Shown: positions 1 to 46,106 of the stretch, in pieces
Layout: the number at the start of each line of letters is the position of its first letter
Position numbering within the stretch: the stretch's first letter is position 1
From: Eggerthella sp. CAG:368
GTDB taxonomy: Bacteria; Actinomycetota; Coriobacteriia; Coriobacteriales; Eggerthellaceae
Direction of reading: 5' to 3'
DNA: 46,106 nt
Assembly: GCA_000434775.1 (NCBI GenBank)
Contig: FR895492.1
Span: forward strand, 129,520 to 175,625
Program-made: the position numbers and the translations under genes
The notes under the pieces: generated by a model
The model's database searches: none
What the model was told of the DNA's origin: nothing
What the model saw: the letters and a program-made list of their open reading frames with translations, nothing else

Positions 1-358
1 AAATAACAGTCATTGGAGCAGTGACGCCCTCTCCAAACGAATAGAAGGAACCTTGGAAATCGATTAAATTGCCTTCGATGTTTACGCCGAACAAATCGTG
101 CGCTTCATTTTCATATACGAAACATGCAATAAAAAGACTCGTTACCGAAGGAATAACCGTTTCGCCTTTGATGACGTTTTCAATCTTTAGGTTAATTACT
201 TCATTTTCCTTAACGAAAGAATAAAACATCGTGATGGTATCATCCTGCTTAAGAACAGGATGAATCTGAGCTAAGCGATAGCCCTTATCCTTATAATCCT
301 TGCAAGTATCAATCAAGGCATCTACGGTAATGGGCTGAAACGTTTGAATAAATTCCAT
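1..358 (-). CDS. NuoC/EchD-like hydrogenase subunit; only the 5' part is in the window (runs off the left edge)
   Basis: My own minus-strand translation from ATG 358-356 gives MEFIQTFQPITVDALIDTCKDYKDKGYRLAQIH...FVYENEAHDLFGVNIEGN... and stays open to position 2. The YENEAHDLFGV block matches the NuoC (30-kDa subunit) signature. The ATG lies 1 nt after the stop of the NuoB-like gene. It is absent from the ORF track because there is no stop in the window. Confidence 0.6.
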   Translation of the reverse strand, partial: MEFIQTFQPITVDALIDTCKDYKDKGYRLAQIHPVLKQDDTITMFYSFVKENEVINLKIENVIKGETVIPSVTSLFIACFVYENEAHDLFGVNIEGNLIDFQGSFYSFGEGVTAPMTVI

Positions 359-359
359 G

Positions 360-803
360 TTAAGCCCCCCTCTTACCAGACTTAAGCTTATTGGCTTTTT
401 CTTCTAGAATAGCCAAACCTTCAACAACAGCATCAATAATAGCCTCTGGCCTAACAGCACATCCGGGTGCATAGACATCAACAGGAATTGCTTTGTCAAC
501 ACCACCTATAATGTTGTAACAATCCTTAAAAATGCCTGCGGTGCAAGCGCAAACCCCACACGCAATTACAACCTTTGGTTCAACCATTTGATCGTAAATT
601 TCTTTCACGACAGAAATATTGCGCTCATTGATTCCGCCCGTTACCAAGAAAATATCAGCATGTTTGGGATTACCAGTATTGATAATACCAAAGCGTTCAA
701 CGTCATAAAGAGGCGTCAGCGCGGCAAGAACTTCAATATCGCAGCCATTGCAGCTTGATCCATCGTAGTGAATAATCCAAGGAGATTTTGAAACATGAGA
801 CAT
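360..803 (-). CDS. [NiFe] hydrogenase small subunit, NuoB/HycG/EchC-like
   Basis: 147 aa. Cys ligands are arranged as in NuoB-type proximal [4Fe-4S] subunits (SSCNGCD, ACGVCAC, APGC). SD AAGGAGG lies 4 nt upstream of ATG 803. Confidence 0.85.
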   Translation of the reverse strand: MSHVSKSPWIIHYDGSSCNGCDIEVLAALTPLYDVERFGIINTGNPKHADIFLVTGGINERNISVVKEIYDQMVEPKVVIACGVCACTAGIFKDCYNIIGGVDKAIPVDVYAPGCAVRPEAIIDAVVEGLAILEEKANKLKSGKRGA

Positions 804-812
804 GGTTCCTCC

Positions 813-1694
813 TTACAGGTAAGCAAGCACGGCAATATTGATACCGCCGGCAATTAAAGTAACAATCCATGCAGACTTGAGAAGAGCCTGCCATTTTACA
901 CGAGCGAAGTTATTATCAATCCAAATCTCAAGAAAATAGACCAGAGCTAAAGCAATGATAACAACAGGAATACAAATAGGACTCGCCCAAACGAAGAACA
1001 GAGCAATCCAGGCAAGGAACAGAATGTTCTCACACCAGTGCATAATCTCAACCCATGCAAGAACCTTACCTGACATTTCTGTTGTTACACCCTTAACTAA
1101 TTCCTGGTGTGCATGATGTGAATAGGAAAGGTCAAAAGGAGACTTGCGGAGCTTGATGGTGAGAATGAAGAGCATACCAATAAACACACCAATCAATGGA
1201 CCAATGATTGGCTGCTCAACAAACAAAACAGTAGAGACATCAAAGCTTCCTGTCGCCATAAAGAAACCGATGCCGAGAAGAAGAACCATGGGTTCGTAAG
1301 CCATCACCTGAAGCGTTTCGCGATGTGCACCAATTTCAGCATATGACGAACGCGCAGCATAGGCAGCGACAATAAACATAAGCTCAGCAAGCGTGATAAC
1401 AAAAATACAGAGAAGAAGATTTCCGCCCGAGAAGAAAATACCTCCCGCAACGAATGTAAAGATAAGCGCAGTTGCAACAAACGTGCCAATCGCCGCGTTA
1501 ACTCCTACGTATTCCTTCTTTAAAAGCTTGCGAACATCATAGTAGGGCTGAAGTAAAGGAGGTCCAACACGACCTTGCATGCGCGCAGTAACTTTCCTAT
1601 CAAGACCAGCAAGAAGGCAGCCTAAAACTGATGCCACAATAGCGAATGCGATTGAAGCAAATAAAGTAATTAAGATAGTGTAAATCGTATTCAT
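813..1694 (-). CDS. Hydrogenase membrane subunit, NuoH/HycD/EchB-like
   Basis: 293 aa polytopic membrane protein with NuoH-like blocks (RKVTARMQGRVGPP, YDVRKLLKKE). SD AAGGAGG lies 5 nt upstream of ATG 1694. Confidence 0.85.
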   Translation of the reverse strand: MNTIYTILITLFASIAFAIVASVLGCLLAGLDRKVTARMQGRVGPPLLQPYYDVRKLLKKEYVGVNAAIGTFVATALIFTFVAGGIFFSGGNLLLCIFVITLAELMFIVAAYAARSSYAEIGAHRETLQVMAYEPMVLLLGIGFFMATGSFDVSTVLFVEQPIIGPLIGVFIGMLFILTIKLRKSPFDLSYSHHAHQELVKGVTTEMSGKVLAWVEIMHWCENILFLAWIALFFVWASPICIPVVIIALALVYFLEIWIDNNFARVKWQALLKSAWIVTLIAGGINIAVLAYL

Positions 1695-1710
1695 TGACGC
1701 CTCCTTTCAA

Positions 1711-3666
1711 CTAAAACATCATAATGACGCCGGTTGCAGCTAAAATAGCCCACAAGAATCCAACGACAATCAAAATCCAGCAAGCTAACGTACCAACGGG
1801 ATCGAGGCGTTTCTCGCCAAAATATCCATCGAGATACCAGTTACGCGAAGTGGCCTCTTGGGGCTGTGAGAGCGAATTGATAAAGGTACGATCTTTATCG
1901 TCCCTAAAGGTAACGCCAGCCATATAGGGCTCAACGCGACGCATGTTTGGCGACTTCTTTCGAAGTGCACCGAGGAAAAGTACAACCAAGCAAACAACCA
2001 TAATGGCAGATAAGAACAGATCATCATCCAAAATAGGCTGAATGCTAATACCTAAAACAGAACCAACATAGGGCTCAACCATATAGTTAGAGATAACAGG
2101 AATAAGTACGCAGGCTAAAACAGCCATTACCGCCATTAAGCCTGTGGCGAACCATTCACTTCGATGAACCGTATGCTCGATGTTGTCGGGTGAACCTGCA
2201 ATACCTACCAATTTACCGAGCCACTTTGCCCAGAACATAAAGGTTGCAGCCGAACCAAAAGCGAGCATGAGTAAGAGAGCAAACTGTCGCGTATCCACAA
2301 AGGAGATAAGCGTTGCCCATTTAGCAATCAACATACCAAATGGCGCGACGAACATAATCATGATCGCCACCATCATCATACGAGCTAAACGAGGCATCTT
2401 CATGAAGAGAAGATCCATGTCTTCAATGTCACGAGAAGCGATATGATGCTCTGCTGTTCCTACGCATAAGAAGAGTAAGCTCTTTGCAACAGCGTGGAAA
2501 ATCACCAAAAAGATTGCTGCCCAAATTGCTTCTGCCGTACCAACACCCGCACAAGCCGTAATAAGACCAAGGTTAGCAATGGTTGAATAAGCAAGAACAC
2601 GCTTGCCGTTTGATTGAGAAATTGCCAACATCGAACAAAGCAAGAAGGTAAGACCACCGATAAGAATGACCATAATCGAAGGAGCGAAAGAAACAGCATA
2701 AATTGGCGCACACTTAATAAGCAAGAATACACCTGCTTTAACCATGGTAGAGGAATGGAGCAACGCACTCGTTGGTGTTGGGGCAACCATAGCGCCAAGC
2801 AACCAGGTATGGAAGGGCATCTGAGCAGCCTTGGTAATACCTGCCAAACTCAAGCACATGAGCGGGAAAACCACCAGTGCAGGAGCAACGGTACCAAACA
2901 CAATAAAGTCCATGAAGTCGATACAATTAAATTCAATAACCAAGAAGAACAGTGCCGCAAGAAAAGCGATACCGCCAAGCAGGTTCATGATGATCTGACG
3001 AAATGAATTTCTGATTGCCTCTTCGGTTTTCGTAAACCCAATAAGCAAGAAGGAACAAACGGTTGTAACCTCCCATGCAGTAAAGAGCCAAATGAGGTTA
3101 TTAAAGAAGACAATCGCAAACATTGCTCCCAGAAATAAAAACATCAAAGCAAAAAATGTTGGGCGACGATCCTTCTGGTGAGGCAAGCCGTCAGGTGTGT
3201 GAGTTAAACCAAAATAAAAGTCATGCATGTACCCAATTGAGTATACGCAGATACCTGAACCCACAATACCAATAATCAAAACCATGATGAGCGAAAGAGA
3301 GTCAAGATAGAGCGCCCGTAAACAGGTAGCGTCATGCGCAAATCCAAACTCAAAAACCAAGGTTCCAGCAAGCTGGATAATGGCCAGAATAAGCGCCAAT
3401 GGGTTTTTGTACTTAACGGCATAACAGATAATCGTGATGCCGATGAGCACACTGACGCCTAAGCAGACATAATCAACGATATCGGATTGGAAATAAAAGT
3501 ATTGACCTGATGTTCCAAGATTCATTGCAACAATGGCAATAGATCCAATACCAATTATGGCAGCTGAGACACACACGATAATATTACGTGCAGTATTCTG
3601 CCTAATTACCAACAGCAGCCCAGCTACGATAATCGGAAATAGAACAAGAAATCCAATCATCTCCAT
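1711..3666 (-). CDS. Hydrogenase antiporter-like membrane subunit, NuoL/HyfB/EchA-like
   Basis: The ORF is 1711..3729. I prefer ATG 3666 (MEMIGFLVLF...) because AAGGGGGA lies 7 nt upstream. It is a multi-TM Mrp/NuoL-type proton-conducting protein (WEVTTVCSFLLIG, HSSTMVKAGVFLL). The order L-like, H-like, B-like, C-like matches echABCD. Confidence 0.8.
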   Translation of the reverse strand: MEMIGFLVLFPIIVAGLLLVIRQNTARNIIVCVSAAIIGIGSIAIVAMNLGTSGQYFYFQSDIVDYVCLGVSVLIGITIICYAVKYKNPLALILAIIQLAGTLVFEFGFAHDATCLRALYLDSLSLIMVLIIGIVGSGICVYSIGYMHDFYFGLTHTPDGLPHQKDRRPTFFALMFLFLGAMFAIVFFNNLIWLFTAWEVTTVCSFLLIGFTKTEEAIRNSFRQIIMNLLGGIAFLAALFFLVIEFNCIDFMDFIVFGTVAPALVVFPLMCLSLAGITKAAQMPFHTWLLGAMVAPTPTSALLHSSTMVKAGVFLLIKCAPIYAVSFAPSIMVILIGGLTFLLCSMLAISQSNGKRVLAYSTIANLGLITACAGVGTAEAIWAAIFLVIFHAVAKSLLFLCVGTAEHHIASRDIEDMDLLFMKMPRLARMMMVAIMIMFVAPFGMLIAKWATLISFVDTRQFALLLMLAFGSAATFMFWAKWLGKLVGIAGSPDNIEHTVHRSEWFATGLMAVMAVLACVLIPVISNYMVEPYVGSVLGISIQPILDDDLFLSAIMVVCLVVLFLGALRKKSPNMRRVEPYMAGVTFRDDKDRTFINSLSQPQEATSRNWYLDGYFGEKRLDPVGTLACWILIVVGFLWAILAATGVIMMF

Positions 3667-3855
3667 AGGTGTTCCCCCTTTTTCAGGAGCCAATAACAAA
3701 AATGCGACAGGTTTTTGCCGCTGTTTCACTTTAAAGCTTTATACGTTTCTGTGGCTTTTCGCGTCGCTTTGACCTGTCATTTGGTCGGTAAGTGGAGAAT
3801 CTATGATCGCAGAGGAGAGTCGTAAGAAAAAACAAAGTAGGGTTAAAGGCTTTTC

Positions 3856-3900
3856 TGAAAAAGAAAGGCGAGTTGGAAAACATTTGTTCTCTAACTCGCC
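3856..3900 (-). terminator. Intrinsic terminator downstream of tRNA-Pro
   Basis: 8-bp stem GGCGAGTT (3867-3874) / AACTCGCC (3893-3900). On the minus strand it is followed by TTTCTTTTT. Confidence 0.5.
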
Positions 3901-3908
3901 AGAAAAGC

Positions 3909-3985
<77 letters not shown>

Positions 3986-4045
3986 TTTACTGCTTAATGC
4001 AGCTTGAACATCATACTCATAAAGAAGAACTATTTCAAGGAATCC

Positions 4046-5266
4046 TTAGAAGAAAAGCTCAAGAGTTTTATCGAGTACTCGGTGAGCTAATACCTCTTTT
4101 TCCATAGGATCAACGTGCTCAACGTCTTCATTGGTTACAAACCAAATTTCATTTTCATCTTTCCCAAAGGCTTTATCAGGACCAACCTCATTAGCAACAA
4201 TCATATCAGCGGCTTTATTACGGAGCTTTTTGCGCGCATTTTCGATAATGTCATTGGTTTCTGCCGCAAAACCGACCACAATCTGGTCAACCTTGGCATG
4301 TGCAAGTGTTGATAAGATATCAGGATTTTCCGTCAGCGCAATGTTGGCAAGCTCTGAGTCATTAATGCCCTTTTTGAGCTTCTTGTTAGCTTCAGATGCA
4401 GGACGAACATCGGCAACTGCTGCAGCAAAAATACCAATATCACAAGCACTAAAAGCTTTGTCGGCGGCTGAGAGCATTTCGTTGGCCGTTTCAACATGAA
4501 CCATCTTTACGCCTTCAGGTTGAGGAAGGGCAACGGGTCCAGAAATAAGCGTTACATCTGCACCACGTTCAGCCGCAGCTTTAGCAATGGCATATCCAAA
4601 TTTCCCAGAGGAGCGATTGGAGAGATAACGAACAGGATCTATCGGCTCTACTGTTGGACCAGCCGTAATCATAATGCGTGTACCTTTAAGATCTTGCTTG
4701 AATTCAAGTTGTGCGTCTTCAGCGTCAAGCATTTTTACGACCTCTTCTGCGATAACAGAGGGATCAGCTAATCTTCCTTTCCCTTCTTCCCCACAAGCAA
4801 GATAGCCAGAATCCGCCTCAACAAAACTTATCCCCCGTCCACGAAGAATATCCATATTATGCTGAGTGGCGGCATTTTCGTACATGTGAACATTCATGGC
4901 GGGAGCAATAACCACTGGAGCCGTAGTGGCAAGGGCGGTAGTAGTAAGTAAGTCATCAGCTAAACCATAGGTAACTTTTGCCATAACATTTGCTGTGCAA
5001 GGCGCAATAAGAAACAAATCAGCTTCTTGAGCAAGAGAAATATGGTGAATTGGATCAGACGGATCATCAAACAATCCAATCGCAACGGGCTCATGTGTTA
5101 ATGCTCTAAACGTAAGAGGGTCTATAAAATGGGTAGCATGCTCGGTCATTACAACCTTTACACGAATCCCCTCTTTTTGAAGACATCTTACGATTTCGCA
5201 ACTTTTATAGGCGGCGATACAGCCGGTTACTCCAATAAGAACCGTTTTTTGTGTATGAGAAGTCAT
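4046..5266 (-). CDS. coaBC: Bifunctional phosphopantothenoylcysteine decarboxylase / phosphopantothenate-cysteine ligase
   Basis: 406 aa. N-terminal flavoprotein domain (VLIGVTGCIAAYKSCEIVR, PAMNVHMYEN) plus a C-terminal CoaB domain (ITAGPTVEPIDPVRYLSNRSSGKFG, AAAVADVRP). Confidence 0.92.
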   Translation of the reverse strand: MTSHTQKTVLIGVTGCIAAYKSCEIVRCLQKEGIRVKVVMTEHATHFIDPLTFRALTHEPVAIGLFDDPSDPIHHISLAQEADLFLIAPCTANVMAKVTYGLADDLLTTTALATTAPVVIAPAMNVHMYENAATQHNMDILRGRGISFVEADSGYLACGEEGKGRLADPSVIAEEVVKMLDAEDAQLEFKQDLKGTRIMITAGPTVEPIDPVRYLSNRSSGKFGYAIAKAAAERGADVTLISGPVALPQPEGVKMVHVETANEMLSAADKAFSACDIGIFAAAVADVRPASEANKKLKKGINDSELANIALTENPDILSTLAHAKVDQIVVGFAAETNDIIENARKKLRNKAADMIVANEVGPDKAFGKDENEIWFVTNEDVEHVDPMEKEVLAHRVLDKTLELFF

Positions 5267-5381
5267 TTTTTCCCCTTAAACGTAATGATTCATTCATTTT
5301 AGAGCATATATTTCACTTCTGATATAGTAGGTTAGGCATGTTTCAATGAAGCATTAAAAGAAATCAGGGATACTTTATTTC

Positions 5382-6122
5382 ATGAAAGACGTACTGTCCA
5401 ACACAATAATTATGGAAACGAAGCTCATAAAGAGCTTTATGGCGCAATTGGCACCACGCTATCTTCCTGTTGATTTCTTTCTTCTTTTTTGGCTCTTTAT
5501 TATTGGCTCAGTTATGGGACTTCTCATTGAGGATGTTTTTCATCTGGTCGTATATGGTGAGTGGGAAAGCCGTGCTGGACTTGTTTGGGGTCCGTTTTCT
5601 CCTATTTATGGAGTAGGAGCAGTAGTTCTAACCCTCTTTTTGAACCGTTTTTACTACACCCATAATCTTATTATTTTTCTGATTGCTATGGTATTAGGCT
5701 CAGTTCTTGAGTATTCGGCAAGCTGGATGATGGAAACGTTCTGGCACGCTATAGCATGGGATTACACAGGTACTTTTGGCTCTATCAATGGACGTACAAA
5801 CTTTATGTTTGGTGTTATGTGGGGAACGCTTGGCTTATTCTGGGTACGAATAATTCTTCCTCTCATTAAAAAAGCGGAAAACTTCGTTAATCAAGAGAGT
5901 ACTGGTTATAAAGTCACAAGCGCTATTTTGATAATCTTTATGACTTTTAATATTGTTTTTACTGTACTCGCGCTCCATCGTGAAGGACAACGCGTAGAAA
6001 ATATCCCTCCGGCAAACCAAATCGATGTACTGCTTGATGAGTGGTTTCCCGATGAATGGTGTCAGGAGCGTTTTCATAACATGACGGTATCGTCTGACGT
6101 AGGAAAAGAATCTAACACGTAG
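5382..6122 (+). CDS. Polytopic membrane protein; resembles the putative ABC-transporter type IV / CmpB family
   Basis: 246 aa with about 6 hydrophobic segments and a LEYSASWMMETFWHAIAWDYTG block recalled from that family. The start is uncertain because the SD at 5382 is weak. Confidence 0.55.
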   Translation: MKDVLSNTIIMETKLIKSFMAQLAPRYLPVDFFLLFWLFIIGSVMGLLIEDVFHLVVYGEWESRAGLVWGPFSPIYGVGAVVLTLFLNRFYYTHNLIIFLIAMVLGSVLEYSASWMMETFWHAIAWDYTGTFGSINGRTNFMFGVMWGTLGLFWVRIILPLIKKAENFVNQESTGYKVTSAILIIFMTFNIVFTVLALHREGQRVENIPPANQIDVLLDEWFPDEWCQERFHNMTVSSDVGKESNT

Positions 6123-7179
6123 AAAACGACGAAGTGTCGTTCAAACGATCGAAAGCATCCAAGGTATTGATATTTTCACCCGTATAGAGCGAATATACTT
6201 CTCTTCCTGCATCAGTTAACCCCATAGATCTCCCCTGAAGCTTGTGAAGCACCTCCTGTAAATCAGAAGGAACCTGAGCAACGAACTGAAGGGTTTCAAG
6301 TGTCCTTGGATGCTCAAACTCAATAAAGTAGGAGTGTAAAAACTGACGCGTTAAACCTAGATTGTCACTCTTTCCGGGAGTACCATAGGTTTGATCGCCT
6401 ACACACCAGTGTTTAATGTATTCCATATGAACGCGAATTTGATGCGTTCTCCCTGAATACAACTTGCATTCTATAAGCGAAAAGCCATTATCTTTTTGTC
6501 CTGCTTCAAAGCGTTCAAGTACTTTAAACGTTGTAACCGAAGAACGTGCCTGTGGTTTATCGGAAACCTGCATTCTTAAGCGATTCTTATCACTCCTGAA
6601 AATAGGCGCATCAATTAAACCTGTTTCGCTCGCAATGTTGCCGTGAACTAAACAGAGATACTTGCGGTTAACATTGCGAGAACGAATTTCATCCTGTAGC
6701 TCGTAACCAACTTCATCGTTTTTTGCACACAGCATAAGACCACTGGTATCGCCATCGAGTCTATGCACGATACCAGGGCGATCGTCGCCTTGAATATGTG
6801 CGAGATTTTCACGCCCATATCGGTAAATAAGAGCATTTGATAACGTACCTCCAGGATGTCCTGGAGAAGGGTGACAAATTAGTCCTGCCTGCTTATTAAG
6901 GACAAGAAGATCGTCATCCTCAAAAACAACGTCTAAAGGAATGTTTTCAGGTTCAAGAAAGACACGCTGCTCTTCTGCATATTCCTCATAAACAATAAAG
7001 TCGTTAGCAACAACGATGGTTTTTTTGGTTGGCTCATTACCATTCACAAACACTTTACCCGATTCGATCTGCTTAACAGCTTTACTCCGTGAAGGATACA
7101 AACCAGATTCAAAAAGAAATGAATCGAGCCGCATATCGGCATAATTTTCACTAACAGTTACAGATAATGTACGAGCCAT
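6112..7179 (-). CDS. rluD: RluA-family 23S rRNA pseudouridine synthase (RluD-like) with an S4 domain and a C-terminal extension
   Basis: 355 aa. N-terminal S4-like region, catalytic HRLDGDTSGLML motif and SGRTHQIRVH block. It begins 2 nt downstream of the lspA stop. The last roughly 45 aa lie beyond the usual RluD core. Confidence 0.85.
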   Translation of the reverse strand: MARTLSVTVSENYADMRLDSFLFESGLYPSRSKAVKQIESGKVFVNGNEPTKKTIVVANDFIVYEEYAEEQRVFLEPENIPLDVVFEDDDLLVLNKQAGLICHPSPGHPGGTLSNALIYRYGRENLAHIQGDDRPGIVHRLDGDTSGLMLCAKNDEVGYELQDEIRSRNVNRKYLCLVHGNIASETGLIDAPIFRSDKNRLRMQVSDKPQARSSVTTFKVLERFEAGQKDNGFSLIECKLYSGRTHQIRVHMEYIKHWCVGDQTYGTPGKSDNLGLTRQFLHSYFIEFEHPRTLETLQFVAQVPSDLQEVLHKLQGRSMGLTDAGREVYSLYTGENINTLDAFDRLNDTSSFSTC

Positions 7180-7181
7180 AC

Positions 7182-7697
7182 TTATTCATCCTTAAGGGGT
7201 GGTTTAGCGTTCTTGAGTTGATATAAATACCCAATTGCCGCCAAAACAATTCCGCACGTAACACCAATATCAGCAATATTAAAGGTGGGAAAATTGATAA
7301 ATGTTGGCGTAATAAAGTCAACAACATAACCATACACCAAACGGTCAATACAGTTACCTATACCGCCAGCAACAAGTAAGCCTAGTCCCACCATTTCAGA
7401 GCCATTGGCCATCATGGATTCACGCCAGGCAAACACGCAAACTATCACGCAAACAACAATAGCAATCCCAGCAAGTATAGGAGTAGTGCCAGAAAAAGAG
7501 CCCCAAGCGGCTCCCCTATTGTGGACAAGATCAAACTGAAAAAGGTTCAGAATGTTCTGAACAATAACGTCACCAGTTTTGTAATTTGTATCAATGTAAA
7601 CCTTAGTAATTCTGTCCAAGATAATCCAAAAAAGCACGCACCCCACAAAAAGAGCGAGGTTACGTGCTTTTTTATTATTCATAGACAAATCAGTCAT
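7182..7697 (-). CDS. lspA: Lipoprotein signal peptidase II
   Basis: Motifs NRGAAWG, GNCIDRL and FNIADIGV are present. The ORF extends to 7766 but would overlap ileS, so ATG 7697, 11 nt after the ileS stop codon, is the preferred start (7682 is an alternative). Confidence 0.85.
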   Translation of the reverse strand: MTDLSMNNKKARNLALFVGCVLFWIILDRITKVYIDTNYKTGDVIVQNILNLFQFDLVHNRGAAWGSFSGTTPILAGIAIVVCVIVCVFAWRESMMANGSEMVGLGLLVAGGIGNCIDRLVYGYVVDFITPTFINFPTFNIADIGVTCGIVLAAIGYLYQLKNAKPPLKDE

Positions 7698-7710
7698 AAA
7701 ACCTAGCGTA

Positions 7711-10554
7711 TTACTCTTGGGCAAAACCAATTTCTTCGAGCGCAGAAGCACAACGATCGCATACATCAGGATAGTGTTCGTTGCCTCCTACGGTTCGGTA
7801 ATTCCAACAACGAGGACATTTATCAGCAGATGAAGCACTGATCTCAATAGAAAGTTCATTCCCTTCTTTGAATGTAACTTCGCTCACGATGAATAGTTCC
7901 TCATAGAAAGAAGCGTCCTTGGTTTGGAAAATATTAAGAAGAGCTTTGGGGGCATTAATGGCAATAACAGCCTCTTGGCTCTTGTTGATTACCTTTTCTG
8001 CACGCATGTTTTCTAACGCCTTTGTAACCTCATCGCGAAGAGTAAGGATTACTTCAAACTGCTCGGTTATTTGAGTTGCGGTATCTGCTGGAATAGCAGG
8101 CATAAAATCGCTCTGCGCAGGCCAACCCGCAAGCTGAACACTAACAGGATGATTTTCCTCTTTGCTTAAACCTTCAGGGTAGTTTTGCCAAACCTCTTCA
8201 GTCGTAAAACTCATAATTGGCGAAAGAACGCGAACAAGAACTTCAAGTACATTCATCAATACCGTCTGAGCACTACGACGAATCTGAGAGTTAGGCGCTT
8301 CAGAGTACAGGCGATCTTTAAGCGCATCCATATAGACAGCAGACAAATCACCAACAATATAGTCATAAATCAAACGATATACATGGTGGAATTTATAAGC
8401 ATCATATGCGGCATTGACTTCTTCAAGTAAACGTGAAAGACGAACTAAAGCCCATTGATCAAGAGGCGTTAAATCATTCCAGTCTCTAATCGCAACTTCT
8501 TCAGAATAGTCATCCAAAACACCAAGAAGGAAACGGAATGTATTGCGTAAACGACGATAGGTTTCACTGGTACGTTTTAGTATTTCATCAGAGATGCTTA
8601 CGTCTTGAGAATAATCAACACTAGCAACCCAAAGGCGCAAAACATCTGCACCATAGGTTTTCATAACATCAGCAGGATCGATGCCGTTACCGAGAGACTT
8701 AGACATCTTACGGCCTTCGCCATCTACCGTAAAGCCACAGTGCATTACCGACTTATACGGAGGAACACCATAAGCTCCCACGGAAGTAAGAAGTGAAGAT
8801 TGGAACCAGCCACGATGCTGATCGGAACCCTCCAAGTACATATCAGCGGGGAAACGAAGACCTTCACTTGCGCGTTCTTTGCAGACGGAAGTATGCGAAA
8901 CGCCACTCTCCCACCAAACGTCAAGAATGTCTTTTTCAGGCTCGATTTCTTTGCATCCACAGGTTGGACAACAGGTGTCTGCTGGCAAATAATCTTTCGG
9001 TTGCTTAATAAACCAAGCATCAGAGCCTTCTTCCCTGAAGAGCTTGATAACTGCGTCAAACGTTTCTTCCGTTGCGATGGTATTGCCGCACTTGGCACAA
9101 CGAAATACTGGAATAGGAACACCCCAAGAACGCTGACGCGAAATGCACCAATCAGGACGCTCGCTTACCATAGAACCGATGCGGTTTTTAGCCCATTCAG
9201 GAATCCACTGCACTATTTCATTAATGGCCTTCATAGCGTTTCTGCGAAGATCGTTTTTATCCATCGAAACAAACCACTGGTCAGTAGCACGGAAAATGAC
9301 AGGCTCATGACAGCGCCAACAATGAGGATAACTATGGTTTATATCAACATGAGCAACCAAAACACCCTGTTCGTCTAACCATGCAATGATGGCGGGATTT
9401 GCATCGTCGACATTTAAGCCGGAGAACTGTCCTGCTTCATCGGTAAGAACTCCATTGTCATCAACGGGCATCAAAATAGGAATATCAAAGTCGAGAGCAA
9501 CCAAATAGTCTTCCTGACCATGACCAGGAGCCGTATGAACAGCACCCGTACCAGAATCAAGCGTTACATGATTGCCGTAAATTACCATGCCCTTCAAATC
9601 CTGACGAATAGGACAAGTGTAAGTTATACCGCAAAGATCTTTTCCTTTAACCGTAATAGCATTACCCTGAGCATCGGAAACGATACGGTATGACTCCCAG
9701 CCAGCAGTTTTAGCAACATCTTCAACAAGCTCATAAGCCATGATGGTATGAAGGTCGTTGACTTCAACCATGACGTAATCAGCATTTGGAGCCAAGCATA
9801 CTGCGGTATTTGCGGGCAAGGTCCAAGGAGTAGTTGTCCAAATAAGAATATAAGATGGATCTTTCACCCCTGCCGTTTCAAAAATAGGAGGCACGGCATC
9901 AAGCTTGAAGTTTACGAAAATTGAGGGTGAAACTTCATCACCGTACTCAATTTCTGCTTCTGCAAGAGCAGTATGGCAAGTTTTACACCAATGAATTGGT
10001 TTACGACCACGATAGACAGAACCATTGAGATACATAGTCTTAAAAATCTCAACATTTCCTGCTTCGTAATCATGGGTAAAAGTGAGATAAGGATGTTCCC
10101 AATCTGCGTTTACACCGAGGCGTTTAAAGCCCTCGCGCTGAATATCGACATATTTTTCAGCCCATTCGCGACACAGACGACGAAGAGTCGGCTGATCAAT
10201 CTTAGCCATTTTCTCAGGACCAAGCTTGACTTCAACCATATGTTCGATTGGCTGGCCATGACAGTCCCAACCAGGAATATAAGGAGTGAAATAGCCCTTT
10301 TGCGCATGAGATTTTATAACAAAATCTTTAAGGATTTTGTTAAAAGAATGTCCCAGATGAATAGGACCATTAGCATACGGAGGGCCATCATGCAAAATAA
10401 AAGGCTCGTTGTCTTTATTTTTCTCAAGCACCTTATGATAAATATCTATATCATTCCAAAAGTCTAGGCGCTTGGGTTCATTTTCAGGCAAGTTTGCACG
10501 CATAGGGAAATCAGTATGCGGCAAATTCATAGATGCTTTGTAGCCTTTAGCCAC
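7711..10554 (-). CDS. ileS: Isoleucine-tRNA ligase
   Basis: HIGH (PYANGPIHLGH) and KMSKS motifs, CP1 editing region, and a C-terminal Zn finger (CPRCWNY...CDRC). GTG 10554 (VAKGYKASMNLPHTDFPMRANL) has GAAAGG 9 nt upstream. The ORF-track start at 10602 adds an unsupported 16 aa. Confidence 0.95.
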   Translation of the reverse strand: MAKGYKASMNLPHTDFPMRANLPENEPKRLDFWNDIDIYHKVLEKNKDNEPFILHDGPPYANGPIHLGHSFNKILKDFVIKSHAQKGYFTPYIPGWDCHGQPIEHMVEVKLGPEKMAKIDQPTLRRLCREWAEKYVDIQREGFKRLGVNADWEHPYLTFTHDYEAGNVEIFKTMYLNGSVYRGRKPIHWCKTCHTALAEAEIEYGDEVSPSIFVNFKLDAVPPIFETAGVKDPSYILIWTTTPWTLPANTAVCLAPNADYVMVEVNDLHTIMAYELVEDVAKTAGWESYRIVSDAQGNAITVKGKDLCGITYTCPIRQDLKGMVIYGNHVTLDSGTGAVHTAPGHGQEDYLVALDFDIPILMPVDDNGVLTDEAGQFSGLNVDDANPAIIAWLDEQGVLVAHVDINHSYPHCWRCHEPVIFRATDQWFVSMDKNDLRRNAMKAINEIVQWIPEWAKNRIGSMVSERPDWCISRQRSWGVPIPVFRCAKCGNTIATEETFDAVIKLFREEGSDAWFIKQPKDYLPADTCCPTCGCKEIEPEKDILDVWWESGVSHTSVCKERASEGLRFPADMYLEGSDQHRGWFQSSLLTSVGAYGVPPYKSVMHCGFTVDGEGRKMSKSLGNGIDPADVMKTYGADVLRLWVASVDYSQDVSISDEILKRTSETYRRLRNTFRFLLGVLDDYSEEVAIRDWNDLTPLDQWALVRLSRLLEEVNAAYDAYKFHHVYRLIYDYIVGDLSAVYMDALKDRLYSEAPNSQIRRSAQTVLMNVLEVLVRVLSPIMSFTTEEVWQNYPEGLSKEENHPVSVQLAGWPAQSDFMPAIPADTATQITEQFEVILTLRDEVTKALENMRAEKVINKSQEAVIAINAPKALLNIFQTKDASFYEELFIVSEVTFKEGNELSIEISASSADKCPRCWNYRTVGGNEHYPDVCDRCASALEEIGFAQE

Positions 10555-10738
10555 GATAACCGACCTTTCTTTTAAATAAATAACCTGAAAGATTATAACC
10601 AAATAAGCAAGTCTTCACAGCAAACCCGTTGACTTAATTACTAAATTAGCCAAAAAGTGCAATAATCTATCTGCCTAATCACATAAAATCATTTATTCTT
10701 ATTCGCGTCACATAAAATGCATACAGAAGGACAGTTCT

Positions 10739-11611
10739 ATGGCGTATGAAATTGTTACCGACTCCTCCTGCAACCTTTCCGAGGAAATGATAAGTGAACT
10801 TGATCTTCACATTCTTCCGCTCACATTTATGGTTGATAACATTCAATATCATAGCTATCTCAAAGATAAACACACTGATCTTAAGCAGTTCTACACCATG
10901 ATGCGAGAAGGAAAGGTTATTACCACTTCTCTCCCTAACCTCGCTGATTCTGAAACTCTTATTACGTCTATTCTCGATAGGGGAAATGACGTTTTATATC
11001 TTGGTTTTTCCAGTGGGCTATCAGGAACCTATGAGGCAATTGAAACGATCTGCCGTAATCTTTCCGAGAAATATCCCCAACGTACGATTACTTGTGTAGA
11101 TACGCTTGCTGCCTCTACAGGTGAAGGACTTCTTGTATATCTCGCCTGTCAAAAAAGAGATGCTGGTTATTCGATAGGCGAACTAACGAACTGGGTTGAA
11201 GAAAACCGGCTTCACATTGCGCACTGGTTCACTGTTGATGATTTAATGTATCTCTACCGCGGTGGTCGTGTATCGAAAACAGCAGCATTCGCTGGAAGCT
11301 TACTTAAAATCAAGCCAGTTCTTCACGTTGATGACGAAGGTCATCTCATACCCATGGGAAAGGCTAAGGGAAGAAAAAAGAGTATTCAGGCTATGGTAAA
11401 ACACATGGAAGAAACTGCTCTTTCTCCCGTAAAAGACCAAGTTATTGCAATTTCACATGGTGATTGCGCTGAAGATATGGAATATCTACGACAACTTATA
11501 GAAGAGAAATTTGGAGTAACGAACTTCATTATCAATTACATCGACCCAGTTATTGGAGCTCATTCGGGTCCAGGAACACTCGCCCTATACTTTCTTGCAA
11601 CACACAGATAG
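10739..11611 (+). CDS. DegV-family fatty-acid-binding protein
   Basis: 290 aa with a typical DegV N-terminus (YEIVTDSSCNLSEEMISELDLHILPL) and an SGLSGTY block. SD GAAGGA lies 7 nt upstream. Confidence 0.9.
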   Translation: MAYEIVTDSSCNLSEEMISELDLHILPLTFMVDNIQYHSYLKDKHTDLKQFYTMMREGKVITTSLPNLADSETLITSILDRGNDVLYLGFSSGLSGTYEAIETICRNLSEKYPQRTITCVDTLAASTGEGLLVYLACQKRDAGYSIGELTNWVEENRLHIAHWFTVDDLMYLYRGGRVSKTAAFAGSLLKIKPVLHVDDEGHLIPMGKAKGRKKSIQAMVKHMEETALSPVKDQVIAISHGDCAEDMEYLRQLIEEKFGVTNFIINYIDPVIGAHSGPGTLALYFLATHR

Positions 11612-11623
11612 GTAAAGACTTTT

Positions 11624-12751
11624 TTAGTTATCTGAAATAATAATTTCACGAAGAGCTGAAATAAGTTTTTCGTTGTCTTCGTGCGTCCTAATAGCAACAA
11701 GAAAATACTTGTTGCCCTCAATTCCAGGAACACCCGCTAAATCACGCACGGTAAAACCAACTTTTTGAAGACGAACAATAAGATCAGCCGCATCTGCAAT
11801 GCCAAATGCCCTCGAAGTTCGTTCCTCTAATGAGCACATAACGAAGTTAGCTTCAGAAGGGAAAACCTTTATGCCTGGAGTTAGGCTTAGCATGCATTGC
11901 ATCCAAGGTATTTCCGTATCAAGCAATTTATTGGTTTCTTCGTTGTAATCCTCCACAAAAGGAAGTTCCTTAGCAACAATTTCATGGAACATGCCAATAG
12001 ACGACCCATCAGCAAACTTGCGAATATGCTTAATGGTTGAAGAGTGACCCACGATGTAGCCAATAGGAATACCGGGCATACCAAGGTCTTCAGAGATACT
12101 TCTAATCACCAACAGATTTTCGTAGCTTTGCGTAAGATCAACGAAAGATTCCCCACCAAGCGTAAGATTAACTTTTGATTCGTCAATAATGACCCAGTTG
12201 CATACTTCCAAGTATCGCTTAAGGGTTGATTCGCTCAACAGGCGCGCACAAGGGTAACTCGGATTTGCCAAAACCGCAGCATCAAATGTAAGTCCCTTTG
12301 AAAATGCAAGTTGCGGATCTATGGCAGAAAGAGAAAAAGGATTTTGTAATTTCAAAGGATTGTGACCCACATTAGCGACGCTTAGGAAATAATCCGCAGG
12401 AGCTGGTGTTGGTACACCAACATTGCAAGGCCGATAAGCCTGCGCAATGGTAGCTATCATGGAAGAAGAACTTGTTCCCGCTAAAAAGCACTCTGCAGGC
12501 ATTTCGTAGTAGCGTGCTAAGGTTCTGCTTAAGTGAGATCCATCTCGATTTGGCAAAAAGGAAAGATCGCCCTCAGCAATAGCGTGACTGATGGCTTCTT
12601 TTACTCTTTTAGGAGTACCTAAAGGATTTGCAGTACAAGAAAAATCAACCCAGTCAATCTCTGCTCGAATGTCATACGGCAGCGTTGAAGACTCCTGCCT
12701 TGAAGCAGAAATACCATTGACTAAATCTGTAAAAGAGTTAAAAGCTTGCAC
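11624..12751 (-). CDS. Class I/II aminotransferase-fold protein (HisC/CobD-like) with degenerate active-site motifs
   Basis: 375 aa with a GTG start and AAGGA 7 nt upstream. It aligns by eye to the HisC/CobD layout (ANPLGTP, ANPSYP, IIDES, VIRSISEDLGMPGIPIGY, SEANFVMC), but the Schiff-base Lys position reads E. Confidence 0.75.
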   Translation of the reverse strand: MQAFNSFTDLVNGISASRQESSTLPYDIRAEIDWVDFSCTANPLGTPKRVKEAISHAIAEGDLSFLPNRDGSHLSRTLARYYEMPAECFLAGTSSSSMIATIAQAYRPCNVGVPTPAPADYFLSVANVGHNPLKLQNPFSLSAIDPQLAFSKGLTFDAAVLANPSYPCARLLSESTLKRYLEVCNWVIIDESKVNLTLGGESFVDLTQSYENLLVIRSISEDLGMPGIPIGYIVGHSSTIKHIRKFADGSSIGMFHEIVAKELPFVEDYNEETNKLLDTEIPWMQCMLSLTPGIKVFPSEANFVMCSLEERTSRAFGIADAADLIVRLQKVGFTVRDLAGVPGIEGNKYFLVAIRTHEDNEKLISALREIIISDN

Positions 12752-12841
12752 AGCGAGTTCCTTTATGAATCCCGAAACCTATTATAAGGTGGGGCATATA
12801 CCCTATCACATATTTTTCTCTCTTTACCTTAAAATACGAGT

Positions 12842-14152
12842 ATGGACAATAAGTTGACAAACAATCACGCGAACGTGCATAACGCGAAAGATAAACCGTT
12901 AAGGAAATGGGTCGGTTCAGCAATTCTCTTGCTTGACTTGGATGCTTTTTTTGCCTCTGTAGAGCAGCTTGATCATCCCGAATGGAAGGGAAAACCCGTA
13001 ATTGTAGGCGGTAGTCCCGAAAAACGAGGTGTGGTTTCAACGGCTTCGTATGAAGCAAGAAAATATGGTGTTCATTCCGCCATGGCATCTCAAACCGCAA
13101 AAAAGCTCTGCCCTAACGCTGTATGGACAAATGGCAACTTTCATCGCTATCGTGAAATGTCAAAACAAGTAATGAAAATTCTGTATAACGAATCACCTCA
13201 CCTTATGCAAGTAAGCATCGATGAGGCTTTTCTCGACATATCCCCTACGCGTATCAATAAAGAACATCCTGTTGTTATCGCGAAACGAATTCAGAAACAA
13301 GTTTCAAAGCTTGGTATAACCTGCTCTATTGGCATAGGGACTTCTAAGGCAATAGCAAAAATAGCTTCAAATATGAACAAGCCGCATGGATTAACGGTGA
13401 TATATCCTGGGGAAGAACGAGCATTTCTTGCTCCCCTTCCTATTAAAGAAATGAGTGGTATAGGCCCTGTTGCTCAAGTTAGTTTAAGAAAATTTGGAAT
13501 TCATACCCTGGGCGATGTTGCACATGCCGACATTGGCATACTCAAGAAAATCTTTGGTAAAAATGCAGAGATGATGCGTCTACGCTGTGTTGGTGTAGAT
13601 ACGCCCATCATCGACTCTCCTGAACCTGCAAAATCTATCTCGAACGAAATATCACTTGCAAAAAGCACAGCAAACCGCATTGATTTGGAAGCCCTCATTG
13701 CCACCTCGGCTCACAAAGTTGGCAGGAGACTCAGGCTTAAAGGGGTAGAAGGCTCGACTCTTCATTTGAAAATTCGCTTTGAAAACTTAACGAGAAAAAC
13801 GTGCCAAAAAAGAATCTCAGATTTGGGTACGAATGAACTAGTTTGGTTGCCTTATTTGTATTCTATGCTTGATGAGATATGGGATGGATATGAACTCGTA
13901 AGACTCATTGGTGTTGGTGTTAGTGATTTTAACGGAAAGCCTGTTCAAGCAAGCTTATTTGAGAACAGTCCTTCATTGAAAAATGAAAGTCCTTTGCTTT
14001 CTAAGGCAAAGAAAAACAAAAAGCTTTTAGAAACAACCGACGCTATTGCAGAAAAATTTGGTGAGGGTCTTGTGCAATTTGGTCATGAAATCAAGATTAA
14101 AGGCGGAACAACAGGTTCATCTTCTAAAAATCCCCATGACTATAAAGATTAA
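12842..14152 (+). CDS. dinB: DNA polymerase IV (Y-family)
   Basis: Contains LLLDLDAFFASVEQLDHPEWKGKPVIVGG, SIDEAFLD and the little-finger region. A QASLF clamp-binding-like motif is followed by a tail of about 65 aa. Confidence 0.92.
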   Translation: MDNKLTNNHANVHNAKDKPLRKWVGSAILLLDLDAFFASVEQLDHPEWKGKPVIVGGSPEKRGVVSTASYEARKYGVHSAMASQTAKKLCPNAVWTNGNFHRYREMSKQVMKILYNESPHLMQVSIDEAFLDISPTRINKEHPVVIAKRIQKQVSKLGITCSIGIGTSKAIAKIASNMNKPHGLTVIYPGEERAFLAPLPIKEMSGIGPVAQVSLRKFGIHTLGDVAHADIGILKKIFGKNAEMMRLRCVGVDTPIIDSPEPAKSISNEISLAKSTANRIDLEALIATSAHKVGRRLRLKGVEGSTLHLKIRFENLTRKTCQKRISDLGTNELVWLPYLYSMLDEIWDGYELVRLIGVGVSDFNGKPVQASLFENSPSLKNESPLLSKAKKNKKLLETTDAIAEKFGEGLVQFGHEIKIKGGTTGSSSKNPHDYKD

Positions 14153-14175
14153 AGACTAACCTAGCGAACAGAGGT

Positions 14176-14213
14176 ATGCCCACTCAGGCAAAAGCAATTG
14201 CCTGAGTGGGCAT
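14176..14213. terminator. Perfect 15-bp hairpin between convergent dinB and the GT2 gene
   Basis: ATGCCCACTCAGGCA (14176-14190) pairs with TGCCTGAGTGGGCAT (14199-14213) around an 8-nt loop. There is no U-tract on either strand. Confidence 0.5.
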
Positions 14214-14228
14214 ATACAACCAATTACA

Positions 14229-15260
14229 TTAGTTAAACTTAAAGATCTTTTGAGCAAGATGATAGGCACTCAAACCAACTTTACGACCGTACTTCGTAGG
14301 TAAATTTGAACCCATATTTAATAGAGTTTTACGAAGATTTTTATACAGCTTTTCGTCACTGTTCTTGAGATAATCCCAAATATCTTGACGCTTTGCATCG
14401 TTTTCCTCGGTCGGTTCCATACGCAAGAAAATAGAGCAAATACACATCATCATAGAAAGATAATTTTTCATGTAATGACGAAGTTTTTTGTTTTCAATAG
14501 CCTCTAAGTCAACCGCATCAATCATAGTTTTCGTTACGCGAATTTGTTGATCAATACGTGAAAGCATCACTTTCTCATTGACAGACTGATCTTCGCGACC
14601 AATAAGATAACGATATGAATCAACGTCAAAATAAATCATGGATTTAACATGCGGTAGCGGAACATACACAAAAATGTTATCAACATAGAAACAATGTTCA
14701 GGCAGCTTAAGTCCAATTTCTCTCAAAAGTCCCGTACGATAAAAAGCCGAATGCATCAGCAAATATTGAGAAGAATGGAAGTGGCCAATATCCGACCAGG
14801 TAAACTCTTTGTCAATCGGAAAAACATTGGTGTAGCGCATAACCGTATGGGTGCCTTCGAACACCTTCTCGTAAACATAATTAGAAATTACCAAATCGGT
14901 TACTGAAGAGCCCTTTTCAGCTTTTTCGCGTTGAGAGCGAAGGTAGTCCATGATGGTTTTCATGGACTGCTCATCAAGCCAGTCGTCGGAATCTACAACC
15001 TTATAATAAAGTCCCGTTGCCGCTTCAAGCCCAGTGTTGACCGCTGAGCCATGCCCACCATTTTTCTTATGGATTGCCTTAACAATTGAAGGGTATTTTT
15101 CAGCGAGAGCATCAGCAATTTCGGCTGTATTATCTTTTGTGGAGCCATCATTTACCAGAATAATTTCAATATCTTCACCACAAGGCAAAAGCGAATCGAC
15201 GCATTTTTCCATGTAATCAGCAGAATTGAAACAAGGAACTGCAAATGAAATAGTTTTCAT
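14229..15260 (-). CDS. Family 2 glycosyltransferase
   Basis: MKTISFAVPCFNSADYMEKCVDSLL...IILVNDGSTKD...VDSDDW is GT2-typical. ATG 15260 is preferred over the ORF-track TTG at 15284 (GAAAGG lies upstream). Confidence 0.85.
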   Translation of the reverse strand: MKTISFAVPCFNSADYMEKCVDSLLPCGEDIEIILVNDGSTKDNTAEIADALAEKYPSIVKAIHKKNGGHGSAVNTGLEAATGLYYKVVDSDDWLDEQSMKTIMDYLRSQREKAEKGSSVTDLVISNYVYEKVFEGTHTVMRYTNVFPIDKEFTWSDIGHFHSSQYLLMHSAFYRTGLLREIGLKLPEHCFYVDNIFVYVPLPHVKSMIYFDVDSYRYLIGREDQSVNEKVMLSRIDQQIRVTKTMIDAVDLEAIENKKLRHYMKNYLSMMMCICSIFLRMEPTEENDAKRQDIWDYLKNSDEKLYKNLRKTLLNMGSNLPTKYGRKVGLSAYHLAQKIFKFN

Positions 15261-15444
15261 AATAGAAGGGCCTTTCAACCTCAAAATATAATTTCAAAGC
15301 CACTGAATGATACCACTCAAAAACCTATAGGCTCATCAAAAGACAGCAGAAGCATACATTCCCGTTTATCTACGAATGGCATCTCTTGCACATTACAAAA
15401 AGTATTTATCAATTTGCAAAGTATAATTGAAAGGGAGTAAGCAC

Positions 15445-16449
15445 ATGAAAGGATTTAACATGAGTTCATTTATAGACTCTCTTATCGCTCGTGCAAAAGA
15501 AGATAAGAAAACAATCGTTCTTCCCGAAGGCAACGACGAACGAATTCTCGAAGCAGCACAGAAGGTACTTCAAGGAAACATCGCAAATATTATCATTATT
15601 GGCAATAAGGAAGAAGTTCTAAGCAAGAGCTATAACCTTGAAGGTGCAACTATCATCGATCCTCTTACTTCAGATAAACGTGAAGAGTTCGCCAATCTCC
15701 TCTATGAACTGCGCAAAAATAAAGGTATGACCGAAGAAGAGGCTCAAGAGCTCTCAAAAGATCCTATCCATTTTGCTGTTTTAATGCTAAAAAGTGGTCT
15801 TTGCGACGGTCTTGTTGGTGGCGCTTGTCACGCAACCGTTAAAATACTCTCCCCTTCCTTACGTATTCTAAAAACTGCCCCAGGTGCTCCTATGGTTAGC
15901 TCTTTGTTCCTTATGGATGTGCCCGATTGTGATTTGGGCGAAAATGGTGTTTTTGTTTTCGCTGACTGCGCATTGGAGGTCCAGCCTACTTCTGAAAAGC
16001 TTGCTCATATTGCAAACCTTACGGCAGATTCCTTTAAGAGGTTGCTTGAGAAAGAACCTCGCATTGCCCTTCTTTCTCACTCCTCCTACGGAAGTGCAAA
16101 AAATGACGATGCTAAAAAAGTTCAAGATGCAATGGCATACATCAAAGAAAACTATCCTGATTTAGTATGCGACGGTGAGCTTCAGCTAGATGCCGCCATT
16201 GTTCCTGAATTGGGTGCTTCTAAAGCTCCAGGATCTCCTGTTGCTGGCCATGCCAACACGCTCATCTTCCCTGACCTCGATGCTGCAAACATTGGCTACA
16301 AACTCGTTCAGCGTCTCGGAAAAGCAAAGGCTTATGGTCCTGTTCTTCAAGGCCTTGCTGCTCCTGTTAATGACCTTTCTCGTGGATGCACTGCTGATGA
16401 TGTCGTTGGCGTTATTGCTATCACGTGTGTACAAGCACAAACCATGTAA
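15445..16449 (+). CDS. pta: Phosphate acetyltransferase
   Basis: Contains FIDSLIARAKEDKKTIVLPEGNDERILEAA and the C-terminal block SRGCTADDVVGVIAIT. ATG 15445 has AAGGGAG 7 nt upstream. The ORF-track start 15427 is a TTG. Confidence 0.92.
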   Translation: MKGFNMSSFIDSLIARAKEDKKTIVLPEGNDERILEAAQKVLQGNIANIIIIGNKEEVLSKSYNLEGATIIDPLTSDKREEFANLLYELRKNKGMTEEEAQELSKDPIHFAVLMLKSGLCDGLVGGACHATVKILSPSLRILKTAPGAPMVSSLFLMDVPDCDLGENGVFVFADCALEVQPTSEKLAHIANLTADSFKRLLEKEPRIALLSHSSYGSAKNDDAKKVQDAMAYIKENYPDLVCDGELQLDAAIVPELGASKAPGSPVAGHANTLIFPDLDAANIGYKLVQRLGKAKAYGPVLQGLAAPVNDLSRGCTADDVVGVIAITCVQAQTM

Positions 16450-16471
16450 TGTAAGCATCAGTAACCGCACG

Positions 16472-16504
16472 AAAAAAAGGAGGCAAATGTGCCTCCTTTT
16501 TTTA
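16472..16504 (+). terminator. Intrinsic terminator after pta (could act bidirectionally)
   Basis: GGAGGCA (16479-16485) pairs with TGCCTCC (16490-16496). It is preceded by an A-run and followed by TTTTTTTT. Confidence 0.75.
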
Positions 16505-16654
16505 TTATTCGCATAGCCTTACTGGAGCGTAGTTACATATAACATTCTCAACCTAAAAAGCAATCCGCAAAGATAAGATCTTCAAGATAAAGCTTCGCAT
16601 CACTTACCATAAAAACGCAAATTAAACTCTCTATTGTTGATATAAGGAAAATGG

Positions 16655-17890
16655 TTACAAAACAGAACGAACAGGACCCACTGGAACAATCTGAGAATTC
16701 GCCTTGATAATGTCATAAGTGTCGCGTGCAATCATATATTCCTCATCGGTTGGAATAACAATGATAGGAACACGAGACTTTTCATGAGAAATGATACGTT
16801 CAAAGCCACGTTGCTTATTTTTTTCTTGATCAAGAATAATACCCATAGGCTGCCAGCCAGAAAAAATCATGCGGCGCATTTTTTGACAATTTTCACCCAC
16901 ACCTGCCGAAAGAACAATGGCATCAGTACCTGCCATAAGCGCAAGATATTGACCGATATATTTCTTTACAATGCTTGAGTACATTTCATAGGCAAGAATA
17001 GCACGCTCATTCCCTGCATTAGAAGCATCACGAACGCTGCGTAAATCGTTGCTTACCCCCGAAACACCCAACAAACCAGATCGTTTATTAAGAATATCGT
17101 TAACATCTTCAGTGGTAAGACCCTCATGCTCCATCAAAAAAGGGACAATGGCTGGGTCAATAGAACCCGAGCGCGTACCCATCATCAAACCATCTAAAGG
17201 AGTGAAACCCATAGATGTATCAATAGGTTCACCGTGGTCAATAGCAGAAATTGAACAACCATTTCCCAAATGGCACGTAATAAGACGGAGGTCAGTCAAG
17301 GGTTCATCAAGAATAGCCGCGGCACGCTCAGAAAGATAACGATGCGAAGTTCCATGGAACCCATATTTTCTAATTCCGTACTTTTCGTAGTATTCATAAG
17401 GAATAGGATACATATATGCCTTTGGGGGAAGGCTTTGGAAAAATGCGGTATCAAACACTGCAACCATAGGTGTATCCGGCATAAGTTCACGACAAGCGTA
17501 AATACCACTCAAAGCTGCCTTATTGTGAAGAGGAGCCAACTCCGCAAGCTCATCAATCTTGGCGATAACCTCATCGGTAATCATCTCTGATTTTTTGAAG
17601 TATTCGCCACCGTGAACAATACGATGTCCAATAGCACTGATTTCAGATAAGGAAGAAAGTACGGCATCTGACCCTTCGGTAAGACATTCAAGAACCACAC
17701 GCATAGCGGCAACATGATCAACCAACGGCTGCTCATGCACTACTTCATTATCGTCAATACCGTGTTTATGGAAGGAATCTTTGCTGCCAACGCGTTCGCA
17801 TAAACCACGAGCACGTACTTTGTTGGTATTCACATCAACAAGCTGGTACTTAAGCGATGACGAACCGGCATTGATAACAAGTATGTTCAA
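16655..17890 (-). CDS. ackA: Acetate kinase
   Basis: (M)NILVINAGSSSLKYQLVD, HRIVHGG and GFHGTSH motifs. The TTG start at 17890 has AGGAGGG 6 nt upstream. Confidence 0.95.
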   Translation of the reverse strand: MNILVINAGSSSLKYQLVDVNTNKVRARGLCERVGSKDSFHKHGIDDNEVVHEQPLVDHVAAMRVVLECLTEGSDAVLSSLSEISAIGHRIVHGGEYFKKSEMITDEVIAKIDELAELAPLHNKAALSGIYACRELMPDTPMVAVFDTAFFQSLPPKAYMYPIPYEYYEKYGIRKYGFHGTSHRYLSERAAAILDEPLTDLRLITCHLGNGCSISAIDHGEPIDTSMGFTPLDGLMMGTRSGSIDPAIVPFLMEHEGLTTEDVNDILNKRSGLLGVSGVSNDLRSVRDASNAGNERAILAYEMYSSIVKKYIGQYLALMAGTDAIVLSAGVGENCQKMRRMIFSGWQPMGIILDQEKNKQRGFERIISHEKSRVPIIVIPTDEEYMIARDTYDIIKANSQIVPVGPVRSVL

Positions 17891-17994
17891 TTGATTCCCT
17901 CCTCTAGAAGAACAATGACTTACATTTTACAAACTCTAAAAACAAGAACTACTTCTACTAGCGCATTTTCGGTAACTGGTGAAGGCATCAACAC

Positions 17995-18246
17995 CTAAGC
18001 TTTGGATAAATTAGAATCAATTTCCTCGTCTGATACACTCATATCGAGTTCCCCCATTAAAATCTCAACCTTTTGTTGAGCGTTATTCAAACTCGCACGT
18101 AAATAGCGAAGCAGCGCAATTCCGCGCTCATATTTAACGAGACTCTCCTCAAGTTCAAGCGTATTGCTTTCGAGCTGTTCAACAATGGAATTTAACTCAT
18201 TCATTGCTTCTCTAAAGGTGAGATTTATTTCATTTTGTTCGGCCAT
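17995..18246 (-). CDS. xseB: Exodeoxyribonuclease VII small subunit
   Basis: 83 aa with LTFREAMNELNSIVEQLESNTLELEESLVKYERGIAL. The ATG directly abuts the xseA stop. Confidence 0.9.
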   Translation of the reverse strand: MAEQNEINLTFREAMNELNSIVEQLESNTLELEESLVKYERGIALLRYLRASLNNAQQKVEILMGELDMSVSDEEIDSNLSKA

Positions 18247-19683
18247 TTATTCCTCCAAGGAGACAAACTCAAAAAGCTTACTTTCGTTACTTTCTTTTAC
18301 CTGACAGAGAATTTCTCCATCTTTAACCTGGATTGAAACATCCGCACCAACCCCAACTTGATCAACGCTTTTTATGACATGACCCTGGGCATCAGTAGCA
18401 ATAGACCAACCGCGCTCTAGTGTTTTAAGAGGCGAAAGATCGTTTAGGCGCGAGGCCATAAGAGCTGCATTGTTTATCCTAGAATTAAGAAGCGTTTTTC
18501 CAATCTGCGAAAAATAACGCATGCGATACATGACCTCTGAGTTCTTATCAATAAGTATAGTTTTTCCAACTTTGTCGAGTGACCTTTCAAGCTGCTTAAG
18601 ATCAAGTTGTTTTTTCTCAAAACTATGTGGCAAAGCACGCGCAAAACGAATTTCCAACTGATTAACAGCAGTCTTTTTAGGTATAAGTGCATCTTTAAGT
18701 AGAAACTCAATACGATTACGAAAGTGATCAACCATCTGCAAATCCGACTCAAATAGCGTAAATGGATCGTTTAACGATGGTCTTGATGCAATGGAATCAA
18801 GATATACCGACGATCGCGATATGCGATGAAGCAAAGCATTCGATATACGCTTTTTTGCCTGGAAAAGAGAGTCATTTATCTCGCTTATTTGTGGTGCAAC
18901 AGATTCCGCCGCGGCTGTTGGTGTTGATGCCCTCACATCTGCAACCATATCCGCAATGGAAGTGTCTGGTTCATGCCCAATACCCGTAACAACAGGAATT
19001 GGTAGAGAAGCGATAGTTCTTGCAAGAAGTTCATCATTGAAAGGCATGAAATCTTCGAATGATCCACCCCCGCGCACTAAAAGAATGACTTCCGGCTTTG
19101 CGAGCGCCACCACATTCAACGCGTTGACAAGATTAGCAGCCGCCTGATTTCCTTCAACAGGAACTCCAGCAAACAGAATTTCAGCCATTGGGAAACGCCG
19201 TCGCAAGGTTCTAAGTACGTCAAAAACTGCCGCGCCTCTTGGTGAAGTAACGAGTCCAATTTTCGTAGGATAATTAGGGAGCGGCAATTTCGCCGACGGA
19301 TCCATTAACCCTTCGCCCTTGAGCTTTTGTGCAAGTTGGGCGACCTTCAAACGAAGATCGCCCTCTCCCGCCAGCGCAATAAAGGACACATCAAAATTCA
19401 TGCGTCCTTTTGCGGGAAAGATACTAAACCTGCCCGTCACCTCAACTTTTGCACCAATGTGAAGTTTTGCCTCACTTGCTTGATAACGGCTTTTCCAAAT
19501 TAAGCAAGGAAGGGTTGCTTTGTCATCCTTGATAGTAAAGTAAACCGCTTTATAGCCAGGTTTGTCATTAAGTTCGCTTACTTCTCCAAGAATCTTAAAC
19601 GTGTGTTCTTGGAGAAGCGATTTTGCAATAGTAAGTGCAGCAGAAACAGAGAGTGCTTCCTTTTTGGGCTTCAAAGCCTCCAT
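18247..19683 (-). CDS. xseA: Exodeoxyribonuclease VII large subunit
   Basis: 478 aa. N-terminal OB fold (ILGEVSELNDKPGYKAVYFTIKD), the catalytic region (VRGGGSFEDFMPFNDE, GIGHEPDTSIAD) and a C-terminal coiled region. Confidence 0.92.
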   Translation of the reverse strand: MEALKPKKEALSVSAALTIAKSLLQEHTFKILGEVSELNDKPGYKAVYFTIKDDKATLPCLIWKSRYQASEAKLHIGAKVEVTGRFSIFPAKGRMNFDVSFIALAGEGDLRLKVAQLAQKLKGEGLMDPSAKLPLPNYPTKIGLVTSPRGAAVFDVLRTLRRRFPMAEILFAGVPVEGNQAAANLVNALNVVALAKPEVILLVRGGGSFEDFMPFNDELLARTIASLPIPVVTGIGHEPDTSIADMVADVRASTPTAAAESVAPQISEINDSLFQAKKRISNALLHRISRSSVYLDSIASRPSLNDPFTLFESDLQMVDHFRNRIEFLLKDALIPKKTAVNQLEIRFARALPHSFEKKQLDLKQLERSLDKVGKTILIDKNSEVMYRMRYFSQIGKTLLNSRINNAALMASRLNDLSPLKTLERGWSIATDAQGHVIKSVDQVGVGADVSIQVKDGEILCQVKESNESKLFEFVSLEE

Positions 19684-19685
19684 TG

Positions 19686-20345
19686 CTATTCCTCACGTGC
19701 ACCAATCAGGTAAAGAAGCTGCAAGACTGAAACAAGAGCAGCTGCAACATAAGTTAAAGCACACGCACGTAAAACATTCCAAGAGCCAATACGCTCTGTC
19801 TCAGGAAGACCTGTTGATCCCATATAAGCTAAAGCTCGCTTACTGGCATCAAATTCGACAGGAAGCGTTACAACCTGAAACAGTACAGCAAAGGCATAAA
19901 AAATGATAGCGAGATTAACCAGACCAGCAAGGTTAAGAACAACACCGATTAAGAAGATAAAAATCCAGGTATTGGAAGTAAAATTAACGACAGGAACCAA
20001 AGCAGAACGAACCTTCATTGCAGTATACCCTTGGGCATACTGACAAGCGTGACCAACCTCATGACAGGCGGTTGCTGTAGCGGTAATAGAGGTTCCGTTA
20101 AATGATTCAGGGTCAAGCGTGATGGAATTGTCTTTAGGGTTAAAAAAATTCTGACCACGACCACCCATGCGAACTTCTACGCCTGAAACGTCATAATAGG
20201 CAAGCATTCCTGTTGCAACCTGATAGCCCGTCATTCTGGTTGAATTAGGTACGAGACTGTACTTTTTAATTTGCGAATTAACGTATGCTTGAGCACCGAA
20301 ACCGATAGCAAGCGTTACCACAATAAGCAGTATGTAAGACATCAT
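19686..20345 (-). CDS. Membrane zinc metallopeptidase, YugP-like
   Basis: 219 aa with an N-terminal TM, HEVGHACQ (HExxH) and C-terminal TM helices. This layout is recalled from the Zn_peptidase_2/YugP family. Confidence 0.8.
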   Translation of the reverse strand: MMSYILLIVVTLAIGFGAQAYVNSQIKKYSLVPNSTRMTGYQVATGMLAYYDVSGVEVRMGGRGQNFFNPKDNSITLDPESFNGTSITATATACHEVGHACQYAQGYTAMKVRSALVPVVNFTSNTWIFIFLIGVVLNLAGLVNLAIIFYAFAVLFQVVTLPVEFDASKRALAYMGSTGLPETERIGSWNVLRACALTYVAAALVSVLQLLYLIGAREE

Positions 20346-20414
20346 ATTGAACGATCTCCTTTATAAGACAAGTACTGAATTAACAGAATACTAGAACCAC
20401 ACAAGACAAAAAGA

Positions 20415-21554
20415 TTAGCGAATAATTTCCAGATTTCCGTCAGCAATTCGTAACGAAAACTTACCCTTAAGTAACTCTTTCAGTTCTTTTCCGATAACTT
20501 TATAGCGCCACCCTTTAAGCAGTTCACATTCGTCATCGTGACCACGCGCAAGCTTCATAAGCTCCGCTTGAGGAGCAAGCGTCTGAGGAGCAATATGGTT
20601 TTCACGCGCACGTAAATGCACAACAGCATTCATTAGATCTACCACTATATCAACATTGTGCTCGTTTTTGGGCTTTTCATGAACTTGAGGCAGTTGCTCC
20701 TTAGGACATGAAAGCCCTTTCTTAATACAAGCAACCGCTTGACGCGCGTTTTCAGCGCGAAGAGATTCGCGCATTCCTCTTACCATAAACAATTCATCAA
20801 TAGTTCGCGCTTCGCGTCGACACGCTTCGACAATTTGTTCGTCTGAAACGATCCACTTACGTGGAACATTGATTTTTTGAGCCTTTAACTCACGCCATGC
20901 AGCAAACTCACGAGCTGCCGCCATTTGTTGAGCATTTAGTTGATTAACTCGACGAAGCTTTCGATAACGCTCTTCAGGTTTAATTTCATATTTCTCTGGA
21001 GATGAAATTTCTTCAAACGCCTCATCGAGCCAATGAAGACGATTTTTCTCATTTAAGACTTCAACCATATCGTAGTAAATCTGGGGAAGATAAACTACAT
21101 CATCTGCCGCATACCTAATTTGAGAATCCTTCAGTGGACGTTGAGACCAATCCGTAAACGAATCTTTTTTTGGAAGATTGACCGAGCAATACGAAGAAAC
21201 CAATGAGCTATATGATGCTTGTTGACTCTTGCCCAACAAAGCGGCAGCAATCTGCGTGTCAAAAACCGGACGCGGCACAACACCCGTTTCGTGATATAGA
21301 ATTTCAATGTCCTGAGAACTCGCGTGGAAAATTTTTACAACATCAGGAGACGTAAGCGCGTCATTTAAGAGAGTTATATCTTTAATGGCAAACGGATCAA
21401 TAATTGCCACTTCACCTTCAATTGCTACCTGAATAAGACACAAACGAGCATAGTAAGTTTTCTCTCTCAAAAATTCGGTATCTATCGCCATATAAGGACT
21501 AGTACAGCAGCGCTTAACAAACGCTTTTAGTTGCGAATCATCATCTATTAACAT
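20415..21554 (-). CDS. rnd: Ribonuclease D
   Basis: 379 aa with DEDD exonuclease motifs (AIDTEF, HASSQDIE, YAADDVVYL) followed by an HRDC-like region. Confidence 0.85.
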   Translation of the reverse strand: MLIDDDSQLKAFVKRCCTSPYMAIDTEFLREKTYYARLCLIQVAIEGEVAIIDPFAIKDITLLNDALTSPDVVKIFHASSQDIEILYHETGVVPRPVFDTQIAAALLGKSQQASYSSLVSSYCSVNLPKKDSFTDWSQRPLKDSQIRYAADDVVYLPQIYYDMVEVLNEKNRLHWLDEAFEEISSPEKYEIKPEERYRKLRRVNQLNAQQMAAAREFAAWRELKAQKINVPRKWIVSDEQIVEACRREARTIDELFMVRGMRESLRAENARQAVACIKKGLSCPKEQLPQVHEKPKNEHNVDIVVDLMNAVVHLRARENHIAPQTLAPQAELMKLARGHDDECELLKGWRYKVIGKELKELLKGKFSLRIADGNLEIIR

Positions 21555-21690
21555 ACCAATAATCCCGTCGGGAACAATAAAGCATTTAATATCCTACTCA
21601 TTCTTGCTCAAGGGCAAAGACCGTTTTATTAACTTTTTCTAAAGTACGACTGGATATCATGTAATATCCATAGTAACAGAAAGGCGTTAC

Positions 21691-22620
21691 TTGAAGGTTT
21701 TAGTCATACATAATCTTGGGTCGGGATACGGAGAAGGTGCAATATATGATTTTATTCGCACCTATTCCGTGGATGGCGACTCAGTCACCATGCGTTTCTT
21801 TAACGGTATAACGCCCTTTTCCGAACTGCTAAAAGACGCTAAAGACTTTGATTTTGTAGTTGCCTGCGGCGGCGATGGAACCATTGCGACAATTAGTTAC
21901 GAACTCAGAAATACCAATATTCCTATTCTGCCTTTTCCAGCAGGAACAGCTAATCTACTGGCAATGAATTTGCTTTCACCAAGTGAGCCTCATGCGCTAA
22001 CCAAGCTCGCTGATCAGGCCAATACCATGTTATTTGATTTAGGTGAAATCGAATGCAAGGATACTAAAGTTGGTTTCACCATGATGGCAGGTTGCGGATA
22101 TGATCAGCTTATCATGAGTAATGCAAGGCGTAAAAAACGACTCTTGGGACCAATTGCCTATTTTGAAGCCGCCCTTACAAACCCTGCACCTCAAGTTTCA
22201 GAGTTCGCCATCACTATCGATGGCAAGACTATACAAAGCTCAGGTATCGGCGTGGTTCTTACCAACTTTTCTAAGATTCAGTTTGATCTTATGGTTTCCG
22301 ATAAGAATCTTCCCCGTGATGGAATGCTTGATCTTGTTGTACTCAAAACGAAAAACGCAGTGGAGCTATTGCCTACTGTTTTTGCAAAAGCGGTTGACCA
22401 TTCAGGAGACCTTGCCAAAAAAATTGGCGCTGTTGAGGTTTATCGTGGAAGAGAAATCACTATCGATGCAGAACCCGCTATGCTCCTCGAATATGATGGC
22501 GAAGCCACACAACTTTCCACTCCTTTTACAGCGCGTTGCCTTCCTGGAGCTGTTCGTTACATAGTTTCAGAAGAATGTATAAAGATGTTCGCTTCGAAAG
22601 AAAAGGCCTCCGAAGAGTAG
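21691..22620 (+). CDS. Diacylglycerol-kinase-family lipid kinase (YegS/BmrU-like)
   Basis: 309 aa with a VACGGDGT motif. The TTG start has GAAAGG 6 nt upstream. Confidence 0.85.
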   Translation: MKVLVIHNLGSGYGEGAIYDFIRTYSVDGDSVTMRFFNGITPFSELLKDAKDFDFVVACGGDGTIATISYELRNTNIPILPFPAGTANLLAMNLLSPSEPHALTKLADQANTMLFDLGEIECKDTKVGFTMMAGCGYDQLIMSNARRKKRLLGPIAYFEAALTNPAPQVSEFAITIDGKTIQSSGIGVVLTNFSKIQFDLMVSDKNLPRDGMLDLVVLKTKNAVELLPTVFAKAVDHSGDLAKKIGAVEVYRGREITIDAEPAMLLEYDGEATQLSTPFTARCLPGAVRYIVSEECIKMFASKEKASEE

Positions 22621-22673
22621 GAATAACAACCCCTGCTCTTTTTAATCATTACCGTGACGCAAACTATGTTTCT

Positions 22674-23549
22674 TTATTTTTGTAAAGGAGGCAAAGCTTC
22701 CGTTGGCATTTTTCTATTCTCATCAAGCGACTGAGCACGCATAAGTTCGCGATTCTTTTCTTCTGTCCATAAACGGTAGTTTTTTGTATATTTCATCTGG
22801 ATAAGTTCCAAAATGACCGCAAAAACCATTGCAAAATACACCATCAGCTTTTCAGCGTGCATATCCAAGATTTCAATTCCAGAGTTTATACCCAAACTAT
22901 CTAAGGTAAGCAGCACACCGATAGTCACAATGAATACCAGCGCAAGAATTTTCACTTCGGTATGAGAATTAATAAAATCCGAAATAGGATCAATAAAAGC
23001 CATCATTAAAAAGACGGCGATCATTACGGCAATAATCATAATAATGAGATGATTTGCCAAACCAACAGCAGTAATGACCGAGTCAATAGAGAACACAAGA
23101 TCCATCACCATAATAGTCGTAACAGCCTGGACCATAGTAATCGTAGTTCTCGGTCTATCAGTGTCACCTTGAGCTTCTTTTTCTTCCGTCAATCTAACAA
23201 CCGACAAAAGCTCGGTTATGCCCTTATAAATCAGATAGATTCCTCCAAAGAATAATACTAAATCACGTACTGAAAGACCGAGGGGCTCACCGCCAATCTG
23301 AATAAAGGGAATCGTAAAGAGCGGATCGGTCATATGAACCAAGAAGGAGGCAAAACAAAGGAATAAGATACGCATGAACAAAGCACCAAGAAGACCAAGC
23401 TTACGGCCTAAATGCTGCTTTTCCGCGGGAAGTCTATCGGTGGTAATGGCAATAAAAACTAAATTATCGACACCCAAAACAATCTCTAAAAACAAAAGCG
23501 TGATCAAGCTGATCCATGCTTCAGGGGTGGTAAAGATTGCTAAATCCAT
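22674..23549 (-). CDS. TerC-family integral membrane protein
   Basis: LEIVLGVDNLVFIAI and a second TerC-type repeat (LVFSIDSVITAVG). ATG 23549 (MDLAIFTT...) has GGAAGGAAAG upstream. The ORF-track start 23666 would run through the riboswitch. Confidence 0.85.
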   Translation of the reverse strand: MDLAIFTTPEAWISLITLLFLEIVLGVDNLVFIAITTDRLPAEKQHLGRKLGLLGALFMRILFLCFASFLVHMTDPLFTIPFIQIGGEPLGLSVRDLVLFFGGIYLIYKGITELLSVVRLTEEKEAQGDTDRPRTTITMVQAVTTIMVMDLVFSIDSVITAVGLANHLIIMIIAVMIAVFLMMAFIDPISDFINSHTEVKILALVFIVTIGVLLTLDSLGINSGIEILDMHAEKLMVYFAMVFAVILELIQMKYTKNYRLWTEEKNRELMRAQSLDENRKMPTEALPPLQK

Positions 23550-23568
23550 TTCTTTCCTTCCCAGCCAC

Positions 23569-23695
23569 AAAAAAAGACTCGCAGTGAAAGTGAACCCTTC
23601 ACCGCGAGTCTCGTTAATTAAGGTACGCCAGGCTTTAAAAACCATGATGTTGACGTAGCCACTCAATAGAAGAGCTAACTACTCCCCCACAGCAC
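23569..23695 (-). promoter_or_regulatory. yybP-ykoY (Mn2+) riboswitch with terminator expression platform
   Basis: The minus strand reads CUGUG-GGGGAGUAG...CGUCAACAUC...UUAAUUAACGAGAC-U-CGCGG. These blocks match the conserved GGGGAGUAG, UUGACAUA-like and UUAxCxAGAC blocks. P1 (CUGUG/CGCGG) competes with a terminator, GACUCGC (23610-23604) / GCGAGUC (23582-23576) followed by U7. It sits directly upstream of a TerC gene, the classic partner. Confidence 0.72.
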
Positions 23696-23761
23696 AGTTA
23701 TCGTATCACGGACTACGGTAAACAACGATTACAAAAAGATGACAGGCAAAAGTTCTACAAA

Positions 23762-23788
23762 AATAAAAAAGCCAACGAAGAGTTGGCT
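23762..23788 (-). terminator. Intrinsic terminator after tRNA-Gly
   Basis: The minus strand reads AGCCAAC-TCTTC-GTTGGCT followed by a T-rich tail (TTTTTATTTT). Confidence 0.6.
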
Positions 23789-23798
23789 GAAATAGTTA

Positions 23799-23874
23799 TG
23801 GAGCGGACGACGGGGTTCGAACCCGCGACCCCAACCTTGGCAAGGTTGTGCTCTACCAGCTGAGCCACGTCCGC
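23799..23874 (-). tRNA. tRNA-Gly (anticodon GCC)
   Basis: The reverse complement is GCGGACGTGGCTCAGCTGGTAGAGCACAACCTTGCCAAGGTTGGGGTCGCGGGTTCGAACCCCGTCGTCCGCTCCA. Anticodon loop TTGCCAA, encoded CCA. Confidence 0.92.
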
Positions 23875-23886
23875 ACGCAAGCAATT

Positions 23887-23914
23887 ATTATACGGGTATA
23901 ATCCAATCACGCAA
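23887..23914 (-). promoter_or_regulatory. Sigma-70-type promoter for tRNA-Gly
   Basis: -35 TTGCGT (23914-23909), a 16-nt spacer and -10 TATAAT (23892-23887). The -10 ends 12 nt upstream of the mature tRNA 5' end. Confidence 0.45.
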
Positions 23915-23971
23915 GGGTTAATTCTAATTTTTTTTAAGATACCAAAAAAGAAAGAAATTTTAAAAAAGTTC

Positions 23972-23999
23972 TTGCAACTGTCGTGGCTTTTGTTAATAT
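23972..23999 (+). promoter_or_regulatory. Sigma-70-type promoter for tRNA-Leu
   Basis: -35 TTGCAA, a 16-nt spacer and -10 TAATAT, with an A/T-rich UP-like tract upstream. It lies 19 nt upstream of the tRNA. Confidence 0.45.
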
Positions 24000-24018
24000 A
24001 GTCACTGCTGCAACGCAC

Positions 24019-24107
24019 GTCGGAGTGGTGGAACGGCAGACACGCTAGCTTGAGGTGCTAGTGCCCACTTAACGGGTGTGCGGGTTCAAATCCCGCCTCC
24101 GACACCA
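24019..24107 (+). tRNA. tRNA-Leu (anticodon GAG), long variable arm
   Basis: GTCGGAGTGGTGGAACGGCAGACACGCTAGCTTGAGGTGCTAGTGCCCACTTAACGGGTGTGCGGGTTCAAATCCCGCCTCCGACACCA. Anticodon loop TTGAGGT, class II variable arm. Confidence 0.92.
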
Positions 24108-24118
24108 GTTAAAACTAT

Positions 24119-24145
24119 AAGAGTCCCTTCGGGGGCTCTTTTCTT
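24119..24145 (+). terminator. Intrinsic terminator after tRNA-Leu
   Basis: AAGAGTCCC-TTCG-GGGGCTCTT followed by TTCTT. Confidence 0.65.
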
Positions 24146-24180
24146 ATATGTAGTACAAAAGTTCACCGATTATAACTAGG

Positions 24181-25083
24181 ATGATATCTATGCTAGCTAC
24201 AAAAAATATGCAAACCAAACGAACTGTTCAGGTTAAGCGTGTTCTTTGGATTGTTCTGTTTTTGAACCTAGGGGTAGCTTTAGCAAAATACATCTATGGT
24301 GTTATTTCGGGTTCTACCTCAATGCAAGCTGATGGTATTCATTCCGTATTTGACTCCGCAGGAAATGTAGTTGGTCTTATCGGCATTTCACTCGCAACGA
24401 AACCTGCCGATCGCGACCATCCCTACGGACACTTTAAGTTTGAAACATACGCCAGTCTCGTCATTGGAATCTTCTTACTTGTTGCAGCTGCAGAAGTAGG
24501 CTCAAGCGCCGTTACATCTCTTGTCAATCAAGAGTTCAATGCCACTGTTACACCTATCTCTTTTGCAATAATGATTATTACGCTGTTCATAAATATTTCA
24601 GTTTCTCGCTACGAATCTAAATGTGGAAGAGAACTCAACAGCGAAATACTGGTAGCTGACTCTAGACATACCCTTTCCGATGCCCTTGTATCTATTGGCG
24701 TTATTATTGGTCTCATCTTGATCCAATTCGGAATTGCCATGGCTGATGCCATCATGGCTCTTATCGTTATGGTAGCTATTTTACTCACCGCTTTTGACGT
24801 ATTCAAAACTGGCCTACAAACCCTATCTGATAAATCACGTCTTCCAGAAGAGAGAATTAGCGAAATTGTAAGTGCTATTCCGGGTGTAAGAAAACCTCAC
24901 ATGATCCGCTCACGAGGAACAACTGATGAGGTATATGTCGATCTTCATATCTTAGTTGATCCCAACATGACCGTACTCGAATCGCATGCGTTATCTGATG
25001 AAATAGAGAAACAGATCAATGACGCCTTTCCCGAAGCAAAAGATATCCTCGTTCACGTAGAACCAGACGATGGGCTTCACTGA
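24181..25083 (+). CDS. Cation diffusion facilitator (CDF) family divalent-metal efflux transporter
   Basis: 300 aa. Contains MQADGIHSVFDSAGNVVGLIG, DRDHPYGHFKFE, HTLSDALVS and a C-terminal cytoplasmic domain (VDLHILVD...HVEPDD). The exact start (24181, 24190 or 24208) is uncertain. Confidence 0.88.
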   Translation: MISMLATKNMQTKRTVQVKRVLWIVLFLNLGVALAKYIYGVISGSTSMQADGIHSVFDSAGNVVGLIGISLATKPADRDHPYGHFKFETYASLVIGIFLLVAAAEVGSSAVTSLVNQEFNATVTPISFAIMIITLFINISVSRYESKCGRELNSEILVADSRHTLSDALVSIGVIIGLILIQFGIAMADAIMALIVMVAILLTAFDVFKTGLQTLSDKSRLPEERISEIVSAIPGVRKPHMIRSRGTTDEVYVDLHILVDPNMTVLESHALSDEIEKQINDAFPEAKDILVHVEPDDGLH

Positions 25084-25179
25084 GCAACTCAAGACCCGGT
25101 GAACAACTATAACGTAGCTAGGTTCTTGAAAGATAGATTACGGTGTGGGTACCAAACTCAAAATGTTTGAGTTTGTGCA

Positions 25180-25222
25180 CTCCTGCAACCATGAGTGCGC
25201 TCTGCAGTCATGGTTGCAGGAG
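25180..25222. repeat. Perfect 15-bp inverted repeat in the convergent CDF/LysR gap
   Basis: CTCCTGCAACCATGA (25180-25194) pairs with TCATGGTTGCAGGAG (25208-25222) around a 13-nt loop, with no U-tract. It is flanked by two further hairpins at 25153-25175 and 25291-25318. Confidence 0.5.
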
Positions 25223-25294
25223 CCTGAAAGCTTTCTCGAATTAGCCTCACTTATTAGCGCGCTTCTTCTTGCTTCCCAAGCACCCAACAAGAAC

Positions 25295-26260
25295 CTACTC
25301 CGTCTCAGGAGTAGGTTCTGGCTCAAAGTAGGTACTAACGGTAGGGTTTGCGCTAATAACCTCACGTAGCTTTTTTATATAACGCTGAGCTAAATCACTG
25401 AATTCAAGATGAGCATGACTCAAATAACCAACCGTCATGGTCTCATCCGCTTCAAGCGGAATTGCCACGATACCTTCGTTCATTTCATCAGATAAAACAC
25501 CCGTCGAGATAGTAAAGCCATTGTGATTGGTTAAAAGGTTTGTGAGAGTGCCACGATCTGAATAGGTTATTTCTTGCCGATGAGGTAATTGTCCCAGTGG
25601 CTCCTCAGAATAGAAAAACGAATTATTACTACCCTGCTCAAAAGAATAACGAGGATAATCCTCTAAATCCTTCGGAGTAACCTTTTCATACGAGCTCAAA
25701 GGATGGTTTTCACCGACAAAAACATGAGGTTTTGCTTCAAATAAAGGAGTAAAGGCTAAGTCTGCGTCATTGAAAATTTTGGTGAGAACCTTTCGGTTGA
25801 AATTGCTTAAATATAAAATTCCAATTTCACTACGATAGCTTTTAACGTCTTCAATGATCTCATTGGTACGTGTTTCACGAAGAGCAAATTCATATTCCTC
25901 CTCATCGCATTCCTCGGCAAGCTCAACAAAGGCTTTGACGCTAAAAGCATAATGTTGAGAAGAAACTGATAGCTTTCCTGCTTGACCGTGAAAGGAAGAG
26001 GTATAACGAGACTCAAGTAAATTAACCTGCTCAAGAATCTGACGCGCATACCCAACAAACTCTGTTCCTTCGTTTGTAAGGGTAATTCCTCGATTAGTTC
26101 GATTGAATATTTCTATCCCCAACTCACGCTCAACATCTTTAATAGAAGAAGAAAGTGTTGGCTGAGAAATGTAGAGATTTTGACTAGCAGCGTTAATGGA
26201 ACCACATTCCACGACTTCAATAATAAAGCGTAGTTGCTGAAGAGAAATATTGATATTCAT
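25295..26260 (-). CDS. LysR-family transcriptional regulator
   Basis: 321 aa. N-terminal wHTH (LQQLRFIIEVVECGSINAASQNLYISQPTLSSSIKDVERELGIEIFNR) plus a LysR substrate-binding-type C-terminus. Confidence 0.9.
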   Translation of the reverse strand: MNINISLQQLRFIIEVVECGSINAASQNLYISQPTLSSSIKDVERELGIEIFNRTNRGITLTNEGTEFVGYARQILEQVNLLESRYTSSFHGQAGKLSVSSQHYAFSVKAFVELAEECDEEEYEFALRETRTNEIIEDVKSYRSEIGILYLSNFNRKVLTKIFNDADLAFTPLFEAKPHVFVGENHPLSSYEKVTPKDLEDYPRYSFEQGSNNSFFYSEEPLGQLPHRQEITYSDRGTLTNLLTNHNGFTISTGVLSDEMNEGIVAIPLEADETMTVGYLSHAHLEFSDLAQRYIKKLREVISANPTVSTYFEPEPTPETE

Positions 26261-26296
26261 AGAGATTCCTTACGTTGTACACGCTTAAACATTGCA

Positions 26297-26330
26297 TTAA
26301 AAAAGGTCAGAACCATCACAGATTCTGACC
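26297..26330 (-). terminator. Intrinsic terminator after tRNA-Val
   Basis: The minus strand reads GGTCAGAA-TCTGTGATGG-TTCTGACC followed by TTTTTTAA. Confidence 0.6.
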
Positions 26331-26339
26331 TGATATTCA

Positions 26340-26414
26340 TGGTGGGCGGTACTGGGATCGAACCAGTGACCCCTACCGTGTCGAGATAGTGCTCTCCCGC
26401 TGAGCTAACCGCCC
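26340..26414 (-). tRNA. tRNA-Val (anticodon GAC)
   Basis: The reverse complement is GGGCGGTTAGCTCAGCGGGAGAGCACTATCTCGACACGGTAGGGGTCACTGGTTCGATCCCAGTACCGCCCACCA. Anticodon loop TCGACAC. Confidence 0.92.
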
Positions 26415-26481
26415 TTACTATGCTGAAGAAATCTTCAGCGGTTGATAAGTCTACCAGATTAGTAGCGCTCGTCAACTAGTT

Positions 26482-26736
26482 TTAAGAAGCAATCGTTCCT
26501 TGAGGATACACGACCATCAGAACAATCAAAGAAACCAAGAATACTGCTGCAAGAATAATTGTGATGCGAGTAAGGTTTTTCTCAACGATGCTCATTCCTT
26601 GTTGATTGTTATACATAGAGCTTGCGATCATATCTGAAACACCCGTACCTTTACCTGAGTGCATAAGGACGAAGATCACAAGACCAACACCAGAAATAAC
26701 CAACAAGATACTAAATATGATAGCTACAACAGACAA
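26482..26736 (-). CDS. secG: Preprotein translocase subunit SecG
   Basis: 84 aa with two TM helices and LMHSGKGTGVSDMIASS. The TTG start has AGGAAG 5 nt upstream. It occupies the conserved position after tpiA/gpmI. Confidence 0.85.
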   Translation of the reverse strand: MSVVAIIFSILLVISGVGLVIFVLMHSGKGTGVSDMIASSMYNNQQGMSIVEKNLTRITIILAAVFLVSLIVLMVVYPQGTIAS

Positions 26737-26790
26737 AGTTTCTTCCTAACATACATACTGCCATACAAACACATCATTATGCCAAAGTTC

Positions 26791-28347
26791 CTACGCCTTG
26801 ACAAGAAGTGATTCTGCAGTCATTTCTTTCGGAGCTTTAATGCCAATCATTTCCAAAAGTGTAGGTGAAATATTGGAGAGAGAACCATGCTTGTCTTTTA
26901 AAGACAAGTTTTTATCGGAGTAGTTAATCAACACTAACGGAACAGGGGCGGTAGTATGCGCTGTAAAAGGCGTACCATCTTCAGCAATCATACAATCTGC
27001 ATTGCCGTGATCGGCAGTAAGTAGGGCTACACCGCCCTTTTCTTTTAATGCAGAAAGAACGCTTGCAACACCAGAATCAACGGCCTCTACAGCTGCCTTA
27101 GCCGCCTTAACAACTCCTGTATGACCTACCATGTCACAATTAGCAAAGTTAACGATATAGACATCTGCTTCATCAGCCATAATTGCATCATGCAAAGTTT
27201 GCGCAACCTCAGGCTCACTCATTTCGGGCTGAAGATCATAGGTGGCAACTTTTGGAGAAGGAATTAAAACTCTCGTTTCGTTTTTCTTGGGGGCTTCTAT
27301 TCCACCATTCAAGAAGAAGGTAACATGAGCATACTTTTCCGTTTCTGCAATATGATACTGCTTAAGACCCTCATCAGCCAAAACGTCAGCCAGAACATTT
27401 TCCGGACATTCCTTAGGAAAAGCAATTTCAGCGGGAATAGTTGGATCGTATTCTGTTAAGCAAACAAAGCGTGGCTTTACCCAATGTTCTCGCTCGAACT
27501 TATCAAAATTTTCATCGCAAAGAGCTCGAGAAATTTCTCGTGCTCTATCGGGACGGAAATTAAAGAAGACAAACGCGTCCCCTTCTTTTACCCCCTCATA
27601 CGAAAAACAAACGGGTTCAATAAATTCGTCGGTAACATCACGATTATAAGAATCGCTCATCATATCTTGGACCGAAGCATCACAAGCTCCCTCGCCTAAC
27701 CAGATAGCGCTCCAGGCCCTCTGAATACGTTCCCAACGATTGTCGCGATCCATCGCATAATAGCGACCAGATACAACACCAATTTTACAATCAACATTCT
27801 TTGGTAATTGAAGGATTTTTTCTTCGAGCTCAGCAAGATACTTCTTGCCACTGCGAGGTGGAACGTCTCGACCATCCATGAAGCAGTGAACACGAATTGA
27901 AGAAACGCCCAACTCGCATGCCATATCCAACAATGAATAAAGATGTTCATTGTTGGAGTGAACTCCTCCATCACTCAATAAGCCCATCAAATGAAGCGTT
28001 GAGTTATTCTCGCGAACGTACGAAAAGGCGTTAACTAAAACTTCATTTTCGTAGAGAGATTTATCTGCGCAGGCATTATCAATGCGTGAAAGCTCCTGAA
28101 ACACCGTACGACCTGCACCGATGTTTAAGTGACCAACCTCAGAATTGCCCATCTGTCCTTTTGGTAACCCTACAGGATTCCCCGAGGCATCAAGCGTTGT
28201 TTTAAAGCAGGTAGCAAAAACCTCATCCAAACAAGGGGTACTTGCCAAATCGATTGCATTGCCAGGACCAGCATCAGCAAGGCCAAATCCATCCATAATA
28301 ATCAATGCTGCAGGAAGGGTAAGTTCTGATTGAGAAGTGTTACTCAT
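26791..28347 (-). CDS. gpmI: 2,3-bisphosphoglycerate-independent phosphoglycerate mutase
   Basis: 518 aa with LIIMDGFG, GNSEVGHLNIGAGR, SDGGVHS and TADHGNA motifs. Confidence 0.95.
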   Translation of the reverse strand: MSNTSQSELTLPAALIIMDGFGLADAGPGNAIDLASTPCLDEVFATCFKTTLDASGNPVGLPKGQMGNSEVGHLNIGAGRTVFQELSRIDNACADKSLYENEVLVNAFSYVRENNSTLHLMGLLSDGGVHSNNEHLYSLLDMACELGVSSIRVHCFMDGRDVPPRSGKKYLAELEEKILQLPKNVDCKIGVVSGRYYAMDRDNRWERIQRAWSAIWLGEGACDASVQDMMSDSYNRDVTDEFIEPVCFSYEGVKEGDAFVFFNFRPDRAREISRALCDENFDKFEREHWVKPRFVCLTEYDPTIPAEIAFPKECPENVLADVLADEGLKQYHIAETEKYAHVTFFLNGGIEAPKKNETRVLIPSPKVATYDLQPEMSEPEVAQTLHDAIMADEADVYIVNFANCDMVGHTGVVKAAKAAVEAVDSGVASVLSALKEKGGVALLTADHGNADCMIAEDGTPFTAHTTAPVPLVLINYSDKNLSLKDKHGSLSNISPTLLEMIGIKAPKEMTAESLLVKA

Positions 28348-28373
28348 TCTTAATTCCTTAATTGCCTAATATA

Positions 28374-29147
28374 TTATTGAGCTACATGAGCAGCCTCGAT
28401 AAGCTGTTTGAAGGTGTCCGCTTTCAAAGCAGCACCACCAATAAGGCCACCATCGATATCTGCCTGAGCTAAAAGCGAGTCAACGTTTCCTGGGTTCATA
28501 GAACCGCCATAAAGAACGCGAGTAGCACCAGCTATTTCAGTATTAAAGAGCTCAGCAATAGTAGAACGAATGGCAGCACATACTTCTTGAGCCTGTTCAG
28601 GTGTTGCTGTTCTGCCTGTTCCAATTGCCCAAATTGGTTCATAGGCAAATACGATACTCTTCATCTCGAGCTCATCAAGACCAGCAAGAGCAGCCCTTAC
28701 CTGAGCACAAACAAACTCCTTATACTCCCCTGAATCGCGCAAATGAAGAGATTCTCCTACACAAACAATCGGAGTAATAGACGAAGCAACAAGAGCCTTC
28801 ACTTTACGATTAACTGCCTCGTCGGTTTCGGCAAACATCTCACGACGCTCCGAATGGCCAACAATGCAATATTCGCAACCAACTTCCTTGATCATAGGAA
28901 TAGAAATCTCTCCCGTATAGGCACCTGAAGATTCCCAGTGAACATTTTGTGCACCAAGAGAAATGTCGGTTTTATCGAAATCAAGGACAGTATAAACCGC
29001 CTTTAAATCAATTGAAGGTGGGCACAAAACAATATCTACGTTGTTCCACTTGCGGTTATACAAATTACAAAGCTGTTGAGAAAGAGCAACCGCCTCAGGA
29101 AGCGTTTTGTTCATTTTCCAATTGCCAGCCATCATATACGTACGCAT
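28374..29147 (-). CDS. tpiA: Triose-phosphate isomerase
   Basis: MAGNWKMN, VGHSERR, AYEPIWAIGTG and GGAALK motifs. SD AGGAGG is present. Confidence 0.95.
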   Translation of the reverse strand: MRTYMMAGNWKMNKTLPEAVALSQQLCNLYNRKWNNVDIVLCPPSIDLKAVYTVLDFDKTDISLGAQNVHWESSGAYTGEISIPMIKEVGCEYCIVGHSERREMFAETDEAVNRKVKALVASSITPIVCVGESLHLRDSGEYKEFVCAQVRAALAGLDELEMKSIVFAYEPIWAIGTGRTATPEQAQEVCAAIRSTIAELFNTEIAGATRVLYGGSMNPGNVDSLLAQADIDGGLIGGAALKADTFKQLIEAAHVAQ

Positions 29148-29156
29148 AGTTTCCTC

Positions 29157-30341
29157 CTATTTAAGAGCTTCAACTCCAGGAAGTGCTTCCCCCTGAACGA
29201 GTTCCATAGAAGCACCGCCACCCGTGGAAATGAAAGTCATCTGATCGCCAAGATTGAACTTATTCACGGCAGCAACACTGTCGCCACCACCAATGATGGT
29301 TTCTGCTTCTTTATTTGATGCTACCGCCATTGCAACCCCTTTAGTGCCAGCTTCAAAAGAAGACATTTCAAAAACACCCATAGGTCCATTCCAGAATACC
29401 GTTTTTGCGCCAACAATAGCATGAGCATAAAACTCAGTGGTCTCAGGGCCAATGTCCAAACCCATCATATCTTCAGGAATCTCAGAAACGGAGCAGGTTA
29501 CTGTATTGGCATCATTAGCGAAAGTATCAGCACAAACAACATCAGAAGGCAGAAGAATTGAAACGCCCGCCTTTTCCGCCTTGTCAAGCATCTGGGCAGC
29601 TCGATCAACCCATTCTTCTTCCATTAGAGAAGTACCTACTTTGTACCCCTGAGCGACCAAGAAGGTAAAACACATACCTCCACCAATGATAAGAGTGTCG
29701 CACTTATCAATAAGCGCATCGATAACAGCAACCTTGTCTGAAACCTTAGATCCGCCCAAGATGGCAACAAAAGGACGCTTAGGGTTATCGAGCATTGAGG
29801 TTAATGTGGTTACTTCCTTAGCCATTAATGCGCCAGCATAGGAAGGAAGATATGATGCAACGCCGGCAGTAGAAGCATGAGCACGGTGAGCAGCACCAAA
29901 AGCATCGTTAATGTAAAGATCAGCCAAGGAAGCTAATTCTTTTGCAAATTCTGGATCATTCTTTTTTTCACGTTTGTCGAAACGGAGATTTTCAAGCAAG
30001 ACGATTTCGCCATCCGAAAGAGCGTCAACCGCTGCATGGGCTTTTTCTCCAACCGTATCTTCGGAAAAGAAAACAGGAGTATTTACGACCGTAGAAAGGT
30101 ATTGCGCAACAGGCTTAAGCGAAAAGTCTTTTTCATATCCAATACCCTCTGGACGACCAAGATGGCTGCAAAGAATTATTTTCGCACCTTCATCAATAAG
30201 GTAGTTAATAGTAGGAAGCGCAGCTTTAATGCGCGTGTCATCCGTAACAGATTCTCCATTCAAAGGCACATTGAAGTCAACACGAACAAGTACGTGTTTC
30301 CCTTTAACATCTGCATCGGTATACGTTTTAATTGAACTCAT
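29157..30341 (-). CDS. pgk: Phosphoglycerate kinase
   Basis: RVDFNVPL, SHLGRP, GGSKVSDK, WNGPMGVFE and STGGGAS motifs. Confidence 0.95.
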   Translation of the reverse strand: MSSIKTYTDADVKGKHVLVRVDFNVPLNGESVTDDTRIKAALPTINYLIDEGAKIILCSHLGRPEGIGYEKDFSLKPVAQYLSTVVNTPVFFSEDTVGEKAHAAVDALSDGEIVLLENLRFDKREKKNDPEFAKELASLADLYINDAFGAAHRAHASTAGVASYLPSYAGALMAKEVTTLTSMLDNPKRPFVAILGGSKVSDKVAVIDALIDKCDTLIIGGGMCFTFLVAQGYKVGTSLMEEEWVDRAAQMLDKAEKAGVSILLPSDVVCADTFANDANTVTCSVSEIPEDMMGLDIGPETTEFYAHAIVGAKTVFWNGPMGVFEMSSFEAGTKGVAMAVASNKEAETIIGGGDSVAAVNKFNLGDQMTFISTGGGASMELVQGEALPGVEALK

Positions 30342-30437
30342 GAAAAACCTTTCAACACCTAAAAAGGGAGCCCTCGAACGAGATGCTCCCTTTTGTTTCT
30401 TTTAGAAGTGATCGTTGCAACCTAACTAAGTACCCAA

Positions 30438-32456
<2,019 letters not shown>

Positions 32457-32478
<22 letters not shown>

Positions 32479-33587
32479 AGCTTAAACACCCCCGCAAAAG
32501 CTTGTGCAAGAGCTTCGGGATCATGCCACGTTGGGCGAAGAGGATCAACCATATTACGAAGCAAAACAACAATACCCTGCCGCTGAATTTGGTTAATATC
32601 TTCTTGTGTTACCTTCACGCTTTGAATTTTTGATTTCAGTGGAGTGCCTTTTCGCTCTTCTGAATAGCGTGTATTAAGTGCGCCTTGACCTGCAATAGCC
32701 TCAAACGAACCCGTTGCAAAACGAGCACTGGAAGGTTTTGAAACGGTATGAATAAGCACGTAATCCAAGATGCCAGCCATACCATGTTTCAAAAGTGCCT
32801 GAACATGCTCAAGGGCACTTAAGCCCCATGTTTCCCCTTGCTGATCTGCTAAACTGCAAACAAAAAGTGTTTTAGCCCGAGACTGCGAAATGGCGTCAAT
32901 AATCCCTGGAACAAGCAGATTAGGAATAATGGAAGTAAAGAGCGATCCAGGTCCTAACACAATCAAATCAGCATCACGAATAGCTCGCAAGGCTTCCATA
33001 TAAGGCATGCACTGCTCGGGCGATTCTAACCAAACAACATCAAGCGCCGTTGGTGATTTGCAGGCATTGGCCTGCCCTTTCAAAATCATTCCATCTTTGG
33101 TTTTGGCGCAGAGAGTAATATTGTTAAGCGTAGAAGGATACACATGTCCCTGCGCATCGAGCAAACGACCGCATATTTTAATTGCCTCAGGAAAAGAACC
33201 CGTGGCATTTTCTAGAGCTGAGAGCATAAGGTTGCCCAAGGTGTGGTTACGAGCAAATTCAAAACGATATTTAAATGCCTTCGTGAGTGGATCATTAGGA
33301 TCTTTCGCAAAGGCAGCTAAGCATTTTCGAATATCACCTGGTGGCGTTACATGAGCTTCTTCACGAAGAATTCCTGTCGATCCTCCGTCGTCTGCCATAG
33401 CAACAACTGCAGATGTTTGAACCCCCATTTTCAAGAGTGTTCGAATGGAAACCGGAGCACCCGTTCCACCACCAATAACAACTGCTTTTAGAGAGCTGTA
33501 ATCTATATGATCTTGGGTTAGGTCAACCGATACCGCCTGAAATCGTTCAGTTAGCGCTGGGTCATGGGTAAAAGGAGGCTTGATCAT
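32457..33587 (-). CDS. yvcK: YvcK/CuvA-family gluconeogenesis factor (CofD-like, UPF0052)
   Basis: 376 aa with VVIGGGTG, DDGGSTG and LGPGSLFTSIIPNLLVPGI. Its ATG overlaps the rapZ stop (ATGA). Confidence 0.88.
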
Positions 33588-34543
33588 TTGGTTGCCACCT
33601 TTGAAGTGTCTGCCAAAGCAATGTCACGGTGAGCAACCGTAACATTGTATTCTTGACCCTTAAGAAGCTCGGCAGTTTTTTCTGCCAAAGCAACGCTTCT
33701 ATGCTGACCCCCCGTACATCCAACACCAATAGCAAGATGCTGCTTACCTTCAGCTACATAACCAGGCATAACGCAATTAAGAAGGTTCTCCCAAGCAATA
33801 AGAAACTTCTTCGTTTCTTTATTTTCTAGCACATAGTCACGAACAGGCTTATCAAGACCTGTAAGCCCACGAAGCTCAGGAATATAGAAAGGATTCGGCA
33901 AAAAGCGAACATCAATTACGATATCGGCATCCGTTGGTGCGCCATGCTTAAAACCAAAGGAATATACAACAACATTCATGCCATCTTTATCGGTTTCTTT
34001 TGAGTACAACGAGCGCAATTCTTCGCGTAATTTACGAGGATTCATGTGTGTAGTATCAATATAGGAATCCGCAATATCTTTAAGTTCATGCGTGAGACTG
34101 CGTTCATGCTGAATTGCCTGAGAAATTGTGAGAGCATTATTGACACATAACGGGTGACGTCTGCGGGATGCTTTGTAGCGTGCAACAAGCGACTCATCCG
34201 ATGCATCAAGAAAAATAATTTTATACGTTACGCCTGCAGTTTTAAGATTATGAAGCTCTCCAACAAGCTGTTTGAAATACTCACGATTTCGCGCATCACA
34301 AACAATAGCAAGCCTACGCGCAAAATCATTCTGGCCTGGCAAGCTTGCCAAACTAACCATATTCATAATGAGAGAAGGAGGAAGATTATCAATGCAAAAA
34401 TAGCCCAAGTCCTCAAACGTGTGCATCGCTTCAGTTCTTCCGGCACCGCTCATTCCCGTGATAATAACGACATCAGGACCAGGATGGCCTCCTGCTTCAA
34501 CCGTGCCAGTCGCAAGCTTTTCTTCAATAGGAGAATCACTCAT
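33584..34543 (-). CDS. rapZ: RNase adapter / nucleotide-binding protein RapZ (YvcJ)
   Basis: Walker A TGMSGAGRT, FCIDNLP, DVRFLPNPFY and CTGGQHRSV. It overlaps the uvrC stop by 8 nt. Confidence 0.9.
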   Translation of the reverse strand: MSDSPIEEKLATGTVEAGGHPGPDVVIITGMSGAGRTEAMHTFEDLGYFCIDNLPPSLIMNMVSLASLPGQNDFARRLAIVCDARNREYFKQLVGELHNLKTAGVTYKIIFLDASDESLVARYKASRRRHPLCVNNALTISQAIQHERSLTHELKDIADSYIDTTHMNPRKLREELRSLYSKETDKDGMNVVVYSFGFKHGAPTDADIVIDVRFLPNPFYIPELRGLTGLDKPVRDYVLENKETKKFLIAWENLLNCVMPGYVAEGKQHLAIGVGCTGGQHRSVALAEKTAELLKGQEYNVTVAHRDIALADTSKVATK

Positions 34544-36470
34544 GCAAATCGTTTCCTTCTATAGGATTATTCTTGTTTTCATTATACTGCCTTAATAGGG
34601 TAAACAAATCTTCAGCAACCGCATCAGGCAAAACACCCAATTCTTTGATTTGCTCAAGCGACATCTTTCTTAACTCAGTAAAGTTACCAGCAGCTTTAAG
34701 TAGCTTCTTTTTTCGTTTTGGACCAAGTCCAACCACTTCATCTAGAATGCTCGTAGTCATTGCTTTACGCCTGAGTTCACGGTGAAAGGTAATTGCAAAA
34801 CGATGGGCTTCATCTCGCACCTGTTTAACAAGATACAAACTAGGAGAGCCACTCGGCAAAACCACCGGACCGCTCTCCTGCCAAGGAACAAACAGTTCCT
34901 CGTCGCGTTTAGCAAGGCCACAAACAGGAATATCGTCCACTCCTAAATCTTTAAGTTGGCAAAGAGCTGCCGTAAGTTGGGGTTTACCCCCATCAACAAT
35001 AATCAAATCAGGCTTTTGAGCAAACTGACTATCCTTCATTTTTTGAGCGTTGTAGCGCCTATCGAATACTTCGCGCATCATGGCAAAGTCATTTGCTTCA
35101 TCGGTTTGCATGCGAATTTTGAAACGTCGATACTGCGCCTTATCAGGCCGTCCATTCGTGAAAACAACCATTGAAGCAACTGAATGTTTGCCGTGAATGG
35201 TTGAAACATCGAAGCATTCAATTCGATAGGGTGGATGTTCAAGAGCTAATGCGCTCTCAAGTTGCAATAAAGCAGCATTGATACGCTTATCGTCATAGCT
35301 GCTTCGTGCCTTATAACGCAACAAAGCATGACGAGCATTTTTTTGAGCAAGAGCTAATAGAGCATTTTTTTCACCACGTTGCGGAACCGTAAAATGCACC
35401 TGTGCACCATGAGTACTCTCGAGCTTCGTAGTGAGCCACTCTTCAAGCACCTCATAATCTTCTGGCATTTCACCAATGATGAGTTCGTGAGGAATGGATG
35501 AAGTTGAATCGTAATAACGAAGTAAAAACATACGAAGTAATTCATCAGAAGGAACATCGTTGCCTTTATTGAAAATAAACTCGTTACTGTTTATTACACT
35601 TCCTTCACGAACAATCAGCACAGTAATTCCTGCAATGGTTTCTTCGCGATAGACGCCAACAACATCCGCATCAAGACGTCTCGAAGAAACAGCATGCTGC
35701 TTATCTTCAAGAGATTCAATGGTTTCAATATTTTTTTTGATTCGAGCTGCTTTTTCAAAATCAAGCGCCTCGGCAGCGGAAGACATTTCTTCATAGAGCT
35801 CTTCTAAAAACTCTTTTCGCTCACCCAACAAAAATCTCTCAATTTTTTTTACGTGTTCTTGGTACTTATCAGGGCTAATACGACCACAACAAATCCCAGG
35901 ACCTAAGCCAATATGAGCGTCAAAACAAGGTCTTGCATCAAATGCAACATCCTCATAAGCAACATCCTGTAACTGTCGATTTAAGCGGCGCCATTCTGCA
36001 CACGAATACGTGCATAGGGGAATGATTTTTCGAACGATGTCGATTAAATTTCTTGCTGCCCTGCTATCAGTATACGGACCAAAATAACGCGTAGTCGGCT
36101 TATGAGCCTCGCGCGTATATTTAATAGCTGGAAACACATCCCCCTTGGTTAAGGCGATAAAAGGATAGCTTTTATCATCTTTAAAATCCGCATTAAAATA
36201 AGGAGAGTATTGCTTGATCAGGTTTTTCTCTAAAACAAGGCTTTCGTGCTCGTTATCCGTGACCACATATTCAAATGAATCAATCTGAGAAACCAAGAGA
36301 GGAATTTTCACACGAGAATCTTGGTAGTTTACATATTGACGCATGCGAGCTCTAAGCTGTTTAGCTTTCCCCACATAAATCACCATTCCGTCTTTATCTT
36401 TCCAGAGGTAAACCCCAGGAAGCGCAGGAACGGAAGCAAGCTGTGCTTTTATTTCATCCAGTGAAGCCAT
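34536..36470 (-). CDS. uvrC: Excinuclease ABC subunit C
   Basis: 644 aa. GIY-YIG N-terminus (PGVYLWKDKDGMVIYVGKAKQLRARM), a UVR domain, an endonuclease V-like domain and a C-terminal HhH2. Confidence 0.95.
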   Translation of the reverse strand: MASLDEIKAQLASVPALPGVYLWKDKDGMVIYVGKAKQLRARMRQYVNYQDSRVKIPLLVSQIDSFEYVVTDNEHESLVLEKNLIKQYSPYFNADFKDDKSYPFIALTKGDVFPAIKYTREAHKPTTRYFGPYTDSRAARNLIDIVRKIIPLCTYSCAEWRRLNRQLQDVAYEDVAFDARPCFDAHIGLGPGICCGRISPDKYQEHVKKIERFLLGERKEFLEELYEEMSSAAEALDFEKAARIKKNIETIESLEDKQHAVSSRRLDADVVGVYREETIAGITVLIVREGSVINSNEFIFNKGNDVPSDELLRMFLLRYYDSTSSIPHELIIGEMPEDYEVLEEWLTTKLESTHGAQVHFTVPQRGEKNALLALAQKNARHALLRYKARSSYDDKRINAALLQLESALALEHPPYRIECFDVSTIHGKHSVASMVVFTNGRPDKAQYRRFKIRMQTDEANDFAMMREVFDRRYNAQKMKDSQFAQKPDLIIVDGGKPQLTAALCQLKDLGVDDIPVCGLAKRDEELFVPWQESGPVVLPSGSPSLYLVKQVRDEAHRFAITFHRELRRKAMTTSILDEVVGLGPKRKKKLLKAAGNFTELRKMSLEQIKELGVLPDAVAEDLFTLLRQYNENKNNPIEGNDLHE

Positions 36471-36478
36471 GAATAAGC

Positions 36479-38548
36479 TTAAACGTGGTCCTCGACGTCG
36501 ATCATCATTAAGCTTACGTTGTCACGCATTTCTTTGGCTTGAAGACGCGTTAGCTGACCTGAAGCATAATGATCTTGAATCTCTTGAATTTCGTACTGAA
36601 GTCCTTTTCGTTGAATTTCCCTTAAACGGCTCTTTTCCCCTAAAACTCCAGGAGATTCAACATCTTCATCGCTCGACTGAAGAATACTCAACACCGTTTC
36701 ATGAGAAATCATCAACTTGGCAACAACCTCACTCGGATAGTTCGGATCATTCACAAGCGAGCTTAAAAACTCAATAGCATATTCTTCGCCCTTAATACGG
36801 ATTTTGCGCATTTCTTCATCGTTGAGATGAACATCTATATTGAACAATTCAGCGATTGATTTTTTGATCGCTTGAAAAAGCACACGAACGCGACCAAGGT
36901 ATTTTTGAAAAGACCAGAGTGATTCCTTCTCATGCGCAAGAAGGTACTTTTGCTGCATTATGCGTCTTAGATACGTAAAGCAAAGGTAATAATCAACCTC
37001 ATTTTTGTTGGACGCCTCAAGCAATTTATCTGCCTGATAATCGATAACCTGAATTCTTAACTTTGTTGTAGAAGGTGGCTCTAAATCACTTGCGTCACGA
37101 ATGGAAGCAATGCGCATGTTGTACGATCGAATAACGTCATTTGTTTCGCGATCAATATCATCATCGGAATCTGCGATTAACCGCTCGATAACCATTCGCA
37201 ATATTTCGATCTTAATAACCTGAAGCTCTTTTGTTTTCTCATCTTCATCATCTTCTTTAGGAGCCAAAACTGGCAGAAGGAAATTTGCCAAAAGAAGAGT
37301 GCATAAAATTACGCCAGAAGCCAAGAAAATAATGAGTGATCTTTGAGGAAAATCAGAACCATCCGATAAGAAAAAAGGAATGGAAAAGATAATCGAAAGC
37401 GTGATGGCACCCTTTGGCCCACCAACAGTAGTAATAAGAGCATTACGAATAGTGTTTTTGGTGAGTTTATCGCGCTTTCCCGTTTCAGGGTTTCTCGCAA
37501 CACAGGTCATTCCAAGGGCCCAAAGGAATCTGAGCACGACAATCAATGCCGTAATGCCTAAAACATAACCAATAACAACAAAGTTATTGATATAAACATC
37601 ACCCCACGTTGATTGCATTGCCATGGGAAGCTGCATACCAAGAAGAACAAACACAATGCCGTTAAGAGCAAAGCCAAGGACTTTCCATACACTTGAAAGT
37701 GCAATGTTCAAACGTGAACGATACGGGGAAACTTTCTTATCATTATTAAGCGACCACACAATGCCACACGCTACAACAGCCAAAATGCCACTCACTCCAA
37801 TGAGCTCCGAAATAAGAAAGACAACAAACGGCATAGAAACCTCAAACAAAACATGGAAGGTAATGTTGTCGAGGCCTAAATCGCGAATTTTAGAGGAAAT
37901 AAAGAGGAACAGAACAGCCAAAATGATACCCAACACAATGCCGCCGATAAAGCTAAAGAGTAGCGATGTAGTGGCATCGAGAAGAGAAAAGAACCCCGTG
38001 ACAGCAGCAGCGATTGCAAACTGAAATGAAACAACACCCGAGGCATCATTGACAAGCGCCTCTCCTTGTAGAATTGCACCTTCTCGTCTCTTAGGTTGAG
38101 CCTCTTGCTTGAGTGCTTGTACCGCAACAGCATCAGTAGGCCCTAAAGCCGCGCCCAAAGCAAAAGCGGCAGCCAAGGGAATAGAAGGAATCAGAGCATT
38201 AACAGCGAAGCCAACACAAAGAGTGATAACAATAACGAGGCCAATAGCAAACGACAGAATCGTCCCTTTGTTTTCCCATAGATTCTTTTTGTCGGCTTCA
38301 AGCGCATCACTAAACAACAGTGGAGCAATAAAGAGAATAAGGAACAGCTCAGGTTCAATATTGATAGTAACGGGCGAAATTGCCAAAAACGCAATTACAA
38401 CACCAAGACCAATCTGAATAAGAGGCAATGAAACTTTGGGGACGAACTGGTCAACAATCGATGAAATAAGTACCGCGATTCCTAATAATAATATCAGTTC
38501 AAAAGTCGCCAAATGATACTCCCAGCATGCGCAAATTTCTTTTCTCAT
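36479..38548 (-). CDS. CPA1-family Na+/H+ (cation/proton) antiporter with a long cytoplasmic C-terminal domain
   Basis: 689 aa. About 12 TM in the first roughly 430 aa (FELILLLGIAVLISS, ALGPTDAVAV, LVNDASGVV), then a soluble tail of about 250 aa. An alternative TTG start at 38512 has GGGAG 6 nt upstream. Confidence 0.85.
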   Translation of the reverse strand: MRKEICACWEYHLATFELILLLGIAVLISSIVDQFVPKVSLPLIQIGLGVVIAFLAISPVTINIEPELFLILFIAPLLFSDALEADKKNLWENKGTILSFAIGLVIVITLCVGFAVNALIPSIPLAAAFALGAALGPTDAVAVQALKQEAQPKRREGAILQGEALVNDASGVVSFQFAIAAAVTGFFSLLDATTSLLFSFIGGIVLGIILAVLFLFISSKIRDLGLDNITFHVLFEVSMPFVVFLISELIGVSGILAVVACGIVWSLNNDKKVSPYRSRLNIALSSVWKVLGFALNGIVFVLLGMQLPMAMQSTWGDVYINNFVVIGYVLGITALIVVLRFLWALGMTCVARNPETGKRDKLTKNTIRNALITTVGGPKGAITLSIIFSIPFFLSDGSDFPQRSLIIFLASGVILCTLLLANFLLPVLAPKEDDEDEKTKELQVIKIEILRMVIERLIADSDDDIDRETNDVIRSYNMRIASIRDASDLEPPSTTKLRIQVIDYQADKLLEASNKNEVDYYLCFTYLRRIMQQKYLLAHEKESLWSFQKYLGRVRVLFQAIKKSIAELFNIDVHLNDEEMRKIRIKGEEYAIEFLSSLVNDPNYPSEVVAKLMISHETVLSILQSSDEDVESPGVLGEKSRLREIQRKGLQYEIQEIQDHYASGQLTRLQAKEMRDNVSLMMIDVEDHV

Positions 38549-38653
38549 CTTTTATTAAAGCAAATAGCTTATAAGAAAACGAAATAAGCAAATGATTTGC
38601 ACAACTGCCATTATTGTTTCCGTATCTAGTGTCGTACTTGCGGGCGAACTCCT

Positions 38654-38680
38654 AAAAACCATCCACAGGATGGTTTTCTT
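38654..38680 (-). terminator. Hairpin terminator downstream of the tRNA-Lys remnant
   Basis: AAAACCATCC (38655-38664) pairs with GGATGGTTTT (38668-38677). A T-rich tail follows on both strands. Confidence 0.55.
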
Positions 38681-38763
38681 AACGGAATTCCACCCTAATG
38701 GGTTCGAGTCATGAATGTCTCATGAAAAAGAAAAAGCTCCATTGCTGAAGCGTAGTTTCAAAA

Positions 38764-38808
38764 TGGTGGACCGTCGGGGACTCGAACCCCGGACCTTGGG
38801 ATTAAGAG
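38764..38808 (-). other. 3' 45 nt of a tRNA-Lys(CUU) gene: attachment-site junction of the integrated element
   Basis: The reverse complement is CTCTTAATCCCAAGGTCCGGGGTTCGAGTCCCCGACGGTCCACCA. That covers anticodon loop CUCUUAA, the 3' anticodon stem, the variable loop, the T-arm, the acceptor 3' strand and CCA. Sequence 5' of the loop (…ACAATCCGCT) cannot form the anticodon stem, D-arm or GGACCGT acceptor strand, so the gene is truncated exactly where the element begins. Confidence 0.8.
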
Positions 38809-38918
38809 AGCGGATTGTATCGTCTCGTAACGTCTTCTTATATATAAAGAAGCTGGTCATTGCGGATTATATACTCTTATTTTTTGCCCCTTAGTGACCA
38901 AGATGTGACCATTTCTTT

Positions 38919-40034
38919 TTACTTGTGACCATCGGCACAACTCACTCGTTCAATAAGGTCTCCCACATCAGGCAGATCATAATGCTTATACGTAATGGCA
39001 TCGGTGGTATGCCCTAACAACTTAGCTATGTCTTCCAAATCTACGCCCTTGGTTCTCATATTAGTGGTGTAGCTATTCCTCAAATTTTTCAAGGGAATAA
39101 ACGGGTATTCTTTATCCAAAAACCAACGCTTATACTCACGCTTAACCTCCTCGGGATTTCTTGGCTGTCCAAGCCCGTTATCACACATCCACGCTAAACC
39201 ATCTTCTTGTGCTTGGCTTGCGAGTTCTAATATTCGATTTGTCCACGGCGGCGCAATAATAGCCCAACGCGATTCAATTCCCGCCGAATCTTCTGTTTTA
39301 AGCTTGTCCCTAACGCTTATCTTGCGGTTAACAATCTGCACAGTGGTATCAATGAGCAAAGCGGCGTATATATCGCCTTTATGCTCGATTGCGCTAATCT
39401 TTTCAGGCTTTAACCCAAACGCTTCAGAGACACGGCAGCCACCAAACGCAGCAGCCAAAAACACCGCTTCCCACACTTCCCCACGCGCGGCTTCTGCGAT
39501 TTTGCCAAGCGTAGCATCATCTCCCGTTGTCTTGTTGACGTTAATCACTCGCGTTTCTTTGCCTGGCAATCTGTAACGCCGCTGCATAATGTTTTCGCTC
39601 ACATAATCCATAGCATGAGCGCGTCCGAGCATTGCCGAGAAAGCAGTTTTAGCATGCCTAGCCGCACCATAGCTCATGGAATCAAGCCAAGCCTGAACTT
39701 CTTTACCTGTTATTTCATTTAATAGATGCTTACCGAACACGGGCTCAATTTTACTTCTGTAGATATTTCTATAGCCTGCAACAGTCGAAGGCGCTAAATG
39801 TTGTTCGATCTCTGGCAGGTAATACTTAACCCAGAAGAATGATACTGTCATTTGAGCGTCTGCTTGCTCAATATCGGCATGGATACGATCGAGTTCTAAT
39901 CGAGCATCCTTTTTGGTGCCGTGTATGGTTTTAGTGCCATAAAGACGTTTTCCCGTTTTAGCATCGTAGCCTTTAGGCCAGCGGATGCGCCAAGCATCGC
40001 CGCGCTTGCCAATGCTTCCCCATTCGCTTCTCAT
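38919..40034 (-). CDS. int: Tyrosine-type site-specific integrase
   Basis: 371 aa. N-terminal arm-binding-like region (WRIRWPKGYDAKTGKR), a SAM-like core-binding domain and a catalytic domain with R (GCRVSEAFGL), LRNSY, LGH and the nucleophile Y (ITYKHYD). SD AAGGTAAGGTGA is upstream. Confidence 0.92.
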   Translation of the reverse strand: MRSEWGSIGKRGDAWRIRWPKGYDAKTGKRLYGTKTIHGTKKDARLELDRIHADIEQADAQMTVSFFWVKYYLPEIEQHLAPSTVAGYRNIYRSKIEPVFGKHLLNEITGKEVQAWLDSMSYGAARHAKTAFSAMLGRAHAMDYVSENIMQRRYRLPGKETRVINVNKTTGDDATLGKIAEAARGEVWEAVFLAAAFGGCRVSEAFGLKPEKISAIEHKGDIYAALLIDTTVQIVNRKISVRDKLKTEDSAGIESRWAIIAPPWTNRILELASQAQEDGLAWMCDNGLGQPRNPEEVKREYKRWFLDKEYPFIPLKNLRNSYTTNMRTKGVDLEDIAKLLGHTTDAITYKHYDLPDVGDLIERVSCADGHK

Positions 40035-40282
40035 GGTACAATCACCTTACCTTCCGTTTATCGGTTGGTGTTCGTTTAGCCTCGCGCATATGAGCGGCAA
40101 CTCTGCGCGAGGTTTCTTTATTGCGTTGGCTTATCTGAACTGCTAATTTGCATTTTTTGCAATAACCACTCCCCCTAAACTTGCAGTTAATTTTTAATCT
40201 TTTTTGATAAGATATAAGCGGAACCTGAACGCGCGATAATGCGTCAGTAGGATTCCACAGGGGGCGGCTTTTGCCGCCCACC

Positions 40283-40699
40283 TTATTTATTTGAGGCTGA
40301 ATCTCTTGGCGAAAACGCTGGAATACTAAAAGATTCATATACTCCACTTGCGGTAGCTATTTTTATATAGGTACGCGCAATGTCTATCACTTTAAGTGCG
40401 CCTTCGTCTTTTAAGTACTCGTCCTTTTGGTCTTCTGTGGCATCGTCAAGGAAAATGAATATTGTTCTCGATTTGAAATGAATATCATAAGTTGGAGCAC
40501 CATTACTATCTACATCCAATACAAAATCGAGTACGATGTCGCCTTTGTCGTTTCTTTGTGGAAGAAACTTATAGTTCACAATTAGTTCGTGGCGTTTTTC
40601 TTCTTTGTTTTTCGCTTCAATATTGGACGCAAACGAAAACTCAAGAACCTTGCTATCGTCCATGTATACTGACAAGGGGGCAATCTTTTCAAAACTCAT
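40283..40699 (-). CDS. SecB-like chaperone (candidate TAC chaperone)
   Basis: 138 aa. It starts 2 nt after the MqsA-like stop, with GGGAGA as SD. By-eye similarity to SecB blocks: VLEFSFASNIEA versus SecB KDISFEAPNAP. Also ALKVIDIARTYIKIATASGVYESFSIPAF versus SecB [29 protein letters not shown] and Mtb Rv1957 YPYIREYVYDLTGRLALPPLTL. Confidence 0.6.
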   Translation of the reverse strand: MSFEKIAPLSVYMDDSKVLEFSFASNIEAKNKEEKRHELIVNYKFLPQRNDKGDIVLDFVLDVDSNGAPTYDIHFKSRTIFIFLDDATEDQKDEYLKDEGALKVIDIARTYIKIATASGVYESFSIPAFSPRDSASNK

Positions 40700-40701
40700 A
40701 A

Positions 40702-41193
40702 TTACATCTCCCTTGCTTCAAAATCATACGAAGCTTGTTCTTTTTGCGCCTTAGGAAATGGTAAAATAATGCAGTCCCCTCTATCTGCCATAATGCCAAC
40801 CTGCTTTATGCTTTCCATAAAGATATTGTCATGCTCTTTATAGATTCTCATGAGGTTATCTACAGGCTTTGTTTGTAATACTTTTCCGCTTTCCCAACGC
40901 GAAACAGTAGGGTCAGCAACACCTAGAACGCGCTGAAATTCTTTCTGTGTCAACCCATGACGCTTTCTTAGTTCCTTTATCCCTGTTGGAGATAAAAGCC
41001 CCACAGCTTTTGAGTACTGGTCAATAATTTGTTGGTCGTATTTCTTTCCCTCGGCAGCATCAAATACAATTTCGTCGCACTTTTCGCACTGGTAATAATT
41101 AATTCCACAAATAGTTAATTCTTCGCCGCGGAATACCTCAGTAAACGGCGCTGATGTTAAATGCATCTCTCCACCACATTCTAAGCAGCGCAT
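40702..41193 (-). CDS. MqsA-family antitoxin (Zn-ribbon + XRE HTH) with a C-terminal extension of about 31 aa
   Basis: 163 aa. MRCLECGGEM...FRGEEL...YYQCEKCDE matches the MqsA N-terminal CxxC...CxxC domain, and LRKRHGLTQKEFQRVLGVADPTVSRWESG matches the HTH. The tail VGIMADRGDCIILPFPKAQKEQASYDFEAREM extends past the end of E. coli MqsA. SD AAGGAG lies 6 nt upstream. Confidence 0.85.
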   Translation of the reverse strand: MRCLECGGEMHLTSAPFTEVFRGEELTICGINYYQCEKCDEIVFDAAEGKKYDQQIIDQYSKAVGLLSPTGIKELRKRHGLTQKEFQRVLGVADPTVSRWESGKVLQTKPVDNLMRIYKEHDNIFMESIKQVGIMADRGDCIILPFPKAQKEQASYDFEAREM

Positions 41194-41203
41194 AATAAAC
41201 TCC

Positions 41204-41527
41204 TTAATATGTATAGCCGTCCTCTTTTAAAGACCAAATCTCTAAAGAGGCTTTTCCGTTCTCTTCAATAAAAAACTTTACATACCATTCTTCGCCGTAA
41301 CAAATAACATGACGGTAAATATCAGCGAAAACTCCTGGAATATTTTCTAGCTTGTCGGTCTTGTAATAGTTCTCTGGGCGAATCGCAGCAAATACGTCTT
41401 CTATTGTCTCGTCTACAATGTACCCATGGTTTTGTAGATTGTTCCTAAGCCTCTTTGTTGCTCGATAGTTTGCTTCTTTGACGAGATTTTGCGCAACTTC
41501 AAGGTCGTAATAAGGCTCTCTTTCCAT
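41204..41527 (-). CDS. MqsR-family type II toxin (mRNA interferase)
   Basis: It aligns by eye along E. coli MqsR: YDLEVAQNLVKEANYRATK versus RLSQVKKLVNAGQVRTTR; ENYYKT versus SDFYKS; ADIYRH versus QDVYRP; WYVKF versus VYLKI; SLKED versus SFKEK. ATG 41527 is preferred (GGGGAG upstream). The ORF-track start 41533 is a TTG. Confidence 0.8.
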   Translation of the reverse strand: MEREPYYDLEVAQNLVKEANYRATKRLRNNLQNHGYIVDETIEDVFAAIRPENYYKTDKLENIPGVFADIYRHVICYGEEWYVKFFIEENGKASLEIWSLKEDGYTY

Positions 41528-41566
41528 GCGCAAACGCTCCCCTTTCTCCCATAATTTAGCACCATG

Positions 41567-41806
41567 CTAAATTAAGCTCAATAGAACATCTGTTTTTGCA
41601 CATATGGGTTCTAGTTCAAGTTCACCCTCGGAAACAATGTTTCTTAAATGCTTGCTTACAACTGTTCGACCTACATCAAAAAGCACAGCAATTTCTTCTT
41701 GCGTAAGCCAAAAGGTCTCATTCATATAGCGAACCTCGACAGGGACGTTTGTTTCTCCTGACTGATAAAGAATTATTTCAGCCTTAATCGGTTCGTTATT
41801 ATCCAT
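41567..41806 (-). pseudogene. N-terminal fragment (79 aa) of a RhuM-family protein
   Basis: IILYQSGETNVPVEVRYMNETFWLTQEEIAVLFDVGRTVVSKHLRNIVSEGEL matches the N-terminus typical of RhuM-family proteins, which are about 330 aa. The frame stops after about 79 aa, only 33 nt before the MqsR-like gene. Confidence 0.55.
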
Positions 41807-41978
41807 TTTGTTTCTCCATGTCCTCCCGAATAAGCCTCTTAATGTAGCCCGCTTTATTGGGTTGCGCGTCTAAATGAGCCAACAGATCGGCTTCACGCGG
41901 GGAAAACCTCACAACACGCTGAACAAGCTTTTCTTTGTGGTACTTCTTAGATGCTCTCTTTTGAGCTTCGGTAACCAT
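41799..41978 (-). CDS. Small ribbon-helix-helix (Arc/CopG-like) protein, 59 aa
   Basis: It is below the ORF-track cutoff. My translation is MVTEAQKRASKKYHKEKLVQRVVRFSPREADLLAHLDAQPNKAGYIKRLIREDMEKQNG. SD GAAGGAG lies 7 nt upstream of ATG 41978. Its stop overlaps the next ATG (AATGGATAA). Confidence 0.65.
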   Translation of the reverse strand: MVTEAQKRASKKYHKEKLVQRVVRFSPREADLLAHLDAQPNKAGYIKRLIREDMEKQNG

Positions 41979-42063
41979 TGCTATACTCCTTCATATGGAG
42001 GCGGCTTTAAGCTTCTTTCGGGAGAGCCTTGTCGGCTCTCCCTTGTTGCTCACTTCTTGCGAT

Positions 42064-42092
42064 TAAGAAGCTTGCACTTTATGGATACAGTG
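42064..42092 (-). promoter_or_regulatory. Near-consensus sigma-70 promoter with an embedded 18-bp perfect palindrome (operator candidate)
   Basis: The minus strand reads TTGACG (42092-42087), a 17-nt spacer, then TATAAT (42069-42064). TATAGTGTATACACTATA (42066-42083) is a perfect palindrome covering most of the spacer and 4 nt of the -10. The promoter drives the leader, RHH, RhuM fragment and MqsRA-SecB-like operon. Confidence 0.6.
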
Positions 42093-42283
42093 AGGGCGAG
42101 TCGCCATATCCGAATTGTGAAACTCATTGCCGCCTCCTTTCTTTTCTTTAACTTACAGTTATTATTATAGTGTATACACTATATACCGTCAAGCAAATAA
42201 TAAAAGAAATTCAGCGTTTATCAGGTGTTTTACCCAGCCTTGGTATGTATTGGTAAAGATTCGGAGCTATCTTTTTCGATTTA

Positions 42284-43117
42284 TTAATCCTGAAAGACAA
42301 TCAACAAACTCCAATAGTTAGCACGTCCTCCAAATGCATATTTCTTCTTTACATAACCGGAATAAATTATCTTTTTACCAACACAATTAGCAAGATTCTT
42401 ATATCTTGAACTTCTCGCATTAATATCAAAGAGAATTTCATCTTTTGCTTTTATAAGAACATGCGGTTTCTGTGTTGGTTTATGATCTACTGAAAAACTA
42501 ACCGTTAAACAAAGAGGAACTTCGTTCTTTTCCTCTTTGTCCGCTAAAAAACCCTCCTCGTATATATTGGCAATAAAAAAGTTGAAATTTGCTGGAAGAT
42601 CTATAGAAACAGATTCCCTAACTAGATTCTTTTCTCTCTCTTCGTCTCTTTGTCTAGATAACTCTTTCCCTTTTTCGTTTTCCAAAATAAAAAGTTCTAC
42701 ATAATTTGTCAGCGTTAGCTCTGTTCCGGCTTTCGGGAAAACTACCGCAAATGGAGCATAATCACCAACATCGTACCCTGATCTTTCGAGATAACCATTG
42801 CTTAAAATGCCGACCATTACCCCGCTATTGGACACTACAGCATAATCTCCTTCCTGAAAATTCCAATCAGTTATACGCTTTTTCCAATGCCTTGGAAGAT
42901 GGGCTTGCGATGGGTGTACCACCCTAAGAAGAACGGTGTCTCCATTTATCCCTATAAGTATCCACCTAAAGTAAGCACAGGCAGAAACACGCCAAGCATC
43001 AGCAACGTAAGCAGAAGGAGAGTAATATTCAGACCCTCTAGAGTTTTTGCCTTTTCCTTCGGAAGTGAAACTCCAAGATCTTTCTCCTCTTTTTTCTATA
43101 ACGGTGAACTCTTTCAC
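42284..43117 (-). CDS. Hypothetical protein, 277 aa, no recognisable domain; co-transcribed with the prophage repressor
   Basis: Long clean ORF. GTG 43117 lies 20 nt after the repressor stop on the same strand, with no intervening hairpin. I could not match any motif. By eye it is more AT-rich than its neighbours. Confidence 0.75.
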   Translation of the reverse strand: MKEFTVIEKRGERSWSFTSEGKGKNSRGSEYYSPSAYVADAWRVSACAYFRWILIGINGDTVLLRVVHPSQAHLPRHWKKRITDWNFQEGDYAVVSNSGVMVGILSNGYLERSGYDVGDYAPFAVVFPKAGTELTLTNYVELFILENEKGKELSRQRDEEREKNLVRESVSIDLPANFNFFIANIYEEGFLADKEEKNEVPLCLTVSFSVDHKPTQKPHVLIKAKDEILFDINARSSRYKNLANCVGKKIIYSGYVKKKYAFGGRANYWSLLIVFQD

Positions 43118-43137
43118 TAATCAACCTATCTCGTTTA

Positions 43138-43767
43138 CTAAAATTCCCAGTCGAACGGCAAAACGTAATAGACAACTCTACCTATAATGGTTATCTGCTC
43201 TGTTCCTTCTTCGTTATAGTTAAAAGTCTTTGTAGTGTATGTCGGATCATCAGAATCTGGTATTAGCTGGAATCCATTAGCAAGCTGCTTTACCCTCTTA
43301 ATGGTTGCATCGTAGCCATTAACACACACCGCATAGGGTTCATTGTCGTGGTCTATTTCTTTACAGGGATCAACCAGCGCAAAGCAGCCATTAGGAAGTA
43401 CACGATTCATACTCTCCCCCTCTACCTTTAACAGGAAGGCATCGGGATATTTTTCGTGTACCTTAGTTGGCACTGGTTGAGTTCCTTCAATATCAAGCAT
43501 TTCTATTGGCGTTCCAGCTGCAATGGATCCGTATAGAGGAACATCAACCATGGCACTATTAGGCAGTGACGAATTTTCCATTCCTAGCAAGTAAGATATA
43601 GTCACTCCAAGTGTCGCGCTCAGCTTAATTAAGACACTAGATTTTATGTCTCGAGCGCCAGCCTCATACCTTTGTATTGTTTGCTGGGTTGTCCCCATTT
43701 TGTCGGCAAGGTCTTGCTGAGACCATCCTTTTGCTATGCGAGCTTCCGCAATTTTATATCCAGCCAT
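43138..43767 (-). CDS. CI/LexA-like prophage repressor (XRE HTH + S24 autopeptidase)
   Basis: 209 aa. HTH (WSQQDLADKMGTTQQTIQRYEAG), an Ala-Gly cleavage region (GSIAAGTP) and a Ser/Lys dyad (VEGESMNRV, ATIKRV). Confidence 0.9.
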   Translation of the reverse strand: MAGYKIAEARIAKGWSQQDLADKMGTTQQTIQRYEAGARDIKSSVLIKLSATLGVTISYLLGMENSSLPNSAMVDVPLYGSIAAGTPIEMLDIEGTQPVPTKVHEKYPDAFLLKVEGESMNRVLPNGCFALVDPCKEIDHDNEPYAVCVNGYDATIKRVKQLANGFQLIPDSDDPTYTTKTFNYNEEGTEQITIIGRVVYYVLPFDWEF

Positions 43768-43789
43768 TTTTATATCCTTCGGATGTTAT

Positions 43790-43882
43790 ACACCGATATA
43801 GTGTTATTTTTTCACACCAAAACGGTTGCATGCAACACCAGAGGGGTGTATATTTATCACATCACAAACACCGTTTCGGTGT
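43790..43882. promoter_or_regulatory. Immunity-switch operator array and divergent promoters
   Basis: There are four 15-bp sites of form ACACC-N5-GGTGT. They are 43790-43804 (ACACCGATATAGTGT), 43814-43828 (ACACCAAAACGGTTG), 43835-43849 (ACACCAGAGGGGTGT) and 43868-43882 (ACACCGTTTCGGTGT). A 14-bp palindrome GGTTGCATGCAACC lies at 43824-43837. The rightward promoter is TTGCAT (43826-31), a 17-nt spacer and TATATT (43849-54). Confidence 0.6.
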
Positions 43883-43894
43883 TAGGAGGTGAAA

Positions 43895-44119
43895 ATGAGA
43901 GGAAATATGAAAGCAGAAAGAGCGCGCTTAAACCTGTCGCTCGAAGATGTAGCTAATGCCGTTGGAGTTAACAAGAACTCTGTGGCTCGATGGGAGAGCG
44001 GAGAAGTCGAACCTGTCTCCGAGAATCTCGAAAAACTAGCAGAACTGTACGGGTGCTCTGTGGAGTACTTGCTTGAACAAACACCAGATCGCCACGGGAA
44101 AGCGATTGCAAAAGTTTAA
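43895..44119 (+). CDS. Cro/CI-family HTH protein (Cro-like)
   Basis: MRGNMKAERARLNLSLEDVANAVGVNKNSVARWESGEVEP. AGGAGG lies 5 nt upstream of ATG 43895. The ORF-track start 43889 is a GTG inside the SD. Confidence 0.85.
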   Translation: MRGNMKAERARLNLSLEDVANAVGVNKNSVARWESGEVEPVSENLEKLAELYGCSVEYLLEQTPDRHGKAIAKV

Positions 44120-44279
44120 ACATCCCCAAACACTCCCCTATGTGGCAGCAGGTACCTAATTCGGATTTCTCCTAATCGGTTGCCTCATTTTGCCCCTTAA
44201 ACCCATCTACCTGCTGTCATTTAGGGAGTGTTTAGCACCTTGAAAACCGCATAAAGACACGAAGAGAAAGGAGGAAGAG

Positions 44280-44441
44280 ATGGAAGCCTTAGTAGTAGAA
44301 CTCGTGCCGAAAATTAAGGGCTGCGATCTTAAAAAAATTCTCAAAATCACAGCCCATTTAAAGTGGCACGCAGAAGAAGCAGAACGCCTTTCTAGAGAAC
44401 TTAACGAAGAACTTGCTAAAGCCGAACCTCACGTTGACTAA
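44280..44441 (+). CDS. Small hypothetical phage protein, 53 aa
   Basis: Below the ORF-track cutoff. AAAGGAGGAAGAG lies immediately upstream of ATG 44280. Translation: MEALVVELVPKIKGCDLKKILKITAHLKWHAEEAERLSRELNEELAKAEPHVD. Confidence 0.55.
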   Translation: MEALVVELVPKIKGCDLKKILKITAHLKWHAEEAERLSRELNEELAKAEPHVD

Positions 44442-44822
44442 AGAGAGAAAGAGCAGAGAAAGTTCTTAGCTAGTCAATAGCGGCTAAGAGTGAATCTAGG
44501 TGGTAACTAGGCATGACTAGCACCAACCTAGAGCCAAGCTTTTTTCTTTCACTTGCACTGATTAGGTTAAAGGGTCAATCCGCCCTTGTTTCCCGTGCGG
44601 GAAACGATAGTTCACCTTTTGAGTGAACCCCCTAAAACAGCAGGCATTCATGCTTACCTCTTTAGTTGCAAACTTCAAGCAGCTTACGCTTGGGCGGCTT
44701 TGCTATTTACGAAAGACCGCCATCTCAAAATGTTGGCCAAAATGACCACCTCCTTTTGTAGAGGCATTTAGAGACACAAACAGTATAAGAACAAACATTC
44801 ATATACGTAAAGGAGAAAACAT

Positions 44823-45014
44823 ATGAGAAGCAACATTGCAAAGCTATGCGAAGAAAAAGGCATTAGCCGTTATCGACTAGCTAAGAACTTAGGTATCACG
44901 GATGAAATCTTATACCGATACGAAAAGAAAGGCTTAGACAAAGCGCAATTTGGCTACATGGTCAAAATCGCTAAAGAACTTGGATGTTCACTTGAAGAGC
45001 TATACGAGGAGTAA
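44823..45014 (+). CDS. Small XRE-family HTH protein, 63 aa
   Basis: IAKLCEEKGISRYRLAKNLGITDEILYRYEKKG. SD AAAGGAG lies 7 nt upstream. Confidence 0.8.
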   Translation: MRSNIAKLCEEKGISRYRLAKNLGITDEILYRYEKKGLDKAQFGYMVKIAKELGCSLEELYEE

Positions 45015-45016
45015 AA

Positions 45017-45100
45017 ATGAAAAGATTTCTCTGGCTTCTATTTTGCTTTATCACAGGTGCAATAGTTGCTCACTTATTAAGCTTACACAAGCTTACATAG
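45017..45100 (+). CDS. 27-aa hydrophobic mini-protein (single predicted TM)
   Basis: MKRFLWLLFCFITGAIVAHLLSLHKLT. GAGGAG lies 5 nt upstream of the ATG and overlaps the end of the preceding gene. Confidence 0.4.
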   Translation: MKRFLWLLFCFITGAIVAHLLSLHKLT

Positions 45101-45147
45101 CTCATTAAATTCACTAGAACTTAGGCCAATTTTATTTACGCAATACA

Positions 45148-45606
45148 TTAACCCTCCAACCACTTACTACGATGCTTCCTTATTTCAAGAATAACATCGG
45201 GCTGAATTTGGAAGTCTATCCATTCAAAAACCCCCGTAAAAGGGGGCATACCAAAAATACCAAGCTCGCACAGAGTAAGAGCATCGTGATCATGAGCACT
45301 TAGATTAACGGAACCCTCATTTAAGGCTTCAATAACAAGCCCACGTTGGCGATTGGTTAGTGAAGCAAAACAGCGTTCGAGATTTTTTATTTTTTGGCGC
45401 TTTGTCGCTGGGGTTTGTCGGCTATGCCCAACACCACGACGGTATCCACAACTATAACCAAGAACACCCATAGCTGTACCGAAAGCTACACAAGCAAAGG
45501 TATCAATGTCAGGGACAACGTAAGACAGAACAAAAGAGATAAGCCAAGACACAAGGGAGGAAATAACAGCAGAAAAAACAGTGCCTAAAACATCGAAGTT
45601 TTGCAT
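45148..45606 (-). CDS. 2-TM membrane protein; C-terminal domain tentatively SieB-like (superinfection exclusion)
   Basis: 152 aa. TM1 is VLGTVFSAVISSLVSWLISFVLSYVV and TM2 is FACVAFGTAMGVLGYSCGY. The soluble tail LERCFASLTNRQRGLVIEALNEGSVNL...ALTLCELGIF...IQPDVILEIRKH follows the pattern I recall for SieB-family proteins. SD AGGAG lies 4 nt upstream. It is oriented against the early operon. Confidence 0.7.
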   Translation of the reverse strand: MQNFDVLGTVFSAVISSLVSWLISFVLSYVVPDIDTFACVAFGTAMGVLGYSCGYRRGVGHSRQTPATKRQKIKNLERCFASLTNRQRGLVIEALNEGSVNLSAHDHDALTLCELGIFGMPPFTGVFEWIDFQIQPDVILEIRKHRSKWLEG

Positions 45607-45632
45607 TGCGCTCCTAACAGAAAGGTAAAAAC

Positions 45633-45716
45633 ATGAATCAGTTTATCCCATTTCTCGCAATGACTTTTATTGGCGTTGTATGCGCCTTAATCGGATACAA
45701 GATAGGGCGAATGTAA
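45633..45716 (+). CDS. 27-aa hydrophobic mini-protein (single predicted TM)
   Basis: MNQFIPFLAMTFIGVVCALIGYKIGRM. AGAAAGG lies 7 nt upstream. Its ATG is only 26 nt from the divergent ATG of the 2-TM gene. Confidence 0.4.
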   Translation: MNQFIPFLAMTFIGVVCALIGYKIGRM

Positions 45717-45815
45717 GCCATCGAAAACAACAAAAAGCCCCCGCCACACCACTGACGAGGGCAACCGCTTAGAAGCGGACAACACATTAACGATTCTAAG
45801 GAGGATCGATGAATT

Positions 45816-46007
45816 ATGCAAGTAACAACACCACTCACTATAGGAGTGAAAGAAGCAGCCAAAATAACGGGGTTACCAGCGAGCTTCATATATCAATGTT
45901 GCCGCAGACAGGACGAGCTGAGACTCCCTCACATCAAAAGCGGTACTCGTATTCACGTAATCACCAAAGAGATACCAGCTTGGATGGAAAAACTCGCAGA
46001 AAGCTAA
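45816..46007 (+). CDS. Excisionase-family / HTH_17 (AlpA-Xis-like) DNA-binding protein
   Basis: 63 aa. LTIGVKEAAKITGLPASFIYQCCRRQDELRLPHIKSGTRIHV fits the MerR-like winged-helix excisionase pattern (L-T-x-x-E-A-A-x-x-L-G-x-S-x-x-x-I-Y...G-x-R). AAGGAGG lies 11 nt upstream. Confidence 0.75.
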   Translation: MQVTTPLTIGVKEAAKITGLPASFIYQCCRRQDELRLPHIKSGTRIHVITKEIPAWMEKLAES

Positions 46008-46106
46008 CTGATCTGGAAGCCTTACTAATCGCTCTACTTACCGCGTCTGTTCTTCTGTTTTATCTATACGCAATGGGCGTGGTGACGTTTCAATGAGCGC
46101 ATGGAC

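Follow-up and report, generated by a model that had tools for sequence, protein, structure and literature searches.

The window, by which we mean the whole 46,106-nt stretch of DNA analysed here, carries what we take with a probability of about 80% to be an MqsRAC-type toxin-antitoxin-chaperone (TAC) operon, borne as an exchangeable cargo cassette beside the integrase of a temperate phage of human-gut Coriobacteriia. TAC modules were first described as stress-responsive toxin-antitoxin systems controlled by a SecB-like chaperone (PMC3581621, PMC5105189). MqsRA-based versions have already been reported, as the original prediction stated. V. cholerae MqsRA depends on a SecB-TA chaperone through a C-terminal chaperone-addiction (ChAD) segment, residues 136-176 (Bordes et al. 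2016, PMC5105189), and the MqsRAC system of E. coli C496_10 protects against T2, a protection that surplus chaperone abolishes (Vassallo et al. 2022, PMC9519451). MqsRAC systems are therefore described and tested, and the locus here is a further example. Its features, with the phage genes on either side, are the following.

38919..40034, minus strand: tyrosine integrase (flank; Pfam Phage_int_SAM_3, E = 1.8e-11, and Phage_integrase, E = 1.3e-6)
40133..41592, minus strand: whole 1.46-kb cassette, consisting of promoter/operator, mqsR, mqsA, the secB-like gene, a hairpin and a tail of about 130 nt
40262..40279, no strand: G+C-rich hairpin GGGCGGC-AAAA-GCCGCCC, 4 nt past the gene 3 stop
40283..40699, minus strand: gene 3, divergent protein of predicted SecB fold, 138 aa, putative dedicated chaperone (MqsC / SecB-TA)
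40702..41193, minus strand: gene 2, MqsA-family antitoxin, 163 aa, with zinc ribbon, HTH and C-terminal tail
40705..40806, minus strand: antitoxin tail, residues about 130-163 (...VGIMADRGDCIILPFPKAQKEQASYDFEAREM), putative ChAD extension
41204..41527, minus strand: gene 1, MqsR-family toxin, 107 aa from ATG (Pfam PF15723, MqsR_toxin)
41552..41574, no strand: perfect 10-3-10 palindrome TAATTTAGCA-TGG-TGCTAAATTA, candidate MqsA operator
41553..41581, minus strand: promoter-like site TTGAGC-17 nt-TGcTAAATT (extended -10), read from the sequence
41567..41806, minus strand: 79-aa ORF, the N-terminal 71 residues RhuM-like, cut by the cassette (flank, outside the module)
43138..43767, minus strand: CI/LexA-like repressor, HTH plus S24 peptidase (flank; HTH_3, E = 1.1e-17, and Peptidase_S24, E = 5.7e-19)

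The ORF list and the sequence bear out the compact layout proposed at the outset. The genes are all encoded on the minus strand in the order mqsR (41527..41204), mqsA (41193..40702) and gene 3 (40699..40283), with intergenic gaps of 10 nt (toxin/antitoxin) and 2 nt (antitoxin/gene 3). Each has its own Shine-Dalgarno (SD)-like sequence: AAGGGGAG lies 9 nt 5' of the toxin ATG, AAGGAG of the antitoxin gene overlaps the toxin stop, and AGGGAG precedes gene 3. The operon is bounded by one promoter/operator on its 5' side and one hairpin on its 3' side. The hairpin likely marks the end of the transcription unit; its role as a terminator is assigned provisionally because no T-run follows it on the minus strand. 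A 101-aa ORF at 40042..40347 that overlaps the end of gene 3 was judged spurious; it extends over the hairpin and the cassette's non-coding tail. An Rfam scan of positions 38000-46106 returned no match.

The promoter-like site upstream of the toxin gene has 8 of 12 hexamer matches, which is under the threshold of the scanner, and in related loci a TTG and a TAAAT element are spaced equivalently. We infer from these elements that it may be the promoter of the operon. The palindrome overlaps its -10 element and is a candidate MqsA target (sequence TAATTTAGCATGGTGCTAAATTA). The palindrome core, ATTTAGCA-N3-TGCTAAAT, occurs once in the window compared to 0.03 occurrences expected by chance. The palindrome (ATTTAGCAT-N-ATGCTAAAT) is kept 5' of mqsR in 16 loci, and the changes across these loci are symmetric (GCAT/ATGC to GCGT/ACGC). 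A conserved palindrome over a promoter-like site 5' of mqsR points to autoregulation by MqsA, in likeness to E. coli K-12 MqsRA. The E. coli MqsA site is ACCT-N-AGGT, from which the palindrome here differs. The conserved operator offers a handle on MqsA autoregulation within the clade.

Gene 1 had been called MqsR-like, and an HMM search agrees: Pfam MqsR_toxin matches the protein with E = 1.2e-9 and 38.9 bits (cut-off 26.2) over profile positions 2-90 of 95. The profile alone detects this relationship, and a phmmer search of the toxin directly against the PDB missed MqsR. The toxin is 24% identical to E. coli K-12 MqsR, the reference sequence of which was checked against 3hi2, and is a putative RelE-fold mRNA interferase. 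An alternative TTG start at 41533 is unlikely because it is too close to the SD. Residues K56, Q68, Y81 and K96 of E. coli MqsR were reportedly proposed as catalytic by Brown et al. in 2009. In an alignment at 24% identity the toxin keeps K56, Y82 (equivalent to Y81) and K101 (equivalent to K96), and Ala replaces the Q68 equivalent across the whole clade. Toxin activity is therefore an assumption of the mechanism proposed below.

Gene 2 aligns along MqsA, zinc ribbon and HTH included, as first read. It matches Pfam MqsA_antitoxin PF15731 (E = 1.6e-14, 54.6 bits, cut-off 30), NCBIfam TIGR03830 (96.6 bits, cut-off 61.8) and Pfam HTH_3 (E = 2.9e-10), and the match to PDB 2kz8 and 3gn5 (E = 2.4e-8) covers residues 1-126, which align with residues 1-128 of the 131 in E. 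coli MqsA. The zinc cysteines C3, C6, C36 and C39 are all present and are invariant in the alignment of relatives. The families, folds and zinc cysteines of genes 1 and 2 match those of E. coli K-12 MqsRA (3hi2, 3gn5), but the K-12 system has neither tail nor chaperone. The C-terminal extension of the antitoxin proposed originally does exist, although it continues for about 34 residues, rather than about 31, after E. coli MqsA ends. Tail residues F146 and F158 are invariant in an alignment with four relatives, and F146 sits in an I-I/V-x-P-F-like patch common to three of the four. The M. tuberculosis ChAD has two similar aromatic motifs and the tails here have two conserved Phe positions; the motif here is I-I-L-P-F, unlike the Trp/Arg-rich motifs of M. 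tuberculosis. The tail is, on these features, a putative ChAD extension.

The resemblance of gene 3 to SecB and Rv1957, also proposed originally, is invisible to Pfam and NCBIfam but was recovered by a family alignment and structure prediction. The protein matches nothing in Pfam (SecB included), NCBIfam or PADLOC, so that no sequence model identifies it as SecB, and its relatives all score below curated thresholds. Pfam SecB does match 8 of the 13 relatives, along with the L027 and L017 proteins, all below threshold; the best score among the relatives is 21.9 bits (cut-off 26). Profile A1, the alignment of gene 3 with its 13 relatives, can be aligned in register to residues 33-133 of E. coli SecB, at E = 0.65 in the PDB search and at E = 0.0077 with low probability in hhalign. 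A phmmer search of gene 3 directly against the PDB was discarded; it gave dehydratases only, at chance level (E > 0.4). The family is small: a search of 1.84 billion representatives yields only 14 clusters at E < 1e-3. A word-indexed protein search with gene 3 found the self match only, and the same search with A1 found five proteins: the window protein, three A1 members and one new protein (P0015). A single-protein scan of GTDB representatives found nothing, and among INPHARED phages there was no tblastn match to gene 3 and no blastn match to the upstream RNA.

The AF2 monomer model of gene 3 built on A1 has a pLDDT of 85.1 and a pTM of 0.76 with 13 relatives in the alignment; a single-sequence AlphaFold run (pLDDT 39) was unusable. 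The modelled topology consists of β1-β4, a long α1 and a short α2, which is compatible with a SecB-type homotetramer (β1/α1 dimer of dimers). Foldseek comparison of the model with the PDB places 5mtw (Rv1957 with a ChAD peptide) first (E = 2e-6, TM 0.64-0.67), with the SecB proteins of E. coli and H. influenzae next. The first 18 matches are all Rv1957 or SecB (E = 2e-6 to 9e-5, TM 0.61-0.69). At E ≤ 0.001 there are 23 matches, and apart from two small proteins of unassigned function they are all chains of SecB or Rv1957; the next class of matches appears at E > 0.05. A hot-dog/thioesterase fold was considered because the low-scoring Foldseek tail also holds hot-dog folds, and was rejected at E > 0.05 and TM 0.2-0.3 compared to 0.61-0.69 for SecB-family chains. 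The top BFVD match is a phage protein named 'SecB'. AF2 and Foldseek do find the expected similarity to SecB and Rv1957, and gene 3 is 11-16% identical to Rv1957. Gene 3 is thus predicted, from a model built on only 13 sequences, to encode a SecB-fold protein.

The long MqsA tail and the third gene occur together among the relatives. Four loci (P0002, P0003, P0005, P0012) and viral contig L017 encode MqsR (105-110 aa), MqsA (160-183 aa) and gene 3, with the MqsA and gene 3 ORFs 2-4 nt apart or overlapping by 4 nt. All gene 3 relatives with sufficient flanking DNA show the order MqsR, long-tailed MqsA, gene 3, mostly adjoining a prophage integrase. This order is kept among relatives that are only 25-40% identical, and the family members keep their position after a long-tailed MqsA in otherwise different neighbourhoods. 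A third ORF is present in 13 of the 14 clade loci with MqsA tails of at least 32 aa; the close MqsA relatives L018 (10-aa tail) and L023 (5-aa tail) are without it. There are two exceptions. L022 has a 49-aa tail and a third ORF was not found, and in L026, with a tail of 27 aa, the next gene is convergent and ABC-transporter-like. For L020, L021 and L024 no relation of the third ORF to the A1 family was detected, and the sole link is a weak one from L020 to L027 (E = 4.6e-4). The features of a TAC module that can be checked in sequence are present, namely MqsR, MqsA, a tail that co-occurs with a third gene and a SecB-like model.

The module lies between the integrase and the repressor of a phage-like element, as the Pfam matches to 38919..40034 and 43138..43767 confirm, and a Cro-like HTH ORF (43889..44119) diverges from the CI-like repressor. 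At the prophage end, roughly 100 bp separate the cassette from the integrase gene. In the viral contig L053, which is 96% identical, 782 bp of a RhuM-like gene take the place of the cassette. By blastn, window positions 41999..41593 correspond to L053 1480-1886 (96.3%) and 40132..39624 to L053 2669-3177 (95.7%), and junction alignments between the window and L053 confirmed the breakpoints. The RhuM-like gene of L053 is full length (336 aa) and is 97% identical over residues 1-71 to the truncated 79-aa ORF of the window, which matches PADLOC PDC-S05 (E = 3.6e-21). The presence of a full RhuM-like gene in the slot identifies the module as swappable cargo, in agreement with the prophage-cargo reading proposed earlier, and the alternation with a PADLOC candidate defence family is a pattern typical of a defence hot spot. 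PADLOC has no model for the toxin or the chaperone and matches the antitoxin only with generic HTH models (best RmrA, E = 1.4e-5). A 277-aa gene had no relatives in the viral contigs.

By analogy with tested TAC systems, an MqsA dimer would bind the palindrome and repress the operon. Owing to its tail, MqsA would tend to aggregate or be degraded by proteases unless the SecB-like tetramer bound it, and with the chaperone present MqsA would neutralise the MqsR mRNA interferase. If the chaperone were titrated away, as an infecting phage might do through an unfolded structural protein, MqsA would be lost; the freed MqsR would then cleave mRNA and growth would stop. Such a growth stop would shield the population of lysogens by abortive infection and, as a side effect, stabilise the prophage. 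Chaperone titration by a structural protein of the phage is the mechanism proposed for HigBAC and CmdTAC and is carried over here as a proposal. In HigBAC the trigger of the chaperone HigC is lambda gpV, which acts via ChAD-like aromatic patterns (Mets et al. 2024, bioRxiv 10.1101/2024.02.24.581848). The anti-phage role of the module here is extrapolated from the E. coli systems.

A more ambitious version of this reading is tentative. The int-proximal slot of these Coriobacteriia prophages may serve as a defence locus with interchangeable contents, where a self-contained mqsRAC took the place of the RhuM-like gene and brought its own promoter, operator and terminator, and the chaperone may represent a SecB-like sensor lineage, diverged past what sequence models detect, with a new trigger. 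This lineage would be small, and its occurrences so far are alongside mqsRA, in genomes of Coriobacteriia and in viral contigs from the gut. The target of its chaperone would be a structural protein from phages of gut Coriobacteriia, different from the known TAC triggers. The MqsA proteins of L022 and L026 might then use a chaperone encoded elsewhere, in trans, or may no longer depend on one.

The same three proteins could act mainly as a prophage addiction or stabilisation module, or as a growth switch under stress, with no phage sensing. Loss of the element or proteotoxic stress would then deplete chaperone and antitoxin and free MqsR. The first description of TAC as a stress-responsive system (PMC3581621, PMC5105189) fits this account, as do the position of the cassette close to the integrase gene and the lack of a specific PADLOC model for the toxin, antitoxin or chaperone. 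However, MqsRAC, CmdTAC and HigBAC all defend against phages with the chaperone as sensor, and the 96%-identical phage has its PDC-S05-matching gene in the same slot. We consider this account unlikely, and the defence and stabilisation roles are not mutually exclusive.

It is less probable still that gene 3 encodes a SecB-fold protein that serves another purpose, for instance as a chaperone in phage assembly or export or by acting on the toxin, and that happens to lie beside an ordinary two-part MqsRA with a tail that is no addiction element. Gene 3 resembles SecB only in its predicted structure, stand-alone SecB-like proteins are encoded in phage genomes, and L022 and L026 have long tails with no detectable third gene. 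Set against these points, every A1-family member with flanks directly follows a long-tailed MqsA at 2-4 nt or with a 4-nt overlap, and short-tailed relatives are without gene 3. The top structural match is a TAC chaperone, Rv1957, in complex with a ChAD peptide, and the cassette moves as a unit.

The replacement of Q68 by Ala and the truncation of the adjoining RhuM-like gene could suggest a decaying remnant, with a toxin inactive for want of the catalytic Gln and genes that hitch-hike, but this is highly improbable: the three ORFs are intact and identical on 10 contigs from several samples, the Ala is common to the whole clade, and conservation of the K56/Y81/K96 equivalents, zinc Cys, tail motifs and operator across 33-55%-identical relatives argues for purifying selection.

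As an MqsRAC-type operon, the locus shares with those of V. cholerae RC385 and E. coli C496_10 the order toxin, antitoxin, chaperone, an MqsR-family toxin, an MqsA-family antitoxin with zinc ribbon, HTH and a C-terminal extension of about 35-40 residues, a third component of SecB fold (here predicted) and carriage on mobile DNA. It differs in its host, a Gram-positive gut Coriobacteriia bacterium, and in a chaperone too divergent for Pfam SecB. The locus leaves the present picture of the TAC mechanism unchanged and extends MqsRAC-type systems to human-gut Coriobacteriia prophages. The chaperone can drift so far that Pfam, NCBIfam and PADLOC models no longer detect it, and sequence-based defence finders will therefore miss such modules.

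The closest structural match of gene 3 belongs to M. tuberculosis HigB1-HigA1-Rv1957 (5mtw, Guillet et al. 2019, PMC6377645). That system is built on HigBA rather than MqsRA and is chromosomal, unlike the prophage module here. TAC as prophage cargo in a variable lysogeny region near a cI repressor is shared with E. coli HigBAC and CmdTAC, and HigBAC lies in a prophage locus adjoining cI (Mets et al. 2024, bioRxiv 10.1101/2024.02.24.581848). The toxin-antitoxin warheads of these systems are different, and the slot here is between the repressor and int and alternates with a RhuM-like gene. With its clean cassette boundaries, the comparison of L053 with this prophage provides a natural pair for gauging what the cassette adds to superinfection exclusion.

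The candidate toxin-antitoxin-chaperone (TAC) module consists of three consecutive minus-strand open reading frames. The ORF table and the sequence place them 10 nt and 2 nt apart, with a GGAG-type Shine-Dalgarno (SD) sequence ahead of all three starts, and the coordinates and anatomy of the block in the original prediction are correct. A toxin start at TTG 41533 is less likely; its SD spacing would be only 3 nt, and gene callers on identical contigs take the ATG.

Genes of the module and of the slot it occupies
41527..41204, minus strand: toxin gene (gene 1), 107 aa counted from ATG
41193..40702, minus strand: antitoxin gene (gene 2), 163 aa
40699..40283, minus strand: third gene (gene 3), 138 aa
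41567-41806, minus strand: 79-aa ORF immediately 5' of the toxin gene, first 71 codons of a RhuM-like gene
L053 1673-2683: full 336-aa RhuM-like gene, present in this 96%-identical viral contig

Gene 1 belongs to the MqsR family as proposed, scoring above the Pfam MqsR_toxin gathering threshold (38.9 bits vs 26.2, E 1.2e-9, profile positions 2-90 of 95). It is too diverged to give a direct phmmer match to an MqsR structure, and none was found. Gene 1 and four relatives were aligned to E. coli MqsR, the sequence of which was checked to be identical to 3hi2. The equivalents of K56, Y81, and K96 are retained in the gene 1 clade, as are those of D69, Y71, and K83, and the Q68 position is Ala throughout. 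K56, Q68, Y81, and K96 are the proposed catalytic residues of the E. coli enzyme.

Gene 2 scores 54.6 bits with Pfam MqsA_antitoxin and 96.6 bits with NCBIfam TIGR03830 (cut-off 61.8), passing both models. Residues 1-126 align end-to-end with E. coli MqsA 1-128 of 131; the four zinc cysteines (C3, C6, C36, C39) and the HTH are present, and a tail of ~34 residues extends past the E. coli MqsA end. The predicted MqsA protein with a zinc ribbon, HTH, and extra tail is thereby confirmed. Tail sequences are variable among the window antitoxin and four aligned relatives, with F146 and F158 invariant and a hydrophobic I-I/V-x-P-F-like patch in the window antitoxin that is common to three of the four relatives. 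The M. tuberculosis chaperone-addiction (ChAD) extension contains two aromatic motifs (PMC6377645). The conserved Phe pair and hydrophobic patch appear to recall these motifs, and the tail pattern may likewise resemble the aromatic patterns recognised by HigC.

The gene 3 protein has no match in Pfam, NCBIfam, or PADLOC, none in the PDB by sequence, and a weak match in PHROGs (E 0.006), so the SecB resemblance that had been proposed for it could not simply be accepted. Across 1.84 billion cluster representatives, searched exhaustively with phmmer, only 14 proteins reached E < 1e-3, and a 13-sequence alignment (A1) was built from these relatives. Below-threshold Pfam SecB matches occur in 8 of the 13 members (best E 3e-4), and the A1 profile is in register with E. 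coli SecB 33-133 at weak significance, with E 0.65 against the PDB and E 0.0077 by pairwise hhalign. The AlphaFold pLDDT rose from 39 with the single sequence to 85.1 with A1 (pTM 0.76), giving a β1-β4, long α1, short α2 topology. Foldseek against the PDB ranked M. tuberculosis Rv1957 first (5mtw, E 2e-6, TM 0.64-0.67), a crystal structure of this TAC chaperone in complex with its ChAD peptide. Next came SecB of E. coli and of H. influenzae (TM up to 0.69), and no other fold was better than E 0.05. The top hit among predicted viral structures comes from a phage and carries the name SecB (E 2.5e-5, TM 0.67). We conclude that gene 3 has a predicted SecB fold, a claim carried by the modelled structure, as sequence models alone are insufficient. 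The proposed likeness to SecB and Rv1957 thus stands for the predicted fold and fails for the Pfam and NCBIfam models.

The three genes were found identical on 10 human-gut contigs, one in an assembly named Eggerthella sp. CAG:368, and on all 10 the module lies between the CI-like repressor and the integrase, as predicted. Relatives of gene 3 with 25-40% identity are P0002, P0003, P0005, P0012, and one on the IMG/VR contig L017. All five loci keep the order MqsR (105-110 aa), MqsA (160-183 aa), gene 3, with a 2-4 nt gap or 4-nt overlap at the MqsA-gene 3 junction, and an integrase and S24 repressor usually adjoin the module in relatives. Among species-representative genomes, the nearest relatives of the MqsA protein come exclusively from Coriobacteriia (Eggerthellaceae, Collinsella, Olsenella, Thermophilibacter, and Atopobium). 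MqsA-relative loci were scanned with HMMs from A1-A3 and their antitoxins aligned. A third ORF is present in 13 loci with tails of at least 32 aa; the A1 profile recognises 10 of these ORFs, and those of L020, L021, and L024 are more divergent and similar in size. Loci L018 and L023, with tails of 10 and 5 residues, have no third gene. No third ORF was found downstream in L022 (3001-3537; 49-aa tail) or L026 (2980-3465; 27-aa tail), where a convergent ABC-transporter-like gene lies 3' of the L026 antitoxin gene; in these two loci the chaperone may have been lost or be supplied in trans.

A perfect 10-3-10 palindrome, TAATTTAGCA-TGG-TGCTAAATTA, at 41552-41574 begins 25 nt ahead of the toxin ATG and overlaps a promoter-like TTGAGC-17-TGcTAAATT. 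The 46-kb window has a single copy of its core, where 0.03 would be expected by chance. The same palindrome lies 5' of mqsR in 16 of 16 clade loci examined, regardless of the upstream gene, and in L022, L024, L026, and L027 both half-sites are changed symmetrically (GCAT.ATGC to GCGT.ACGC), preserving the dyad. Such a site is as expected for an operator to which an HTH protein binds as a dimer, the mode of MqsA autoregulation, and the palindrome is thereby the candidate operator. A G+C-rich hairpin at 40262-40279 lies 3' of gene 3.

Viral contig L053 matches the window at 96% identity on either flank of the module (window 41999..41593 and 40132..39624). Between them L053 has 782 bp that complete the RhuM-like gene, and the window has 1,460 bp (41592..40133) holding the candidate operator, three genes, and hairpin. 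The 79-aa ORF matches PADLOC PDC-S05/PDC-S23 (candidate family PDC-S05, E 3.6e-21). Because the full-length gene crosses the slot in L053, this ORF is a truncated 5' end cut off by the mqsRAC cassette. Flank identity coupled with different slot contents identifies the module as a self-contained cassette that took the place of another probable defence gene in the int-adjoining slot, in agreement with its designation as prophage cargo.

MqsRA-based TAC systems were already known. V. cholerae RC385 MqsRA needs its SecB-TA chaperone via a transferable ChAD, MqsA residues 136-176 (PMC5105189). E. coli C496_10 MqsRAC protects against T2, relief of its MqsR toxicity takes both MqsA and MqsC, and surplus MqsC abolishes protection (PMC9519451). 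HigBAC adjoins cI in a lambdoid prophage and is triggered when its chaperone binds the major tail protein of lambda (bioRxiv 10.1101/2024.02.24.581848). The present analysis documents gene identities, a predicted fold, synteny, tail-chaperone co-occurrence, a candidate operator, and mobility, and it supports the TAC interpretation. By analogy we infer dependence on the chaperone, an RNase activity, a trigger, and a defence phenotype: a SecB-like tetramer would shield the tailed MqsA, MqsA would neutralise MqsR and repress the operon, and a phage protein would titrate the chaperone, releasing MqsR to arrest translation. Mildly new are a chaperone so divergent that curated models miss it, the placement in a Coriobacteriia prophage, and the cassette exchange documented here.

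Other features were observed in the prophage region. A 277-aa ORF (42284-43117, minus) between the CI-like repressor and a ribbon-helix-helix (RHH)-like gene has no Pfam or PADLOC match, reaches only chance level in PHROGs (E 0.04), and gave no IMG/VR relatives in a close-relative scan; it is another cargo gene in the lysogeny region without a recognised family. About 100 nt past the integrase gene, 38762-38815 (minus) resembles a tRNA/tmRNA 3' part (T-arm CGGGG-TTCGAGT-CCCCG, acceptor strand, CCA). ARAGORN and Rfam called no complete tRNA/tmRNA gene there, and it is probably an att-site remnant at the prophage end, and the intact gene would fall outside the window. A 59-aa ORF (41799-41978, minus), putatively RHH-like as read from its sequence, overlaps the RhuM-like ORF start by 8 nt. 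It has 33 relatives among IMG/VR viral contigs, and its PHROGs matches are families of unknown function. Its role may be that of a regulator, or of an antitoxin paired with the RhuM-like gene.

Between this ORF and a near-consensus promoter (TTGACG-17-TATAAT, 42192..42164), the -10 element of which is covered by an 18-bp perfect palindrome (TATAGTGTA|TACACTATA), lies a strongly structured RNA of ~140 nt (41975-42160, minus) with an MFE of -70.8 kcal/mol vs -42.1 ± 3.8 for shuffles (z = -7.5) and no match in Rfam. It contains a 25-codon ORF (MSFTIRIWRLALTVSIKCKLLNRKK) whose SD, GGAGGCGGC, has a perfect complement of 9 nt lying 100 nt further downstream that sequesters it. In viral contig L054, a homologue still encodes the peptide (MSFTIRIWRISATISIRLKLLNRR) and folds similarly (z = -5.8). 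The RNA could be a leader/attenuator or a type I toxin-like mRNA.

Follow-up and report, generated by a model that had tools for sequence, protein, structure and literature searches.

Which function should be assigned to a gene that directly follows a prophage repressor gene and encodes a protein resembling nothing described so far? The question is raised by a gene, hereafter gene X, in the window, that is, the whole stretch of 46,106 nucleotides analyzed here, whose host is an Eggerthellaceae actinobacterium (Eggerthella sp. CAG:368). An initial annotation made from the sequence alone had taken X for an orphan of an undescribed family, serving immunity or exclusion in the lysogen. We revisited each of its claims with profile searches, structure prediction, and comparison of the loci in which relatives of X are found.

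Gene X within the repressor transcription unit

The prophage locus and the parts of X are listed in Table 1. In addition to its Pfam domains, the repressor matched the transcriptional repressor family phrog_4 of PHROGs (3.5e-41), and a Na+/H+ exchanger gene and uvrC, both belonging to the host, lie left of the integrase. The open reading frame of X and its junction with the repressor gene were confirmed as first described, with the GTG start at 43117 placed 20 nt after the repressor TAG (43140-43138) on the same strand. An earlier start is impossible because an in-frame TGA (43123-43121) lies two codons 5′ of this GTG, and a weak Shine-Dalgarno-like AGGT (43127-43124) is found 6 nt 5′ of it. 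In a pattern scan of the minus strand, no terminator-like site was detected in the repressor-X gap or at the 3′ end of the repressor gene, in agreement with the initial reading. This short gap without a terminator supports the claim that X is part of the repressor transcription unit, and we infer that X would be co-produced with the repressor in the lysogen.

Table 1. Positions of the lysogeny-module features and of the parts of gene X, numbered from the first letter of the window
Feature	Position	Strand	Remarks
Tyrosine integrase	38919..40034	-	Prophage end; closes the repressor-to-integrase cargo slot
Strong promoter-like site	42164..42192	-	TTGACG-17-TATAAT, 11/12; about 90 nt 3′ of the X stop
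Gene X	42284..43117	-	GTG start; TAA stop 42284-42286; 277 aa
X C-terminal part, aa 170-277	42287..42610	-	Contains predicted beta-rich C-domain (aa 178-277); Lys-rich; 32.8% GC
X long charged alpha-helix, aa 148-169	42611..42676	-	Predicted; DSSP H148-169, pLDDT about 86-88
X N-terminal domain, aa 1-146	42680..43117	-	Predicted mixed beta/alpha; AlphaFold with alignment A2, pLDDT mostly 80-96
Repressor-X junction	43118..43137	-	20 nt; no hairpin; same sequence in second prophage (L001)
CI/LexA-type repressor	43138..43767	-	HTH_3 (1.1e-17) and Peptidase_S24 (5.7e-19); first gene of the operon
Repressor/cro switch region	43787..43883	.	3-4 operator-like palindromes of the ACACC-N5-GGTGT type (inverted repeats I1-I4)
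Cro-like HTH gene, divergent	43889..44119	+	HTH_3 (5e-14)

On the 3′ side of X, neither a terminator nor an RNA element was found (fold z-score of -0.3; no match in Rfam). The promoter-like site located there overlaps a perfect 18-bp palindrome (42166-42183) and is kept in the second prophage (L001). Since a separate downstream operon would begin at this site, X would be the last gene to rely on the repressor promoter alone.

The product of X is identical to CDD67538.1, annotated as "unknown [Eggerthella sp. CAG:368]", and the protein was found without any change on 7 contigs from several samples. The second prophage carries a copy that is 97% identical, in which the differing codons comprise 10 synonymous and 8 non-synonymous ones. 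X had been judged by eye to be more AT-rich than the repressor gene, and the computed GC contents bear this out (38.0% for X, 43.3% for the repressor gene, and 42.4% for the window). Within X, the C-terminal half has a GC content of 32.8% (24.6% at third codon positions) and the N-terminal half one of 42.1-42.3%, varying with the cut. Only the lineage of the window has this GC-poor C-terminal half, which is no family trait. In 11 of 12 loci of the family, X exceeds the rest of the locus in AT content, the difference reaching 16 points at most, a composition that suggests a foreign origin for the gene.

Family membership and predicted structure of X

The claim that X is an orphan did not hold, as an exhaustive HMMER search retrieved 13 distant homologue clusters sharing 24-34% identity with X over the full length. 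The family thereby comprises 14 clusters, defined at 50% identity, in a set of 1.84 billion representatives. Its description as undescribed was upheld, the family being absent from Pfam, NCBIfam, PHROGs, PADLOC, and the PDB. For X itself, no match was obtained in Pfam, NCBIfam, PHROGs, or PADLOC (0 families); the best hit (phrog_6185, E = 0.04) was taken as noise. The same profile libraries gave only scattered lone matches for all 14 family members (E > 0.008), and against PDB sequences, X and the family profile retrieved only ribosomal protein S1, a weak match (E = 1.3) over 34 residues. No relatives were detected in GenBank phages by tblastn and blastn, or in IMG/VR, GTDB representative genomes, and JGI metagenomes with the patterns used, and a word-indexed protein search returned P0001, P0005, and P0015 only. 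Judged by these searches, X is a member of a small, previously undescribed protein family and not a true orphan. The most populous cluster of this family (P0004, 28 members) is a stand-alone chromosomal lineage, with neither a repressor upstream nor any HTH partner.

When modeled with AlphaFold from its single sequence, X gave an unusable prediction (pLDDT of 36). With the shallow alignment A2 of 14 sequences, the prediction was confident (pLDDT of 83.7). The bipartite organization proposed for X is recovered in this model, with one part spanning residues 1-146 and the other residues 178-277, but the stretch between them, initially read as a charged linker, is predicted with confidence to form a 22-residue alpha-helix separating the N-domain from the beta-rich C-domain. 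The Lys-rich character ascribed to the C-terminal region was likewise verified (12 of 107 residues, versus 8 of 150 in the N-terminal part). Conserved motifs are present in both domains of the family alignment. Those of the N-domain are R-[ST]-W, Y-F-Q (YFR in X), D-T-[IV]-x-[LV]-R, LPxxW, YA[LV]V, G-Y-x-x-G-D, and [CF]-A-V-x-R-P-P; the C-domain displays K-G-S-K-A-K-P-H-[IV] (HKPTQKPHV in X), followed by A-R-[SN]-x-x-Y-x-x-L. The residues kept across the family are aromatic, Gly/Pro, and Lys/Arg. An additional N-terminal peptide, M-G-[LFI]-[FLI]-x-x-[LF], is present in most homologues and absent from the window copy; the tail behind it is variable, and basic where the extension is longer.

As initially noted, X has no transmembrane segment (the top 19-residue Kyte-Doolittle mean is 1.2) and no recognizable catalytic or nuclease motif: motif scans gave 0 matches to P-loop, HExxH, PD-(D/E)xK, CxxC, and lipobox patterns and revealed no nuclease, NTPase, or other effector motif. 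Foldseek searches with the model produced nothing significant against the PDB (best E of 0.11, TM ≤ 0.2) or BFVD (best E of 0.026, TM ≤ 0.35, to unnamed gut-phage proteins), and no housekeeping or virion protein was matched in Foldseek or profile searches. Taken together, X is a predicted soluble two-domain protein, without conserved catalytic-type residues or a detectable known fold.

Several candidate identities were considered, most of which were rejected. A motif pattern had pointed to HIRAN, for which no family member had a Pfam match at E ≤ 1, hhalign gave 0.6% against the HLTF HIRAN domain (with an approximate query sequence), and the HLTF chain was absent from the Foldseek PDB matches. 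For an S1 or OB-fold identity, hhalign gave a probability of 0.9% against the PNPase S1 domain; the strand and helix order of the modeled C-domain (b-b-b-a-b-b) is compatible with an OB fold, and Foldseek returned no OB match. Kinship with S24 or HTH proteins was dismissed by comparing A2 with the nine partner repressors (A6; hhalign, 0.2%). A second family found in the same slot, Y, has a motif of similar appearance, P-x-x-[KT]-G-x-x-x-K-[PY], and proved unrelated to X (hhalign, 0.1%).

Cargo exchange behind the repressor and the proposed role of X

The initial annotation had proposed a search for homologues beside CI-like repressors. Upstream sequence was readable in 10 loci, and in 9 of these X starts at -1 to +29 nt relative to the stop codon of a repressor gene on the same strand; the family is tiny, and this enrichment behind repressors rests on about ten loci. 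The partner repressors are of the HTH or HTH+S24 type (S24 is missing in L007 and L022) and divergent from a cro-like gene, and the X homologues concerned are only 24-34% identical. The recombinase encoded downstream is of the tyrosine class in some loci and of the serine class in others. Between X and the integrase, the family loci contain MqsRA, Abi_2, SocA/Panacea, or a DprA-like/PRTase-like pair, and a conserved partner gene 3′ of X was rejected since these downstream genes are unrelated. Other cargo is inserted beyond X and never between the repressor and X. This invariable first place behind the repressor would equally suit a function tied to the repressor.

Comparison of related phages revealed how freely the slot is filled. 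The second-prophage copy of X sits behind a repressor with a near-identical S24 domain (one substitution) but a different HTH domain, and X is retained between the two prophages while the downstream cargo is swapped. Conversely, 79 IMG/VR phages with related repressors (≤77% amino acid identity) have no X, even at an hmmsearch E ≤ 10. Their slot is occupied by lipoproteins, membrane proteins, DUF2806, or another unknown family, or is empty, the integrase then directly following the repressor in some; lipoproteins and transmembrane proteins are thus among the alternatives to X in these phages. One of the loci without X (L104) shares 69% DNA identity with the window from cro to the repressor stop, and this homology stops precisely at 43138. 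X is best explained as exchangeable accessory cargo, which would occupy the repressor-to-integrase slot of Eggerthellaceae (gut Coriobacteriia) prophages.

In Gram-positive temperate phages, lysogeny-module genes between repressor and integrase encode Sie proteins (PMC7693887) and Ltp (PMC3952083), and anti-phage activity is the main role of the characterized occupants of this slot (PMC7693887, PMC8585504). Since X would be exchangeable lysogen cargo in the slot of sie, ltp, rex, and bstA, its role is best inferred to be superinfection exclusion or abortive infection, a reading held tentatively and somewhat short of probable. X would be expressed alongside the repressor in the lysogen, from the repressor promoter, and would act as a stoichiometric binder and not as an enzyme. 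It would shield the lysogen from superinfecting phages, either through abortive infection or through exclusion that takes effect when their DNA enters or later, and its protection would be independent of the operator specificity of the repressor. The N-terminal MG-hydrophobic peptide of most homologues may be a short membrane- or partner-docking helix, and the window protein, which lacks it, would act untethered. Against such a role, PADLOC has no model matching X, yet recognizes BstA; X has no transmembrane or lipoprotein signal, unlike characterized Sie and Ltp; and it contains no nuclease, NTPase, or other effector motif.

Alternatively, X could be an accessory of the lysogeny switch in an ImmA-like position, binding the repressor or the integrase and tuning repressor stability, induction, or integration. 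We consider this unlikely. Such a function would fit the constant first place of X after the repressor, whose stop it overlaps in several loci (L016, L020), the overlap of its own stop with the integrase start in L009 and L020, a repressor-X pair that other cargo never interrupts, and the retention of X in the window and the second prophage while the downstream cargo differs. However, phages with 77%-identical repressors and homologous cro/operator DNA do without X, some of them passing directly from repressor to integrase, and X is paired with unrelated HTH domains, with S24-bearing and S24-less repressors, and with both recombinase classes. The top cluster P0004 has no upstream repressor, X shows no HExxH motif and no S24 or HTH profile similarity, and its AT-rich composition, suggestive of foreign origin, also speaks against a switch component.

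It is also rather unlikely that X is a lysogenic-conversion gene, which would ride the lysogen-active repressor promoter to provide the host with a benefit unrelated to phages, such as stress tolerance, host interaction, or metabolism-related binding. Cargo behavior, AT-richness, and lysogen-linked expression would be equally expected for such a gene, the lack of any PADLOC match is consistent with it, and the most abundant cluster of the family is a chromosomal stand-alone lineage. Against it, X is predicted to be cytoplasmic, with no secretion signal or enzyme signature, the adjoining cargo is of the toxin-antitoxin and Abi type, and the known occupants of the slot serve for the most part against phages (PMC7693887, PMC8585504).

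A toxin-like or addiction component, restrained while the repressor is present and stabilizing the prophage or killing cells that lose or induce it, appears improbable. Many type II toxin-antitoxin operons do consist of an HTH gene and a tightly coupled second gene, here with stop and start sometimes overlapping, and toxin-antitoxin modules (MqsRA, Panacea) occupy the same slot, but what lies upstream is a genuine phage repressor gene, accompanied by operators and a divergent cro, and not a dedicated antitoxin, X is large and devoid of a toxin fold or motif, and the P0004 lineage has no HTH partner. Finally, a non-functional X, whether a chance ORF or a decaying remnant, can practically be dismissed: the GTG start, the weak Shine-Dalgarno sequence, and the absence of the N-terminal extension found in nearly all homologues would fit it, but it is contradicted by the full-length homologues with common motifs in both domains, the confident fold from a shallow alignment, the synonymous excess in the 97%-identical copy, and the identical protein on several contigs and in several samples.

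If X is anti-phage, it would add a family missed by current defense catalogues, from a source clade, the Eggerthellaceae, whose phage biology is almost unexplored, and it would point to an independent origin, in Actinobacteria, of the rexAB/BstA-style "gene glued to the repressor". If X instead tunes the switch, it would represent a lysogeny accessory factor of a new kind. In both cases, the repressor-to-integrase slot, which in these phages contains X, a second unknown family, lipoproteins, and small membrane proteins, is predicted to be a rich and easily located source of uncharacterized lysogen-expressed genes. Most of the hosts are uncultured, which sets a practical limit.

Comparison with known systems

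Anti-repressor metalloproteases of the ImmA/IrrE type are encoded in immR-immA-int operons, tightly coupled and placed directly after the repressor and before the integrase. X resembles them in this slot and coupling but differs in having no HExxH motif and no Pfam Peptidase_M78 match; moreover, unlike in the ImmA setting, most partner repressors of X have their own S24 self-cleavage domain.

Sie2009 and Ltp of lactococcal and streptococcal temperate phages are likewise encoded between repressor and integrase as cargo that varies from phage to phage, and their genes are transcribed in the prophage state, as X would be (PMC7693887, PMC3952083). Proteins of this kind prevent heterologous phages from injecting their DNA. 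In contrast to X, the N-terminus of Sie2009, a small membrane protein, is hydrophobic, and Ltp is a surface lipoprotein, whereas X has 277 residues without a transmembrane segment or lipobox, and no PHROG or Pfam link connects them.

The parallel first drawn with the lambda rexAB slot stands as to position; it is only a positional analogy, the host being an Eggerthellaceae actinobacterium. Like X, rexAB are accessory genes behind the repressor; they are co-transcribed with cI in the lysogen and exclude other phages (PMC8585504). However, RexAB has two components, including a membrane channel protein (RexB, polytopic), whereas X would be a single soluble protein, the genes after X belong to a separate promoter unit, and PADLOC found no match for X.

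BstA, known from Salmonella prophage BTP1 and other Gram-negative prophages, is a two-domain abortive-infection protein of roughly 300 residues, characteristically encoded directly downstream of prophage repressors (PMC8585504); its abortive infection is paired with a cognate DNA element for self-immunity, aba. Like X, it is a single gene product of about this size with a domain boundary near residue 150, encoded on the same strand as the repressor and presumably served by the same promoter, and BstA is expressed in the lysogen. As in the X family, some BstA members are prophage-independent, and mosaic diversity is concentrated at this position. The two proteins nevertheless share no homology: hhalign with profile A2 gave a probability of 0.2%, the PADLOC BstA model (PDLC02356) recognized BTP1 BstA used as a positive control (1.9e-124) and not X, and no KilA-N-like domain was found in X or the 14 family members with Pfam, with no relevant Foldseek match. 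Their hosts differ as well, an actinobacterium for X and Gram-negative bacteria for BstA. X is therefore analogous to BstA and non-homologous. A bolder and more doubtful proposal is that X founds a new single-protein, non-enzymatic anti-phage family with an unseen fold, restricted to gut Coriobacteriia prophages and firmly tied to the repressor operon, which would make it an independently arisen Gram-positive counterpart of BstA.

The X gene and its protein family

The gene for X, the 277-aa protein encoded behind the prophage repressor, has the extent and GTG start initially annotated; a longer ORF is ruled out because a TGA lies in frame two codons 5′ of the GTG, and a weak AGGT is found 6 nt upstream of the start. 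The initial annotation had placed the repressor TAG 20 nt from this start with no terminator between, and indeed the TAG ends at 43138 and no terminator-like site was found on the X strand between the two genes or just before. We infer that X is expressed together with the repressor in lysogens. The 120-nt repressor/cro switch region holds three to four ACACC-N5-GGTGT palindromes. X had been judged by eye to be more AT-rich than the repressor gene, which computation bears out (38.0% versus 43.3% GC; window 42.4%), and its C-terminal half has a GC of 32.8% and a GC3 of 24.6%.

CDD67538.1 ('unknown [Eggerthella sp. CAG:368]') has the same sequence as the window protein. While a word-indexed protein search matched only a 97%-identical protein, exhaustive HMMER against 1.84 billion representatives gave 14 matches at E<=1e-3, 13 of them distant (24-34% identity, E 1e-18 to 3e-4) and mostly full length. 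The description as an orphan thus does not stand in the strict sense, but X still matches no known family. Between the window and L001, a sister prophage, the X genes differ by 10 synonymous and 8 non-synonymous codons. X is a genuine gene, and it has distant relatives.

As claimed, X lacks a TM segment (highest 19-residue hydropathy mean, 1.2) and all of the HTH, P-loop, HExxH and nuclease motifs sought. Scans of X against Pfam, NCBIfam, PHROGs and PADLOC gave no match, nor did Pfam and PHROGs scans of all family members, and a PDB search with the sequence and the family profile returned only S1 ribosomal protein (E=1.3). AlphaFold, run on a 14-sequence alignment, produced a confident model (pLDDT 83.7, pTM 0.68), for which Foldseek found nothing in PDB or BFVD at E<=1e-3 (TM<=0.35). 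Profile comparison rejected BstA (0.2% probability), HIRAN (0.6%), S1 (0.9%) and the S24/HTH profile of the partner repressors (0.2%); as a control, PADLOC scores BstA itself at 1.9e-124.

Conserved motifs occur in both halves of the family alignment, namely R-[ST]-W, Y-F-Q, D-T-[IV]-x-[LV]-R, LPxxW, YA[LV]V, G-Y-x-x-G-D and [CF]-A-V-x-R-P-P in the N-terminal part and K-G-S-K-A-K-P-H-[IV] and A-R-[SN]-x-x-Y-x-x-L in the C-terminal part. The (near-)invariant positions are Tyr, Trp, Gly, Pro and Lys, with no conserved Asp/Glu/His/Ser/Cys set pointing to catalysis, and X is probably a binder rather than a catalyst. The window protein begins directly at the conserved core, whereas 11 of the 12 other full-length homologues, as well as the truncated P0009 and P0014, carry an extra N-terminal segment of ~10-60 residues beginning M-G-[LFI]-[FLI]-x-x-[LF]; the exception, P0007, likely starts at a GTG (MWPFKRKSKK). 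Soluble, conserved and under selection, X has two domains and belongs to an undescribed family.

Features of the window (positions in nt unless marked aa)
Feature	Position	Strand	Remarks
152-aa ORF	45148-45606	-	N-terminal region hydrophobic; antisense to early lytic genes
Cro-like HTH gene	43889-44119		divergent from repressor
Repressor, CI/LexA-type	43138-43767	-	HTH_3 1.1e-17; Peptidase_S24 5.7e-19; phrog_4 'transcriptional repressor' 3.5e-41
X	42284-43117	-	277 aa
X N-domain	aa 1-146		mixed beta/alpha (AlphaFold model)
X charged helix	aa 148-169		22 residues (AlphaFold model)
X C-domain	aa 178-277		beta-rich (AlphaFold model)
Promoter-like site	42164-42192	-	strong, near-consensus, TTGACG-17-TATAAT
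Palindrome	42166-42183		perfect, 18 bp, TATAGTGTA and TACACTATA; overlaps promoter-like site
25-codon ORF	42050-42127	-	MSFTIRIWRLALTVSIKCKLLNRKK; preceded by strong Shine-Dalgarno AAAGGAGG
Hairpin	42020-42042		GC-rich, GGGAGAGCC-N5-GGCTCTCCC
59-aa protein	41799-41978	-	
79-aa protein	41567-41806	-	weak HTH-like matches
MqsR-like toxin	41204-41533	-	PF15723, 1.3e-09
MqsA-like antitoxin	40702-41193	-	PF15731, 1.6e-14
138-aa protein	40283-40699	-	no assigned family; follows MqsA-like gene
Tyrosine integrase	38919-40034	-	then host Na+/H+ exchanger, uvrC

Position behind prophage repressors

The host-side uvrC shows identities of 87% and 76-78% to its counterparts in uncultured gut Eggerthellaceae, so the element is the prophage of a low-GC host within the Coriobacteriia (Actinomycetota) and not a lambdoid phage. 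Genomic context is the strongest line of evidence on X. Whether homologues recur beside CI-like repressors had been proposed as a check, and at every locus with readable upstream sequence except one they lie directly behind a same-strand repressor, opposite a cro-like gene.

Repressor-X junctions and genes 3′ of X (L, loci compared; P, X homologues or clusters; integrases of tyrosine or serine type)
Locus	X	Repressor	Stop-to-start distance	3′ of X
Window, L003	window X	HTH+S24	20-nt gap	MqsRA, then integrase (window)
L001	P0001	HTH+S24, different HTH	20-nt gap	DprA-like + PRTase-like pair, then integrase
L007	P0005	HTH only	7-nt gap	SDH-type protease + Abi_2, then integrase
L008	P0002	HTH+S24	15-nt gap	Abi_2-like gene; contig ends before any integrase
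L009	P0003	HTH+S24	29-nt gap	integrase directly
L016-18	P0008	HTH+S24	1-nt overlap	integrase directly (L016)
L019	P0007	S24 (Pfam); N-terminal part aligns with others' HTH regions	gap of about 12 nt	SocA/Panacea, then integrase
L020	P0013	HTH+S24	1-nt overlap	integrase directly
L021				integrase directly
L022	P0010	HTH only	3-nt gap	integrase directly

The exception is the P0004 cluster, the most populous lineage (28 members), in which X stands alone without a repressor. In L010-L012 it is chromosomal, flanked by an SDR-type gene (with its terminator) and by bioY, with 600 nt of non-coding DNA upstream; uncharacterised 56-aa and 128-aa genes follow 3′. P0009 resembles a frameshifted P0004 copy.

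The MqsRA-like pair (40702-41533) is prophage cargo in an actinobacterial host. In its place L001 carries two genes (L001:11228-12800), one DprA/SLOG-like (DNA_processg_A, 7.9e-55) and the other with a 226-aa product that bears a phosphoribosyltransferase-like VILVDDVLLMGTH motif; together they may form a defence-type module. The promoter-like site lies upstream of the 59-aa and 79-aa genes and is conserved in L001; the operon behind it is probably autoregulated, with the promoter also driving the MqsRA genes. The segment holding the 25-codon ORF, between this site and the 59-aa gene, and the hairpin that follows it is missing in the otherwise near-identical L001. The encoded peptide, hydrophobic and then basic, resembles a type I toxin; the ORF could alternatively be a leader peptide. 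The 152-aa ORF, present in L003-L005 and absent from L001 and L002, is another candidate moron.

Exchange at the repressor slot

Over the S24 half of the repressor gene, X and the next promoter, the DNA of the window and that of L001 are ~98% identical, while the two have unrelated HTH domains and operators; it follows that immunity specificity does not matter to X. The mosaic joint lies inside the repressor gene, in the HTH-S24 linker (43138-43767 versus L001:9324-9980), with nearly identical S24 halves on one side and unrelated HTH halves and operator regions on the other, and is a natural immunity swap through domain exchange. L104, a locus with a related repressor, is 69% identical to the window in DNA from cro to the repressor stop, and the similarity ends exactly at 43138. 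No X relative was found by hmmsearch (E<=10) in 79 IMG/VR phages with related repressors (<=77% aa identity). The slot between repressor and integrase is occupied in these phages by lipoproteins, small membrane proteins, a DUF2806 protein or a second uncharacterised family; some of them lack any cargo there, the integrase coming straight after the repressor. In 11 of 12 loci X also has a higher AT content than the remainder of the locus; in four the difference is 12-16 points. X is physically joined to prophage repressors and can be exchanged from phage to phage, and by these comparisons it would be cargo rather than a component of the switch.

The second family (L116:4663-5352, L118:4438-5127, L127:4517-5254, L129:4621-5355, L108:4631-5839) comprises proteins of 229-246 aa, duplicated in the 402-aa L108 protein, with motifs PLTxTGKxPKY and YLxDGxxGKA. 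The L127 protein begins MMGLF, as X homologues do; homology to X was rejected (hhalign, 0.1%). The lipoproteins (L112:4667-5164, L123:4441-4938, L131:4676-5212; 165-178 aa, lipobox LTAC or LGAC) are encoded immediately behind related repressors, in a position analogous to that of the Ltp-type exclusion lipoproteins. PADLOC gave no match for them, and Shr-like_HID a weak one.

Candidate roles and comparison with known systems

Sie2009-type proteins and Ltp occupy the repressor slot in Gram-positive phages (PMC7693887, PMC3952083), as do rexAB and BstA in Gram-negative ones (PMC8585504), and the cargo adjoining X is of TA and Abi type. Because of these known occupants and neighbours, the most likely role, which we propose tentatively, is that X would protect the lysogen from other phages. 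That X is instead an accessory of the lysogeny switch would fit its constant place as first gene behind the repressor, but its cargo behaviour and the stand-alone lineage make this unlikely. A conversion gene unrelated to phages is likewise improbable, an addiction-type toxin considerably more so, and a non-functional ORF is hardly credible.

X is a candidate for this protective role, its family is small, and repressor-operon genes without an assigned role are common in prophages; its synteny is nevertheless striking and its fold without match. Like BstA, X is a single gene of ~300 aa and two domains glued to the repressor, but it is not a BstA-family member; with Sie and Ltp it shares the slot, but not their membrane anchoring. 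The most fitting description of X is that of a new family at a familiar kind of position.
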